Shown here one piece after another: positions 1 through 64,000 of a DNA stretch of 64,000 nt. A program made the position numbers and the translations under genes. The DNA is from Octopus vulgaris (lineage: Eukaryota), in NCBI GenBank assembly GCA_951406725.2, contig OX597827.1, positions 25,916,001 through 25,980,000 on the forward strand, written 5' to 3'. The notes below the pieces were generated by a model that was given only the letters and a program-made list of their open reading frames with translations, was not told where the DNA came from and made no database searches. Each line of letters starts with the position of its first letter. Position 1 is the first letter of the stretch.

Positions 1-14
1 TTGGATTAACTTTA

Positions 15-115
<101 letters not shown>

Positions 116-124
116 ATGTATATA

Positions 125-406
125 TATACAAATATTCTATAATTATAAACATAATTATAATTAGGGGTCAGCTAATTGTTTCACCGCATACCGAATTTAG
201 AAATTAGAATTTAAAAAATTCCTTTTCTACTACTCTAAGAATCTCCACGACAGTAACACACCACTAATTAGAATTATGTTTATAATTATAGAATATTTGT
301 ATAATTTTATCTATAAAGGTCATTTTAATGTACCGATCTACTTGGCAAAATTATTAATTAATTGATTGATTAATTAATTTTATTAATGAATTTTACCCTT
401 TTATTA

Positions 407-410
<4 letters not shown>
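125..410. mobile_element. Inverted-end remnant of the same non-coding Penelope/retrozyme-like family as 32221-32802, between (TA)n tracts
   Basis: Perfect 30-bp inverted repeat 127-156 / 272-301. 135-250 resembles 32225-32340 directly, and 272-400 resembles the reverse complement of 32676-32790. Confidence 0.7.
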
Positions 411-448
<38 letters not shown>

Positions 449-544
449 TACATATTGGTAAACAAACCCGAAGTTTTCGTTAGATACGGAGGAAGAACGC
501 CTATGAAAGTCTTTTATGCAATAATAACTATATTATGATTTATG

Positions 545-572
545 ATAATAATAATATATATATACTTAGTTA

Positions 573-631
<59 letters not shown>

Positions 632-697
632 GTATGTATATATACATATATATATACATATACATATACACACACACACACATATATATATATATAT

Positions 698-765
<68 letters not shown>
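545..765. repeat. Compound (TA)n/(TATG)n/(CA)n microsatellite
   Basis: Directly visible; source of the YIYI ORFs. Confidence 0.97.
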
Positions 766-768
<3 letters not shown>

Positions 769-1849
769 TTTAATACACGCACTCTTGAGCACTTGAAAAT
801 TTTTTAACATGAACTCCACTCTTTTGACGAAAACGCAAGAAATTGAGAAATTGTGCATGACTGCATTTGTAAATCTCTAGATTTGTTTTTGTGGAGAAAA
901 TGAATAAATAAGTATAACAAATAGAAAAATCATGTTTGGTGAAGCTTCACATTCTCATTAGTCTGGGAGCGATAAAAAAGGTCACAGAAATAAATATATA
1001 ATGTTTTACAATGTTAAATACGATCATCAGAAGATTTCAAGCAAAAGCTATTGTGATCCTTTTGAAGTACAAGAAAGATCTCCCTATAGAGATAGTCTGA
1101 TAGTATACAGAGCTTTATTGTTATATATGAAGAGGTCACTAGTAGAATTCCTCAAGCGAATAAAAACGGAGAAAGAAAAATAAAAGAGAAACATAGAAGA
1201 GAATTAAGGAAACTGCCAGAATAAACATGGTACATATACAATCATCGAACGCCGGCATAAAACCATTCCTTAACAACAGGATGTCTTGTACAAAACTAAA
1301 TGTCACTGACCACTACTACAAGTTCTTATCGAATATTCTAAAATGTCAGAGATCTTTTAGTGAAATATCACAAAGCATAATTCTCACTATATAGAATTCT
1401 TTGGCTTATTTCGGATACATACATACATACACACATACGAGCGCGTGTGTGTATGTGTGTAAATGTGCGTGTGTGAGTGTGTGTGTATGTGTGTATGAGT
1501 GCATGAGTGCGCGAGTGCGTGTGGGTGTATAACAAAAACAAAGGCAGCAGCAAAGGAAATAACGACATTATCTGATACAAAGACGACAGTGAAGAAATAA
1601 TAAACATAACAAATTCATTTTAAGACAGAAAAATTGTTTGAAAATTATAACACGATTTTTGTACGTTGCCATCGTAGAAAAACAATTTTAAAATAATTTT
1701 GCTAAAAAAATAATCTACTTTCGAAATATTACTGGATGTTTGTTTCTAATAACAGTGGAAATAAGATGATGAATATATACATACATACATACATACAATC
1801 ATACGTATCTATATATTCATATATATATATATATATATATTAATCAGAA

Positions 1850-1960
1850 TACTACGATGATCCGGTTCTTGACAAGACTGAGGGTTTCGAATGTCCTGTC
1901 CGTGTTTATTGTGTCGTCTTCTAAGAGTTATACGTTCTTGTCCATGTTGTATTTTTCTAC

Positions 1961-1968
<8 letters not shown>
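1850..1968. repeat. Fragment of an unclassified dispersed repeat next to (TA)n (other copies 12235-12362 and, inverted, 36577-36660)
   Basis: Shared motif GATCCGGTTCTTGA...TTCGAATG.CC.GTCCGTGTTT. Confidence 0.6.
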
Positions 1969-1991
<23 letters not shown>

Positions 1992-2018
1992 GCAAGTATA
2001 TGAATATGTATACACACA

Positions 2019-2072
<54 letters not shown>

Positions 2073-2154
2073 CACATACACACGCAGATATATATATATA
2101 TAAATGTACATCTACAGTCATGTGTTCATAAGTACATCCGTTCTCAAATATATA

Positions 2155-2227
<73 letters not shown>

Positions 2228-2852
2228 ATGTAAAATATATATGTGTATATATGAGTATGTATTTATATATGTGTGTGTCTATCTATATCTATATATATAT
2301 ACACACATATTTATGTATGTATATATACGTACGTTTATGTAACAGTATGTATGTGTGTTTTTTTCATTCGGTTATTATTTCAAATCTTCCTATATATATA
2401 TATATAAAGAACTGTTTATGTATCTATATTAACTTATTTATTTATTAATTCGTTCTGTTATGCTAAAACATACATCACAAACTTAGGAACTTCGATAACA
2501 AAATAGAAAAGATATTGAATATTAGAAATGTTTTCATATCATCATTGTTCCGTTTACAAATGGAATTCTCTGCATACAAGTTGGGTTTTTGCAATCTGTT
2601 GCTGTAACAGTTACTGAAACACGTGCACCAAATAGTATAGGTGAAAATTTCAATATATAACCTGGTTAGTAAATGTGTAGATTCCGAAGCAATCGACTGT
2701 ACTCGTTTTCCTCGACGCCAGAAGAGCTTGTCATTAAAACGTAACGTACAAATAGCTTTTGTTATTCTTCAGTTTTCTGCCTTACGTACGCAAATATAGA
2801 CTTGGTGTGTTAAAATTTACTCGATGTTTTGATAGGTATTGTCAGATAATGT

Positions 2853-3088
2853 TTATTATTTCTTTATTGCCCACAATGGGCTAAACATAGACGGGACCAA
2901 CAAGGACAGACAAACGGATTAAGTCGATTACATAGATCCCAGTGCTTCACTGGTACCTAATTTATCGACCCCGAAAGGATGAAAGGCAAAGTCGACCTCG
3001 GCGGAATTTGAACTTAGAATGTAAAGACAGACGAAACACCGTTATGCATTTCGTCCGACGTGGTAAGGTTTCTGCCAGCTCCCCACCT
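2853..3088 (-). mobile_element. tRNA-derived SINE family B (Nin-domain-like core CCTTTCATCCTTTCGGGGTCGATAAA)
   Basis: Reverse complement matches the copy at 13253-13660 from head to tail. Confidence 0.85.
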
Positions 3089-3634
3089 TATGTCAACTTA
3101 TGTTTCTATGGTTGCAGATGTGTCATTATACAAAACACATACAAAACACACATACACACGCACACACACACACGCTTGCGCGCGCGCACAATTTTACACG
3201 AATTTACACACAACCGCAACTACACACACACATACGCACGCACACACACATAGACACACGCATAAACACAGACATAAACGCGCAAATAAACACACACCCT
3301 TTGTATCCTTCTTCATCACAATTCTTGGCAACTTCTGTTTTCAGCTTCTCTTATCTGTTATGAATGTTTTGAGGTTGTTTGCATCTCTGTCGCATGAAGG
3401 ATAAGTGAGGGAGTAAACTCTTATTCGTTGGCTTGCTTCTCATTTGTCTTCATAATTTCTTCACAACAAAATATCTACGTAAAATGCTATATTTTTATCG
3501 TTTAGCAAATTTTCCAATCATCGTTTCTATAGAATTTTACGTTGAAGACAATTCGCGAAATAAAAAAAATAACAAAGTAAAACGTGGCTTAAAATTAACA
3601 CTACTAAGTTATATTAATAATACTTTCATCTATA

Positions 3635-3945
3635 GACGAGGCCTGAATTCTGTGGAGAGGGAGCTAGTCGATAGCATCATCCCGAAACAACTAAAGGCAA
3701 ATATGGCCTCGGAGGAATTTGAACTCAGAACGTAAAGGCGACAGACATGCTGTAAAGCGTTTTTGTACAACATTCTGGTTTCTGCCAGCTCGCCGCTTAA
3801 GATCCAATAGTGTTACGCCGAGGTCGACTTTACCTTTCATCCTTTCGGGGCCGACGAATTAAGTACCAGTTGCGTACTGGGGTCGATCTAATCGACTGGC
3901 CCCCTCCCCAAATTTCGAGCCTTGTGCCTAGAGTAGAAGAGGATA
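3635..3945. mobile_element. Two divergently oriented SINE family B fragments (minus 3635-3800, plus 3815-3945)
   Basis: GGAATTTGAACTCAGAACGTAA...TCTGCCAGCTCGCCGC, then CGCCGAGGTCGACTTTACCTTTCATCCTTTCGGGG. Confidence 0.8.
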
Positions 3946-5690
3946 TATGGTTGATGGGAAAACTAATTTGTGACTAAATCCAGGTAACTGTTATGCACAA
4001 CTAGAGCAGAAATGCCAGTATAGGAGCTAGCGCTCGGTTGTCCGATCTGTCAGAAGCGAGTAACATCTTGAAATCTCTGGTCTACAGTCTTAAATGAATG
4101 CTGCATGAAAGAATAAAGACATGACGGTCAGTGATTGGAAGATTCGTTTATGTTTGCTTAGTCAGGTCTTTCCTGGGGCTAAACAACAACGAATATGAGA
4201 TACAAAGGTTGACTGAGAATCTCATAGTTCTTTGTTATCTGGAAGCATAACTCACAACAGACATTGAAAGCGAAAACTTTTATTTCTGTTTTGCTGTTGA
4301 CAAACCACAATAACTGATCGAAAACATATCTTTAGTTATCGAGAAGCGGAAGATGGTATTTAGAGATAAATATTTTATATACCTGGAAAACTACACTCAT
4401 TTTTCCATCTATTCTGCGATAAAAAAAAGAAGCCTTGAAGTAATGCAATGAACATAACTCTTATTGCGATGTTATTTGAAGCTTGCATTTACTTCCATTT
4501 TATCCGGCTTAACAATTTTGCTTTGCAACAGTGCATCTACTAAGAAATTCTTCATAAATAAAGAATATACATGTAGATTGTTTATATATTTGCCTAAAAC
4601 AAAAGTCATAATCTCTGACAAAAATTTCCGAAAAAGTCTGTTGGAAAATCTTTCTAGGTCTAGCTTAGCATCTATGAGCTTATATTACAGGTAATATATA
4701 ATGCGAGAAAATAGCATTATCTTTTACTAAAGACAATCCTTGATAAATTATTTACTACGTTAGAGATTAAACAACATTTTTGTATAATATATCGTTGCTT
4801 TATCTCACTAATATATACAACAGACATGAAAACGAAATAGTAAAAAAAATGTTTGCTTAACTGAGAGTGCATTATATACTTTCCCGGATTTGTTATCTAT
4901 GTTATCGACTTAAATAAACTTATCGTATTTCTATAAAGATTTTCTGCCCTGAAAACCTGATTTTACAGGACAAATAGAAACTCTAACTTGGAGCATACGT
5001 TAAAACATCAAAAATATGGTTAAGAAAGTATTTAAAAACATATTTTTATGGAGCCGCGTCAAATTGTAGGAAACGTATCAGTGAAATATTTCTGAAAAAT
5101 CATGAAGGAAATCAAAATAATTGCTCCATGTATAAACTACAAAATGGTACGAAACGAATGCATTTCTGTATAGGACTTTGACGAGAAATTTTGAATTGCA
5201 TCTTCCATCACTTCTACAGGGTATCACCTATCACATCATGCAGTAAATCTTTCTATAAACAATCATTCCTCTTTACAACAATTTTCCTTCTTTTAAGATC
5301 CTGAACAATACTCAAGTAAGGGAGATTTTCAAATACATTAATTCGTCCGGTCCATAGATTCTTGTAAAACACACATTCTGCTTCTTCTACAGAGTATGTG
5401 CGTGTGTGTGTCTGTATGCATATATATATATATATATGTATATATACAAGATAAGAAAATGGAGAAATACATCTAAATCAAATATCAATTACCAGATAAT
5501 ACTCAATCACATACTTTATTAGACCACCACATAAGAGACTGTAGGGTTAAATATAAAAAGCCGAACAAATCAGTGTACATAAAGGAATGTACATAAAAAA
5601 GTGTACATAAAAGAGTAATGTTGTATAATAATTAGAATATATTTAAAAAGAATATAAATACAAGTAAATATAAATATAAGTATGAATTAG

Positions 5691-5818
5691 ATCTTACAGC
5701 TGTTTCGGCCATGTCGATAATTATGTCTCATTTTACCAATATTAGCCCTTTATGGCTGGTCAATATATAGATATAAATGAGACATTAACAAAAAATATCA
5801 CAAGGCCTCTTCGGAGAT
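5691..5818 (-). ncRNA. Type-I hammerhead ribozyme motif with ~100-nt helix II domain (core U4->C variant)
   Basis: Minus strand: ATCT-CCGAAGA-GGCC...GGCC-GAAA-CAGCTG-TA-AGAT. Helix I ATCT/AGAT, internal 11-bp stem ATGTCTCATTT/AAATGAGACAT. Confidence 0.8.
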
Positions 5819-6993
5819 TATGTAATATAACACAGTCTACACATATACCCACATGGGTGTGGGTGCGTACCCACAATACAACATATATATATATACATAT
5901 GAGTGCATATACTCACACTCCTATACATATATAAAAAAATATACATTTACATAATGATATAAATAAATAATATAAATTAGTAAACATATATATGTGTTCC
6001 ACACCCAATGTCTCAGTTTTTCGACTTAATATTGTGATAATAAACATATACAAATTAATACCTAGGTGTAAATATACATAGTCAATAGTACATTATATTA
6101 CTTCATAATAGTTTCCAAAGTGTCATTAAAGTTAGTATCATTATCGTTGTCAATACAATTAATGTTATCATCGTTATCATTCATAATATTATTAATAACT
6201 CTTACATTATGATCCAGAGCAGAATATATGTATGTCCGTGTTCCAGTTAATAATTTTCCTTATGGCATAAATATACTATTGGATTTGAATTTAAAATTAT
6301 CATTATCTTCCTCACGGTTGGTCAATTGAGAACCGCCCGACCTCCACCACACCGTACAAGCAAAACATACACATCCACATCTAACCCTAAACCCATACAT
6401 CTACACAGAGACTCACACACACATGTACACACACAGGAATACACCCCGACACCTCTCTACAATAAATTGGAGAGTGCATGTCTGTCATCGTGTTGCTTAT
6501 AGACATATCAGTTCAGGCAGCAGTGTCTAACACTAACACACACACTCACACGCACATCCGCATATACGCATAAATATTAATACACTTTCCTATACTGTGT
6601 CAGGGAACTTTCGCACACACATATATATATATATATTTAAATATATATCTGCGCACTCATACGTACAAATAAAACCCATATTTATATCTACCCATGAATG
6701 AATATTCGCATATACATATATACACATCCAAGCACGCACCTGCGTGCCTATATGTTTGATGAAAACATACATCCGTACATCCACCCACGACCCTACATAT
6801 ATGTACAAAAACATATATACTTACACATACACATTTTCACACACCTACAGAGGTTACTATTAATTTAGAATAAGTTTATTAATTATAAGTTAAACTAATT
6901 ATAGATTAGTAAGTGCCAAATAAACTTCACTAGCAGTATATTGGATATACGTTATCCCATAGAGGGTTGCATTTACAACCCCTATCTCAATTT

Positions 6994-7174
<181 letters not shown>

Positions 7175-7429
7175 ATAGAAATATGTTACAAAAACTACAC
7201 GTGGAAATGTAAGGGGTAAATAAGAAGAAAAATAAGCGAAAATGCACATTGGAAATCAAAAAGAATAAATAATTTTTATGAAAGGTAACGATACCTATAT
7301 ACAATTAGATGAACTGAGGTAGGAATAAAAGTAATAAAAATCATTATTGTGAATTATTAGACAGATTCATAAGCATACCGGTTTCGTGAATTTACTAATC
7401 ATTGCTTTGAATGCACACCGACCCATCGG

Positions 7430-8780
7430 TGCATTTGCGTCTGCCTTTGGGTGGTGCAAGTCAGCACCTTAGGGATTTTCCTGTCAATCTTCCTTATTTC
7501 GCCCATATTCCAGTTAAACACACTGCAACTGTAAATAACAGCAGGAATTGCTAAGGAATTTGTAGCTAACACCTTGTTACGTGCATTGAACTCGGATTTT
7601 AGGACTGCTCGAACTCTCCTGTAACACTCCTTCCCGATCTTCTCTTTCATACTTGCATGTTGAATGCCAGATCCCTCATTTATTCCGAGGTATTTGTAAG
7701 TTTGTTCCTGCTCGAGTTTTTTTATGACTGTGTCAACATCTAACACCACTGAATGTGATGTCTTCAGTTTCCCTTTCTGGAGAGTGGCCTTGGCACATTT
7801 GTCAAGACTAAATTCCATCCCAGTGTCATCACTGAATGCTTTCATAGTACGTAGTAGTCCTTCAAGCTCATTATCGTCTTTGCCTATTGTTTTAAGTCAT
7901 CCATATAAAATAGATGACTTATTTTCTTATCGCCAATTTTATATCCATACCCTGTTCTGTTAAGTACACTTGCAAGTGGTATTAGGGCTATGCAGAAAAT
8001 TAAAGTTGAAAATGAGTTACATTGGAAAATGTATCAGTTAATATTAATATTTTTTTGTGGTCAGTAATCCATTAGTGTAGTATAATTGGAGATTCGTATT
8101 CCACACTGACATGTACTTCAGGACGCTTGAAATTACAGGACAAAGTTTGAAGATATCCATGATTTCAAAATCCATGAATGCGGTGTGCTGTTAAAGGTCT
8201 TTTTATAATCAATCCATGCGGAATTGAGATTTCTGCGTTTGTAATGGCAGTTCTCAAGGATCATGCGATTGATTAAGAGTTGGTCTTTGCATGCATCTAA
8301 TCCTCGTCGGCCCCCTTTTTTTCCAGTGGAGGGAAATAGCGTTCTGTTCCATAAATTTGCAAGTTTTCTCCACAAGGATGGATGTTAAAATTTTATACAT
8401 GGTAGATAGACATTTTATGGGCCGATACTTTTGGGCAAATTTGGTCTCATTATTCTTCGGGAGTGGGTAATTAACACCTCTTGCTAACCAATCAGGTGTT
8501 TTCGTAGGATCTCTCATAATTTCATTGAATAACTGGACTAACTTTTTGTGTGCGCACGGAAGTCAGGCGAGCCAGAAGTTTGACATCCTATCATTGCCAG
8601 GAGTATCATCTTTAGGTCTGCTATTGTGGTGTCTTCCCAGGCTTGTTCTGGTAAGTTTTGGTGGGATACATCTGTGTGCTTCATCCAGTCTGCATTTTCA
8701 TTGTAACTCTTTTCATTACTCCAGATATTTTTCCAGAAGTTTTCAAATTTTTCTATGGCAGGCGGTTTTGTTCTTAGAAT
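7430..8780 (-). pseudogene. Decayed reverse transcriptase of an RLE-type (R4/Dong-like) non-LTR retrotransposon
   Basis: Frameshifted motifs in order: PGND..SNFWL, YRPIKCLSTMYKILTSIL, CKDQLLIN, AWIDYKK, HLFYMDDLK (~7891-7917), GMEFSLDKCA, YKYLGI. Confidence 0.92.
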
Positions 8781-9169
8781 AAAAAGGATGGTTATATTTT
8801 CGAATACTCAGGGTGAGAGGACAGGATGGGTATTCACAGAAGTTGTAGATATTAGAGTTTTTAAAGATGATCGATTGATTGTTCAAAAACTGCAGGTATG
8901 CAAGTTTCTAAACTTGTTTTGAGGGAAATTTAAAATACACACAGGAAATTGTTGATATTCCAATCTGAGTGTTATTTTTCAGTTGACCTACTGGGTTGTA
9001 TTAGTGTTTCTGTGTTTGTGTGTCTTCGGTTGCTAACTGGTCATAGCAGCGAAGAACACGCGCAGCCGCTGTCAAGGCTGGCGCGCTCCTTTTCTCCTCC
9101 TCATCCTCCTCCTCCTCTTCCTCCTCTTCTTCTTCTTCTTCTTCTTCTTCTTCTCCTCCTCCTTCTTAC

Positions 9170-9415
9170 AATCACTCGCCGAGACACACCTAGCGTCCTA
9201 GGGCGAGTGAAGCATAAGAGATGTTACAGTATGACTGAAAACCAAGGAAGGCGATGTGGTAGAGTCAGTGGCGAAATATCTGCATGTAATACAACACATA
9301 TTTAAATTGATAGGGTTTTTCTTAGGATGTGGGCAGTATTTGTCAGCACAATCTTTTGGAATTCTCTGAGACATGGTTCTCATGGGATATTATCTAGATA
9401 TTTCTGACATTCCCT
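9170..9415 (-). mobile_element. Probable 3' end of an RLE-type LINE subfamily
   Basis: Degenerate C-terminal-like coding remnant followed by a short UTR; bounded by simple repeats. Confidence 0.4.
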
Positions 9416-9481
9416 TGTTGTTGTTATTGTTGTTGTTCTTGTTGTTCTTGTTCTTCTTGTTCTTCTTCTTCTTCAGTTGTC

Positions 9482-9800
9482 TCATTTTTATAACGTGCTT
9501 TCACTGCACTACCTATCGCAGCTCTGTGTGACTTGGGTATGTGCTGTGGTTTGTTGTTTTACTCTTATTTTCACCGTGTTTTACATAGGATGTGTGCAGT
9601 GCCTAATAGTACTATTTTCTGTATGATATATATACTTGTTAGTCTTGCAGTTTTTGTTATATATTTATCTGAATATTTCTTTATCATACCTAATGCGCCT
9701 TCTATGATAGGAATTGTTTCCGTTTTTACACTCCACATTCGAGTTACCTCTATTTCCAGGTCTTTTGCAGTTCGAAACATTCTTCGTTTCTTTTAGAGAA
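9482..9800 (-). mobile_element. 5'-truncated 3' end of R4/Dong-like LINE (same subfamily as 24141-25635)
   Basis: KDLEIEVTRMWSVKTETIPIIEGALG...QKIVLLGTAHIL plus the 3'UTR CACAGCACATACCCAAG..ACACAGAGCTGCG shared with 25545-25630. Confidence 0.92.
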
Positions 9801-9879
9801 ACAATTTAGGGGAGGGGAGTAGTCAATACCTTCGAAATCAGAGGTCAACTGGTACTTAATCACGGGTTCAAGGTAAACT

Positions 9880-10985
9880 TTACCGGCATGGATGTGCTGT
9901 AAGACGGGCTTCTCGAGGAGCGCGCAGTCTCGGAAGCGTTCTGCACGCACTCGTTCAGTGACCGGGCATTGCTGACTTGTGGGTTTATGTTGAACAGCTG
10001 CTATCACGCTTGAGACGGATCTGTCTGTCGGCTGAGTCTGTAATGATGATCCCTCTCCCGTCCTCTTTCAATAGGGCAGGCAAGGCAGTTTTCCTTTGCC
10101 TTGTGGCTGTGGCGAAAGTAGTTGTTTGGTGGACTTGGCTGAAAGACATGCGGACAGATACTTTCCTCTATGGTAGAACTCTCATTGACTTCAGATTTCA
10201 CTTGAAAATAAAATTGAGAGTGGAGAGGGAATTGCTCTCCTCGAGTGGGTTTATTGAAAGGTGGGTGAAAATTGCGAAAATTGTGAATCAGAGAGAAGGA
10301 ATTGGAGAGGACACTTGCTCCTAGGGTTTCAGGGAAATCTCGGACAGTAGAGTTCCTCGATTATTCCTAGAGGCCTTACTATATCAGGAGGGCCACATCT
10401 CTATCACCCTCCCCGCCACTTTTTTAAACCTTTGCATTCTATGCATATGCCCCTTCTTTTTCAGTGTATACCGTGTATAATTTCTTTCCATTTTTTTAAT
10501 TATTTCATTACATGTAACCCCCCCCCACACTCTTTATGTCTGTCTTCGTATTGTCCATCTCATCCTTCATTCTCGTGGCAATAAAACGAAAACATTATTA
10601 TTATTATTATCATCGTGAAGATCGCCCCGCCGCCCTCCTTTAGCTGAGAAGGAAAGGGAGTCTTCTCCATTTGTTGAAAGGTGGGTGAATGTGGCGAGGA
10701 TGAGCCGTGTGAATGGGCCTATTCTGAGCTTTCGTTTGTAAACCGAAGGTGTTTGAGAAAAGGGAGGGGCCTGCCGAGGTGCATCTGGCGGTCCAGGATA
10801 TCCAAAATGTGTGGGGTTACTCGGTTACCCCTGTGACAAACTCTCCCCTTTTAGGGAATTTTATTGTTTAATTGCTTTGTTAATCGTTTTTGTTGTTGTA
10901 TACACAGCATTGTTCAACATCCCATTTGTCCCTTGTATTGTATCGTCCCTATTTGTGTTCGGTCCTTGTGGCGAATTAGAGAAAG
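9880..10985 (+). mobile_element. Two adjacent 3' fragments of a Tx1/L1-like LINE
   Basis: Degenerate zinc-knuckle region (..ESVLHALVQ*P..W..V) then LVAVAKVVVWW...FIERWVK. AATAAA and (ATT)n tail at ~10580. TTGAAAGGTGGGTGAA recurs at ~10675. Confidence 0.6.
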
Positions 10986-11004
10986 TATTATTATTATCAT
11001 TCTA

Positions 11005-11052
<48 letters not shown>

Positions 11053-11577
11053 GAACAGTTACTGCTGTTCGATTAGGAAGGTAATTAAATATTTCAATAT
11101 TGCCGTTTTGTAAATAAAAAACTTGAAAAGGAAGTGTGCTTATCATATATGTAGTTTTGTAACGAAATTCAAATTACGAACATCGATGAGATTAAGTATA
11201 TTGGCTTTTCTAATTGAAATACATAATTAAAAACTGTAATTACAGCTTTTTTCCTGTACACATATAGATATTTTGATTGCAGCTAAAGTTCAAGATAATT
11301 GCTTGCTCAAAGTAAAATTGTTAAGTTGTTTGTTAATGAAGTTATATTCTATAACCAAAAATTTGTGACTTGCATAGTTAAATAAGTTTTTGTGGTTAAT
11401 TACATGAATTCCATTTCACTTTATTGATTTTGGGAAGCTTAGCTGTGGCCATGTTTTTTTTTTTTTTCTGCAATTTAACGTGAACCGTTAAATTTGATGC
11501 GGTTAGGCATTCCGTTCAACACTGGGAAGTGTCAACGGTTACAAAAATACGAAAATAACTTAAAATGAAATATAAAC

Positions 11578-11737
11578 ATGCGTGGTTGTGTGGTGAGAAA
11601 TTTACTTCCCAAACACATGGTTCAGGGTTCAATCCCTATGCATGGAGCTTGGGTATGTATTTCCTATAATAGCCTCGGGCCGACGAAATCCTTGTGGGTG
11701 GATTTGGTAGACGGAAACAAAAAGAAGTCCGTCGTAT
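11578..11737 (+). mobile_element. SINE family A 5' half (tRNA head + CORE-like body)
   Basis: GTGGTTGTGTGGTGAG...GGGTTCAATCCC...GGATTTGGTAGACGGAAAC, ending in (TA)n. Confidence 0.85.
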
Positions 11738-11945
11738 ATATATATATTTCTATATTCTTATACTTCTAATATATCAATATATGTTTCACATTGGACAATT
11801 CTTATTTTATCCTAATGCAACCCGTATATCTATGTGTTAATCGTGGTCTGCCTGATTCGAGCCTTTTCTATTGTATCTGTTATACTTGTCTAGCGCATCG
11901 GGTTCAACTTGAGCACTTCTACGCTATGTATTTCGAAAGTAAATT

Positions 11946-11986
<41 letters not shown>

Positions 11987-12153
11987 TGTTGAATTGAAGA
12001 AATGGAGCTGAACGAAGATTGCACCAACGCACGGTTGCAACACCATATGGTTGTACCTCCAACCGTGCTGTCTTCTGCTGTGATTTTTGCTACCAAGGTA
12101 TCGGTTAAACTTTTGATTAATCTGCCACAAGCTTATTCATCCTTCTATTTCAC

Positions 12154-12210
<57 letters not shown>

Positions 12211-12644
12211 AAGTGTGGTTATCATATATTTAGTTTTGTACAAGGTTAACCAGCCGAAATTGCGAGGAAGATCCGGTTCTTGATTGCAGATTAAAGGCTT
12301 CGAATGACCCGTCCGTGTTTTTTGTATCGTCTATCTGGATGTTTTGCGTTCTTGTCCCATTTATATATATATGTTTGTGTGTGTGTGTGTGTATGTATGT
12401 ATATATGTGTGAGTGTGTGTATGTCTTTGAGTCTGTGTTTGTCATCCATCACCACTCGACAACTGGTGTTGTATTTACGTCCGCGTAACTTAGCAGTTTG
12501 GCAAAATAGATTGATAGAATAAGTATCAGGTTTAAAGAAGATGTGTCCCGGGGTTGATTTATTGATTTATTTGATAAAAATACTCAGACAGGGGATGATA
12601 AGCCGTTGAGTATCTCGCTTAGAATATATATATAATTTGAGTAA

Positions 12645-13025
12645 AGCGCAGGCGTGGCTGTGGTAAGAAGCTTGCTTCGCAACCACATGGTCCCGGGTTC
12701 AGATCCACTGCGTGGCACCTTGGACATGTGGCTTCTGCTATAGCCTTGGACCGACCAATGCTTTGTGAGTGGATGTTGTAGACGGAAACTGAAAGAAGCC
12801 TGTCGTATGTATCTATGTGTTTATCTTTGTGCCTGTGTTTGCCCCCATCACTATCGCTTGACAACCGATGTTGATGTGTTTACGTCCTCGTAACCAAGCG
12901 GTTCGGCAAAAGAGACAGATAGAATAAGTACTAGTCTTGCAAAGAATAAGTCCTGGGGCCATTTTTTGGACTAAAAGGCGGTGCTCCAGCATGGCCACAG
13001 TGAAATGACTGAAAGAAGTAAAAAT
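12645..13025 (+). mobile_element. SINE family A, full length
   Basis: A/B-box-like head, CCTTGGACATGTG core, tail CTCCAGCATGGCCACAGT..AATGACTGAAA; many near-identical copies in the window. Confidence 0.92.
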
Positions 13026-13252
13026 GTAAGTTGTCTACTTTTTCGTGGCCGGCCGCGATAAAATACGTATCGAACAGTGTCATTGCTGTTTGTATTTACG
13101 ACCTCGGAGACAACTGGGGGAAATGAATGACGAAATGCAAAAACTGATGAGAAAGCTTGCTACGGAAGACGAAAAGGGAAATAATGTTAAACTGGAAGAA
13201 GGATTAAATCTACCAACAATCAGCTGCAGAAAAGAATATTGTTTTCCACACA

Positions 13253-13660
13253 AAGGGCGGCGATCGGGCAGAAACGTTAGCACGCCGGGCGAGATGCTTA
13301 GCGGTATTTCGTTCAGAGTTCAAATTCAGCCGAGGTCGACTTTGCCTTTCATCCTTTCGGGGTCGATTAAATAAGTACCAGTTACACACTGTGGTCGATA
13401 TAATCAACTTAATCCGTTTGTCTGTCCTTGTTTGTCCTCTCTTTGTTTAGCCCCTTGTGGGTAGTAAAGAAACAGGTATTTCGTCTGCCGTTACGTTCTG
13501 AGTTCAAATTCCGCTGAGGTCGACTTTTTCTTTCATCCTTTAGGGGTCGATAAATTAGTACTAATTACGCACTGGGGTCGATGTAATAGACTTAATCCCC
13601 TTGTCTGTCCTTGTTTGTCCCTTCTGTGTTTAACCCCCTGTGGGCAAAAAATAAATAAAT
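13253..13660 (+). mobile_element. SINE family B with a tandem, 5'-truncated second copy
   Basis: 13302-13472 is repeated at 13475-13655. Confidence 0.9.
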
Positions 13661-13894
13661 ATTATTTTCCACACTATTTCGCTTTATTCTTTCCTTTATC
13701 CAAATTTCAGAGAGTTCGACAAGTCTGTTGTAGAAGACACCTCTACTCGAGTCGATCAAAGCCTTTATGTAGCATCCGAAATTACTAGAAATAGTGGCCA
13801 AATATACATTAAGTCACGCACTAAAGTCACAGAAAGAGGAAAAGCACATTGAGGAATGCAATCACTGATCGTTTAATACCAGCTGGCAAAAATG

Positions 13895-14080
13895 AGTTGT
13901 ACTTGTATTTCAAAGGGTCAGCCTTGTCACTCTCTGTGTCACGCTGATTATCCCCGAGAACTACGTTAAGGGTACACGTGTCTGTGGAATGCTCAGCCAT
14001 TTGCACGTTAATTTCACGAGCAAGCTGTTCCGTTGATCGTATCAGCTGGGACCCTCGTCGTCGTAACCGGCGGAGTCTTT
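13895..14080 (+). mobile_element. 3' part of SINE family D (also 49958-50205)
   Basis: CAGCCTTGTCAC.CT.TGTGTCACGCTGA...ACCCTCGTCGTCGTAACCG is shared between the copies. Confidence 0.75.
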
Positions 14081-14279
14081 TTTTTTTAATACCAGGAGAA
14101 ATAATACGAAGCACCTTTTCTGAAGCCATATAAATTCTGTCAGCTGGCTTCGCTTTATAAACTATTTAGAATAATATTCTATTCAGTTCTATATTTAAGA
14201 GATGAAGAATATTGTACATTATTTACATCGTTTCCATTGTTTACATTTGACGATATTTGTCCTCATCTTGTTTGTTGTT

Positions 14280-14325
14280 AACACAAAGTTTCGGCTGATA
14301 TACTCTCCAGCCTTCATCAGGTGTC
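14280..14325 (-). ncRNA. Minimal type-I hammerhead motif (position 16.2 mutated)
   Basis: GACAC-CTGATGA-A-GGCTG-10nt-CAGCC-GAAA-CT-TT-GTGTT. Confidence 0.78.
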
Positions 14326-14376
14326 TTGGGAAAATTTCGAATCTAGGTTCTCATTCCTTTTTCGATGTTGTTGTTG

Positions 14377-14469
<93 letters not shown>

Positions 14470-14491
14470 CCACCATCACCATCACCATCAC

Positions 14492-14572
<81 letters not shown>

Positions 14573-14696
14573 TATTCAGGTCACTGCCTGGAATCGAGCT
14601 CGGAATCTTGGTGTTAGTAGCCCGCGATCTTAACCACTACACCATAAAATCGAAAGATACCTTAGGAATGAGAACCCGGGTTTGAAATTTCCCCAA

Positions 14697-14742
14697 AACA
14701 TCTGATGAAGGCTGGAGGGTATATCAACCGAAACATTGTGTT
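14697..14742 (+). ncRNA. Minimal type-I hammerhead motif (inverted-arm copy, degenerate)
   Basis: AACAT-CTGATGA-A-GGCTG-10nt-CAACC-GAAA-CA-TT-GTGTT. Confidence 0.72.
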
Positions 14743-14811
14743 AACAGCAAGGAAGATGAGGACAAATATCCATCAAATGTAAATAATATAATTAAGGAAT
14801 GTACTATTCTA

Positions 14812-16098
14812 TTAGGTTGTCAAGAAAGTTCTTGCGGAATTAAAAATTTTGGTTTTAAATGATGTATTTTCCAATTACCTTTCGGTAATTTACTTTGATT
14901 TTATATATCATTTTAAAGCCCGTTTTTTGCTCTACCTAATCGTGTTACTCTTTTTCTTTTTGAGTAATTAGGTCATTTTTCCGGAACGTTGAATACAACA
15001 AGGACAAAAATCAAATTCGCACAATTTCCTTATTCCAGTTCAAGCTAGGCCGAAAAGCTGCTGAAACAGCTCGCGATATCAACGATGCTTTTGGCCCAGG
15101 AACCACTAATGAACTACAGCACAGTGGTGGTTCAAGAAATTTCGTAGCGGTGACGAGAGTCTTGAAGATGATCAGCGTAGTAGTCGGCCATTGAATGTTG
15201 ATAACGATCAACTAAGAGCTTTAGTCAAAGCCAATCCACGCACAACTGTTCGAGAGCTTGCTTCTGAATTAGACGTAACATATATAACAATTTCCAACCA
15301 CTTGAAAGAGATTGGAAAGACAAAAGTACTTGAGAAATGGGTGCCGTACGAATTGAACGACAACCAGAAAAAAAAACGCCGTTTTGAAGTGTCTCTTCCC
15401 TTCTTTTACGCAACAAGAACGACCCGTTTCTCGACCGGATTGTGACTTGAGATGGAAAGTGGATTCTTTACGACAACTGGTGACGCTCAGCTCAGTAGTT
15501 GGACGCCGACGAAGCTCCACAACACTTCCCAAAGCAAAGGTTGCACCATAAGAAGGCCATGGTGACTGTTTGATGGTCTGCAGCCCATCGCATCCTTTAC
15601 AGCTATTTGGATCCAGGCGAAACCATTACGGCGAAGAAGTACTCCCAGCAAATTGATGAAATGCGTAAGAAACTCCGACACAACAGCCATCATTGGTCAA
15701 TAGAAAAAGACCAATTCTTCTCCACGACAACGCTCGGCCGCACGACGTACAACTGACCCTGCAGAAGTTGAACAAATTGGGCTACAAAACTGTGCCTCAT
15801 CCGCCATGCTCACCAGACCTCTCACCTACCGACGGTCACTTTTTCAAGCATCTCGACAAATTCCTGCGTGCGAAATGCTTCAAAAACCAAGACGATGCCA
15901 AACACGCTTTCAACGACTTCATCACCACCAGAACGCTGGAATTTTACGCTACTGGCATAAATAAACTTGTTTCGTGTTGGAAAAAGTCTGTTGATTCTGA
16001 TGGTGTTTATTTCGATTAATGAAGTTTTGTTTGAGCCGAGATATGAGCATCTGAATTTAAAGGTTACAAAAACCGTAAGAACTTTCTTGACAACCTAA
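14812..16098 (+). mobile_element. Full-length decayed mariner (DD34D, Hsmar1-like) transposon, 1287 bp
   Basis: TIRs TTAGGTTGTCAAGAAAGTTCTT(G/A)CGG at both ends, flanked by TA. Confidence 0.96.
15000..16019 (+). pseudogene. Mariner transposase, frameshifted
   Basis: NPRTTVRELA HTH, WVPYEL, LLHDNARPH, HPPCSPDLSPTD in separate ORF pieces. Confidence 0.94.
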
Positions 16099-17299
16099 TA
16101 TGTATATATACTATAGGGGTTCTGATTTAGACAGGAGGTCAGTGAGTTTGAGGGGTAGTGGGTGCCGATAGTATTGACCCCAGTACTTGATACTTGGCTG
16201 GTACTATATTTTATCAAGTCTGAAAGAATATTAGGTAAAGTTGAGCTGGACGGGATTTTGACCAGGTACTGTTATTTAAATACAGCCTGAATGCCCGGAT
16301 GAAAGTTCTGCACACTAAAATGTCGTATCCAAGGCAATCCGATGTCATTTTGGTTTACATTGTCTTTTAATCTATCTGTATCAATTTCACTTGTTGTGCT
16401 TGTTGAAGCAGAAGTTTAAAAGCTGCAACAGGATTTCATGTTATAAAGTGTAACTTATTTGGGAGTAGAGGCTTAAGGGTAAAGCTTGACTATAATGACT
16501 CTGCCTCGTATAAATCTGGTCGGTCAATTTGCATTCCATGGTTTTCCTGCGCCTTTAAACTGCGACAAACATTAAATCATAACTTTTAAGTGTAGTTTTA
16601 TTACTATGTCATACAACAATAAAATACTATGTAATATAACAATATCGATGTTCACTTCACACGATATATCCTGAGATATTGTTTATTTTATTAAAAAGAT
16701 AAAAGCGTGAAATCCATTTTGTAAATATTTTCATTGCTTTCAGACGCAAAATACATAAAGGGCTTAAGCATTCTGTGAATCACACCCTAATAAATGATGT
16801 CATTTTAAAGAGCATGCAAATAGACGTAGTAACAATTAATGTTCATTAATTTGTAAACAGTTTTCGGTTTAACTAGGTGTTTATAGTAATATACTTGAAT
16901 AAAACTTGTCGATATAACCGTAATCGATGCAAGCAAAACGCTTTGATGTTATGATATTTCGTTGTTAGTATATCTTTAATGTAAGTATGAAATCATAAAT
17001 TTCTTATTATGACGAACGGAATAACCCAGGGATTGTAGATATAAAAGAGGAGAAAAGTTTGATCTTTATTCAATAAAATGAAACATTGAACAGCTTTTAA
17101 AATTCAATCACCAGATATTAATTAATATATGATTCATATAAAATCTACTCAATTTGGATTTAGGAAATTACGGAGATGTACTCGTTAGAGAAATGACAGG
17201 GTATTGAACTCTAAATATGTACTTCGAAGAAAATATCTGTGAGCTACTTCACACACACCCACACACACACACATTGTTATATCTATTATATTTTGTGAC

Positions 17300-17740
17300 A
17301 ATATTGTTTTAAATTTGGCATAAGTCCAGCAACTGTGAAGGAGATTACTGGATTGCATCGACCGCAGAACTTGACTAGGACTTATTTTATCGACCCTGAA
17401 AGGATCAAAAGCAAAGGTCACTTCTGCGGTTTTTAAACCCGGAACTTAAAGAGCCGGAAATGATGATATCCTATAAGCCCAATGTGCCGCCAACTCACCG
17501 ATAATATTTTGTGATAATATTGTATACTATGATTAAGACGTCGAGCTGGCAGAATCGTTAGCCTATGGGCAAAATCCTTAGCGGCATTTCGTTTGCCCAT
17601 GAGTTCCTATTCCACTGATGTAGGCTTTGTCTTTCATCTTTTCGGGGTCGATAAAGTAAGTACAAGTTGAGCACTGGCATTGATGCAATCAATTTTTCCT
17701 TCCCCTAAAATTGCTGGCCTTGTACTGGAATTTGAAACTG
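17300..17740. mobile_element. Divergent pair of SINE family B copies (minus 17300-17500, plus 17534-17740)
   Basis: TTTATCGACCCTGAAAGGATC on the left, GAGCTGGCAGAATCGTTAG...TTTCGGGGTCGATAAA on the right. Confidence 0.8.
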
Positions 17741-18239
17741 TTCCATATAGATTTAAGATATAGATTTGCCTGTTTGTTCCTTTATAAAAAATAATTCCAA
17801 TTACCTTGATATCGATTGTAATATTTCTTTACGCATTTCAAACAATTTTCTGATGTCTACCATTTATCTTTTTTAAGCCTCTTTTTCAACATATTTCTGT
17901 GGAAAGAGGTTGCTTTTGTTTAAAGTAATTTTGAAAATAATGAAAACCTTAGTAAGATAACGTTGCCATTAATTGTAACATGAGCGAACCTGAAATTTTA
18001 ACGTAAGGTTTTAATTTAGATAATTTTAATATCTAATTTCGAAGAATCTGGGAAGATCTCGGACGGGTTGGTATGAAAAGGTTCAAAAGTTTGAAGAATT
18101 TTAAAAAGATAAAGTATAAAAAATGTTACGGTGCGGACTCTAAAAATATTAAAGGTGTCCCCACTCATGTATTGCGTTGTTAACGAAATTAATACTTCAT
18201 GAATATGTCAGTGACATCTTGACATTTGGATTTTAATAT

Positions 18240-18415
18240 CAGCTGGGGGGAGGGAGTTGATTACATCATCTCGAATGTTCAACTGGTACACATTTATCGA
18301 CCCCGAAAAGATGAAAAGCAAACTGACCTGGGCGGAATTTGAACTCACAACAAAAATACGGACGAAATACCACTAAACATTTGCCTGATGTCCTAACGAT
18401 TCTGTCCGCTCACCA
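18240..18415 (-). mobile_element. SINE family B, degenerate
   Basis: TTTATCGACCCCGAAAAGATGAAAAGC...GGCGGAATTTGAACTC. Confidence 0.8.
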
Positions 18416-19343
18416 CCTATGGATCGATTTAAGAGTACTATTAATAAAACTCTTTAAAGGACGGGCTATTAAAGCATCTAGCTATATGACTGAATTCAAG
18501 AAGAATTCTCATTTCATCCACCTTCGTCAATTCCAAAAATAATAATTTTACCAAATGTGTACAATGATGTTGTTGTTGTTGTTGATTAGAAGCAAATAGT
18601 GCTAACTCCGTGGCCATCCAGATTATTATGTTCCCTTGCTATCATTATCCGGTGATATGTTTCTTTTTCAGATGTTAAGCATTGAACCTAGTGAAATTTA
18701 ATTGCTATTTCTAGAAAGACCAAGGTACATCTCCATTGTTCTTGGTGTTCACATTTGGACCTAACTTATTGCTGACCGCTCAGATTGCTGACTTGAGGTA
18801 TTTCATTCATAATCAAATGATCAATTTTGGTATGTGTAGGACTATTTCTAATTTATACATAAGATAAAGTAGAACACGAGGGCGATTTAATTATTATTTC
18901 TCACAAACTGAATCACGATGTAGAGGCGTCCCTCTTTTATGCCATGTCAACCGTTAATTAGAATCTCTGCACAAACGGAAAACAGTGGAAACCTTCCCAA
19001 TAACAAACAGGTAAATTTCTCCCAAATTGCATCAGCCACAATTACAGAAATCTGTTGGCCAACTAAAAATTATCGCCTACTTACAATTTGTGATCCCTTA
19101 AGTACACTTTCAGTTAAATGCTGACACACCTAAATAAGCATAGCTAATTACAAGGATTTAAATGCTGGACTGAACTCTAAACTTTAAACTTCGCATCACC
19201 ACTATAAAAGGTTTGTTGACCCAAAACCCCTCCGTCTACATGCATTCCTTTTTGAACACTTAAAAAACAACACCATGACCCGAAGCTGACACACCTAAAT
19301 AGACACACTTGATTATAAATTTCTACATACATGAATAAATTCT

Positions 19344-19507
19344 GAGTGGCTGTGTGGTAAGTAGCTTGCTAACCAGCCACATGGTTCCGGATTCAGTCCC
19401 ACTGCGTGGCACCTTGGGCAAGTGTCTTCTACTATAGTCTCGGGCCGTCCAAAGCCTTGTGAGTGGATTTGGTAGACAGAAACTGAATGAAGCCCGTCGT
19501 ATATATG

Positions 19508-19573
<66 letters not shown>

Positions 19574-19767
19574 TGTGTGTGTTTGTGTGTCTGTGTTTGT
19601 CCCCCTAGCATTGCTTGACAACCGATGCTGGTGTGTTTATGTCCCCGTTACTTAGCGGTTCGGCAAAAGAGACCGGAATAAGTCCCGGAGTCGAGTTGCT
19701 CGATTAAAAGCGGTGCTCCAGCATGGCCGCAGTCAAATGACTGAAACAAGTAAAAGAGCAAAAGAGT
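19344..19767 (+). mobile_element. SINE family A, full length with internal (TA)n(TG)n
   Basis: Matches the other family A copies end to end. Confidence 0.93.
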
Positions 19768-20095
19768 AATAGCACAACTTCAAATTTAATCGAATAATTC
19801 TTCTGTAACATCCAACCAGCTTTACCTAAACTACAACTTTATTATCATTCAACAAAAACGCCACCTGACACAGAAATGGTTAACCTTACAGGGACAATAT
19901 GGAACCAAAGTAAATTAAAATGTACGTCCATCCCATGGTTTAGCTGGCCGAAACATTTAAGTCAATGTCAATGCTATACTTGGAAAAGAATAATAAATTT
20001 GTACTGTACAAATATTATCGAGTAATCTGTTAGTGTAATGTAAAATTGCAATTAGTATAACCTAATACATAGACAAACATTTATATACATACATT

Positions 20096-20193
<98 letters not shown>

Positions 20194-20237
20194 ATTGTTA
20201 AAAAGGCAAACATTAAAGCAGGGCAAACGTCTGAAGA

Positions 20238-20275
<38 letters not shown>

Positions 20276-20692
20276 TTCTTATAAAATCATGTCTTAAACT
20301 ATTCAGGCTTAATCAGAATCTCAGTCATTGCAACAGAACATTTTTTAAATTTGGCAACGATTTCTTACGCTTCAGAAGTAAAAGCTGTAAGACGCTGAAT
20401 TCTATTAATCTCCTCATAATTGTCTACTAAAAGAATTATTTGCACTCTTGCAAAATGTCATGTTGTTGTCCGTTCGCACTCTTGAATCGCCTGTTGATAT
20501 TAATGCATTCAATTGTATGACTGAATTAAAAAAGTATTCTCATTTCAACTACCTTCATCAGTTTCAAATATACTACGATATATTGACCTCCACCCAATTA
20601 CCTACTAAGAAAATTAGTTGCATTTTTGCAAAATTTCCTTCCTGTTCTCCTTTAACAATATAAGATTTCATTCTATGTGGGCGGTGTTCAGA

Positions 20693-21165
20693 AGCTGATA
20701 AGAATTTAACTTAATGTAGCTTAATGATAAAGTACCTGACGCGTAATCACAGCGATGTGAGTTCGAGTCACATAGCTGGCTTATAATCTATTTTTCTGCA
20801 ACCCTATGGATAATTTATCCTGTTCACGCTATTTTATTAGCATTATTACGTGTTTGAGAATAATTATTTCTTTATCTTTCAATACTTCTCAACGCTACTA
20901 AAGCAAACCTTGTTTACTGTCATCATAAGTTGAATTTAACGTTAGCATCTTATAAAGCTAAATATATAAATTCTAAAATTGCTGAAGAATTCGTTACTGG
21001 GCAGTTTAGCTTAATGTAAAGCACTTGGCGCGTAATCACAGGGATGTGAGTTCGAGTCCCATGGCTGGCCGGTAACGTATTCTTCTGCATTGTATGGCTA
21101 ATTTATCACCCTATTTTATTAGCGTTATCACGTGTTTGAGAATAATAATATCTATATCTTTTAAT
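20693..21165 (+). repeat. ~290-bp partial tandem repeat, each unit with a tRNA-Thr(CGT)-like head
   Basis: TAGCTTAATG...GCGTAATCACAG.GATGTGAGTTCGAGTC at ~20717 and ~21007, with shared downstream CTATTTTATTAGC...CGTGTTTGAGAATAAT. Confidence 0.75.
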
Positions 21166-21226
21166 TTAAATTTTTCTATTTCAAGAGGCACATGGATTAC
21201 TTCTCAAATATAGTGAGTGCCACTAT

Positions 21227-21290
<64 letters not shown>

Positions 21291-21584
21291 CCACCATAGC
21301 GTATATATATATATATATACAAACACACACGCTGGATCTCACTCATAAGTGTTAGGGTTACATTGCTTATAAACTCTATATTTGGAAGGACTCATTTTAA
21401 ACTCTGTTGGACTTTTCAACTTTACTCATAGGATATTTGAATATTGCATATATACCATTATGCCTAAAAATGGATTTACAACTTCCATACCCATACATAT
21501 CTTGCAACTATTTTCTGTCCTCGACCCCACTCTCTATTTTGTATCACATCTAAACTAACTATGACTTAACTATCTTCTCACATC

Positions 21585-21636
21585 GTCTCTGATGAAGGAA
21601 TATAATTAATAAATTTCCTAGAAACAGCTGTAAGAC
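21585..21636 (+). ncRNA. Type-I hammerhead ribozyme, intact core
   Basis: GTCT-CTGATGA-AGGAA-14nt-TTCCT-A-GAAA-CAGCTG-TA-AGAC; predicted cleavage after 21632. Confidence 0.87.
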
Positions 21637-21694
21637 CTTCTATCTATAAATGCTCTACTATCTACACAGCCTTGGTTTTTTATCATATTATTAT

Positions 21695-22313
21695 TAGGTT
21701 TTTCACTTTTCAGATGTTCTTCCTAGAGGTAAGACAATTTTTTTCATGTTTGTTGCACACACGCATCTTTACTAGTACATACGCAGTGAAGCTATACATT
21801 AGCGTCGTATTTATTACGTTCACTATTTTCCAGTAAATATCGGTGCTTCGTTGTGCCATTTATTTACTTTTATATGTATAATTTTACCCTCACGGGCTAT
21901 CCTTTACTGGAAAACAATACTCTCGTATTGTATTACTATTTTCATTGAAACTTCTTCACTGTTCTCGTTCTGTTAACGCTTTGGCGTTCAGACGATTGTA
22001 CTGGCATAGATGTGGCAACATTTGAAATATTGTCGAGGTATATGCAGCTGATGAAGATAAATCAAATATACGTTAGCAAACGTATTTTGAAGAGTCTGAA
22101 ACCGGTACTGCATTATCTGTTTCTAGGTTTTTCATTTTTCAGATGTTCTTCCTAGAGGTAAGACAATTTTTTTCATGTTTGTTGCACACACGCATCTTTA
22201 CTAGTACAGACGCAGTGAAGCTATACATTAGCGTCGTATTTATTACGTTCGCTATTTTCCAGTAAATATCGGTGCTTTGTTGTGCCATTTATTTACTTTT
22301 ATATGTATAATTT

Positions 22314-22315
<2 letters not shown>
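21695..22315 (+). mobile_element. Retrozyme/Penelope-pLTR-like element: 429-nt unit plus 192-nt terminal direct repeat
   Basis: 21695-21886 is repeated at 22124-22315 with ~4 substitutions. A hammerhead lies just upstream of the second copy, and the element ends in (TA)n. Confidence 0.88.
22042..22113 (+). ncRNA. Type-I hammerhead ribozyme, intact core
   Basis: ATGCAG-CTGATGA-AGAT...TCAAATATACG/CGTATTTTGA...GTCT-GAAA-CCGG-TA-CTGCAT. Perfect 6-bp helix I; predicted cleavage after 22107. Confidence 0.92.
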
Positions 22316-22394
<79 letters not shown>

Positions 22395-23929
22395 AAAGCA
22401 GCATGTCCGTGGGTACTGATTTTCACTTCTAATCGTTAACACGGACCTCCCTTGTACATATGATAGCGTTCGACACTTCACGATCCATATTTTCAATTTT
22501 AGTTACAAACATTCGTTATTTTCATCATATGATTTGACTTTTAATAACGTTCCCTAAAATCCCTTTTGTTTTAATAAGCAACTCAAAACCACTCCTCCGA
22601 ACTGGTTGTGTTTTACTGCAATGCTACAAATATTTCTTTCGTGCTTTTTTCGTGATAAGTATAAAAATATACGAGTTGTATTGACTTTTGATATTACCAT
22701 TATATAGTCTAAGAGGTCTCTTTTCATCTTTCTCTATGTGCATTATATATTCATGCTTATCGACAGAGAACTTCTTTTAAAATCAATATTTATCTGTTGC
22801 CGTGTGAAGACATAGTTATCGATTCATCAGAACATGAGTATTATCTCTGCAATAAAAAATCTATAAAAACTCGAAATTAAAATATAATATACAAACTTAT
22901 AGATTTTATGAGTTCAAAGCGATATCATTGGAAAATTGAAGGTCAAATCAATTATGATATATTGAGCTGATATTTACAGTAAACTTCAATCCGATACGAT
23001 TTATTAACATTTCGGCCCAATATAACATGCAAATCATAGGTCAGTGATAAAAATATTTTTATGATATTGTGTATAATGTGAATCGGTCAACGGGTACTGT
23101 AAACAGCGAGGCATATTGCATAGAGAAATTTAGGATACTTTGTTCTACCTAATTCAAGACTGATGCCTGTTTCAAATTCGTATCTAAACATTACGTTATT
23201 TTTGTTAAGCTGGAACCGGTTATGTGTAAAAGGAAGTATCATTTAAGTCGAGACTCAATTATTATTCTGGTATTAAGAAGCTTACCTAGATCGTGAGTAG
23301 GTTAATTTCTTTTATCCATATTTTAGAGAGTTTCACTTGGAGATTTTCATTCGTGTATCAAATTACAGCTCGTTAAGGAATTTGAAAGAATAGGATTAAT
23401 TGATATGAGAGTGAGGAAAGAATACTCGTGTCAGGAGACCATTAATGACACAGGTGAACAATGTAGACTTTTACGTAGGTACCTGGAATTAACAATATAA
23501 CTCCTTCAACCACGTGATTTATTAGCAAGGTATCTTATGACCTGCATGCAATTAAACATTTAATTCAGATGTAAACAAATATCTGATTCAAATAAAATTA
23601 TGTTTCCAATGCATGTAATCATGTGGTTTACATGTAATTAAGCATGTGGATGATATGTAATTAACCACTTGGTTCCCATATAATTTAACTGACTCAGGTA
23701 TATTTAAATCAGGGTCTTACATATCACCAACCATTGAATTCAGTTGTGACTCGGATCTAATTAACATTCCTACTCTTTTAAACATCTTACTTGCAAGGAC
23801 TTGTGTATATAACTCAGACCGACACAACTCTCCTTTTCCTTTTAAAATTTCGGTAGGTTTCGCTCCAAACTAGACCCCACACATCAATTCTTTTACACGT
23901 TTTATTCCTCATCAAGACAAAAATCTTTT

Positions 23930-24140
<211 letters not shown>

Positions 24141-25635
24141 AAGAGAAATGCGCCAAAGTAACCCTGAAAAGCGGAAAACTAGTTAAGTGTAGCAACATCA
24201 CACTAGATAAAAACCAATAAAATAAAAGAATTAGACCAAAGCCAAACTTACAAATACTTAGGAATCCATGAACTAGATGAGTTAGATCAATACTGAAAAC
24301 AGAGCTCAATGCTAAAAACAAGATAATAGGTATCAACACTTTAGCCGTCCCAGTTATAAGTTACAGCTACAATACCCTCAACTGGACACTAAATTAACTG
24401 ACCAAAATAGATAGGAAAACAAGAAAAATAATGACAGGATCTCAGATTCATCACCCAAAATCTGACGAGGCCTTATACAGCTGGAAAACTACTATAAAAA
24501 AACCACCATAGGACTGCAAAAATATCTACTTCAGAAGGAAGGAAAGCTGATACAAATAGCGGCAAAACACGAGCAAAACAAAAAACTGTTCTCAGTATTT
24601 AAGGAAGCTGACAAATACAAACAAGAAATCATACCACCTAACAAATATGAAGAAGAAGAAGAAGAAGAAGAAGAAGAAGAAGAAGAAGAAGAAGAAGAAG
24701 AAGAAGAAACACAAAAGCTATAAAACAAATACAATCCAAACTAAAAATAGAACGGCAACGAACCATGATAAAACGATGGCAAGAAAAGCCCCTTCATGGC
24801 AAATACTGGACTAAACTAAATGCAAAAAAAAAAGACAAAGAAAAATCCCAACAATGGTTGAGAAGCTCAGGACTCAAAGCGGAGACAGAGGGATTTTTAA
24901 TTGCAGCACAAAACCAAAGACTCCCCACCAGAAATTACCAAAAACATGTAATGAAAAGAAATATAACAAGTAACTGCAGAATATGTGGAGATGGACAAGA
25001 AACAATAAATCATATTATCTCTGGCTGCCCAGTCCTGGCTAAGAAGGAATATATTCACAGACACGGTGGAGGTGGGACCTATATACACTGGAAACTATGC
25101 CAACATTATGGAATAACAACAGAAAAAAGATGGTATAGGCACACATCAGAAAAGGTCACAGAAAACGAGAAAGCAACCATACTCTGGGATATGGCAATAC
25201 ACACAGATAGAGAAGTTAAGGCCAACAGACCAGATATAGTTGTCAGAGATCATGAAGAAAAATTTTTTTTTCTAATTGATGTATCAATACCAGAGGATGA
25301 CAGCGTGTCTCTAAAAGAAATGGAGAAACTCTCAAAATACAAAAACCTTGAAATAGAGGTAACCAGAATGTGGAATCTAAAAACAGAAACAATTCCTATC
25401 ATAATAGGTGCATTAGGCATGTTAAAAAAATATTCAGACAAATACATAACAAAAACACCAGGACTTACAAACACATATAACATACAGAAAATTGCACTAC
25501 TAGGCACTGCATACATCCTACGCAGAACACTTTCCATACAATAACCATCAGAGCATCACAACAAATCACAGCACATACCCAAGGCACACAGAGCTGCGCT
25601 CGGTAGTGAAGTGAAAGCACGCTATAAAAAATATA
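24141..25635 (+). mobile_element. 5'-truncated R4/Dong-like LINE between (TAA)n tracts
   Basis: RT-thumb remnants (YKYLGI, INTLAVPVISYS), RLE domain, 3'UTR, (TAA)n on both sides. Confidence 0.93.
24765..25544 (+). pseudogene. Uninterrupted C-terminal fragment (259 aa) of the LINE ORF: CCHC knuckle + restriction-like endonuclease
   Basis: CRICG..ETINHIISGC, RH, NRPDIV, IDVS, K..KY, IIGALG. No upstream intact RT. Confidence 0.93.
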
Positions 25636-25639
25636 CTAC

Positions 25640-25729
<90 letters not shown>

Positions 25730-25733
<4 letters not shown>

Positions 25734-26190
25734 TTATTGGTCACTTTGCAATAAGTACAAGTATGGAGTTGACAGAGCAAAAAATTGGTACGACCACAAA
25801 CCTGAAGGCATTGTCGAAAATAGAAATGCAAAGATCCTATGGGATTTTATGATTCAGTGTGACCATGAGATTGAGAATAGGAAGCCTTGAGAAAGAAAAA
25901 CTATGCTGGATCATTGACATAGCATGCCCAGCTGACAACAAGGTATGGTCGATGAAAAAGGTAGCAGTAGTACCAATAACTGTCGGAGCCCTGGCAAGAG
26001 TGAGCAAAAATATCGAGAAGTACGTGGAACAAATAGGGACTGCAATAAGGGTGGAGCAGAAAACAGCACTGCTTGGAGCCACTCGAATACTCCGGAAGGT
26101 GCTTGAAAAATAAGAGGCGTTACTTTAGTTCACTGGTAGTGAACAGCTGACACTGTAGTACATCTCCGGCGTTACAAGCTGTGGGAAGGC
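25730..26190 (+). mobile_element. Second RLE-LINE subfamily, 3' fragment stacked behind the first
   Basis: WYDHKPEG..EN...KILWDF, IIDIACP, VPITVGALA, QKTALLGATRILRKVL. Confidence 0.88.
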
Positions 26191-26319
26191 AACAACAACA
26201 ACAACGACGACGACGACGACGACGACAACAACAACAACAACAACAACAATAATAATAATGATAATATGGCATCTGGTTTTAACTGATTGGAAGTTTTATC
26301 ATGTAAGTTCTTTTATCTT

Positions 26320-26760
26320 GGTTTTTAAAGAAGGGCTACAGCAAATATTCTGCTCAATATCACAGATTAGCTTGTCAGTTGCTTGATCTTAACCGGTTGA
26401 GCATGTCCCTTAGTGGCTGACGATATGTGATTCTCTGAGCATGTCCAGAAGTAATCGGGGTTTGGATAATTCACCTTTGGAAACATGGGTGTTTCGTTCA
26501 GTAACCTTAAATAAACCCTTATTCAGGTACCTTTTGAGCGGGATGGGTTACTCGACCAGAAGAAAATTCTAACTAGGCCTCCACCTGCAAAGTCATGTGC
26601 TGTTTATCTTATTAGGAAATCACTATATCGCGCACAAATGGTTGTGATGCATGTGCCTGGTGTACCCTTATCAAAAGGTAGTCATGATGGGTATACTGGG
26701 CTTCGTATATTTTGCCCCAGTGTCACTTTGATGGCATGCACTGCTCCCTCACTCAATAAT
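26320..26760 (-). mobile_element. Unclassified interspersed repeat abutting (TAA)n; possibly a LINE 5' end
   Basis: Higher-GC block with hairpins, bounded by AATAAT repeats. Family and strand are inferred. Confidence 0.35.
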
Positions 26761-26967
26761 AATAAGGATTATTACGAAGTAGCATTAACATTACTTTTAA
26801 TTCCTTTTGATATATATATATATATATGACCTCAAATAGACACACGTTCCTACTGCATCGATTAATGACCGTTGCAATTGCAACCCTACTGTAATATCAG
26901 TGCAGTTTCTTCAGTCTTCACTTTAATATACTTCGATTTAACTGTTTAATATATATATATATATGTA

Positions 26968-27270
26968 TACGCCCTTTTCAAGCACAGCCTGGCTCATGCG
27001 TCCGGTTTCTCTGTTTCTATGGCGTATGTGTTCCCCCCAGCTGGACGAGACGCTAGTCCATCGCAACGTTACTCAAGAAACAGGAAGAAAGAATGAGAAA
27101 GTTGGGGCGAAAGGGTACAACAAGGGGCGCCAACACCCGCTGCCGGCGCCTTGTGGAGCTTTAGGTGTTTTTCCTCAATAGACACAAACAATGCCCGGTC
27201 TGGGAATCGAAGCCTCGATCCTCCAACCGCGAGTCCACTGCCCTAATCACTGGGCCATTGCGCCTCCACA
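26968..27270 (-). mobile_element. SINE family D (tRNA-Arg-like head)
   Basis: Minus GTGGAGGCGCAATGGCCCAGTGATTAGGGC...CTTCGATTCCCAGACCGGGC matches 42770-42950. Confidence 0.85.
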
Positions 27271-27298
27271 CACATGTGTGTGTATGTGTGTGTGTGTA

Positions 27299-27635
27299 TG
27301 AAGGCGCGTGGCTCAGTGGTTAGAGCGTCGAGCTTATGATAGTGAGGTTGTGAGTTCGAATCCCGGACCGAGCTGCGTATTATGTTCTTGAGCAAGACAC
27401 TTTATTTCACGTTGCTCCAGTTCACTCAGCTGTAGAAATGAGTTGCGACGTCACTGGTGCCAAACTGTATCAGCCCCTTTGCCTTTCCCTTGGATAACAT
27501 CAGAGGTGTGGAGAGGAGTGCCTGGTACGCATGGGCGACTGCTGGTTTTCCATAAACAACCTTACCCTGACTTGTACCTAGGAAGGTAACTTTCTAGGTG
27601 CAATCCCATGGTCAGTTATGACCGAAAGGGTCTCA
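27299..27635 (+). mobile_element. SINE family C, full length
   Basis: Box A TGGCTCAGTGG, box B GTTCGAATCC, core CTTGAGCAAGACACTTTATTTCACGTTGCTCCAG. Confidence 0.9.
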
Positions 27636-29112
27636 GCATATATATATATATGTTTGTTTGTGTACTGTGTGTGTGTATATGTGTATGGGAACATTCAGTC
27701 ATCTATGCATATGTGTAATTATACATATATATATATATGTGTTGGGTATAATTCCGATAGAATATCTGTTGAGGTAATTCTATAAAGTAATCCCAATATG
27801 TCTGAATGGATGCAGGTACATTGCCAAATCTACCTCCACATATTTTGAACAGAATTATAATTATCTTCATCCATGCCTTACTTTTATGTCTTTTCCCATA
27901 TTCCTCGCTTTCCTTCTTCTCCTCCTATGTCTTTTATTTTTTTCTCATCTTTTTTCCTTTCCTTCGTTCGGTTTGACGCCATCGTCATCGCTGCCAGCAT
28001 CATTACCACTATATTTTTTCATCATTATGTTTTGCTTCTTCTTCCACAACATTTCATCCCTAATTCCGTTTTCTTTCTTTCTTCCTTTATCCTCCTACTC
28101 ACCCTCCTCTCACTCCTCTTTCTTCTCATCCATCTTCTTTGTCTTCTTTATTTTCAGTTTTCGTTTCGTTTGAAGCTGCTTCAATTACTGTGTAAACAAC
28201 GGACGCTTCTCTGCTTTTCCTCTAAACCCTCTTCTCCCACCATTCCCTATTTGTCTCTCTGTATCTCTCACAGTCGCTCTCATCTTTCTCTCTCTCTCAC
28301 TCACTCTCTCTCCATCTTTCTCCCACCCTCTCACCATCTCTCACTCTCTTTCTCTGGGCAATGTTTTAAATACAAAAAAGTATTTTCTAGAAATATTAAC
28401 ATCACACATCTCTACCAAAAACATTCATATTTTTCACTTCTGCCAACGTGATTCGCGAAATTACTGGAGGTTAGTGGAGTCCCCGGATGTAATACGTAAT
28501 CATAATCTCCAGTCGCAAACAGTTTAAATATATATATTTTTTTATCCATCGCAGATCACATAGTAAATATTGTCTCCTTGATTTAGCATTTTCAAAAAGC
28601 ACCCCAGGAACAGATATTGTCGAATATCTTATTCCAATTAGCTGTCAGAGATATTATTAATGAAGGAATAAATATCAACACCTATCATACGTGAAAAATG
28701 CAGAGTCAACAGCAAGCAAATTTGATAACAACAAGAAACATAACATCCCATATTTAAACTTACTTGAAAAACACATGAATCAAACAAACAAAAATGGATA
28801 AATACTTTGAGATGCAAGGAAGCAGATTCTCGAACGAATTTTTATAAGATTGATGTTAAGTAAGTATACAGAGACAAACACGCCTGAAGAATTCTATATG
28901 AAAGTGTGTGCGTGTGTATGCGCGTGCGTGTGCGTACCTGTGTGACGTCTATGTATGTGTGTGTGTATGAGTGTATATGTATGTATTTATATATATACAT
29001 AAATATATATATGTATGTGTATATATATATATTCATATATATATGTATGTATGTATATACTCATATATATATCGCGTAATTACGTAAATATATACATATT
29101 TCATATGTATAT

Positions 29113-29162
<50 letters not shown>

Positions 29163-29597
29163 CAAATATGCATACGTATACAGACAAGCATACATGTACA
29201 TATATGAATATATGTATACATTCTTATATAAATGCATGTGCGTATATATGGAGAGAAGGATAGATAGATGGAACCTCTAGTCACCTGACATACGCTCTAT
29301 TCGGTTTTTGCTCAATGCATTCTGTGGAAGCGCATGAAAGAACCAAGTCAAACACAACATAGGCATCAATATTCTTCATGAATAAAAATACATGTCGACA
29401 GGGACATATACGTCAACATTCACACCCCAAACGATAGGGAATTTTGTACAAACGGATCCCTACACTTACATACCAGCACATAAACTCTTGTACGAAAACG
29501 CAAGCGCACGTACGTAAGCACTGACATAGGAATGCATGTGTGTGTGGTGTGTGTGTGAGTGTGCGTGTGAGTGTACGTGTGAGCAGCCATGCGTATT

Positions 29598-29660
<63 letters not shown>

Positions 29661-29822
29661 TATTCTTATACAAGAATATTTTTGACAGTGACTTCGAAAT
29701 CCCGGCCAAGACACTGACAAGGAAGTCTATGTGTCAGAATAATGATGTGCAATTCTACTACAGCGTAAAATTCGATTTATTTTAATTGAACATAAAACAA
29801 ACATGCATATATATACACGCTC

Positions 29823-29864
<42 letters not shown>

Positions 29865-29878
29865 AGCTATGTACGTGT

Positions 29879-30091
29879 ACTCTTTACTATTTTACTTGTT
29901 TCAGTCATTTGACTGCGGCCATGCTGGAGCACCACTTTTAATCGAGCAACTCGACCCCGGGACTTATTCATTGTAAGCCCAGTACTCATTCTATCGGTCA
30001 CTTTTGCCGAACCGCTAAGTGACGGGGACATAAACACACCAGCATCGATTGTCAAGCAATGCTAGGGGGACAAACACAGACACACAAACAC

Positions 30092-30140
<49 letters not shown>

Positions 30141-30301
30141 CATATATACGACGGGCTTCTTTCAGTTTCCGTCTACCAAATCCACTCATAATGCTTTGGT
30201 CGGACCGAGGCTATAGTAGAAGACACTTACCCAAGGTGCCACGCATTGGGACTGAACCCGGAATAATGTGGTTGGTAAGCAAGCTACTTACCACACAGCC
30301 A

Positions 30302-30304
<3 letters not shown>
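29879..30304 (-). mobile_element. SINE family A, full length
   Basis: Reverse complement matches 19344-19767. Confidence 0.93.
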
Positions 30305-30349
<45 letters not shown>

Positions 30350-30531
30350 CATATATATCTATGTATGTCTGTGTGTGTGTGTACTGAGATAAACCGCAGA
30401 TAAATTGAAAGCAATTTTAAGCTGTTGACAGTGGATTTAACATTGTTTAGCGATTCCTTGCTCCGCCTGCAAATCTAATCCCCTTCTTTATTTTCAGGTA
30501 AATATCGAAACTGATTCGACAACAGAAAATC

Positions 30532-31055
30532 ATGGAACAACAGAATCGTTCCGCCATTGTTGTTTTGGCGTGCGCCGGGTACACTGCCAATTAACTTGTA
30601 AAGGTGACGAAACTTTCAAAAGCAACAGTTTATCGTGTGTACAAACATCTTAAAGAAGAGGGAAAGATTGGTAGAAAAGAACAAAAGACTCGAAGTGATT
30701 CCTAGTGCAATCCAAAGTTTCTCGCTGGAATCAAACGCTCGCTTGAAGCCAACCCATCTACATCGGTGACAACTCTTGCAAAGAAACGCAATGTTTCCAC
30801 GGTGTCCAGGGCTGTGAACTGGAAGCTTTGCATGACTTGCTAGGTTCGACGACGACGTCACTTCCTAACAGCCAAGGCCAAAGAAATTAGAGCCGAGAGA
30901 TGCCCAAAGCATCAAGGTGCAGGAAAAACTATTGTGATTGTGAACGAGGAGAAATTCACTGTGGACGCTGAAGTGAACCGCAGAAATTCTCGAGTGATTG
31001 CATACAAGCCTTTTGACGTCCCTGCTGTGTTGAAGACTAAGAATCCTGCCTCTTG
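30532..31055 (+). pseudogene. N-terminal fragment of a Tc1/mariner-superfamily transposase (DD37D/maT-like)
   Basis: My translation across stops and frameshifts: SKATVYRVYKH, NPSTSVTTLAKKRNVS, EEKFTVDAEVNRRNSR, KTKNPAS. Confidence 0.75.
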
Positions 31056-31116
31056 AGTGATAAATGTTTTTGTAGTAAATGTTACGTTAGAATTATATCT
31101 GTCTGCTGCTGTTATT

Positions 31117-31320
31117 TAGGCGGCGAGCAAGCAGAAACTTTAGCACGCCGGGCGGAATGCTTTGCGGTATTTCGTCTGTGAGTTCAAATTCCGATGAGGT
31201 CGAATTTCTCTGTCATGTTTTCGGGGTCGATAAATTGAGTACCAGTTGCGTACTGTAGTTGATCTAATCGACCGGTTCCTCCTGCAAAATTTGGGTCCTT
31301 GGGCCTAGAGAATAAAAGAT
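31117..31320 (+). mobile_element. SINE family B
   Basis: GGCGGCGAGC..GCAGAAAC.TTAGCACGCCGGGCG...TTCGGGGTCGATAAA. Confidence 0.87.
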
Positions 31321-32172
31321 TATTTTAGTAGTTATAACCAGGTTTATTCATCGTGAAAGTAGTATTAATTTAATGCAAAACCCTTTACATACATTATTTT
31401 GACGCCTAGAAAAAGTGGTAACTTCGTTGACGTTCCGAGCGTAGGTTCGAAACGTCAAAGCAATTTCCTTTTTTCCTATAATACATCTTAGTTGTTGTTA
31501 CCTCGCCTATCTCTGGCTTCTGTTGTTCTTTTCTCGTTCATTTGAACCGTAGATAACCAGACAGATTGGTAGATATGCATGAATATAAATATAGATTCGT
31601 AGATAGATACACAGATAATAGCATTCTTTTTATTCTCTTACCCTGTCTATCTTTCATGCTCTCTTATATACACACTGTCATAAAAGCATATGTATATAAG
31701 TTTATATACTTTCGCATAAACATACATACATACGAAACTACATCAATAGACTCTTTTATAAATATGAATTTAGTTTTCGCTCTCTCACACTATCACTCAC
31801 TCTTTGCCTCTCTCTCTCTCTCTCATCAACTATACAATGCACAATCTCAAACACACACACATGCACACACATGCTTATGTCTATGATTACAGCCCCATCA
31901 CTGCGTACACAAACACCCACACATTTATACATTTAGGCGTAGGCGTGGCTGTGTGGTAAGGCGCTTGCTTCCCAACCACATGGTTCTGGGTTCAGTCCCA
32001 CTGTGTGTCGGGCCAAGCAAAGCCGCGTGAGTGGATTTGATAGATGGCAACCGAAAGAAACCCGCCGTATATGTATATATATATATATATATATTTATTT
32101 ATTTATATATATGTGGGTGTGTGTGTTTGTGTTTGTGTGTATGTGTGTATGTGTGTATGTGTGTGTGTGTGT

Positions 32173-32204
<32 letters not shown>

Positions 32205-32220
32205 ATGTATATATATATAT

Positions 32221-32802
32221 AAATTTTATAATTATGAACATAATTACAATTAGGGTTCAGTAAAATTTGCTTCACCACATACCGAAATTTAGAAATAGCA
32301 GTTAAAATACTATTCTACTACCATAAGAGATCTCCCAGACTCTACAAACCACGCAGATAAAGAGGAAAAAATAACGAATCCTGCCGGGTTTGATTAACTA
32401 CATACGCGTTTCGGGGTTAAATTGATGTAAATATGTAAAATCATATTTCTACTCACGTATTCCCTCCCTCAGTGCAGTATTTCAAGTTTTAAATTTGACA
32501 TACAAACTCGATCAAGCGCCATCGAATAGCATATTTCCAAAAACCAGTACTTCCGAATTCAAACAGACGAATGAGATCTCGCATTCTTCTTCAATCACCC
32601 ACGTGTGCCACGAGTAATTCCTCAGAAACTGCAGTTTACTGTCACGGAAGGAGTTATATTATCAATGATAATATAGGGTAAAATTAATTAATCAATTAAT
32701 AATTAATAATTTTACCAAGTAGTTCGGTGTGTTAAAAGAACCACTTTCGGTAAACTTACACAAAAATTTTATAATTATGAGCATAATTATAAGTAGGGTT
32801 CA
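32221..32802 (-). mobile_element. Retrozyme/pLTR-like element: 543-nt unit plus 39-nt terminal direct repeat
   Basis: AAATTTTATAATTATGA.CATAATTA.AA.TAGGGTTCA at 32221-32259 and 32764-32802, internal hammerhead, (TA)n on both sides. Confidence 0.8.
32398..32477 (-). ncRNA. Type-I hammerhead motif (A9->G variant)
   Basis: CTGCA-CTGAGGG-A-GGG...CCC-GAAA-CGCG-TA-TGTAG, with internal stem AAATATG/CATATTT. Confidence 0.8.
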
Positions 32803-32811
32803 TTATTATTG

Positions 32812-32857
<46 letters not shown>

Positions 32858-33299
32858 GTATGTATGTATGTATTAGTGTATTAGTGTGTTTGTGTTTGTT
32901 CCCCCACCATCGCTTGACAACCGATGTTGGTGTGTTTACGTTACCGTAATTTAGTGGTCTGGCAGAAGAGACCAACAGAACAAGTACTGGACGTACAAAC
33001 AATAAGTCCTTGGGTCGATTCGTTCGACTAAAGGATGTGCTCTAGCATGGCCGCAGTCAAATGACTGAAACCAAGTATAAAAGAATGCGTGTACAAAATG
33101 AAACTCGCCAGAACATGTGACTGTATTTCTTAGCCAAGTTCAACCCGTGAAACGGCGAAGCGCAGTCCGCGCGAGTTGACGGAAACTCCTCATATACAGT
33201 TTGGGTTTCAATGAATACCATTCCGCTTCTGTTCAAGTTATTGTTTTCTTCGGATTGGTCGGCTGACAGCATCTCCATTGCAGTCACACTACCTCCATC

Positions 33300-33375
33300 T
33301 ATGTATGTATGTATGTATGTATGTATGTATGTATGTATGTATGTATGTATGTATGTATGTATGTATGTATGTATG

Positions 33376-33462
<87 letters not shown>

Positions 33463-33475
33463 TTATCTATCTATC
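33300..33475. repeat. (TATG)n(TATC)n compound microsatellite
   Basis: Directly visible. Confidence 0.97.
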
Positions 33476-35023
33476 AAGCAATCTATCTCTCTATCCCAAT
33501 ACACACACACACACATACACGCAGAAATGCAACCATGTGCACACACACACACACACACACACGTATTCAAAGAGCGAATGAGACTTAGAGAGACAAGTAC
33601 ATAGATACACAGATGTTTAAATTTTTCTATAATTTCCAGAAAATTCCTGAGGCTATAACATTTAAATTACATCATATTATACTTGCTGTCTATGTCAAAC
33701 AGTGTTAAGTTTTTATTCTGTATATTTAATGATTTACTTATTTAGTTTTTTTTTAAGTATTATTTATTTATTAATTTTTTTCTCTTCCAACTTCTAAATT
33801 AAGTTTAGCGTTAGCTTCATGTCGAAAATGTCAATTCTCATCTCCAAATCATTTATTTGATTCGTAAAGAAATAAAAAGAAAACAAACCCCTATATGTAG
33901 CATACTGCTATATTTCTTGTAGAATTCGACTCTTTGGTAACTTGTCTGTGTCTCTACCTCGATTTCCATGACGTCATTGGATTAAGTGACCGGTTAGTCG
34001 CCATGACTGCCTGGCACAGTGACCATTATAGGCTCGAAAAGGGATTACCTCGTTTAGTTGTGATATAAATCTGAGTGTTCGAACAAATCTTACAATTATC
34101 AATATATTTCATATATTGATAATTGCCTATAAGGACAATCATGTTAATTTGACTACAAAATAGAAAGGATGGCATGCATCTGATATTCCAGTAGAGCGTC
34201 GGATACTGTAGTATTTCGTAACGAGCCTAGATTGTGATAAATAGAAATGGATTAAAAATTCAGAGGAACGTGCTTAAATAATTATGGTCTGAAGACTGAT
34301 GACTATTGAAGAATGAAATAATGAAGAAGCTGCAGAAACAATGCAGTAATTATAAACAAAACAGATGACAGAATCTAAAAGTCTCATTCAAAAATATTCC
34401 CTTTCTTTCCAAAACCACTTTTAAAAATTCCTTCCCAAAACCACCTTTCAAAATAATCATTATTTAACAAAAATATGCACAACGTTAGCGATAAAATAGT
34501 TCCTTTTGCATTAAAGGATATAGCAACTACTTTTCAAAAGAGATCCAAAGGTCAGAACAAAGATATGAAGCTTTCCAGAAGCACTGAATAAAAAAAATAC
34601 ATTTCATCTAAGAAAAACAATGTACATCACATGAACATATGCATGAACATAAAAAAATATATATACATAGAATATGTACAGAAAATGAACTGTGAAGTGT
34701 GAGACATGAAACTATCCAGAATGATGGGGAAACTATAAGATTACAATGAAAAACGTGTTTTCTTATCTATAATTCTCGTCTCCAAACTAATTTATGCGTC
34801 TCTGCCTGTATTTGTTTTTGCTACACTTCTAGCCATAATACAGACCTTTTTTCCTATAATGTAAGCATGTTTATGTATGGTTTGCATAGGGGAAGGGGAT
34901 CATGCGATGTGAGCTTGTGCAACTGGAAGATAAGATCATATTTAATTGAATGTTTGTAATCCTGTCTGCTCTCAATATAGTTTGTAATGTGTGTGAGTGT
35001 GTTTGAATATATGTCTGTAAATG

Positions 35024-35086
<63 letters not shown>

Positions 35087-35184
35087 AATCCAAACATGAA
35101 CAAGCAAGAAAAAATAACAACGCGAGGACGTGGAATAAGTAGAGTGTTATTTGGACGCTCAGAAAAGGAAAGAAAAGAAAGAGG

Positions 35185-35219
35185 ATTTCATGTTTCAAGC
35201 GGAGCTCTTCATCAGAAAT
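35185..35219 (-). ncRNA. Very small degenerate hammerhead motif inside a ~150-bp insert (35083-35232) between (TA)n tracts
   Basis: ATTT-CTGATGA-A-GAGC-TCC-GCTT-GAAA-CATG-AAAT; G at the cleavage position, so probably inactive. Confidence 0.68.
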
Positions 35220-35228
35220 ATAGAAATG

Positions 35229-35340
<112 letters not shown>

Positions 35341-35341
35341 C

Positions 35342-35395
<54 letters not shown>

Positions 35396-36441
35396 ATATG
35401 TATGTGTATAAATTCATTTAATACGTACAGATGTACGTGGGCACGTGTTTATATACATGTATATTTACGTACGTGTGTTTGTATAGATACATTAATGTAT
35501 ATATGTATTTATACATATGTGTATATATATATATACGTATATGTAACTAAATACACATACTTATGTGTATACATCCATACATAACTTATGTACTAGCGAG
35601 AGAAAGAGAGAGAGAGAGAAAGGGAGACAGAAGAAAGAAAACATCCAATCTTATATTATTTTTATAAACTGATGTGAGAATAAAAAAATCACGTGATAAT
35701 TAGACAAATATACATAGTAGCGACATGATAAACAGTATTAACATCATTAGGTGTACAAATGTTCTTTGGAATGTTGCATAATTTCATATTTAATGTTTTA
35801 GTAGTTATTGAGGAATATTTAAAACATATTTTCGGTTAAATACGAAATTTTAGAAACCACACAGTGCGTTTCATAAGTGTAGGCAGAGATTTGTAACCAG
35901 ATATCTGTGTTGCACATAAATCCTTCCTAAAACTGATGTGTAAAAACGGGTATAAACTGAAAAAGCATTAAAAAGTAATCCGTGTATATATATAACTAAT
36001 CGTATATTAAGACTAATGAAATCTTGAGGAACGAACTGTCATACACACTGTAAATACACGCACATACAGTGGCGTATTGGCCAGGTTGCCAGCTTGCCCG
36101 ATGGCAAGTGTGCCCTTGCGTTATTAGATCCATATATGGGGGCCTATGTTAATATCTAAGGGGCCCACCCCCTCAAGTTGGGGTGCGGGCGAGGATGTGT
36201 ACGGTTCTAGTGAGGGTAGATGAGTGTATAATTTTAGGCGCATGCATGTGGGTGTGCGGGCTCGTACGTATAGGTATGAACATGCGCGCTTACACGAATA
36301 ATATGAACTTTTTTGCCCCCTTACTTTTACGCTCTCCCCTCACTTAGCGGTCATTAAAATAGCTCTTTTGTCTTAACGGTCAATCACACAGTAATTCCCT
36401 TTGTATAGCGGTCATTTTTCATAATATTTTTCCGATGGCCG

Positions 36442-36502
36442 GATAACTGAAGAGATGGCAGTGCGGATTTCCACCTCGACATCTGAAACTCGGATTTTTA
36501 TC
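36442..36502 (+). ncRNA. Type-I hammerhead motif, same family as 58473-58530
   Basis: GATAA-CTGAAGA-GATG...CATC-T-GAAA-CTCGGAT-TT-TTATC. Flanks resemble the reverse complement of 58455-58585. Confidence 0.72.
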
Positions 36503-36537
36503 ATGGCTACATAATAACTGTCACATATTACATTTAC

Positions 36538-36577
<40 letters not shown>

Positions 36578-37121
36578 CAAAGAAAACAAGGACAGGTCAT
36601 TCGAAGTTTTTTTTCTTCAGTCAAGCACAAGATTATCATCGCAATTTCGGCTGATTATTCTTGAGATTGCGCAAATCTGGCCAGCCCCAAGGAAAAACTA
36701 AGCTAAGAGCATTAGATTCCTTGGAAGAAAGCAGTGAGTGTATACAAAAAGAACGGAAAAAATGGACGTTACACAAGCATAAATACAATAAAAATACAAT
36801 AAAAATACAATAAAAATAATAGCAGGATATAACAACAGGTGTCTTTCAACTAAGGACGAATTAAAGTAAGCTGACACGTGTGGAAATAAAGAGATACAAA
36901 CATTTCACAAACACAGAAAAAATATCGATGTTGCACGGAAGACGGTCAGACCAAGAAAGAAAGAGCAAGCGGGCTTGGCCGATCGGTGACGCGAGAACAG
37001 AATAGTGTGTGTGTGTACTTACATATAAGAGAGCAAAGTGTAAGTACGCCGCTATATTTATATAAAAAGGAATACCAAAAATGGGACGAGAACGCAACGT
37101 ATATATGTATATGTATATGTA

Positions 37122-37165
<44 letters not shown>

Positions 37166-37539
37166 CACACACACGTGGTCATTGCGCATGCGTGTGTGTA
37201 TGTGTGTGTTTTTGAATGTGATAACTTAAAAGTTCAAAAGAAGTAGGCAGCAGATAGAGATCATAGGTGAATATGTAGCTGAAATTTAATTAATTCTAGT
37301 CTACATCCCCGTGGCTAATTGTCTTCTGGGTATGAAACATATACGTCAGTTGCTACTGAGTATCGTGTCATGGTTTATAGATTATTTTCTCATAAACGCT
37401 ATAAATATGGAATACTTAGGAAAACTATTAACGAATTTATATACCTTGAAATGTAACATTTCAAACAGCTAACCGTGAAATGTATCTAATTTTTACAAGT
37501 AGTGACAACAACAACGACAACTGCGACAACAGCAACAGC

Positions 37540-37613
<74 letters not shown>

Positions 37614-37663
37614 CAATAATAATAATAATAACACAACAACAACAACAACAACAACAATAATAA

Positions 37664-37729
<66 letters not shown>

Positions 37730-37739
37730 TAATAATAAG

Positions 37740-38280
37740 GATAAACAGATCAAGTGCTACAGCATAACCGACCGGACCTAGTGGTGGTGGACAACATACA
37801 CCGGAAAAGTTAATGGACGAGAATGGGAAGGCAAATATCCTCTGGGACTTTAACTTCCAGACAGACAATGTATTAGAGTACTGAATGCCGGATATAGTAA
37901 CCTTTAGGAGGGACAAATAAGAGTGCCCTAATAATCGATGTGTCAGTACCAGGAGATCAACACATCATCATGAAAGAAAGATAATAAGGGTGATAAATAT
38001 GAAGAACTGAGAATTGAGATCACAAAGATGTGGCAGCTACGAGAGTCAAGCATAAAGGTTATCCGTCTTCGGAGCATTGGCTTTAATACCATGCAATCTG
38101 AAAAAAAGATATAGAAAGATTAGAAATACCCTACAGTCTAGATGTATGGCAAAAGTCGGCATATTGCGTAAAATACTGTTTGTCTGAAGTCCCTGTTGTG
38201 ACATGACAGACAGTACAAACCCCATGCAGACACAATATCTTCAGTCAACAACTTCACGAGATTGTATACTGTACGACGTC
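37740..38280 (+). mobile_element. Third RLE-LINE subfamily, 3' fragment between (TAA)n tracts
   Basis: WW..HTPEK...EN..ANILWDF..QTD, PDIV, IIDVSVPGD, KYEELRIEI.KMW remnants. Confidence 0.85.
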
Positions 38281-38337
<57 letters not shown>

Positions 38338-38339
38338 TC

Positions 38340-38508
38340 TTATATCAAGGCCTCAAATTTAAGGGAAGGTGTTAAATCGATTACATCGACCCCAGGATGA
38401 AAGGCAAATTCAACTTCAGCGGAATGTGAACTCAGAACGTAACGACAGACGAAATACCACTAATTATTTCGCCCGGCGGTCTAACGACTCTGCTAGCTCA
38501 CTGCCTTG
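38340..38508 (-). mobile_element. SINE family B with internal deletion
   Basis: GAACTCAGAACGTAACGACAGACGAAATACC...TTCGCCCGGCG.TCTAACGA.TCTGCTAGCTC. Confidence 0.82.
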
Positions 38509-38534
38509 ATAGTAAAGATAATGATAATAAGCAA

Positions 38535-38669
<135 letters not shown>

Positions 38670-38997
38670 GAAGAGGAGGATGAAGGGGAGGAGGAAGAGA
38701 CACTATCACATGAGGTCTTTGCCATAAGTCAAAAGTGTAACAGATAACAAGCGTAGAATCCTTTATAAGGCTTCCATAATAATTCTGACATGAAAAACTA
38801 ATTGCGAACACATAGCTTCCAAATGTACTTCCGAGTGCATTGATACAGGAGGCAACTGTTACAAACGAGAGGGTGTGGAGATGATGTAATACATCCCATG
38901 TGGTGGGGAAATGAAAAAATTAATTATTTCGTTAGATGATACTCATTGACGCACTTATATACATGATATACACGTATCTCTGGTCCCACCTCTCTTC

Positions 38998-39105
<108 letters not shown>

Positions 39106-39119
39106 GTACAGGTGCACCG

Positions 39120-39265
39120 TGTTCCGCATGTCAGGTGACGAAATTATCGCAGAGCAACGTGAAATGAAGTGCTTTGCTCAAGAACATAACGCCCGGCCTG
39201 GTAATCAAAGCCACGATCTCGCAATGGTAAGTCCAACACCCTAACCACTAAGCCATGTACCTTCA
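39120..39265 (-). mobile_element. SINE family C fragment
   Basis: AGAGCAACGTGAAATGAAGTGCTTTGCTCAAGAACA...CTAACCACTAAGCCA. Confidence 0.8.
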
Positions 39266-39294
39266 CAATATATATATATAAATTAGTGACGAAG

Positions 39295-39690
39295 GTGTAC
39301 AGGTGTCTATTCATTACGGCTGTCTCAAGCGACTCATCTAATTGATTAATGAAACCATTACATCATTTGAAAGAAACCGTTCTCGTCAGCTGACCGCAAT
39401 GGCTTCAAACATAGAGGATGCAACCACGGCCTTAACATATTCCCTTCAATATTGGAACTCAAAATATTTACCTTATCTCCGTTGTCATATCTCTGTCAGA
39501 TCGGAAACAATGCAAATGTTTTGAATTCCATTATTGAAGTGCATATGTTAAAGCCCTAGTTGTATCCCTTATGTTTGAAGTCTATGCGGTCATCTGACAA
39601 GAACTGTATTTTTCAAATGATGTAGTGTCTTCATTAATAAATTAAAAGAATCGCTTGAAACGGCCGCAATGAAGTACATGTCTGCACTAC
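39295..39690. mobile_element. Old foldback element/MITE with ~175-bp diverged inverted arms
   Basis: e.g. TACATCATTTGAAA/TTTCAAATGATGTA, TGACCGCA/TGCGGTCA, CTTCAAACATA/TATGTTTGAAG, TTAACATAT/ATATGTTAA. Confidence 0.8.
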
Positions 39691-39906
39691 GAAGAGTGGA
39701 TATCTTCACTCAGCTGGGTTGCGTTGTCTGCACACATGACAGGAATATTAGTTGCAAACTCTCCTGCACAGAGTTTTGATATTCAATATTCAATTAATGT
39801 CGTTTGGGTGTGCGGATTACACCAACCTCACAAGGTGCCTCAATTTAAGTACCCAGTTCAACGGATTCTTAATTACATACATCTATATGTGTGTGTTTGT
39901 GTGTGT

Positions 39907-39990
<84 letters not shown>

Positions 39991-41974
39991 TACAACATAT
40001 ATATTTATATATACGTACATATAAAAGAAAAATCGGGCTTCTCTCCTTTCCGTCTACTAAGTGCTCTATTTCTCACCGTTCCCGTAATAGCGTTGCTATG
40101 TTGTTAGCAGTTATGTAATAGTGAAGGAGTAATTACGTTGTTTGGTAGAACTAATGTTATTTCAAAGTACGAAGTCATGTTTTCAATTCAGCGCTTAGTG
40201 GTGGGAAAAATCGAAGAACCGGTAAAGCAGAGCGCAAGGAAGACTATGATAACAATTGTATCAAATGGCGGTATTCGTTTTATTTGTTTGAGAATAACTA
40301 GCGACCTTGTGAAGGTCTTGTGATTATTGGTTTGTCTCTAGCTTTGGTGAAGCTGTTGTTATTACTGAAAAAGTTATGTACACCAACTTGCCTTATTTCT
40401 CTTACTCTTTGTGAAAATTACATTCAAATAAAAGATTGATAGTAGGGTTTGTTTCGCAAGAATTCAGCTCTTGGCAGCCAATCCTGAATCTCCGAAATGG
40501 CAGTTTGATAGCGAGAGTAGTGTGAAGAAGGTGGACTCTTCCCTATCCAATGAAATTTTGATATTCGATTGCGTGTCAGGAGACAGAGACGCCCATCAGT
40601 TCAATTCTAGAAGCTTCTTTTGTATCCTTAGTTTTCAGATCTTTTGTTCCTCGCACAACGCCTTTATCGAAATAAATGGATTTCTACCTGTGTCCAGTCT
40701 TTGCGACAGATATAGAATTCATCTTATTCTCTTCATGTAATGATGTTGTGCGGAAGCAATTTTGTCCTTTTTTAAAACGTATTGAATGAGGAAACATTTT
40801 ACTCTGGCGGATACAATATCTTGTACGGTTTTGTTTATGAATGACGTGGCGAATATGCAGAGTCATTAAAACGTTAGACAAAATGCCATATCGTAATTCT
40901 TCTGGTTCTTTATGTCATGGTTTCAAATCCTCTCAATGCCATCTCTTACGTTTTAACTTATAGATTTTGTTATAAAATTTAATAGATTACATCGATTCCA
41001 GTCTAGATTTGAAAATATGGCATTGATTAACTCTTCTGAAAATTGCTGGCTTTGTGCCTAAATCAGGAAGAGCTATTTGTGTAGGGCTTCTGAGCTTAAA
41101 ATTCACAGAGCTCAGGTTTACCTTTCATCTTATCGGGGCGAATCATGAGTTGAGGATGGAAAATTGGCGGAATAGTAACAGCGTAAAAGAAGTTTCAGTG
41201 GCATCCAGCTCAGTCTTTTTGAGTTGTGAGTTCAAAATTTGCTTCCCTCATAAATGTGATCCACCTTCAATTTTACAAAGAAGGGCATGGCAACTGAAGC
41301 AACATCTCAGCTGTAACAATACAGAAACCACCGGGACCAGACATGAAGCGTTAGAAAAGCGAGGAAAGAAAATGAACACAACCTTTATAGGAATGGTAGC
41401 TGGTACTTGATGAATCAATTTATTTCCACTTACCTTTACGCAGAACACAAACTCAACATATTGCTTGCTTCCAGAAGCTGTAAATTTGAAAGATTTCTTT
41501 GAAGATTTCGCGTACAATACTCTGATCGAAAACATTTGATATCGATGAAAAAGAGAAATATACGAGTCACAAAGAGAAAAGAAACACATGAAAGATGAAA
41601 GAAGAAGGAATATGAAGATGAATGAAAGAGGAAATAGGGTTTATAGAATAAAGTAGAGATGCCTTAGGGGCGTGAAATATTTCATATCTAAAGGAACAGA
41701 AAAATCGATAGAGTTTTGAATTGATTAAATACTTCTAAAGAATATTATTTGTAAAAGACCGCCATTTCCATTTTCGACTGTCGTTACTGTAAACTTGTCT
41801 GATCTGCTTTCCTGAATGCAAATTGTCCCTAAGGTTGATTCGTAAAATCAATGTCACGTGTCTTAACATTTCTTATTTATTTCTATTCTATAAAGACACG
41901 TGATATTGATTTGGTTTTATCCAACATTACTTTCCTGTACAAAATGGCGAAGAAATTCATCTAAAATGACATTT

Positions 41975-42330
41975 TTCTTTAACTTGCCTCAGTCATTGGA
42001 TAACAGCCAGGTTGGGGTACCACTTTGAAGAGTTTAATAGAACAAATCAATTCCGTAAATATTTTCAAAGTATCGTACTTTTCCTGTCGGTTTTCTTTTT
42101 CTGAACCGCTAAGTTGGAAGTGGTAAGCGAACCAACTCCGGTTGTCAGATGGTGAAGGGAACAAACAGAACACAAACACAACCACCCTCATATCCGCTCG
42201 CAGTGGCATTCTCATACCCCGTGTCTACCAAATTAACACACTAGTTATTGGTCGGCTAGGGGCTATTGTACAAAACACTTGTCCAAGGTTTGACGCAGCT
42301 CAATTGAACACCAAACACGTGATTGCAAAA
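41975..42330 (-). mobile_element. SINE family A, highly diverged
   Basis: GAACCGCTAAGTT, GTCTACCAAAT, ACACTTGTCCAAGG landmarks in order. Confidence 0.7.
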
Positions 42331-42339
42331 CGAGTTCTT

Positions 42340-42630
42340 CATTCTTCTTCCTCTGCTCCTTTTTCTTTCAATCTTTCCGGTCAACGCTAAATTCTCCACG
42401 CATTTTACCCTCATCACATGACCAAGAGGTCCCAGTTGCATGGCCCTTATCCCACAGCCCGGGTCCTCAATTCTCCATTAGGCGCCTTCTTTATGCTATC
42501 CTCAATATTCTCCTCAAGAACCACATTCCCCAACAATCCAAGCACCCCATTCTTGATGTTATAGACCATTCCTCAATTCCATGCTTTATCACAGGGTAGA
42601 CACAGGCGTTCAATGTCATACTTCACCGTA
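42340..42630 (-). mobile_element. RTE-clade LINE 3' fragment
   Basis: LGHVMR..CVENLALTGKIERKRSRGRR, typical of RTE/BovB C-termini. Confidence 0.75.
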
Positions 42631-42769
42631 TTAAGAAAGGGAAGCACTCGTTGGTTAGTATAGCTGTGCGTTTACAAGATATGGAATTTTAAGGTAGGAA
42701 GGTCCTTGTATATTAGTCGTTTCTAGAAGGAGGGAAACAAAAACAATGACAACAGTGACAACAGCAACA

Positions 42770-42950
42770 GTGGAGGTGCAATGGCCCAGTGGTTAGGGCA
42801 GCGGACCCGCGGTCGTAAGAACGTGGTTTCGATTCCCAGACGGGCATTGTAAGTGTTGATTGCGCAAAAACACCTAAGCTCCATGAGGCTCCACCTGGGA
42901 GGGGTGGTGAACCCCGCTGTACTCTTTCACCACAACATTCTCTCACTCTT
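42770..42950 (+). mobile_element. SINE family D 5' part
   Basis: TGGCCCAGTGG box A, TTTCGATTCC box B; matches 26968-27270. Confidence 0.85.
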
Positions 42951-43487
42951 TCTTCAAACGTCTGTCACAAAGCAGAGGAAACATGGTGTAGCCCACTATT
43001 GTGTGGTAAACTTTCAGACCCTAGTCTACATTGCGAATCCTCTGTACCCCAGGATGGTTCAGCTCCCCACCCGTTAAAAGGTACCGTTTACGGAATAAGG
43101 ATAACAACGTAGCTTTCGTGCCCGTGCAACCACCAGTCTACCGCGTGTAGTGGGTGGATCTTCAAGTTGCCACACGCATTCTTAGTAGCTTAGAGTAGGC
43201 TCGAATTAGAGATTATTCTTTGTGGATAATGGCGTGAGTCCTGATTGGAAGAAGAAGAAGAAGAAGAAGAAGAAGAAGAAGAAGAAGAAGAAGAAGAAGA
43301 AGAAGAAGAAGAAGAAGAAGAAGAAGACAACAGCGACAAAAACAACAATAGCAATAACTCGTAGGAAAATAAAAGGCAATGCGCAACTCAGAGTCACACC
43401 ATAATTAACCGAAGCCAGACCTGTCGATTCTGATATGATGACATGATTGGAAAATATGTTAAATATTATAGGTTAATGTTCATGAGC

Positions 43488-43679
43488 AGACGTGGCTGTG
43501 TGGTAAGTAGCTTCCTTCCCAACCACATGGTTCCGGGTTCAGTCCCACTGCGTGACACCTTGGGCAAGTGTCTTCTACTTGCTAACCAAACCCTTGTGAG
43601 AGGATCTGGTAGACAGCAACTGAAAGAAGCCCGTCGTATTTATGTATATATATATATATATATATATAAGAAGCCCGTC

Positions 43680-43731
<52 letters not shown>

Positions 43732-43990
43732 GTGTGTGTGTATGTGTGTGTGTATGTGTGTACGTGTGTGTGTCTGTGTATCTGTGTTTGTCTGCCCCAC
43801 CATCGCTTGACAACCGATGTTGGTGTGTTTACGTATCCGAAAGTTAGCGGTTCGGCAATAAGATACCGATAGAATAAATGGTAGGCTTACAAAGAATAAG
43901 TCTTGGGGTAGATTTCTTCGACTAAAAGGAGGTCCTCCAGCATGGCCGCATTCAAATGACTGAAACAGATAATAGAATAAAAGAATAAAT
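43488..43990 (+). mobile_element. SINE family A, with AAGAAGCCCGTCGTA duplicated around the internal (TA)n
   Basis: Full collinear match; duplicated motif at ~43624 and ~43668. Confidence 0.92.
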
Positions 43991-45089
43991 CTGTAAAGTG
44001 GGGAAAAAACGTTTTACAAAGCTGAGAGAGAATTATTCGTCGCTCGTGAATCCTTCATCAACTGTACGCTCATGTTTCTTTTTCCCTGTTTTGAATATGT
44101 CCTTAAAAGAACACCACAGCAGAGAAAGATTATGGAATAAGCTTCCTAAAATATCAGACGCAAACAAAAGCAAGTTCAGTTTGTTGAACACTGCTCGTAA
44201 AGTAAAGAAGAGCTGGTTAGTAACACCCTTAGTTGAATGCATCGGCACGGTTGTAATCACAGTGTCACTCTGAAACATACGTCGAATTGATAAGACTGAA
44301 AATCGCTGAGCGGAAATATTCCATGGCATGGAAGATAGAGCTAGGTGGAAGACCAGGGTCATGCAATTTGGGGCAATCTCGACCTGATTGATACACGGGA
44401 TACACGCAACAACTGAATTCAAAGCGACTGGTGACAGTAACAACTGCATTGTTGAAGAAAATAGAGAAAACGACCAACATTTCGGGATAGAGTTCTTCTG
44501 TTGAGAAAGCTGGCCAGAAGGAAATTAAAGAAAGGCTGCGGAATTTCACATCATTTGGGTTTTAAAAAGCAGCTGCAACCGATGAAGGATGCAAAACAAC
44601 ACAGATTTCCTAAATAAACAGTAAGTAGTAGTAGAGAGAGGGATAAGAGAGGAGAGAGGGAGAAGGTAAAAGAGATGAGGTGGAGAAGCGAGTAAAGACG
44701 AGGGTGTGATGAAGAGAAAGAATTGGGGTGAAAGAGGAGATTAAGGATAAGAAAGAGATGATTCAATTAAAAGAAGGTGTAGGACTAGAAGGAGAAAGAC
44801 TCGTTTAAAACCGTCACTGACATGATGCCAACTTCGAATATGAAATGTTGTTCGTTTTATTTCTTTGTGGTTGTGGTGGTCAGAAATGTTACACATTCTG
44901 GGCAATGTGACTGTGTGATGTAAGCCCTGTAGCGGTTTGCTATCGTGATCCCGTGATCGACCAGACTATTCCATGTTGTTATACATCGCTGGTTACAATG
45001 CACTTTGTACATGTTTTAGCTTTCGGACGATCTCACTCCACTGGATTGATGAATAGGCCGACATTATTTCTGATTAGGAGACTATTCCG

Positions 45090-45245
45090 TCTCAGGGTTG
45101 CAGCTGAGTGAACTGTAACAACGTGAAACGTAGTGTTTTGCTCAAGGTGACAACGAGCGTCAAGCCACATGGTCCGCGAATCGAACCCATGATCGCTAGA
45201 TCGTGATTGCAACGCTCTGACCTCCAGGCAACAGGCCTTCATGTG
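45090..45245 (-). mobile_element. SINE family C fragment
   Basis: CAGCTGAGTGAACTG..ACAACGTGAAAC..AGTGTTTTGCTCAAG. Confidence 0.75.
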
Positions 45246-46496
45246 GTGGCTGCAGTACTGTTTCGTCGGCGAGCACACTTAACAGTTGCAGTCAGTTTCG
45301 CAAAGTGGATTAAAATTATTTCTTTGAAAACTCTTCTGTCAAATTTTCTACTCTCTCCGAAATAGAATTTCCTCTCCCCCACCCCGACACTCACTACAAT
45401 TTCACTATGCTCTTTCTGTCAATTTGTCTATATGTACAAATACACTGATATACACACACTCACAGAAACACATACACAAACATGTACTTAGGTTTAACGC
45501 AAAGGGGTGGATCAAATACAACGTACATAAGCATATTTGTATCAGGTAATTTTAAAAAGACGCTAAAACTATTTTAGAAATTAACGTTTCTAGCAAAAAT
45601 TTCGTCAATAAGCTCAAGTGACTTTGTTAGAATATTGTAAAATACTTCTTATCATGTTTTATTGTATTTAGATTTCAATTCTTTCTATAATATTGCGTTC
45701 TTAGGCTGGTTCATCATCTCGATTTATTTCTAAGACTTTTGAGAACGCCTAATTAAAGAGAGACGTCTCTTTTCGACTTTATGATTCTCAGTACAAGTTA
45801 TTAACATTTGCCCCGTTCCTACCAAGAAGTAAACGATTATTTCATTCTATTTTAAAATTATAGCATGGAAGCTATTTACAATAAGCTAACAGAAAGAAAG
45901 TCTGCGGCCAATATAACTGATTATACTATTTTAATGGTTGAAAACAAAACAGAAACCTCTCATAATTCGCCTGTGGTAGCAATACGCATAAAATAATTTC
46001 TTTATCAAAGAATATCACAGCAGGTTTAGAACGAGATTTGCAGGTTTCGAAAAGAATCTGAAAATTGTAATTATGCATTTGGCCGGAAGCTGAGATATCG
46101 AAGAGAAAGGGAAAAAAAAGATTGCTAATTAAAACCAGTTCTTGAAAAATGCCAAGAACTGTTCTAATTTTTTTTTTAATGTTAAATTCTTCGTTCAAGC
46201 TACGTTGTATCATGAAGAAATGGCCGTCACAATTGTCTCCAAAGATGAAATGAACTTCGTGATAACCGCCAGCATAATAGAAAATATGGAGATAGTGTTA
46301 TAATACTGTATGTGTTTTACTAGCAAAGGCGTCGGTTCTTTCATTTACTAAAATGAAAATCGTGTAGTATGATAATTGATGTACACTTTCTCGAAGTGTC
46401 CTTTTGCAATTGCAAGGCAGCAGAGTAATTTTATATTTCTTCTGCTCATAACAGTAAATTAATCAACATGTTTGCTTAAAATCATTAATAATACAT

Positions 46497-46656
46497 AGGA
46501 GTGGCTTTGTGGTAAGTAGCTTGCTTATGAACCAGATAGTTCCGGGTTCAGTCCCACTGCATGACACCTTGGGAAAGTGTCTTCTAGTATAGCCTCGGGC
46601 CGACCAAAGCCTTATGATTGGATTTGGTAGACGAAAACTGAAAGAAGCCCGTCGTA

Positions 46657-46695
<39 letters not shown>

Positions 46696-46921
46696 ACGTA
46701 TGTGTGTTTGTATATGTTTGTGTGTCTGTGTTTGTCCCCCTTGATGACCGATGCTGGTGTGTTTACGTCCCCGTAACTTAGCGGTTCGGCAAAAAGAGAC
46801 CGATAGAGTAAGTACTATGCTTTCAAAGAATAAGTCCTGGGGTCGATTTGCTCGACTAAAGGAGGTGCTCCAGCGTGGCCACAGTCAGGTGACTGAAACA
46901 AATAAAAGAGTATAAAAGAGT
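46497..46921 (+). mobile_element. SINE family A, full length
   Basis: Collinear match to the other copies. Confidence 0.93.
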
Positions 46922-48659
46922 ATTACACTTTGGTTTGCATTGAACCCTATTAACAATTTATAACGGATCAATATGTCTGCCAAAAGAAATGCTGGATTCA
47001 AGTACATTTAAAAGCAATGAGTATTGTTTAATGCAGTTCCCGAAATGATGGGAAAAAACATGGCTTTATTGAAAAAGTTTCCTAACATCGGAGAAAAAAA
47101 TTAATAAAAGAACTACATAATCATTTTATAATTATCGATTATTTAATTCAAGTAATAAATTTACTGGTTATTAAAAATCTGAAACAAATAACGATTTCAG
47201 TTCAACTCATATAAACATTGATTTCTTCTTTTCTTTTGCTTATTTTAGGAAGGCACTGGGCAGCAATGTTTTATTTCAGGGCCTTTGAGTATGTTTCGCA
47301 GAGGGGACAGAGAAACCGGGATTTGTGGAGAGAAGAGACTTGTTCTAAGTAGTGACAATACAGTGGACACCATTAAAGAAACTGATGGTGAGGAAGTAGC
47401 ATTATATCGGATAAGGGATTAGGTATAACAGTTATAAGCGCGGAATGAACTCGTGCAACTATTTTGCAACTATTTTGAAAGCCACTGTGTAAAATAAGAG
47501 AATGTGGCGAAATTGTGATGTGAGGCTTTCCTAGAAGCACCTACACAAACGAGAAACGAATCATATACGCTCTTCATTGTTCGTATATATTGATTCAGCC
47601 TCGGAAAGAAAAGTTTAATTTTGTTAACAAACGCTATACAGATTTGTTTCCTAAAAGAGTGAGCGTTTCCGTGTGCTTCCATTTCAGTATATACCAAGGA
47701 ATTTGATACAGCACCACATCGTTAATCAATCTCATTTGAGTCAAGGGAAGATTTCTACTCAATTAAACCCTCGTATAACGAGACGAGATGGATGATTACA
47801 GATTTGTTATCCAGACACGTCAAGTCAATCGAACATCATTATGTTGATATTCCTACTCGTCATAGAATCATTATTTCATTGCAGAGCACATAACATAATA
47901 TTATTATGTAACAGTGTACCTAATACACGTATTTTAAACTTTGCTTCAATAGTCTTACATATATATATAAGGAGAAGTGTAAGTACAATAATTGTTTCTC
48001 ATTTTATGGTGATACGAAAATGCAAACAATAAACTATATAATCCTTCAAGCACAGAATTAAATCATTGGTGTTTATTGATGTGTAGGAACAGCCATTGGC
48101 TTTGAAGCATGTGATATTGATTCGTAATAAAGGCCGAGAATTATCATCTCATCTTTTACAGTAATACACGTACGGTTGTCTTCTCTGGAGCAGCTTCGAA
48201 TATAATGATATCAAACAGAGCGATGCAAAGCCAGATAAAATGATTACTAATCGCATTTCTTATCAAAGATACATACAATAATCTTCGATTACAATGTCGT
48301 TTATGTCAGCCGTATCAAAGTGATTTGCAGATAAGCGCCGACGACTGTGAACACGCACAGAAACACACTTGTTACACGTTGAAAACCTGTTGATGGTCGA
48401 ATTTTATCGTTGTGTATGTGCTTAAGTCTGTGTATGTAAATGCGGTGGTGACTTGGTGAGGTCGCACAGAGAAACACTTGTAGCTAATGGTTTACAACAG
48501 GAAGGTTAAACTATTACTTCATAAATAATCGAAAATCTGTTCGTTCGTCCGGCAGATGGGAAATTACGAGAGGATCACATGTAAGATGCCATCGACGAAA
48601 TATAAGGGAGCCATACAAACACCGGTACAACAGATAGCCAGACAAGGGGTGGTGACATA

Positions 48660-48910
48660 ATGAGGATGATGATGATGAAGATAATGATGGTGATGATGAT
48701 GAGGAGGAGGAGGAGGAGGATGATAATGATGATAATGATGTGGTAAAGATGATGATGATTATGATGATGATGATGTGGTGATGATGATAATGATGATGAT
48801 GATGATTATGATGATGATAATGATGATGATGATGATGATGAGGATCTGGTGATGATGATGATAATAATATTACAACATTACTGATGCTACTGCTACTACC
48901 ACCACTGCTT

Positions 48911-48966
<56 letters not shown>

Positions 48967-49150
48967 GCTACTACTACTCTACTAATAATATTAATAACAA
49001 TGATGATGATGTGGTGGTGACGATTATGATGATGATGATGATGATGATAATATTATTATTGTTTCAGCAGAAACAACAACAACAACAGCAACAGCAACAA
49101 CGACAGCAATGGGAACAACAACAGCAGTAACAAAAAGAAAAACAACAATA
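48660..49150. repeat. Compound (GAT)n/(GAG)n/(TAC)n/(CAA)n microsatellite
   Basis: Directly visible. Confidence 0.95.
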
Positions 49151-49957
49151 ATTTCCTTTGTTTAAATTGTTTAAAAGCTAAATCATTATTAGCGAAATAT
49201 GTGAACCCATGAAGGACATAGACCATCCACTGTAGCAGAGCCTCAAAAAAGGGACAGTCAAAGAACCCCCAAAATTTAGGACCACCGTTAACATCAAAGG
49301 TACGAGCTCCCTCGCAAATCTGATCCTCCAATAAACAGGTGCATGCTTAAAGTAGTTCCTATCACCTTAACTATTTTTTGCCACAGTCACCACCCTGTTT
49401 TACATATTCACTGTGTGAGAGTATTTCCCTCACCACCCTCTCTTTCTTTTCCAGGTGGAGATTAAAAATATCGATGAGGGTTGGCGGAAGCGAAAGGTGT
49501 CTTTCCTAAATTCTTTCAGCCTAGTGCAATACCACTTCATTTGCCGTAATCAACGAGCAGAAGATAAGCACTTGCCCTGCTCTCTTAAAACTGAGGCATG
49601 TGGTGATCTTCGCGATGGACTCGGTTGATAATCGGATTCAACCTGCACACCACAACAGCTTTTCGACATAAAGTCACAAGTCAGAAATGTTCGGACACTG
49701 CATGAGAGCGTATAGTATCCTTTCGTCGCTGTACACGCCTCTCGGTCAGTCCTGCCTGGCGGTACTTCCCTGCCTGTGCGGTTTATCTCGAACCGGCAGT
49801 GACAACCCTGCAGCACTACACGGCCAGGAACTCAGAAATTTAGTTAAGATACTTTCCAGCAAGAATACCCTTTGAAACAGGCCAGCTATTTCGTCCTCAC
49901 CGACACTCAAAGCTTTCTTGGGAACATCAACTTAACCGCTATTTTATATCGCAGGGT

Positions 49958-50205
49958 TTTGTGGCGAACCCTGCTGTACTCTTTCATCACAACTTTCTCT
50001 CACTCTTCTTTCTGTTTCTGTTGTACTTCTATTTCAAAGGGCCAGCCTTGTCACACTGTGTCACGCTGAATCTCGCAGAGAAATACGTTAAAGATATACG
50101 TGTCTGTGGAGTGTTCAGCCACTTCCACGTTAATTTCCCGGGCAAGGTGTTCCGATAATCGGATCAACTGAAACCCTCGTCATCGTAACCGTCTGAGTAC
50201 CACGA
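49958..50205 (+). mobile_element. SINE family D 3' part
   Basis: Overlaps 42905-42955 in sequence (GAACCC.GCTGTACTCTTTCA.CACAAC) and matches 13895-14080. Confidence 0.78.
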
Positions 50206-50235
50206 CGTTTTATATGTATATATAAATATTTACAA

Positions 50236-50315
<80 letters not shown>

Positions 50316-50500
50316 CAGATGGGATCGGGAGAATCTCAATATAGAAAAAAAATGTAGCGTTCAAATCATTTGAACTTATTCTCCAATATCTTTACTGAGC
50401 ACAAACTAATCAGGGTAAAGAGTAGCTATAAGGGGTATCTATGTAAGCAATTATGGAGAAGATGATTCAACTAAACAGATAAATCCTTGCGCTTTAATGT

Positions 50501-50556
<56 letters not shown>

Positions 50557-51152
50557 TGTATAGAGATAAGTGAAGAAATGGACCAGCAATTAACAATTAG
50601 AAGTTGATCCTTGCTTTTAAATGGTCATAGCTTAATTGTAGTTAAAAGAACATTTACAGCTGTTTCAGTTTTTTTTTTTTTTTAGGTATCAAGTGAGCTC
50701 GGTATCTCACCGATGTATGGCAGTGTGTAGCAAAATACACAGCATTAGTTAGCAGAAAGCGAGCACTTCAGCAGCAACTCTACGCAAGACCGTATATCTA
50801 TCAAAAGATTCAGAATGATTCCAGGACCTAAAGGAAATCGAACTTACGCTATACCTAGCATATAGCACAGTCCTAGTTCCCGTAGATTAATACCTGTTTG
50901 GATCTGTAGGTCACTTTCTGCGCTCGCGACGCTTCGGCAACTAAGAGGAGGTCGAAACTTGAGTTGAATGACGAGAACCAGAATTAGCGTGAGGTCAACG
51001 AAATGGCAGAAAGATAGCTTCATATGGTGCAACACAAAAGCCTCTATTATGTACGCTAGGCTGTTTTCGTTGTAACTTTACGAATTAAGCAGATAAGTTA
51101 AGAAAATAATAAAACCTTTGACTCAACACAAGGGATCGATAGAACGATAGAT

Positions 51153-51194
<42 letters not shown>

Positions 51195-51197
51195 ATA

Positions 51198-51242
<45 letters not shown>

Positions 51243-51245
<3 letters not shown>

Positions 51246-51622
51246 GTAGGAGTGGCTGTGTGGTAAGTTGCTTGCTTACGAACCACATTGTTCCGTGTTC
51301 ATTCCCACTGCGTGGCATCTTGGGCAAGTGTCTTCTACTATAGCCTCGGGCCGACCAAAGCCTTGTGAGTGGATTTGGTAGGCGGAAACTGAAAGAAGCC
51401 CGTCGTATATATGTGTGTATGTTTGTGTGTTGTGTTTATCCACCCCCCCAACATCGCTTGACAACCGATGTCCCTGTCACTTAGCGGTTCGGCAAAAGCG
51501 ACCAATAGAATAAGTACTGGGCTTACAAAGAATAAGTCCTGGGGTTGATTTGCTCGACTAAAGGTGGTGCTCCAGCATGGCCACAGTCAAATGACTGAAA
51601 CAAGTAAAGGAGAGTAAAGAGT
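51243..51622 (+). mobile_element. SINE family A, full length
   Basis: Collinear match. Confidence 0.93.
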
Positions 51623-51623
51623 A

Positions 51624-51700
<77 letters not shown>

Positions 51701-52864
51701 GAGAGAGATAGAAAGATACACACGTGTGCACAAGTGACTGTGTATGTTTTCAATTTTCTGGATGCCATAGAAGTACAAAACTAATGATTTAAGATGTTTT
51801 GGGAGGCAATTCCCATAATCTAGGATCTGTTCCATGATTTCTTCAACAATTTAATGATGATCTCCAGAACAGCACATGAGAGATAAAACTTTAGCAAGAT
51901 ACCAACCAATGAGCACCATGTCGCCTTCTTGTTATCAACCCGTAATTGTATTTTGCGCGCCCATATGCGCGAGCTTGCTCGCTCGTGCGTTGTTTATTTG
52001 ACAGGAAATTTGGCTTCGACACAAAAATAAAATCTCCGTATGCACACATCAATAAATCTGTATTCTAAACATATATACACAGGCACATACATATATACAC
52101 ACACTCACAGTCATACGCTCATACACACACACGCACACAGGGGTATATTAAAACATATTTGGGAAATTGTTTCCAGGACGAAGAATGCTCTTTATGTATG
52201 CATATGTATGCATATGCATACACACACACATATATACATATATATACATATGCACACACACACACACACACGCATACACACACACATATATATATATATA
52301 TATGTATACGAATATATATATATATATATATATATATACACTCACACTCTCACAGACACACATGTATGTATATAATATATATGCTAAATTTTATGGTGCC
52401 ATATAAATAAAGTAAATGTTAGTCCCTACATATGCATACATACACACACACACAGATATATATGTATGCATATCTATATGTATATATATGCATATATGCA
52501 TGTATGTATATATATGTGTATATATAAAATTGAAATAGAGAGGAAATGAGAAAGAGAGAGAAAGGAAGTGAGCGAAATTGTTTGAAACTGCGAAGACATT
52601 TTATTTACCAAGAAACAATAACCAGGGTTTTGCCAAATGTTTATTTATTTAGCGTTTTCGTCTCTTCTGAGAGATTCATCACGGAGGACATATTTACAGA
52701 ACATTCATTCTTGTATACATACATACACACACACACACACATATAAGCAGTGGTACACCAAGTACGATCATTGCTATAAATAATATATTTATTATTCCAC
52801 CTATATGGTGCTCTATATTTGCTGGATAACAATATCAATATTTTAATAACATCTATATTTTCAT

Positions 52865-52901
<37 letters not shown>

Positions 52902-53490
52902 TGTATATCTTAGCTGCTTTTTCGTATACGAGCAAAGACGCTGCTAGAAAGAACCATTGAAATGAATCAATGTTGAAGCAAAGTGAGGACCTTGTATGAC
53001 CCTTCAGCCCGGCGCATGTCTTGCGCATTCTATTACATAATGCACAGCTGTGCTGGCTGGCAGAAGGACCAGGTGTCACAGTATAAACTCTGTTGACCTG
53101 CCTTCTCAATCCTCCAACTGAGAGTTACTCCTTTCCATATGTTGCACATGTTCAGTTGAGAACCATAGCCACATCACAATTTCCCATGGGCCGATGTCTG
53201 TGACTTCTCTGAAGGCTACCAAGGAACGCACGACTTTAGTACTTCATCCCACAAACCATACACACAGAAAACAACACTCCCTCATTTTCTACAGGTTCAT
53301 TCCTTCTAAGCCTTCTCCTAATCTTCTCGTGTTTCATTCTCTCTCCCTCAAACCTTGAACAACCATTGTGCCCTCTCTTCGTCTATCCAAGTCGGTCTTG
53401 TGCCTTTCTCTCCCAATCAACAACTGAAGTTCCAGTCAGCGTCAGAGCAATTCTGAGGCAGCCCTCGAACCTCAATTAAGTGCTCGGCTC

Positions 53491-53574
<84 letters not shown>

Positions 53575-53711
53575 ATTTATATTCGTATGTGTGTATGTAT
53601 GTATGTATGTATGTAGAGGGTTTTGAAGTGATGTACAGATATTGTACATTGAGGAAATACGGTAGTCAGAATGTTGGATGAGTATATATATATTGGATGA
53701 TTATATATATA

Positions 53712-55214
53712 AAGTGGGGGGAAATATATATTCGTACATGTGAAAATTCTTTATTTATTTAATTTCTAATGAACATAAATGGGATATACCAATACTATAT
53801 TTGCATACACAAGCATAAACTAAGAATATGTAGAAAAAAACTAATAAATTATAGTAACTAAGGAATATTCAATTATAAATATTTAGGGGTGAAAAATTAT
53901 TCGTACAAAACATAAATAACTGATAATTCTGATTTAATACTTCGTAGCATAACCATTATTCAGTTCTACTTCAACCAATGTCTTCTTGTAGTTCTTAATC
54001 AATGACTCGCATGTTTCTTTAGGAATTTTTTTCCATTCTTCTCTACAAATTTTCTTCAAATCTGTAATGTATGTTGGGGCTCTTGAATGAATTTTCATTT
54101 TCAAATAACGCCACAAATTTTCAATGGGGTTCAAGTCAGGTGACTGGCATGGCCATTCTAATAATTTTATATTCTGATCGACAATCCATATTTTGGTCGA
54201 CTTCGCCGTGTGCTTATGGTCGTTACCCTATTGTAAAACCCACCCTGCACAAAGCTGGAACTTTTCTACAGAGTCCCATAAATTATATGTCGGTACTTCT
54301 CTGCAGTCATTCTACCATCTATCACATGTAAATTGCCAGTACCATTTGTAGAGAAATACTCCCACACCATGATGTTGCCACCTCCAAACTTTACGGTAGG
54401 AATTGTGTTTTTCCTCCAAACATGCTTACGCGAATTTCGTCCAAACAATTCAATTTTCGACTCGTCTGTCCATAGAACATTTTCCCAGAATGTATCAGAT
54501 TTATCTTTATGTTCATAAACAAATTTTAAACGGGCATCTCTATGCCTTTTAGTCATCAGTGGGTTTTTCTAGGAGAGCGTGACTTCAGTTCATTCCTATG
54601 AAGTTCATTGCTGATTGTTCGTAGTGTAACACTAGTCCCTGAAGCTAACAAATCTTCTTGCAACTCCTTTCTGGTGATCATTGCGTTTTTTTCCCGATTC
54701 TTCGCTTCATTTTTATTAAAGATCTAGGAGGAAATCTTGCGTGGTGCACCGGATCTTATTGTTTTCAATCATGTAACTTTTACCTGCTTTCCATTGCTCA
54801 ATAATTAAACTTTTCACTGAATTTGTGAGTTCTTTACTTTTCGCCATTATTACAATACTACTTTATGTTGTCTCAGTGCTGAATGAAGAAGCTAGTGTTT
54901 TGACACTTAAAACTGACCACTGATAAGATTATTGGAAAAAACGAGAAAATTTTTGTAAAAAAAAATTATTTTGACATTATTTTGTGGCATAGAAAATCAT
55001 AAATTTATTCTGTACGGATACTTTTTTCACCCCTAAATATTTATAAATGTATACAAATTCATTAGTTACTATAATTTATTAGTTGTTTTTTTTTGCATAT
55101 TCTTAGTTTATGCATGTGTATGCAAATACAATATTGGTATATCCCATTTATGTTAATTAGAAATTAAATAAATGAAGAATTTTGACATGTACGAATGCTT
55201 ATTTCCCCCCACTG
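53712..55214 (-). mobile_element. Full-length decayed Tc1 (DD34E, IR/DR type) transposon, ~1.5 kb
   Basis: ~200-bp TIRs (53712-53908 / 55011-55214) ending CAGTGGGGGGAAATA (left C->A), inner and outer direct repeats GGGG.GAAA....ATTCGTACA, TA flanks. Confidence 0.95.
53934..54850 (-). pseudogene. Tc1 transposase, frameshifted
   Basis: VLWTDESKIELFG, PTVKFGGGNIMVW, NDHKHTAKST, SPDLNPIENLW, NNGYATKY. Confidence 0.94.
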
Positions 55215-55218
55215 TATA

Positions 55219-55547
55219 TATTTCAGCGCTTTCTTCCGTTATCAGATTTATCTAAAAAGTGGTTTACAGTAAGTTTGCTTCACCTTTTTACATAAAATTG
55301 AAAATGATGATGTCTTAGAAACAGGAGAAAGAGGGTGAGGAGGAGGAGAGAGATGGGGAAAGGAGGAATAAATTAAAAAGGAAGGTACATATTCCTTTCT
55401 AATATGTTCCTCCCCTTCCCCTCCCTCTCTCCTCTCTCCTCTTCCTTTCTAGAAATCACCAGTTTCAATTTTATATAAAAAGGTGACGCATACTTCTGTA
55501 AACCACTCTTTTGATAAATCCATTAACGGAAGAAAGTGTTAAAAATG
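55219..55547. mobile_element. Foldback element with ~160-bp inverted arms
   Basis: CTTTCTTCCGTTA/TAACGGAAGAAAG, AGTGGTTTACAG/CTGTAAACCACT, ATAAAATTGAAA/TTTCAATTTTAT, purine and pyrimidine inner arms. Confidence 0.85.
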
Positions 55548-55580
<33 letters not shown>

Positions 55581-55876
55581 CATCCAACAAGTAGCTAGAT
55601 GAATATAGATATAAATATGCGCCTGTGTCTCTGCGTATGTGTTACCTTCTTCACCACTAGACAACCGGTGTTGATTTGTTTACATCACCGTAACCTAGCA
55701 CTTCGGCAAAGGCAACCGATGGACAATGTACCAAGCTTAAAAATAATATGCACGGGGGTTCACTCCCTCGACTGAAATTCTTCCGGGTGGTACCCCACCA
55801 TGGGTACCATCTGATCTCTGAAACAAGTAACACATAAAAGACATCTTTCGCATGTCTTTAAGCTTTTAGACATTCC

Positions 55877-56094
55877 ACTCTTTTACTCTTTTTCTCGTTT
55901 CAGTCATTTGATTGTGGCCATGCTGGTGCACCGCCCTTAGTCGAGCAAATCGACCCCAGGACTTATACTTTGTAAGCCTAGTACTTATTATATCGGTCTC
56001 TTTTGCCGAACCGCTAAGTGACGGGGACGTAAACACACCAGCATCGGTTGTCATGGGATGTTGGAGGGACACAGACACACAAACACACACACAT

Positions 56095-56127
<33 letters not shown>

Positions 56128-56298
56128 CGTATATACGACAGCCTTTTTCAGTTTCCATCTACCAAATCCACTCACAAGGATTTGGTCGGCCCGAGGCTAC
56201 AGTAGAAGACACTTGCCCAAGGTGCCACGTAGAAGGACTGAACCCACAACCATGTGGTTGGTAAGCAAGCTACTTACCACACAGCCACTCCTGCGCCT
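55877..56298 (-). mobile_element. SINE family A, full length
   Basis: Reverse-complement match. Confidence 0.93.
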
Positions 56299-56749
56299 GT
56301 TGTATAAAATATTCTTGAATTCCACGTAATTCTTGGCTTTCGCACGGCACCAGTAAAAAATTCACGACGTTCCAGTTAGGAATTCATGCATATTTTTGTA
56401 TGTAGAGGCGACGTCGTCATCATAAATACATCGATATTTATAAATGTGTCGGCAACGAATGCATATTTAAACTCACTGCAAGAATGGCTGCGTACATAAA
56501 GCTGTGTCAATGAAACGTTCATTCCACATCGCTACTTGTACGTTTTAGGAATACGTTTGGGAAGTTTTATGTTTGATACTGTTCCTTTAAACTAGGAATA
56601 TCAACATTTCTACCTTTATAAGACTCCGTTCACCTGCTCTTGGAAGTATCTAATTAAACATTAAACCGTTCTCAGTCATCCTTACATCTCACCCACCTAC
56701 ATACAGATTCTGTTTCAGAATTCTTTAAATTATTCATTCTCAAAGTCTC

Positions 56750-57155
56750 ATTCATTCTCTATTCATTCTCTATTTCTCAATCTCTCCTTCTCTCTCTCTA
56801 TCTCTCTCTCTGTTTTCTTTTTTTGGTTTCTTTCTCCATCACTTGGTCTCTCTCTCTCGCCGTTGCTCTGTCTGTCTCCGTCTCTCTCTCAGTTGCTATA
56901 TCATTCTCTTTCGCTCCCTCTCTCCTTCACCCTCTCTCTATTTCTCGGTTTCTTTCTCCGTCGCTTGGTCTCTCTCTCTCTCTCTCTCTGTTGCTCAGTC
57001 TATCTCCGCCTCTCTCTCTCTCTCTCTCTCTCTCTGTTTATGTATCTTTCTCTTTTGATCTCTCTCTCTCTCTCTCCCTTGCTCTGTCTCCATCACTTTC
57101 TTTGTCTCTGTATATTTCTCTTTCGATCCCTCTCTCCCCCTCTCTCTCTCTCTCT
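56750..57155. repeat. Degenerate (CT)n polypyrimidine tract
   Basis: Directly visible. Confidence 0.92.
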
Positions 57156-57852
57156 GTTATTACAGCCAACTACCAAGAATTCTACAATTCCTCTTAATAT
57201 CAACCATTTTAAATTACTCTTTATAGTTTTCTCTCTGAAAATTCCCCCACCGTTTCCCCCCTCCTTTCTTGCTTTATTCTCAATGTTCTTTTCTACAGAA
57301 CCATATTTGTTTTTGTGTAATTGCGAATTAACTTCTGCCAAATGTTAGAAAATTCGGAAGAGTGAAATCTGTTGCTCACTTCTCTATAATGACTGGTATT
57401 TAGCCTTTCCGTGATGGCGTTAATCATATGAAATACTAGAACGTTCTCTCACTTTCTCTTTCACTTTCTCTTTCTCGGTCTCCCCCTATCACTCTCCCTC
57501 TCTCTTTCCCATTCTCTCTCTTATCTCATTCATTTTCTTTCTTTTTATTTCTCGTGTAAGCAATCCTACCCTATCTATATTCTCTATCCTTGATTCACAT
57601 GGCAATGTACGGCAACTACAAATTATAGAGCATCTGGTCGTAGTTACCGAATGTGTTGGGAACATATCGGCAAACATTTTGACACGAATCTGTAAAATTA
57701 CTCCTTTCATTTTACTCTCACGAAATGTATTATAATACTAAACTCTTTATAAATGGTACATATACATATATGAATATTTACACACACATAGACGCCCACA
57801 CACATAGTATATCACATTCATATATATATATATATATATATATACATACATA

Positions 57853-58404
57853 CAAGAGGGTGAGTCAAAAAGTATTGCCATTTTGTTTAGGCCAAGTATA
57901 ATTACCAGCACAGGAACATGTATCATACATCAAAATGAAGCTGGTCTTCTGTGGATCACATCCTTACTTCTAATCATAGCCACCGTTTCTCTCAATGGCA
58001 ATGTTCCACCTTCAAATGAGAGCATGTACACCTGTCCCGTAAAATTCTGTTGAATGTTCTTTGGGACACTTTTTCACTACTTCCTCATCACTAGATTTAG
58101 CGCCTTCAGACTATCATCTCTTCGGTCCCATGAAAGAGGGTTTGAGAGACAAATATAATATTATTCCAGTGATGAGGAAGTGAAAACTGTAGTGAAGAAC
58201 TGGCTCAAAAAACAGTCACCAGAATTTTACGGGGCAGGGTTACATGCTCTCATTCGAAGGTGGAACATTGCTATTGAAACGGTGACTACTTTGAGAAATA
58301 GGGATGTGACCCACAGAAGACCAGCTTCATTTTGATGAATGATATATGTTCCTGTAATTATAACTGTCCTAAACAAAATGGCATTACTTCTCGACTCACC
58401 CTCG
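57853..58404. mobile_element. Mariner-derived MITE built from two inverted 3' ends
   Basis: Termini GAGGGTGAGTC/GACTCACCCTCG + TA, ~200-bp arms. 58094-58301 encodes DLAPSDYHLFGPMKEGL...EVKTVVKNWL...RRWNIAIE..GDYFEK*. Confidence 0.92.
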
Positions 58405-58420
58405 TATATATATATATATA

Positions 58421-58454
<34 letters not shown>

Positions 58455-58472
58455 ACAAATGGTTGGTTGTCA

Positions 58473-58530
58473 TAATAAAACTCAGAGTTTCGGATACCGG
58501 AAATCCCCTCCGGGATCTCATCAGTTATTA
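58473..58530 (-). ncRNA. Type-I hammerhead ribozyme, intact core
   Basis: TAATAA-CTGATGA-GAT-C-CCGGA-7nt-TCCGG-T-ATC-C-GAAA-CTCTGAG-TT-TTATTA. 6-bp helix I, GUU site. Confidence 0.85.
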
Positions 58531-58873
58531 AGACAAAACGCTATGAAAAGAAAACCGTTAAATAAAGGGAAATTACTCCAATAGGCATAGTGAAAGTAAT
58601 ATTTCATTCATAGGATCTGCATATGCACATATACACAGACACATCTACATGTACGCACACATACACATGTATGCATATATATCTATATACATACTCACAC
58701 ACGCGTGTACATATGCTTACAAACACACATATATACATATATGTCAACATATACACGCACATCACACGCAAATATACTCATGCACGCATAACAACGCTGA
58801 AATATGCATCCCTACACGCAGACACACATACATAGGCGGATATACAATAACGTATATATATATATACAATAAC

Positions 58874-58937
<64 letters not shown>

Positions 58938-58939
58938 CT

Positions 58940-59297
58940 TATTACAGTCATTTGACAGTAGCCAACTGCCGGTCCGTCTTGAAGTGTTTATTAAGATCTC
59001 GTAGTTATGTTCTTGGTCATTTGTGCCGTACCGCCACCTGACGGAGACAAATGTAAAACAAACACTTAGATATATACAAATGTAAGCCGCAGATATATAC
59101 ATATATAAACGTAGATATGTACATAAATGAACCGCAGGCTTCTTTCAGGTTCCGTCTATCAAATACAGGCAGAAAGTTTCGCTTAATGCAGATATTTACC
59201 AGAAAACACCCACCGAAGGTGTCACACAGTGGGGCTAAACCCAAGACCACATATTTGGGAAGCAAGCTTCTAATCCACGTAGCAACGCCTGCGCCTA
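58940..59297 (-). mobile_element. SINE family A, diverged
   Basis: CAGTCATTTGAC, GCTTCTTTCAG.TTCCGTCTA, GGGAAGCAAGCTTC..ACGCCTGCGCCT. Confidence 0.75.
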
Positions 59298-59415
59298 CTT
59301 ATTTATTTAAGGAAATATATATCTGACTGTATATTGGTGTCACGTGATATTGTGATATCACGTGATCACGTGATCAACCATTGATCATACGATATCGAGT
59401 AATAACAGGATCAAC

Positions 59416-59738
59416 CATTGGTTCTCAACCGACGCCCACGTGGTCCCTGAGGGCCCATTTAAGATTTTTAGGGGTCCGCGCAGGAAAATATCAATCTGGT
59501 GTTTCACACCAGTATTTTAAGGGACCCTGAAAAATATCTTGCTTTTGATGTATTGGAATACATACTGCTAGGTTTCTTTCTCTGACATTCTACACAAGTT
59601 AATGGGTGAAAGCTAAATGGGAATTTTGAAAGAAGTTTCTATAAAACTAGTTCTTAAAGTTCGAATCGTTATGGGGATTCACCAGAATAAAATTAAAATC
59701 AAAGGGGTCCATAGATAGATAATAGCTGAGAACCCCTA
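59416..59738. mobile_element. hAT/Charlie-like MITE (smaller remnant at 59879-59955)
   Basis: Imperfect TIRs CATTGGTTCTCAACC / AGCTGAGAACCCCTA with subterminal GGGGTCC motifs; no clear TSD. Confidence 0.6.
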
Positions 59739-60089
59739 AAGTTTAGATGTATGTATTAGCATGTATTGTGAGAAACAGTTAGATTTCTTTCTCTACATAG
59801 TTCTGCCTACAATAGTGAATGTGTGAAAAACAAAATAAGCATTTTGAAAAACGTCTCTATGAAACTGTTTTTAAACATCCAGTGGCTATGAGGGGTTCAT
59901 CAGAATAAAAGAACAATAAAAGGGATCCATAGATATAAATGGTTGAGAATTCCTGGACAAGACTATTGGATGTTGTTATGCATCGCTTGTCCCAATACGC
60001 CTTGCATCCTGTTAGCTTTCGAATGGCGCCACCATGCTGGTTAGCCGAGGAGACCGACATTCTCCTTTATGGAAAGGATATTCCATCAT

Positions 60090-60210
60090 TTACAGCTGAG
60101 TGGGCTGTAGCAACGTGAAACGTAATGTTTTGCTCCAGGGTACACCGCACCACTCGATCCCATGATATAGTGATCGTGTATGCAACACCGTAACCACCAG
60201 GCCACGCGCA
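60090..60210 (-). mobile_element. SINE family C fragment
   Basis: CAGCTGAGTGGGCTG.AGCAACGTGAAAC...TAACCACCAGGCCACGCG. Confidence 0.75.
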
Positions 60211-60242
60211 CTCAGATGCATATATCTTATTTTTTTAACCAT

Positions 60243-60634
60243 TATACTTGTTTCAGTCATTTGACTGCGGCCATGCTGGAGTACCGCCTTTAATCGAACG
60301 AATCGACCACAGGACCTATTCTTTTTAAGCTTAATACTCATTCAATCAGTTTCTTCTACAGAACCGCTAAGGTACGGGGATGTATACACACCAATATCAG
60401 TTGTCAAGCGACGGTAGCGGGGACAAACACAGACACATACATATGCATACACACACACACTCATGTATAAGACGGCCTTCTTTTATCTTCCGTCTGCTTT
60501 ATCCACTCACAAGGATTTGGTTGGCCCGAGGCTATATAAGAAGACACATGACCAAGGTGCCACGCAACGGGACTGTACCCGGAAACATGTGGGTGAGAAC
60601 CAAGCTTCGTATCACACACCCGGGCCTGCGCCTA
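60243..60634 (-). mobile_element. SINE family A, full length, diverged
   Basis: Reverse-complement match. Confidence 0.88.
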
Positions 60635-61054
60635 TACGTGGCAGTGATTTTGTTCGCAGGTCTGTAAATGCAGCTCCTACTTACAGACATTTAAATTCAT
60701 GGATTAAATTCGCTCAATCGAGGAACTGTACTGTCCCAGTAATGTTAACCACGCGCAAATGATCTCTCTCAATTTCTTTCCCTCTCTATTCATCTCTCTC
60801 AATCTCTCTTTCTCTATCTCTCGCTCGCTCGCTCCCTTGCTCTGCTAAAACAGAATTAAATAAAAACGTGAGCTGGTCCAAGACAGAGAAAAATTATCCC
60901 TCCCCATGTAAAAATGAAGATTCATCGAAATTCGATAGGAACATTATGCGGAGAGCAGAGAGAAAAGCGTAAAGCATTAATTATTTCTTATAGCGAGATC
61001 TCTTCGTGATAGCATTGAGAAAGAGAAATAATTAGGTAGCTAGTAAAGAGGTGT

Positions 61055-61257
61055 TAATAATAATAACAATAATAATAATAATAATAATAAGGCTAATAAT
61101 AACAATAATAATAATAATAATAATGATAATAAAAATAATAATAATATTAATAATCATAACAATTATTATTATAGTAACTGCAGTAAAAATAATAATAATG
61201 ATAACAATAATAACAATAATAATAATAATAATAATGATAATAACAATAACAATAATG

Positions 61258-61310
<53 letters not shown>

Positions 61311-61564
61311 GATAATAACAATAAAAATAATAATAAGAAGAAGAAGACGAAGAAGTGAACAATAAAAATAAATAATAATAATAATAATGATAATAATAAT
61401 AATGATAATGATGATGATGATGATAATAATAATAATAATAATAATAACAACAACAACAATAATAAAAATAATAGTATTATCTATTATTATTATTATCGTC
61501 ATTATTATTATTATTATTATTAGTGGTGGTGGTAGTAGTAGTAGCAGCAGCAGTAGAAGTAAAT

Positions 61565-61595
<31 letters not shown>

Positions 61596-61618
61596 CAGCA
61601 GTAATAGTAGTAGTAGTA

Positions 61619-61707
<89 letters not shown>

Positions 61708-61760
61708 AAGAAGAAGAAGAAGAAGAAGGAGAAGAAGAAGATGAAGAAGAACAATAATAA
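61055..61760. repeat. Large compound trinucleotide array (TAA/GAT/TTA/TAG/AAG)
   Basis: Directly visible. Confidence 0.97.
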
Positions 61761-62055
61761 TCTTGATAATGATACAGCTGAGCTGAAGGAAATAGTTGCT
61801 CGACCTTCATTTTATCTTATTTTGTTTGTTTTCTTTTTTTATCTTTCTTTTCTCGATCTGCTGAAACTGTTATAGATTTATCGGTTAGCTTTTGGCAAAA
61901 ATGAGTTTGGTGGCTTAGAAGATATTGTAGGTTATTTTGTATTAATAACCATATCTAAAATTGGCGTGCTGCTTGCACTAAAAGCCAGTAATCATGGAGA
62001 TACACACAGTCTCTGAGATTATTCTTGAATATATTGATGGGAAAAGTGCGCGCAT

Positions 62056-62088
<33 letters not shown>

Positions 62089-62204
62089 TAAATGTGAGGA
62101 GGGGATATGAGAGTTAAGTAACGTAGTCTTGAAATAACATACACCATTTACTCTCATCGATTGACACACCTCCTATTGGCTAAACACCAGCGTGATCATT
62201 ATAG

Positions 62205-62915
<711 letters not shown>

Positions 62916-63090
62916 AGCAGTACTATTTATGCGAATTAGAAATTTCTCAACAGAATTTTTAGAATTTCCATTTTTGAAACAATATTCGTGACCACCAAAC
63001 AACGCACAAACACAAGCACGATTGCACACACGCATACACAATACATAAATGTACATAGATGCATACACAAACGTTTATATACATATATAC

Positions 63091-63127
<37 letters not shown>

Positions 63128-63430
63128 TATATAATTTCTGTATGCATCTATGTATATATATATAGGCGCAGGAGTGGCTGTGTGGTAAATAGTTTGCTAA
63201 CCTACTTCCCATGGGTCTTTGTTGTCAGTGTACGCATGCGTCATTGTGTTGTGCACTGAAGAAGATAGCCGCAGTGTTTAGCCTGCCAAAAAGAAGCTGC
63301 TGCAAGGTAGGACTTTTGTCTCTTGGGTCCAGTGGGGGTTGTTGTCTGTGGTTATAATTTTTACAAAAAATGAGTCCTCACTGGATTCAAAATGTTGGTC
63401 TGCTTGCGGTGCAGCAATACTGTTCAAATC

Positions 63431-63707
63431 AAGTGAAAAGTTTTTGTCTCATTGTGAGAAGTACAGTTTTGGTGCGTATCCTTCAACCAAAAGTTGTTCA
63501 CTTTTAATAGTGTATGTTTTTACAACAACGTTTACCATTAATTGGAAAGCTGTATTTCAAGTGTTCACATTAAGTGAAAAGTGTTTCTCATTGTGAGAAG
63601 TATAGTTTGGTGGCGTATCCTGCCACCAAAAGTCGTTCGCTGTTTTTTAAATAGTGTGTATTTGTGCAACTATGTTTACCAATAATTGGAAAGCTGTATT
63701 TCAAGTG
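63431..63707. repeat. Two-copy ~142-bp tandem repeat
   Basis: AAGTGAAAAG...CTCATTGTGAGAAGTA...AATTGGAAAGCTGTATTTCAAGTG starting at 63431 and 63572. Confidence 0.9.
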
Positions 63708-64000
63708 GAGCATTCAAGGTTTTAAACGAAGTTCCATAGCGCTTGGAGTACCTGAATACCCAGAAGATATTTTACTGTATTTTTTTGAACTGTTGTTTTC
63801 TTCTTCTTTTGTGACTTTCTTATTGAATTGTTTGTTCTTTTTTTCTTTTTCCCTTTTCTTTCCTTTTGATTGCACTCTTTTCTTTTTGAAATTTGTGAAA
63901 TATTGTTTTGGACTTTTTTTACTTTTTGATTTAAAACATGGCAAAAAAATACGGATAAGATTGTAGAGTGGCAGATTGTCTTTAAGAGTGGCTCACACAG

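Follow-up and report, generated by a model that had tools for sequence, protein, structure and literature searches.

The stretch of DNA considered here (64,000 nucleotides of Octopus vulgaris contig OX597827.1, hereafter the window) carries at 14184-14801 an insertion bounded by target-site duplications of 10-11 nt, the left copy (14172-14182) differing by one mismatch from the right (14802-14811). On the minus strand the insertion opens with a tRNA-derived head (14646-14579, tRNA positions 6-73) that holds an A box at 14644-14634 and a B box at 14599-14590; the latter has one mismatch, and C stands at the invariant T54. An earlier note on this DNA had seen a tRNA-like head at this place, and only its limits needed refining. 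A trinucleotide spacer (14578-14377) follows, whose repeat tract of 196 nt (14572-14377) is (ATG)n as that note described, but this is the window copy's own form and the family spacer is (AAT)n. Next lies the direct tail arm (14367-14184), which is the 3' part of a pseudo-LTR and also the first ~55 codons of the ORF of a Penelope-like element (PLE); it measures ~184 nt and not the ~125 nt previously assigned to it. The ATG of the family corresponds to 14354-14352, and the reading frame is broken in the window copy. The last 34 nt of this arm (14217-14184) are a one-sided PLE "tail" extension. On its other side the head meets, head to head, a 5'-truncated inverted tail arm on the plus strand (14649-14801), which lacks the 34-nt extension and is 88% complementary to the tail over 107 nt. 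Its start had been placed correctly, but it runs to ~14795-14801, beyond the earlier limit of 14783.

Each arm contains a hammerhead motif. That of the direct arm, a minimal type I hammerhead, was rightly located at 14325-14280 on the minus strand, with helix I formed by 14325-14321 and 14284-14280, the core starting at 14320 and a predicted cut between 14285 and 14284; the minimum-energy fold of this copy consists of helices I and II. The second copy occupies 14697-14742 on the plus strand. As the earlier reading had it, the two cores are GAAAC-T-TT and GAAAC-A-TT. The direct copy carries G16.2 to T, and the inverted copy G16.2 to A together with changes in helices I and II. Since both have lost the 15.2-16.2 pair and so depart from the minimal type I form, both are predicted to be inactive, and the statement that the element self-cleaves does not apply to the window copy, a decayed fossil ~6-10% from the family consensus. 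The surroundings have their own history. A mariner-like DNA transposon of ~1.3 kb (14812-16098; 21-nt inverted ends at 14810-14830 and 16080-16100; a decayed transposase-like frame, read by eye) later inserted at a TA on the outer edge of the right target duplication, and pieces of other abundant repeats, recurring in many of the loci fetched, lie at 13500-13640 and 13960-14070.

The insertion belongs to a large family of fixed design. Exact 20-mers match the genome 5,148 times for the head and 7,913 times for the tail, which at ~5% divergence suggests an estimated ~20,000 tail arms, and a 42-nt hammerhead core with GAAACGTT has 1,040 exact matches against none for the reversed control. The window's own head variant has 164 exact matches; it is a 3% point mutant of the family head, and we reject it as a mark of a short-only subfamily. 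A tail follows within 800 nt downstream in 53 of 60 head-selected loci (two pairs of which overlap), and an inverted piece lies upstream in 43 of 60, in keeping with the order that the earlier note had drawn from this single copy. L231 and L232 are nearly identical heads that lack a tail, carry a different 5' flank and form part of a larger repeat common to both. Other repeats often intrude into the (AAT)n spacer with 3' ends that themselves finish in AAT runs (eight loci); these we take to be Dong/R4-type elements, which target such microsatellites.

The way in which the copies are inserted is that of a PLE, as the earlier note had suspected from the inverted partner arm. Among 60 distinct two-armed insertions, a terminal extension of 34-47 nt is present on exactly one arm in 53, on both in one and on neither in six (Fisher P 5e-10), and the same pair of 3' ends, 34 nt from each other, appears in RNA-seq reads. 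Inverted 5'-truncated copies and a one-sided extension of 30-40 bp are described PLE features in the available text of PMC8557442 and PMC2377424; here they occur in 43 of 60 and 53 of 60 cases, respectively. Family insertions carry duplications of 10-13 nt, and 30 of 53 two-armed insertions lie between duplications of 11 nt or more that differ by no more than one mismatch, as compared with 1.7% of shuffled pairs. The family's 3' end lies at two fixed PLE positions and has no terminal repeat, in place of the LINE 3' end with poly(A) or simple repeat of a SINE. Nor are the copies arranged in the tandem hammerhead units of non-LTR retrozymes: they are solo or in inverted pairs, and same-strand repeats of the short unit are rare (e.g. 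L070 and L221). The enzyme would prime at either of two set positions close to the 3' end, and a template jump or a fold-back on reaching the 5' end would give the second arm.

The autonomous element with the same terminal repeat, which the earlier note had envisaged, was found through the upstream extensions of tail-selected loci, 4 of 30 of which have extra upstream sequence encoding a GIY-YIG-type C-terminus. In 27 of 30 loci the GIY-YIG end leads straight into the head; six of these loci are duplicates that share a contig and represent one PLE insertion amplified inside a larger segmental repeat. The ORF start is immediately preceded by the tail in 25 of 30 loci and by both head and tail in 7 of 30. 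A pseudo-LTR is thus present at both ends through partial tandems. One near full-length but broken copy, L159, has in order an inverted arm, the direct-tail end, an ORF of ~770 codons, head, spacer and tail. Its ORF encodes a reverse transcriptase (RT; Pfam RVT_1, E 6e-8) and an endonuclease region that resembles a PF01541-bearing relative (P0066, E 2e-13), while Pfam by itself gave no match to that region; L159 and others have RT and GIY-YIG in a single, now broken, ORF. The Cys-rich, Zn-finger-like linker between RT and endonuclease that separates Neptune/Nematis from Penelope/Poseidon (PMC8557442, in the portion available) is absent from the translations of L159-L176, judged by eye, and we place the parent with Penelope/Poseidon on that ground. 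The closest relatives (P0001-P0022) have 57-69% RT identity. Other PLE families retrieved by a GIY-YIG Pfam search, including one with a 781-aa ORF, were ruled out as the parent because none matched the tail. That 781-aa family (L121-L128) is young, with many intact ORFs and, by eye, the Cys-rich linker (Neptune-like); it has a long tandem-repeat 3' region and no canonical hammerhead close behind the ORF.

The tail is itself coding in this parent. The frame that begins at its ATG crosses the hammerhead and continues into the ORF (uninterrupted in L326 and L305), and it is homologous to the N-terminus of a relative (P0019; 47% over 92 aa, E 2e-18). Because the cassette stands beside both the end and the start of the ORF and the tail frame shares this homology, the element's own pseudo-LTR consists of head, spacer and tail, and the sequence called "tail" is the 5' end of the ORF. 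The earlier picture of a separately assembled SINE that parasitises Penelope is thereby replaced, the head being part of the autonomous element's own repeat. We also considered whether the 34-47-nt extension is a short intron, as it has GT..AG ends and its removal would restore the frame. This is not favoured: no supporting joint is present among the RNA-seq joints listed, no precisely spliced copy is found among 30 loci, and the homology of the unspliced tail frame to a relative counts against it. More generally, there are no splice-type joints in the pseudo-LTR among the joints listed, at an ORF-side RNA-seq depth below ~15.

The hammerhead is clearer in the family than in the window. The family consensus has the core, helices I and II, G10.1-C11.1 and a palindromic 15.2-16.2, that is, all the elements of a minimal type I hammerhead. 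The consensus GAAACGTTGTGTT that had been predicted from the two decayed cores was borne out, with G in the majority at the differing site (74% of 265 arms), and with it the dimer-type helix III. Helix I pairs in 44 of 48 cells over 16 distinct motifs from the family and distant relatives, against a shuffle mean of 23 and maximum of 36, in a test whose search pattern imposed the helix III palindrome. The single subfamily change within the core affects position 7, which is free to vary. A fully intact hammerhead is kept by only 88 of 244 arms, and the best computed co-fold (-29.2) is more stable than a designed active dimer (-22.3). Arm starts provide modest evidence that some templates were cut at the family hammerhead: among the 99 tail-truncated of 320 arms, the 10 nt that follow the predicted cut contain 13 starts and the preceding 30 nt contain 8 (P 4e-4; 12 vs 9, P 2e-3, with one doubtful case moved), in a deletion-prone region and with bins chosen after the data were seen. 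Most arms span the cut site, and their templates were therefore uncut or religated. This would follow if a single short RNA, with its one hammerhead copy, mostly stays uncut, while a minority of templates is probably cut, in tandem transcripts or in trans. The family hammerhead is the motif inherited from PLEs, with its predicted dependence on a dimer. In several PLEs ribozyme and coding sequence may overlap, as residues 18-50 of P0019, the metagenome element L337 and L326:1343-1510 have the hammerhead core in an open frame that reads as a conserved peptide, PD(D/E)G...(P)KR/RRN.

Over 73 nt the head aligns in register from +1 with genomic tRNAs, which supports a tRNA-related head with A and B boxes; the best match is tRNA-Arg(TCG) (z 8.8, 30 sampled), but the sample held few isotypes, and tRNA-Arg is only weakly indicated as the head's origin. 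ARAGORN and Rfam recognised neither a tRNA nor a hammerhead in the window unit, so both labels come from the tests reported here. The head also coincides with an abrupt change in copy number. Exact 20-mers match 245 times in the RT and 850 times at the ORF end, against the 5,148 matches of the head 60 nt further on, a fall, going upstream, of 6-fold over the 60 nt before the head and of 3.5-fold over ~825 nt of ORF; the loss rate across this boundary is ~20 times that within the ORF. Of 60 arms, 43 begin at the tRNA start (~-19 to +8, with palindromic junctions counted), 9 begin within the head and 8 reach further upstream, whereas the truncation rate in the ORF predicts ~5% at that place. These copies have the properties of SINEs in being short, dispersed, high-copy and non-coding, with their start at the head's 5' end. 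No sense T4 run is present in head or tail. Together, the cluster of arm starts at the tRNA start and the lack of T4 fit initiation by Pol III.

SINEs are taught as parasites of LINEs, and short tRNA-type elements normally use LINE enzymes. We propose that most copies of this family were likely made as short Pol III transcripts and copied back by Penelope enzymes rather than LINE enzymes. Pol III would start a few bases before tRNA position +1, and, as the cassette has no T4 terminator, the transcript would run on through spacer and hammerhead; the family's RT and GIY-YIG endonuclease would then copy this short RNA into the genome. Taken jointly, we give a probability of about two in three that the window feature is a two-armed, head-to-head insertion of a Penelope/Poseidon pseudo-LTR containing a tRNA-derived A/B-box cassette and that it likely originated from such a transcript, copied in by the family's RT and GIY-YIG endonuclease. 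RNA-seq (three raw unstranded runs, possibly of a related species) covers the repeat deeply but in both orientations; 66-88% of reads extend into unrelated flanks, the ORF start is covered very thinly, and the rows listed contain neither a pile of starts or ends nor a splice signal. This coverage is host read-through and has no bearing on the Pol III question.

A broader possibility, which we regard as tentative and rather doubtful, is that the cassette replaced the usual Pol II promoter and intron and that the whole coding element is a Pol III unit, processed by two hammerheads, whose pseudo-LTRs shed short transcripts. Transcription would begin in the upstream pseudo-LTR, and SINE-like short RNAs would come from each downstream or solo pseudo-LTR. 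It is suggested by the position of the cassette before the ORF and by a 2.3-kb body without shared T4 runs (the aligned copies, 96.8 kb in total, contain 21 runs, and no site has one in more than 3 of 33 copies). L159 has none where 3.1 are expected (P 0.02), and another PLE family in the genome has 8-9. A further hint is the hammerhead's place in an open frame, where no intron is required; another is the similar A/B segment before the hammerhead of the unrelated PLE L337. Against this, three other copies are singly not significant (P 0.16-0.34), the ORFs of two head-less relatives are just as poor in T4, and T4 runs occur in L337 too. L337, a tandem PLE on a metagenome contig with 42% RT identity, has its A/B-box-like segment at 2820-3030 (z 4.6 vs tRNAs), then an AAT stretch and a hammerhead inside the ORF N-terminal frame. 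It is not sister to the window family and is possibly an independent capture of a Pol III promoter, or possibly chance; an A/B pair occurs in 1 of 23 mapped 3' regions of distant relatives (31-53%), which is about the chance rate for this loose pattern.

Plain 5' truncation, which we consider unlikely, would do without Pol III: the short copies would come from long (Pol II) PLE transcripts on which the RT stops or folds back at a hairpin, and the tRNA-like segment would be a passenger once inserted into the pseudo-LTR. A small hairpin (-5.4 kcal/mol) does sit exactly at the boundary before the head, and many insertions are perfect palindromes centred on it, but many arms start at +1 to +5 and hence without the hairpin, and several have no inverted arm. 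Helix II of the hammerhead is stronger (-8.1 kcal/mol) yet causes no pile-up of 5' ends, as bins 61-90 contain 8 of the 99 tail-truncated arms. The loss rate at the boundary, far above that in the ORF, also argues against simple truncation. In its favour, short and long arms share one consensus and age, and the two arms of an insertion share derived variants at 61 of 5,095 sites, 2.6 times more than random pairs and a value that none of 2,000 shuffles reaches. This excess could reflect common subfamily origin or gene conversion, and 45 of 60 pairs have no non-CpG variant common to both arms, which speaks against truncation; the window's two arms have none in common.

The comparison of short and long arms also bears on the idea of an independent SINE lineage, a tRNA head with a borrowed PLE end that has its own short source genes and parasitises the Penelope machinery. 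Head-bearing arms outnumber ORF-end arms by ~6:1 and RT arms by ~20:1, which favours such a lineage, and any short copy with intact boxes could serve as a source. But the head is inside the autonomous element too, and short and ORF-linked arms are equally divergent (5.7% vs 6.2%, P=0.95, n 37 and 34) with no diagnostic allele between them in this small sample. The differences listed between them all favour the consensus in short arms, and in the head these follow from the way loci were selected. The sole subfamily found, marked by two linked changes, includes the ORF-linked L153 and L156, and the window's head variant is a point mutant rather than a subfamily. Equal age and the lack of a diagnostic allele thus do not support a lineage distinct from the autonomous partner, and we hold it to be quite improbable. 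Chance nesting of an (AAT)n-tailed tRNA SINE beside an unrelated PLE fragment, to which the seven heads without a tail within 800 nt and the other repeats so often held by the spacer might point, is refuted by the order fixed in 53 of 60 loci, by single target-duplication pairs that enclose the head and both tails and by the same head-tail order in autonomous copies, and we give it next to no credence.

Much of what we describe is already known from other systems. With the EN+ Penelope/Poseidon elements of PMC8557442 and PMC2377424, as far as their available text describes them, the octopus element shares the single ORF with RT followed by GIY-YIG, the pseudo-LTR formed by partial tandems, the inverted truncated copy, the one-sided extension and a hammerhead in the pseudo-LTR. 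In D. virilis Penelope, according to the same portions, the extension is 34 bp at the ORF start, and the pseudo-LTR region contains a TATA-less Inr/DPE promoter and a spliceosomal intron; the octopus family differs in its A/B cassette, (AAT)n spacer, absence of T4 and hammerhead in an ORF-continuous frame. The minimal PLE hammerheads of Cervera and de la Pena 2014 (PMC4209133, available in part) have a short helix I, an extra base between 9 and 10.1, G10.1-C11.1 and a palindromic 15.2-16.2 without loop 3, with a predicted need for dimers. The family consensus has every trait listed there, with no essential difference; U at position 17 is found in 4 of 15 relatives as well.

Other systems each share part of the design. 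The octopus OK, OR1 and OR2 repeats are tRNA-derived SINEs, OR1/OR2 being cited as CORE-SINEs (PMC4824008 and PMC4758252, in the portions available). With tRNA SINEs that have a LINE partner, our family shares an A/B-box head, short, dispersed and high-copy units and a 3' part common to the RT source, but here the partner is a PLE that carries the head as well, and the simple repeat sits inside the unit instead of at its end. In the SINE-like Schistosoma Sm-alpha/Sj-alpha repeats a hammerhead lies downstream of an apparent Pol III promoter; the accessible part of PMC6765202 presents them as tandem repeats freed from multimers by the ribozyme and names no partner there, while the octopus copies are scattered as inverted pairs, show the footprint of a PLE and have a parent that could be identified. 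Animal non-LTR retrozymes (PMC7229834, bioRxiv 10.64898/2026.07.22.740005) and Chlamys/MRC1 (PMC8557442) are proposed users of PLE enzymes and, like our short copies, non-coding derivatives that bear hammerheads or form pLTRs. In the text available, what defines a retrozyme is a tandem of units with at least two ribozymes, and no tRNA head is mentioned; "tRNA" has no match in that of the bioRxiv paper and appears in ligase and processing contexts in that of PMC7229834. Cassandra, Helenus and Ajax have a promoter derived from a small-RNA gene in their terminal repeat, and the part of PMC10886601 at hand treats them as non-autonomous LTR elements, as opposed to a PLE pseudo-LTR with an autonomous carrier. 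The PLE traits and hammerhead type are therefore known, and Sm-alpha, retrozymes and Helenus/Ajax each have part of the arrangement. In this literature we found neither a PLE pseudo-LTR described as bearing a tRNA head nor a tRNA SINE described as mobilised by a PLE, and the available text of the octopus and cephalopod repeat papers PMC13282606 and PMC8967140 gives class totals only. As OK, OR1 and OR2 were compared by description, the family may already have an entry under one of those names or in Repbase, Dfam or SINEBase, and its sequence may also sit in the Zenodo library of PMC13282606 or in the bioRxiv supplements.

A tRNA-headed short element with a Penelope footprint and a parent would extend the SINE-LINE relation to a second class of retroelements. 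The capture of a Pol III promoter inside a pseudo-LTR would offer a simple route to a SINE-like element, and the ~270-nt unit would represent a natural minimal substrate for questions about PLE transposition, such as recognition by the enzyme, the origin of the inverted arm and of the one-sided extension, and the role of the dimer hammerhead. Finally, some of the repeats annotated as SINEs in octopus-type genomes may be the ends of PLEs.
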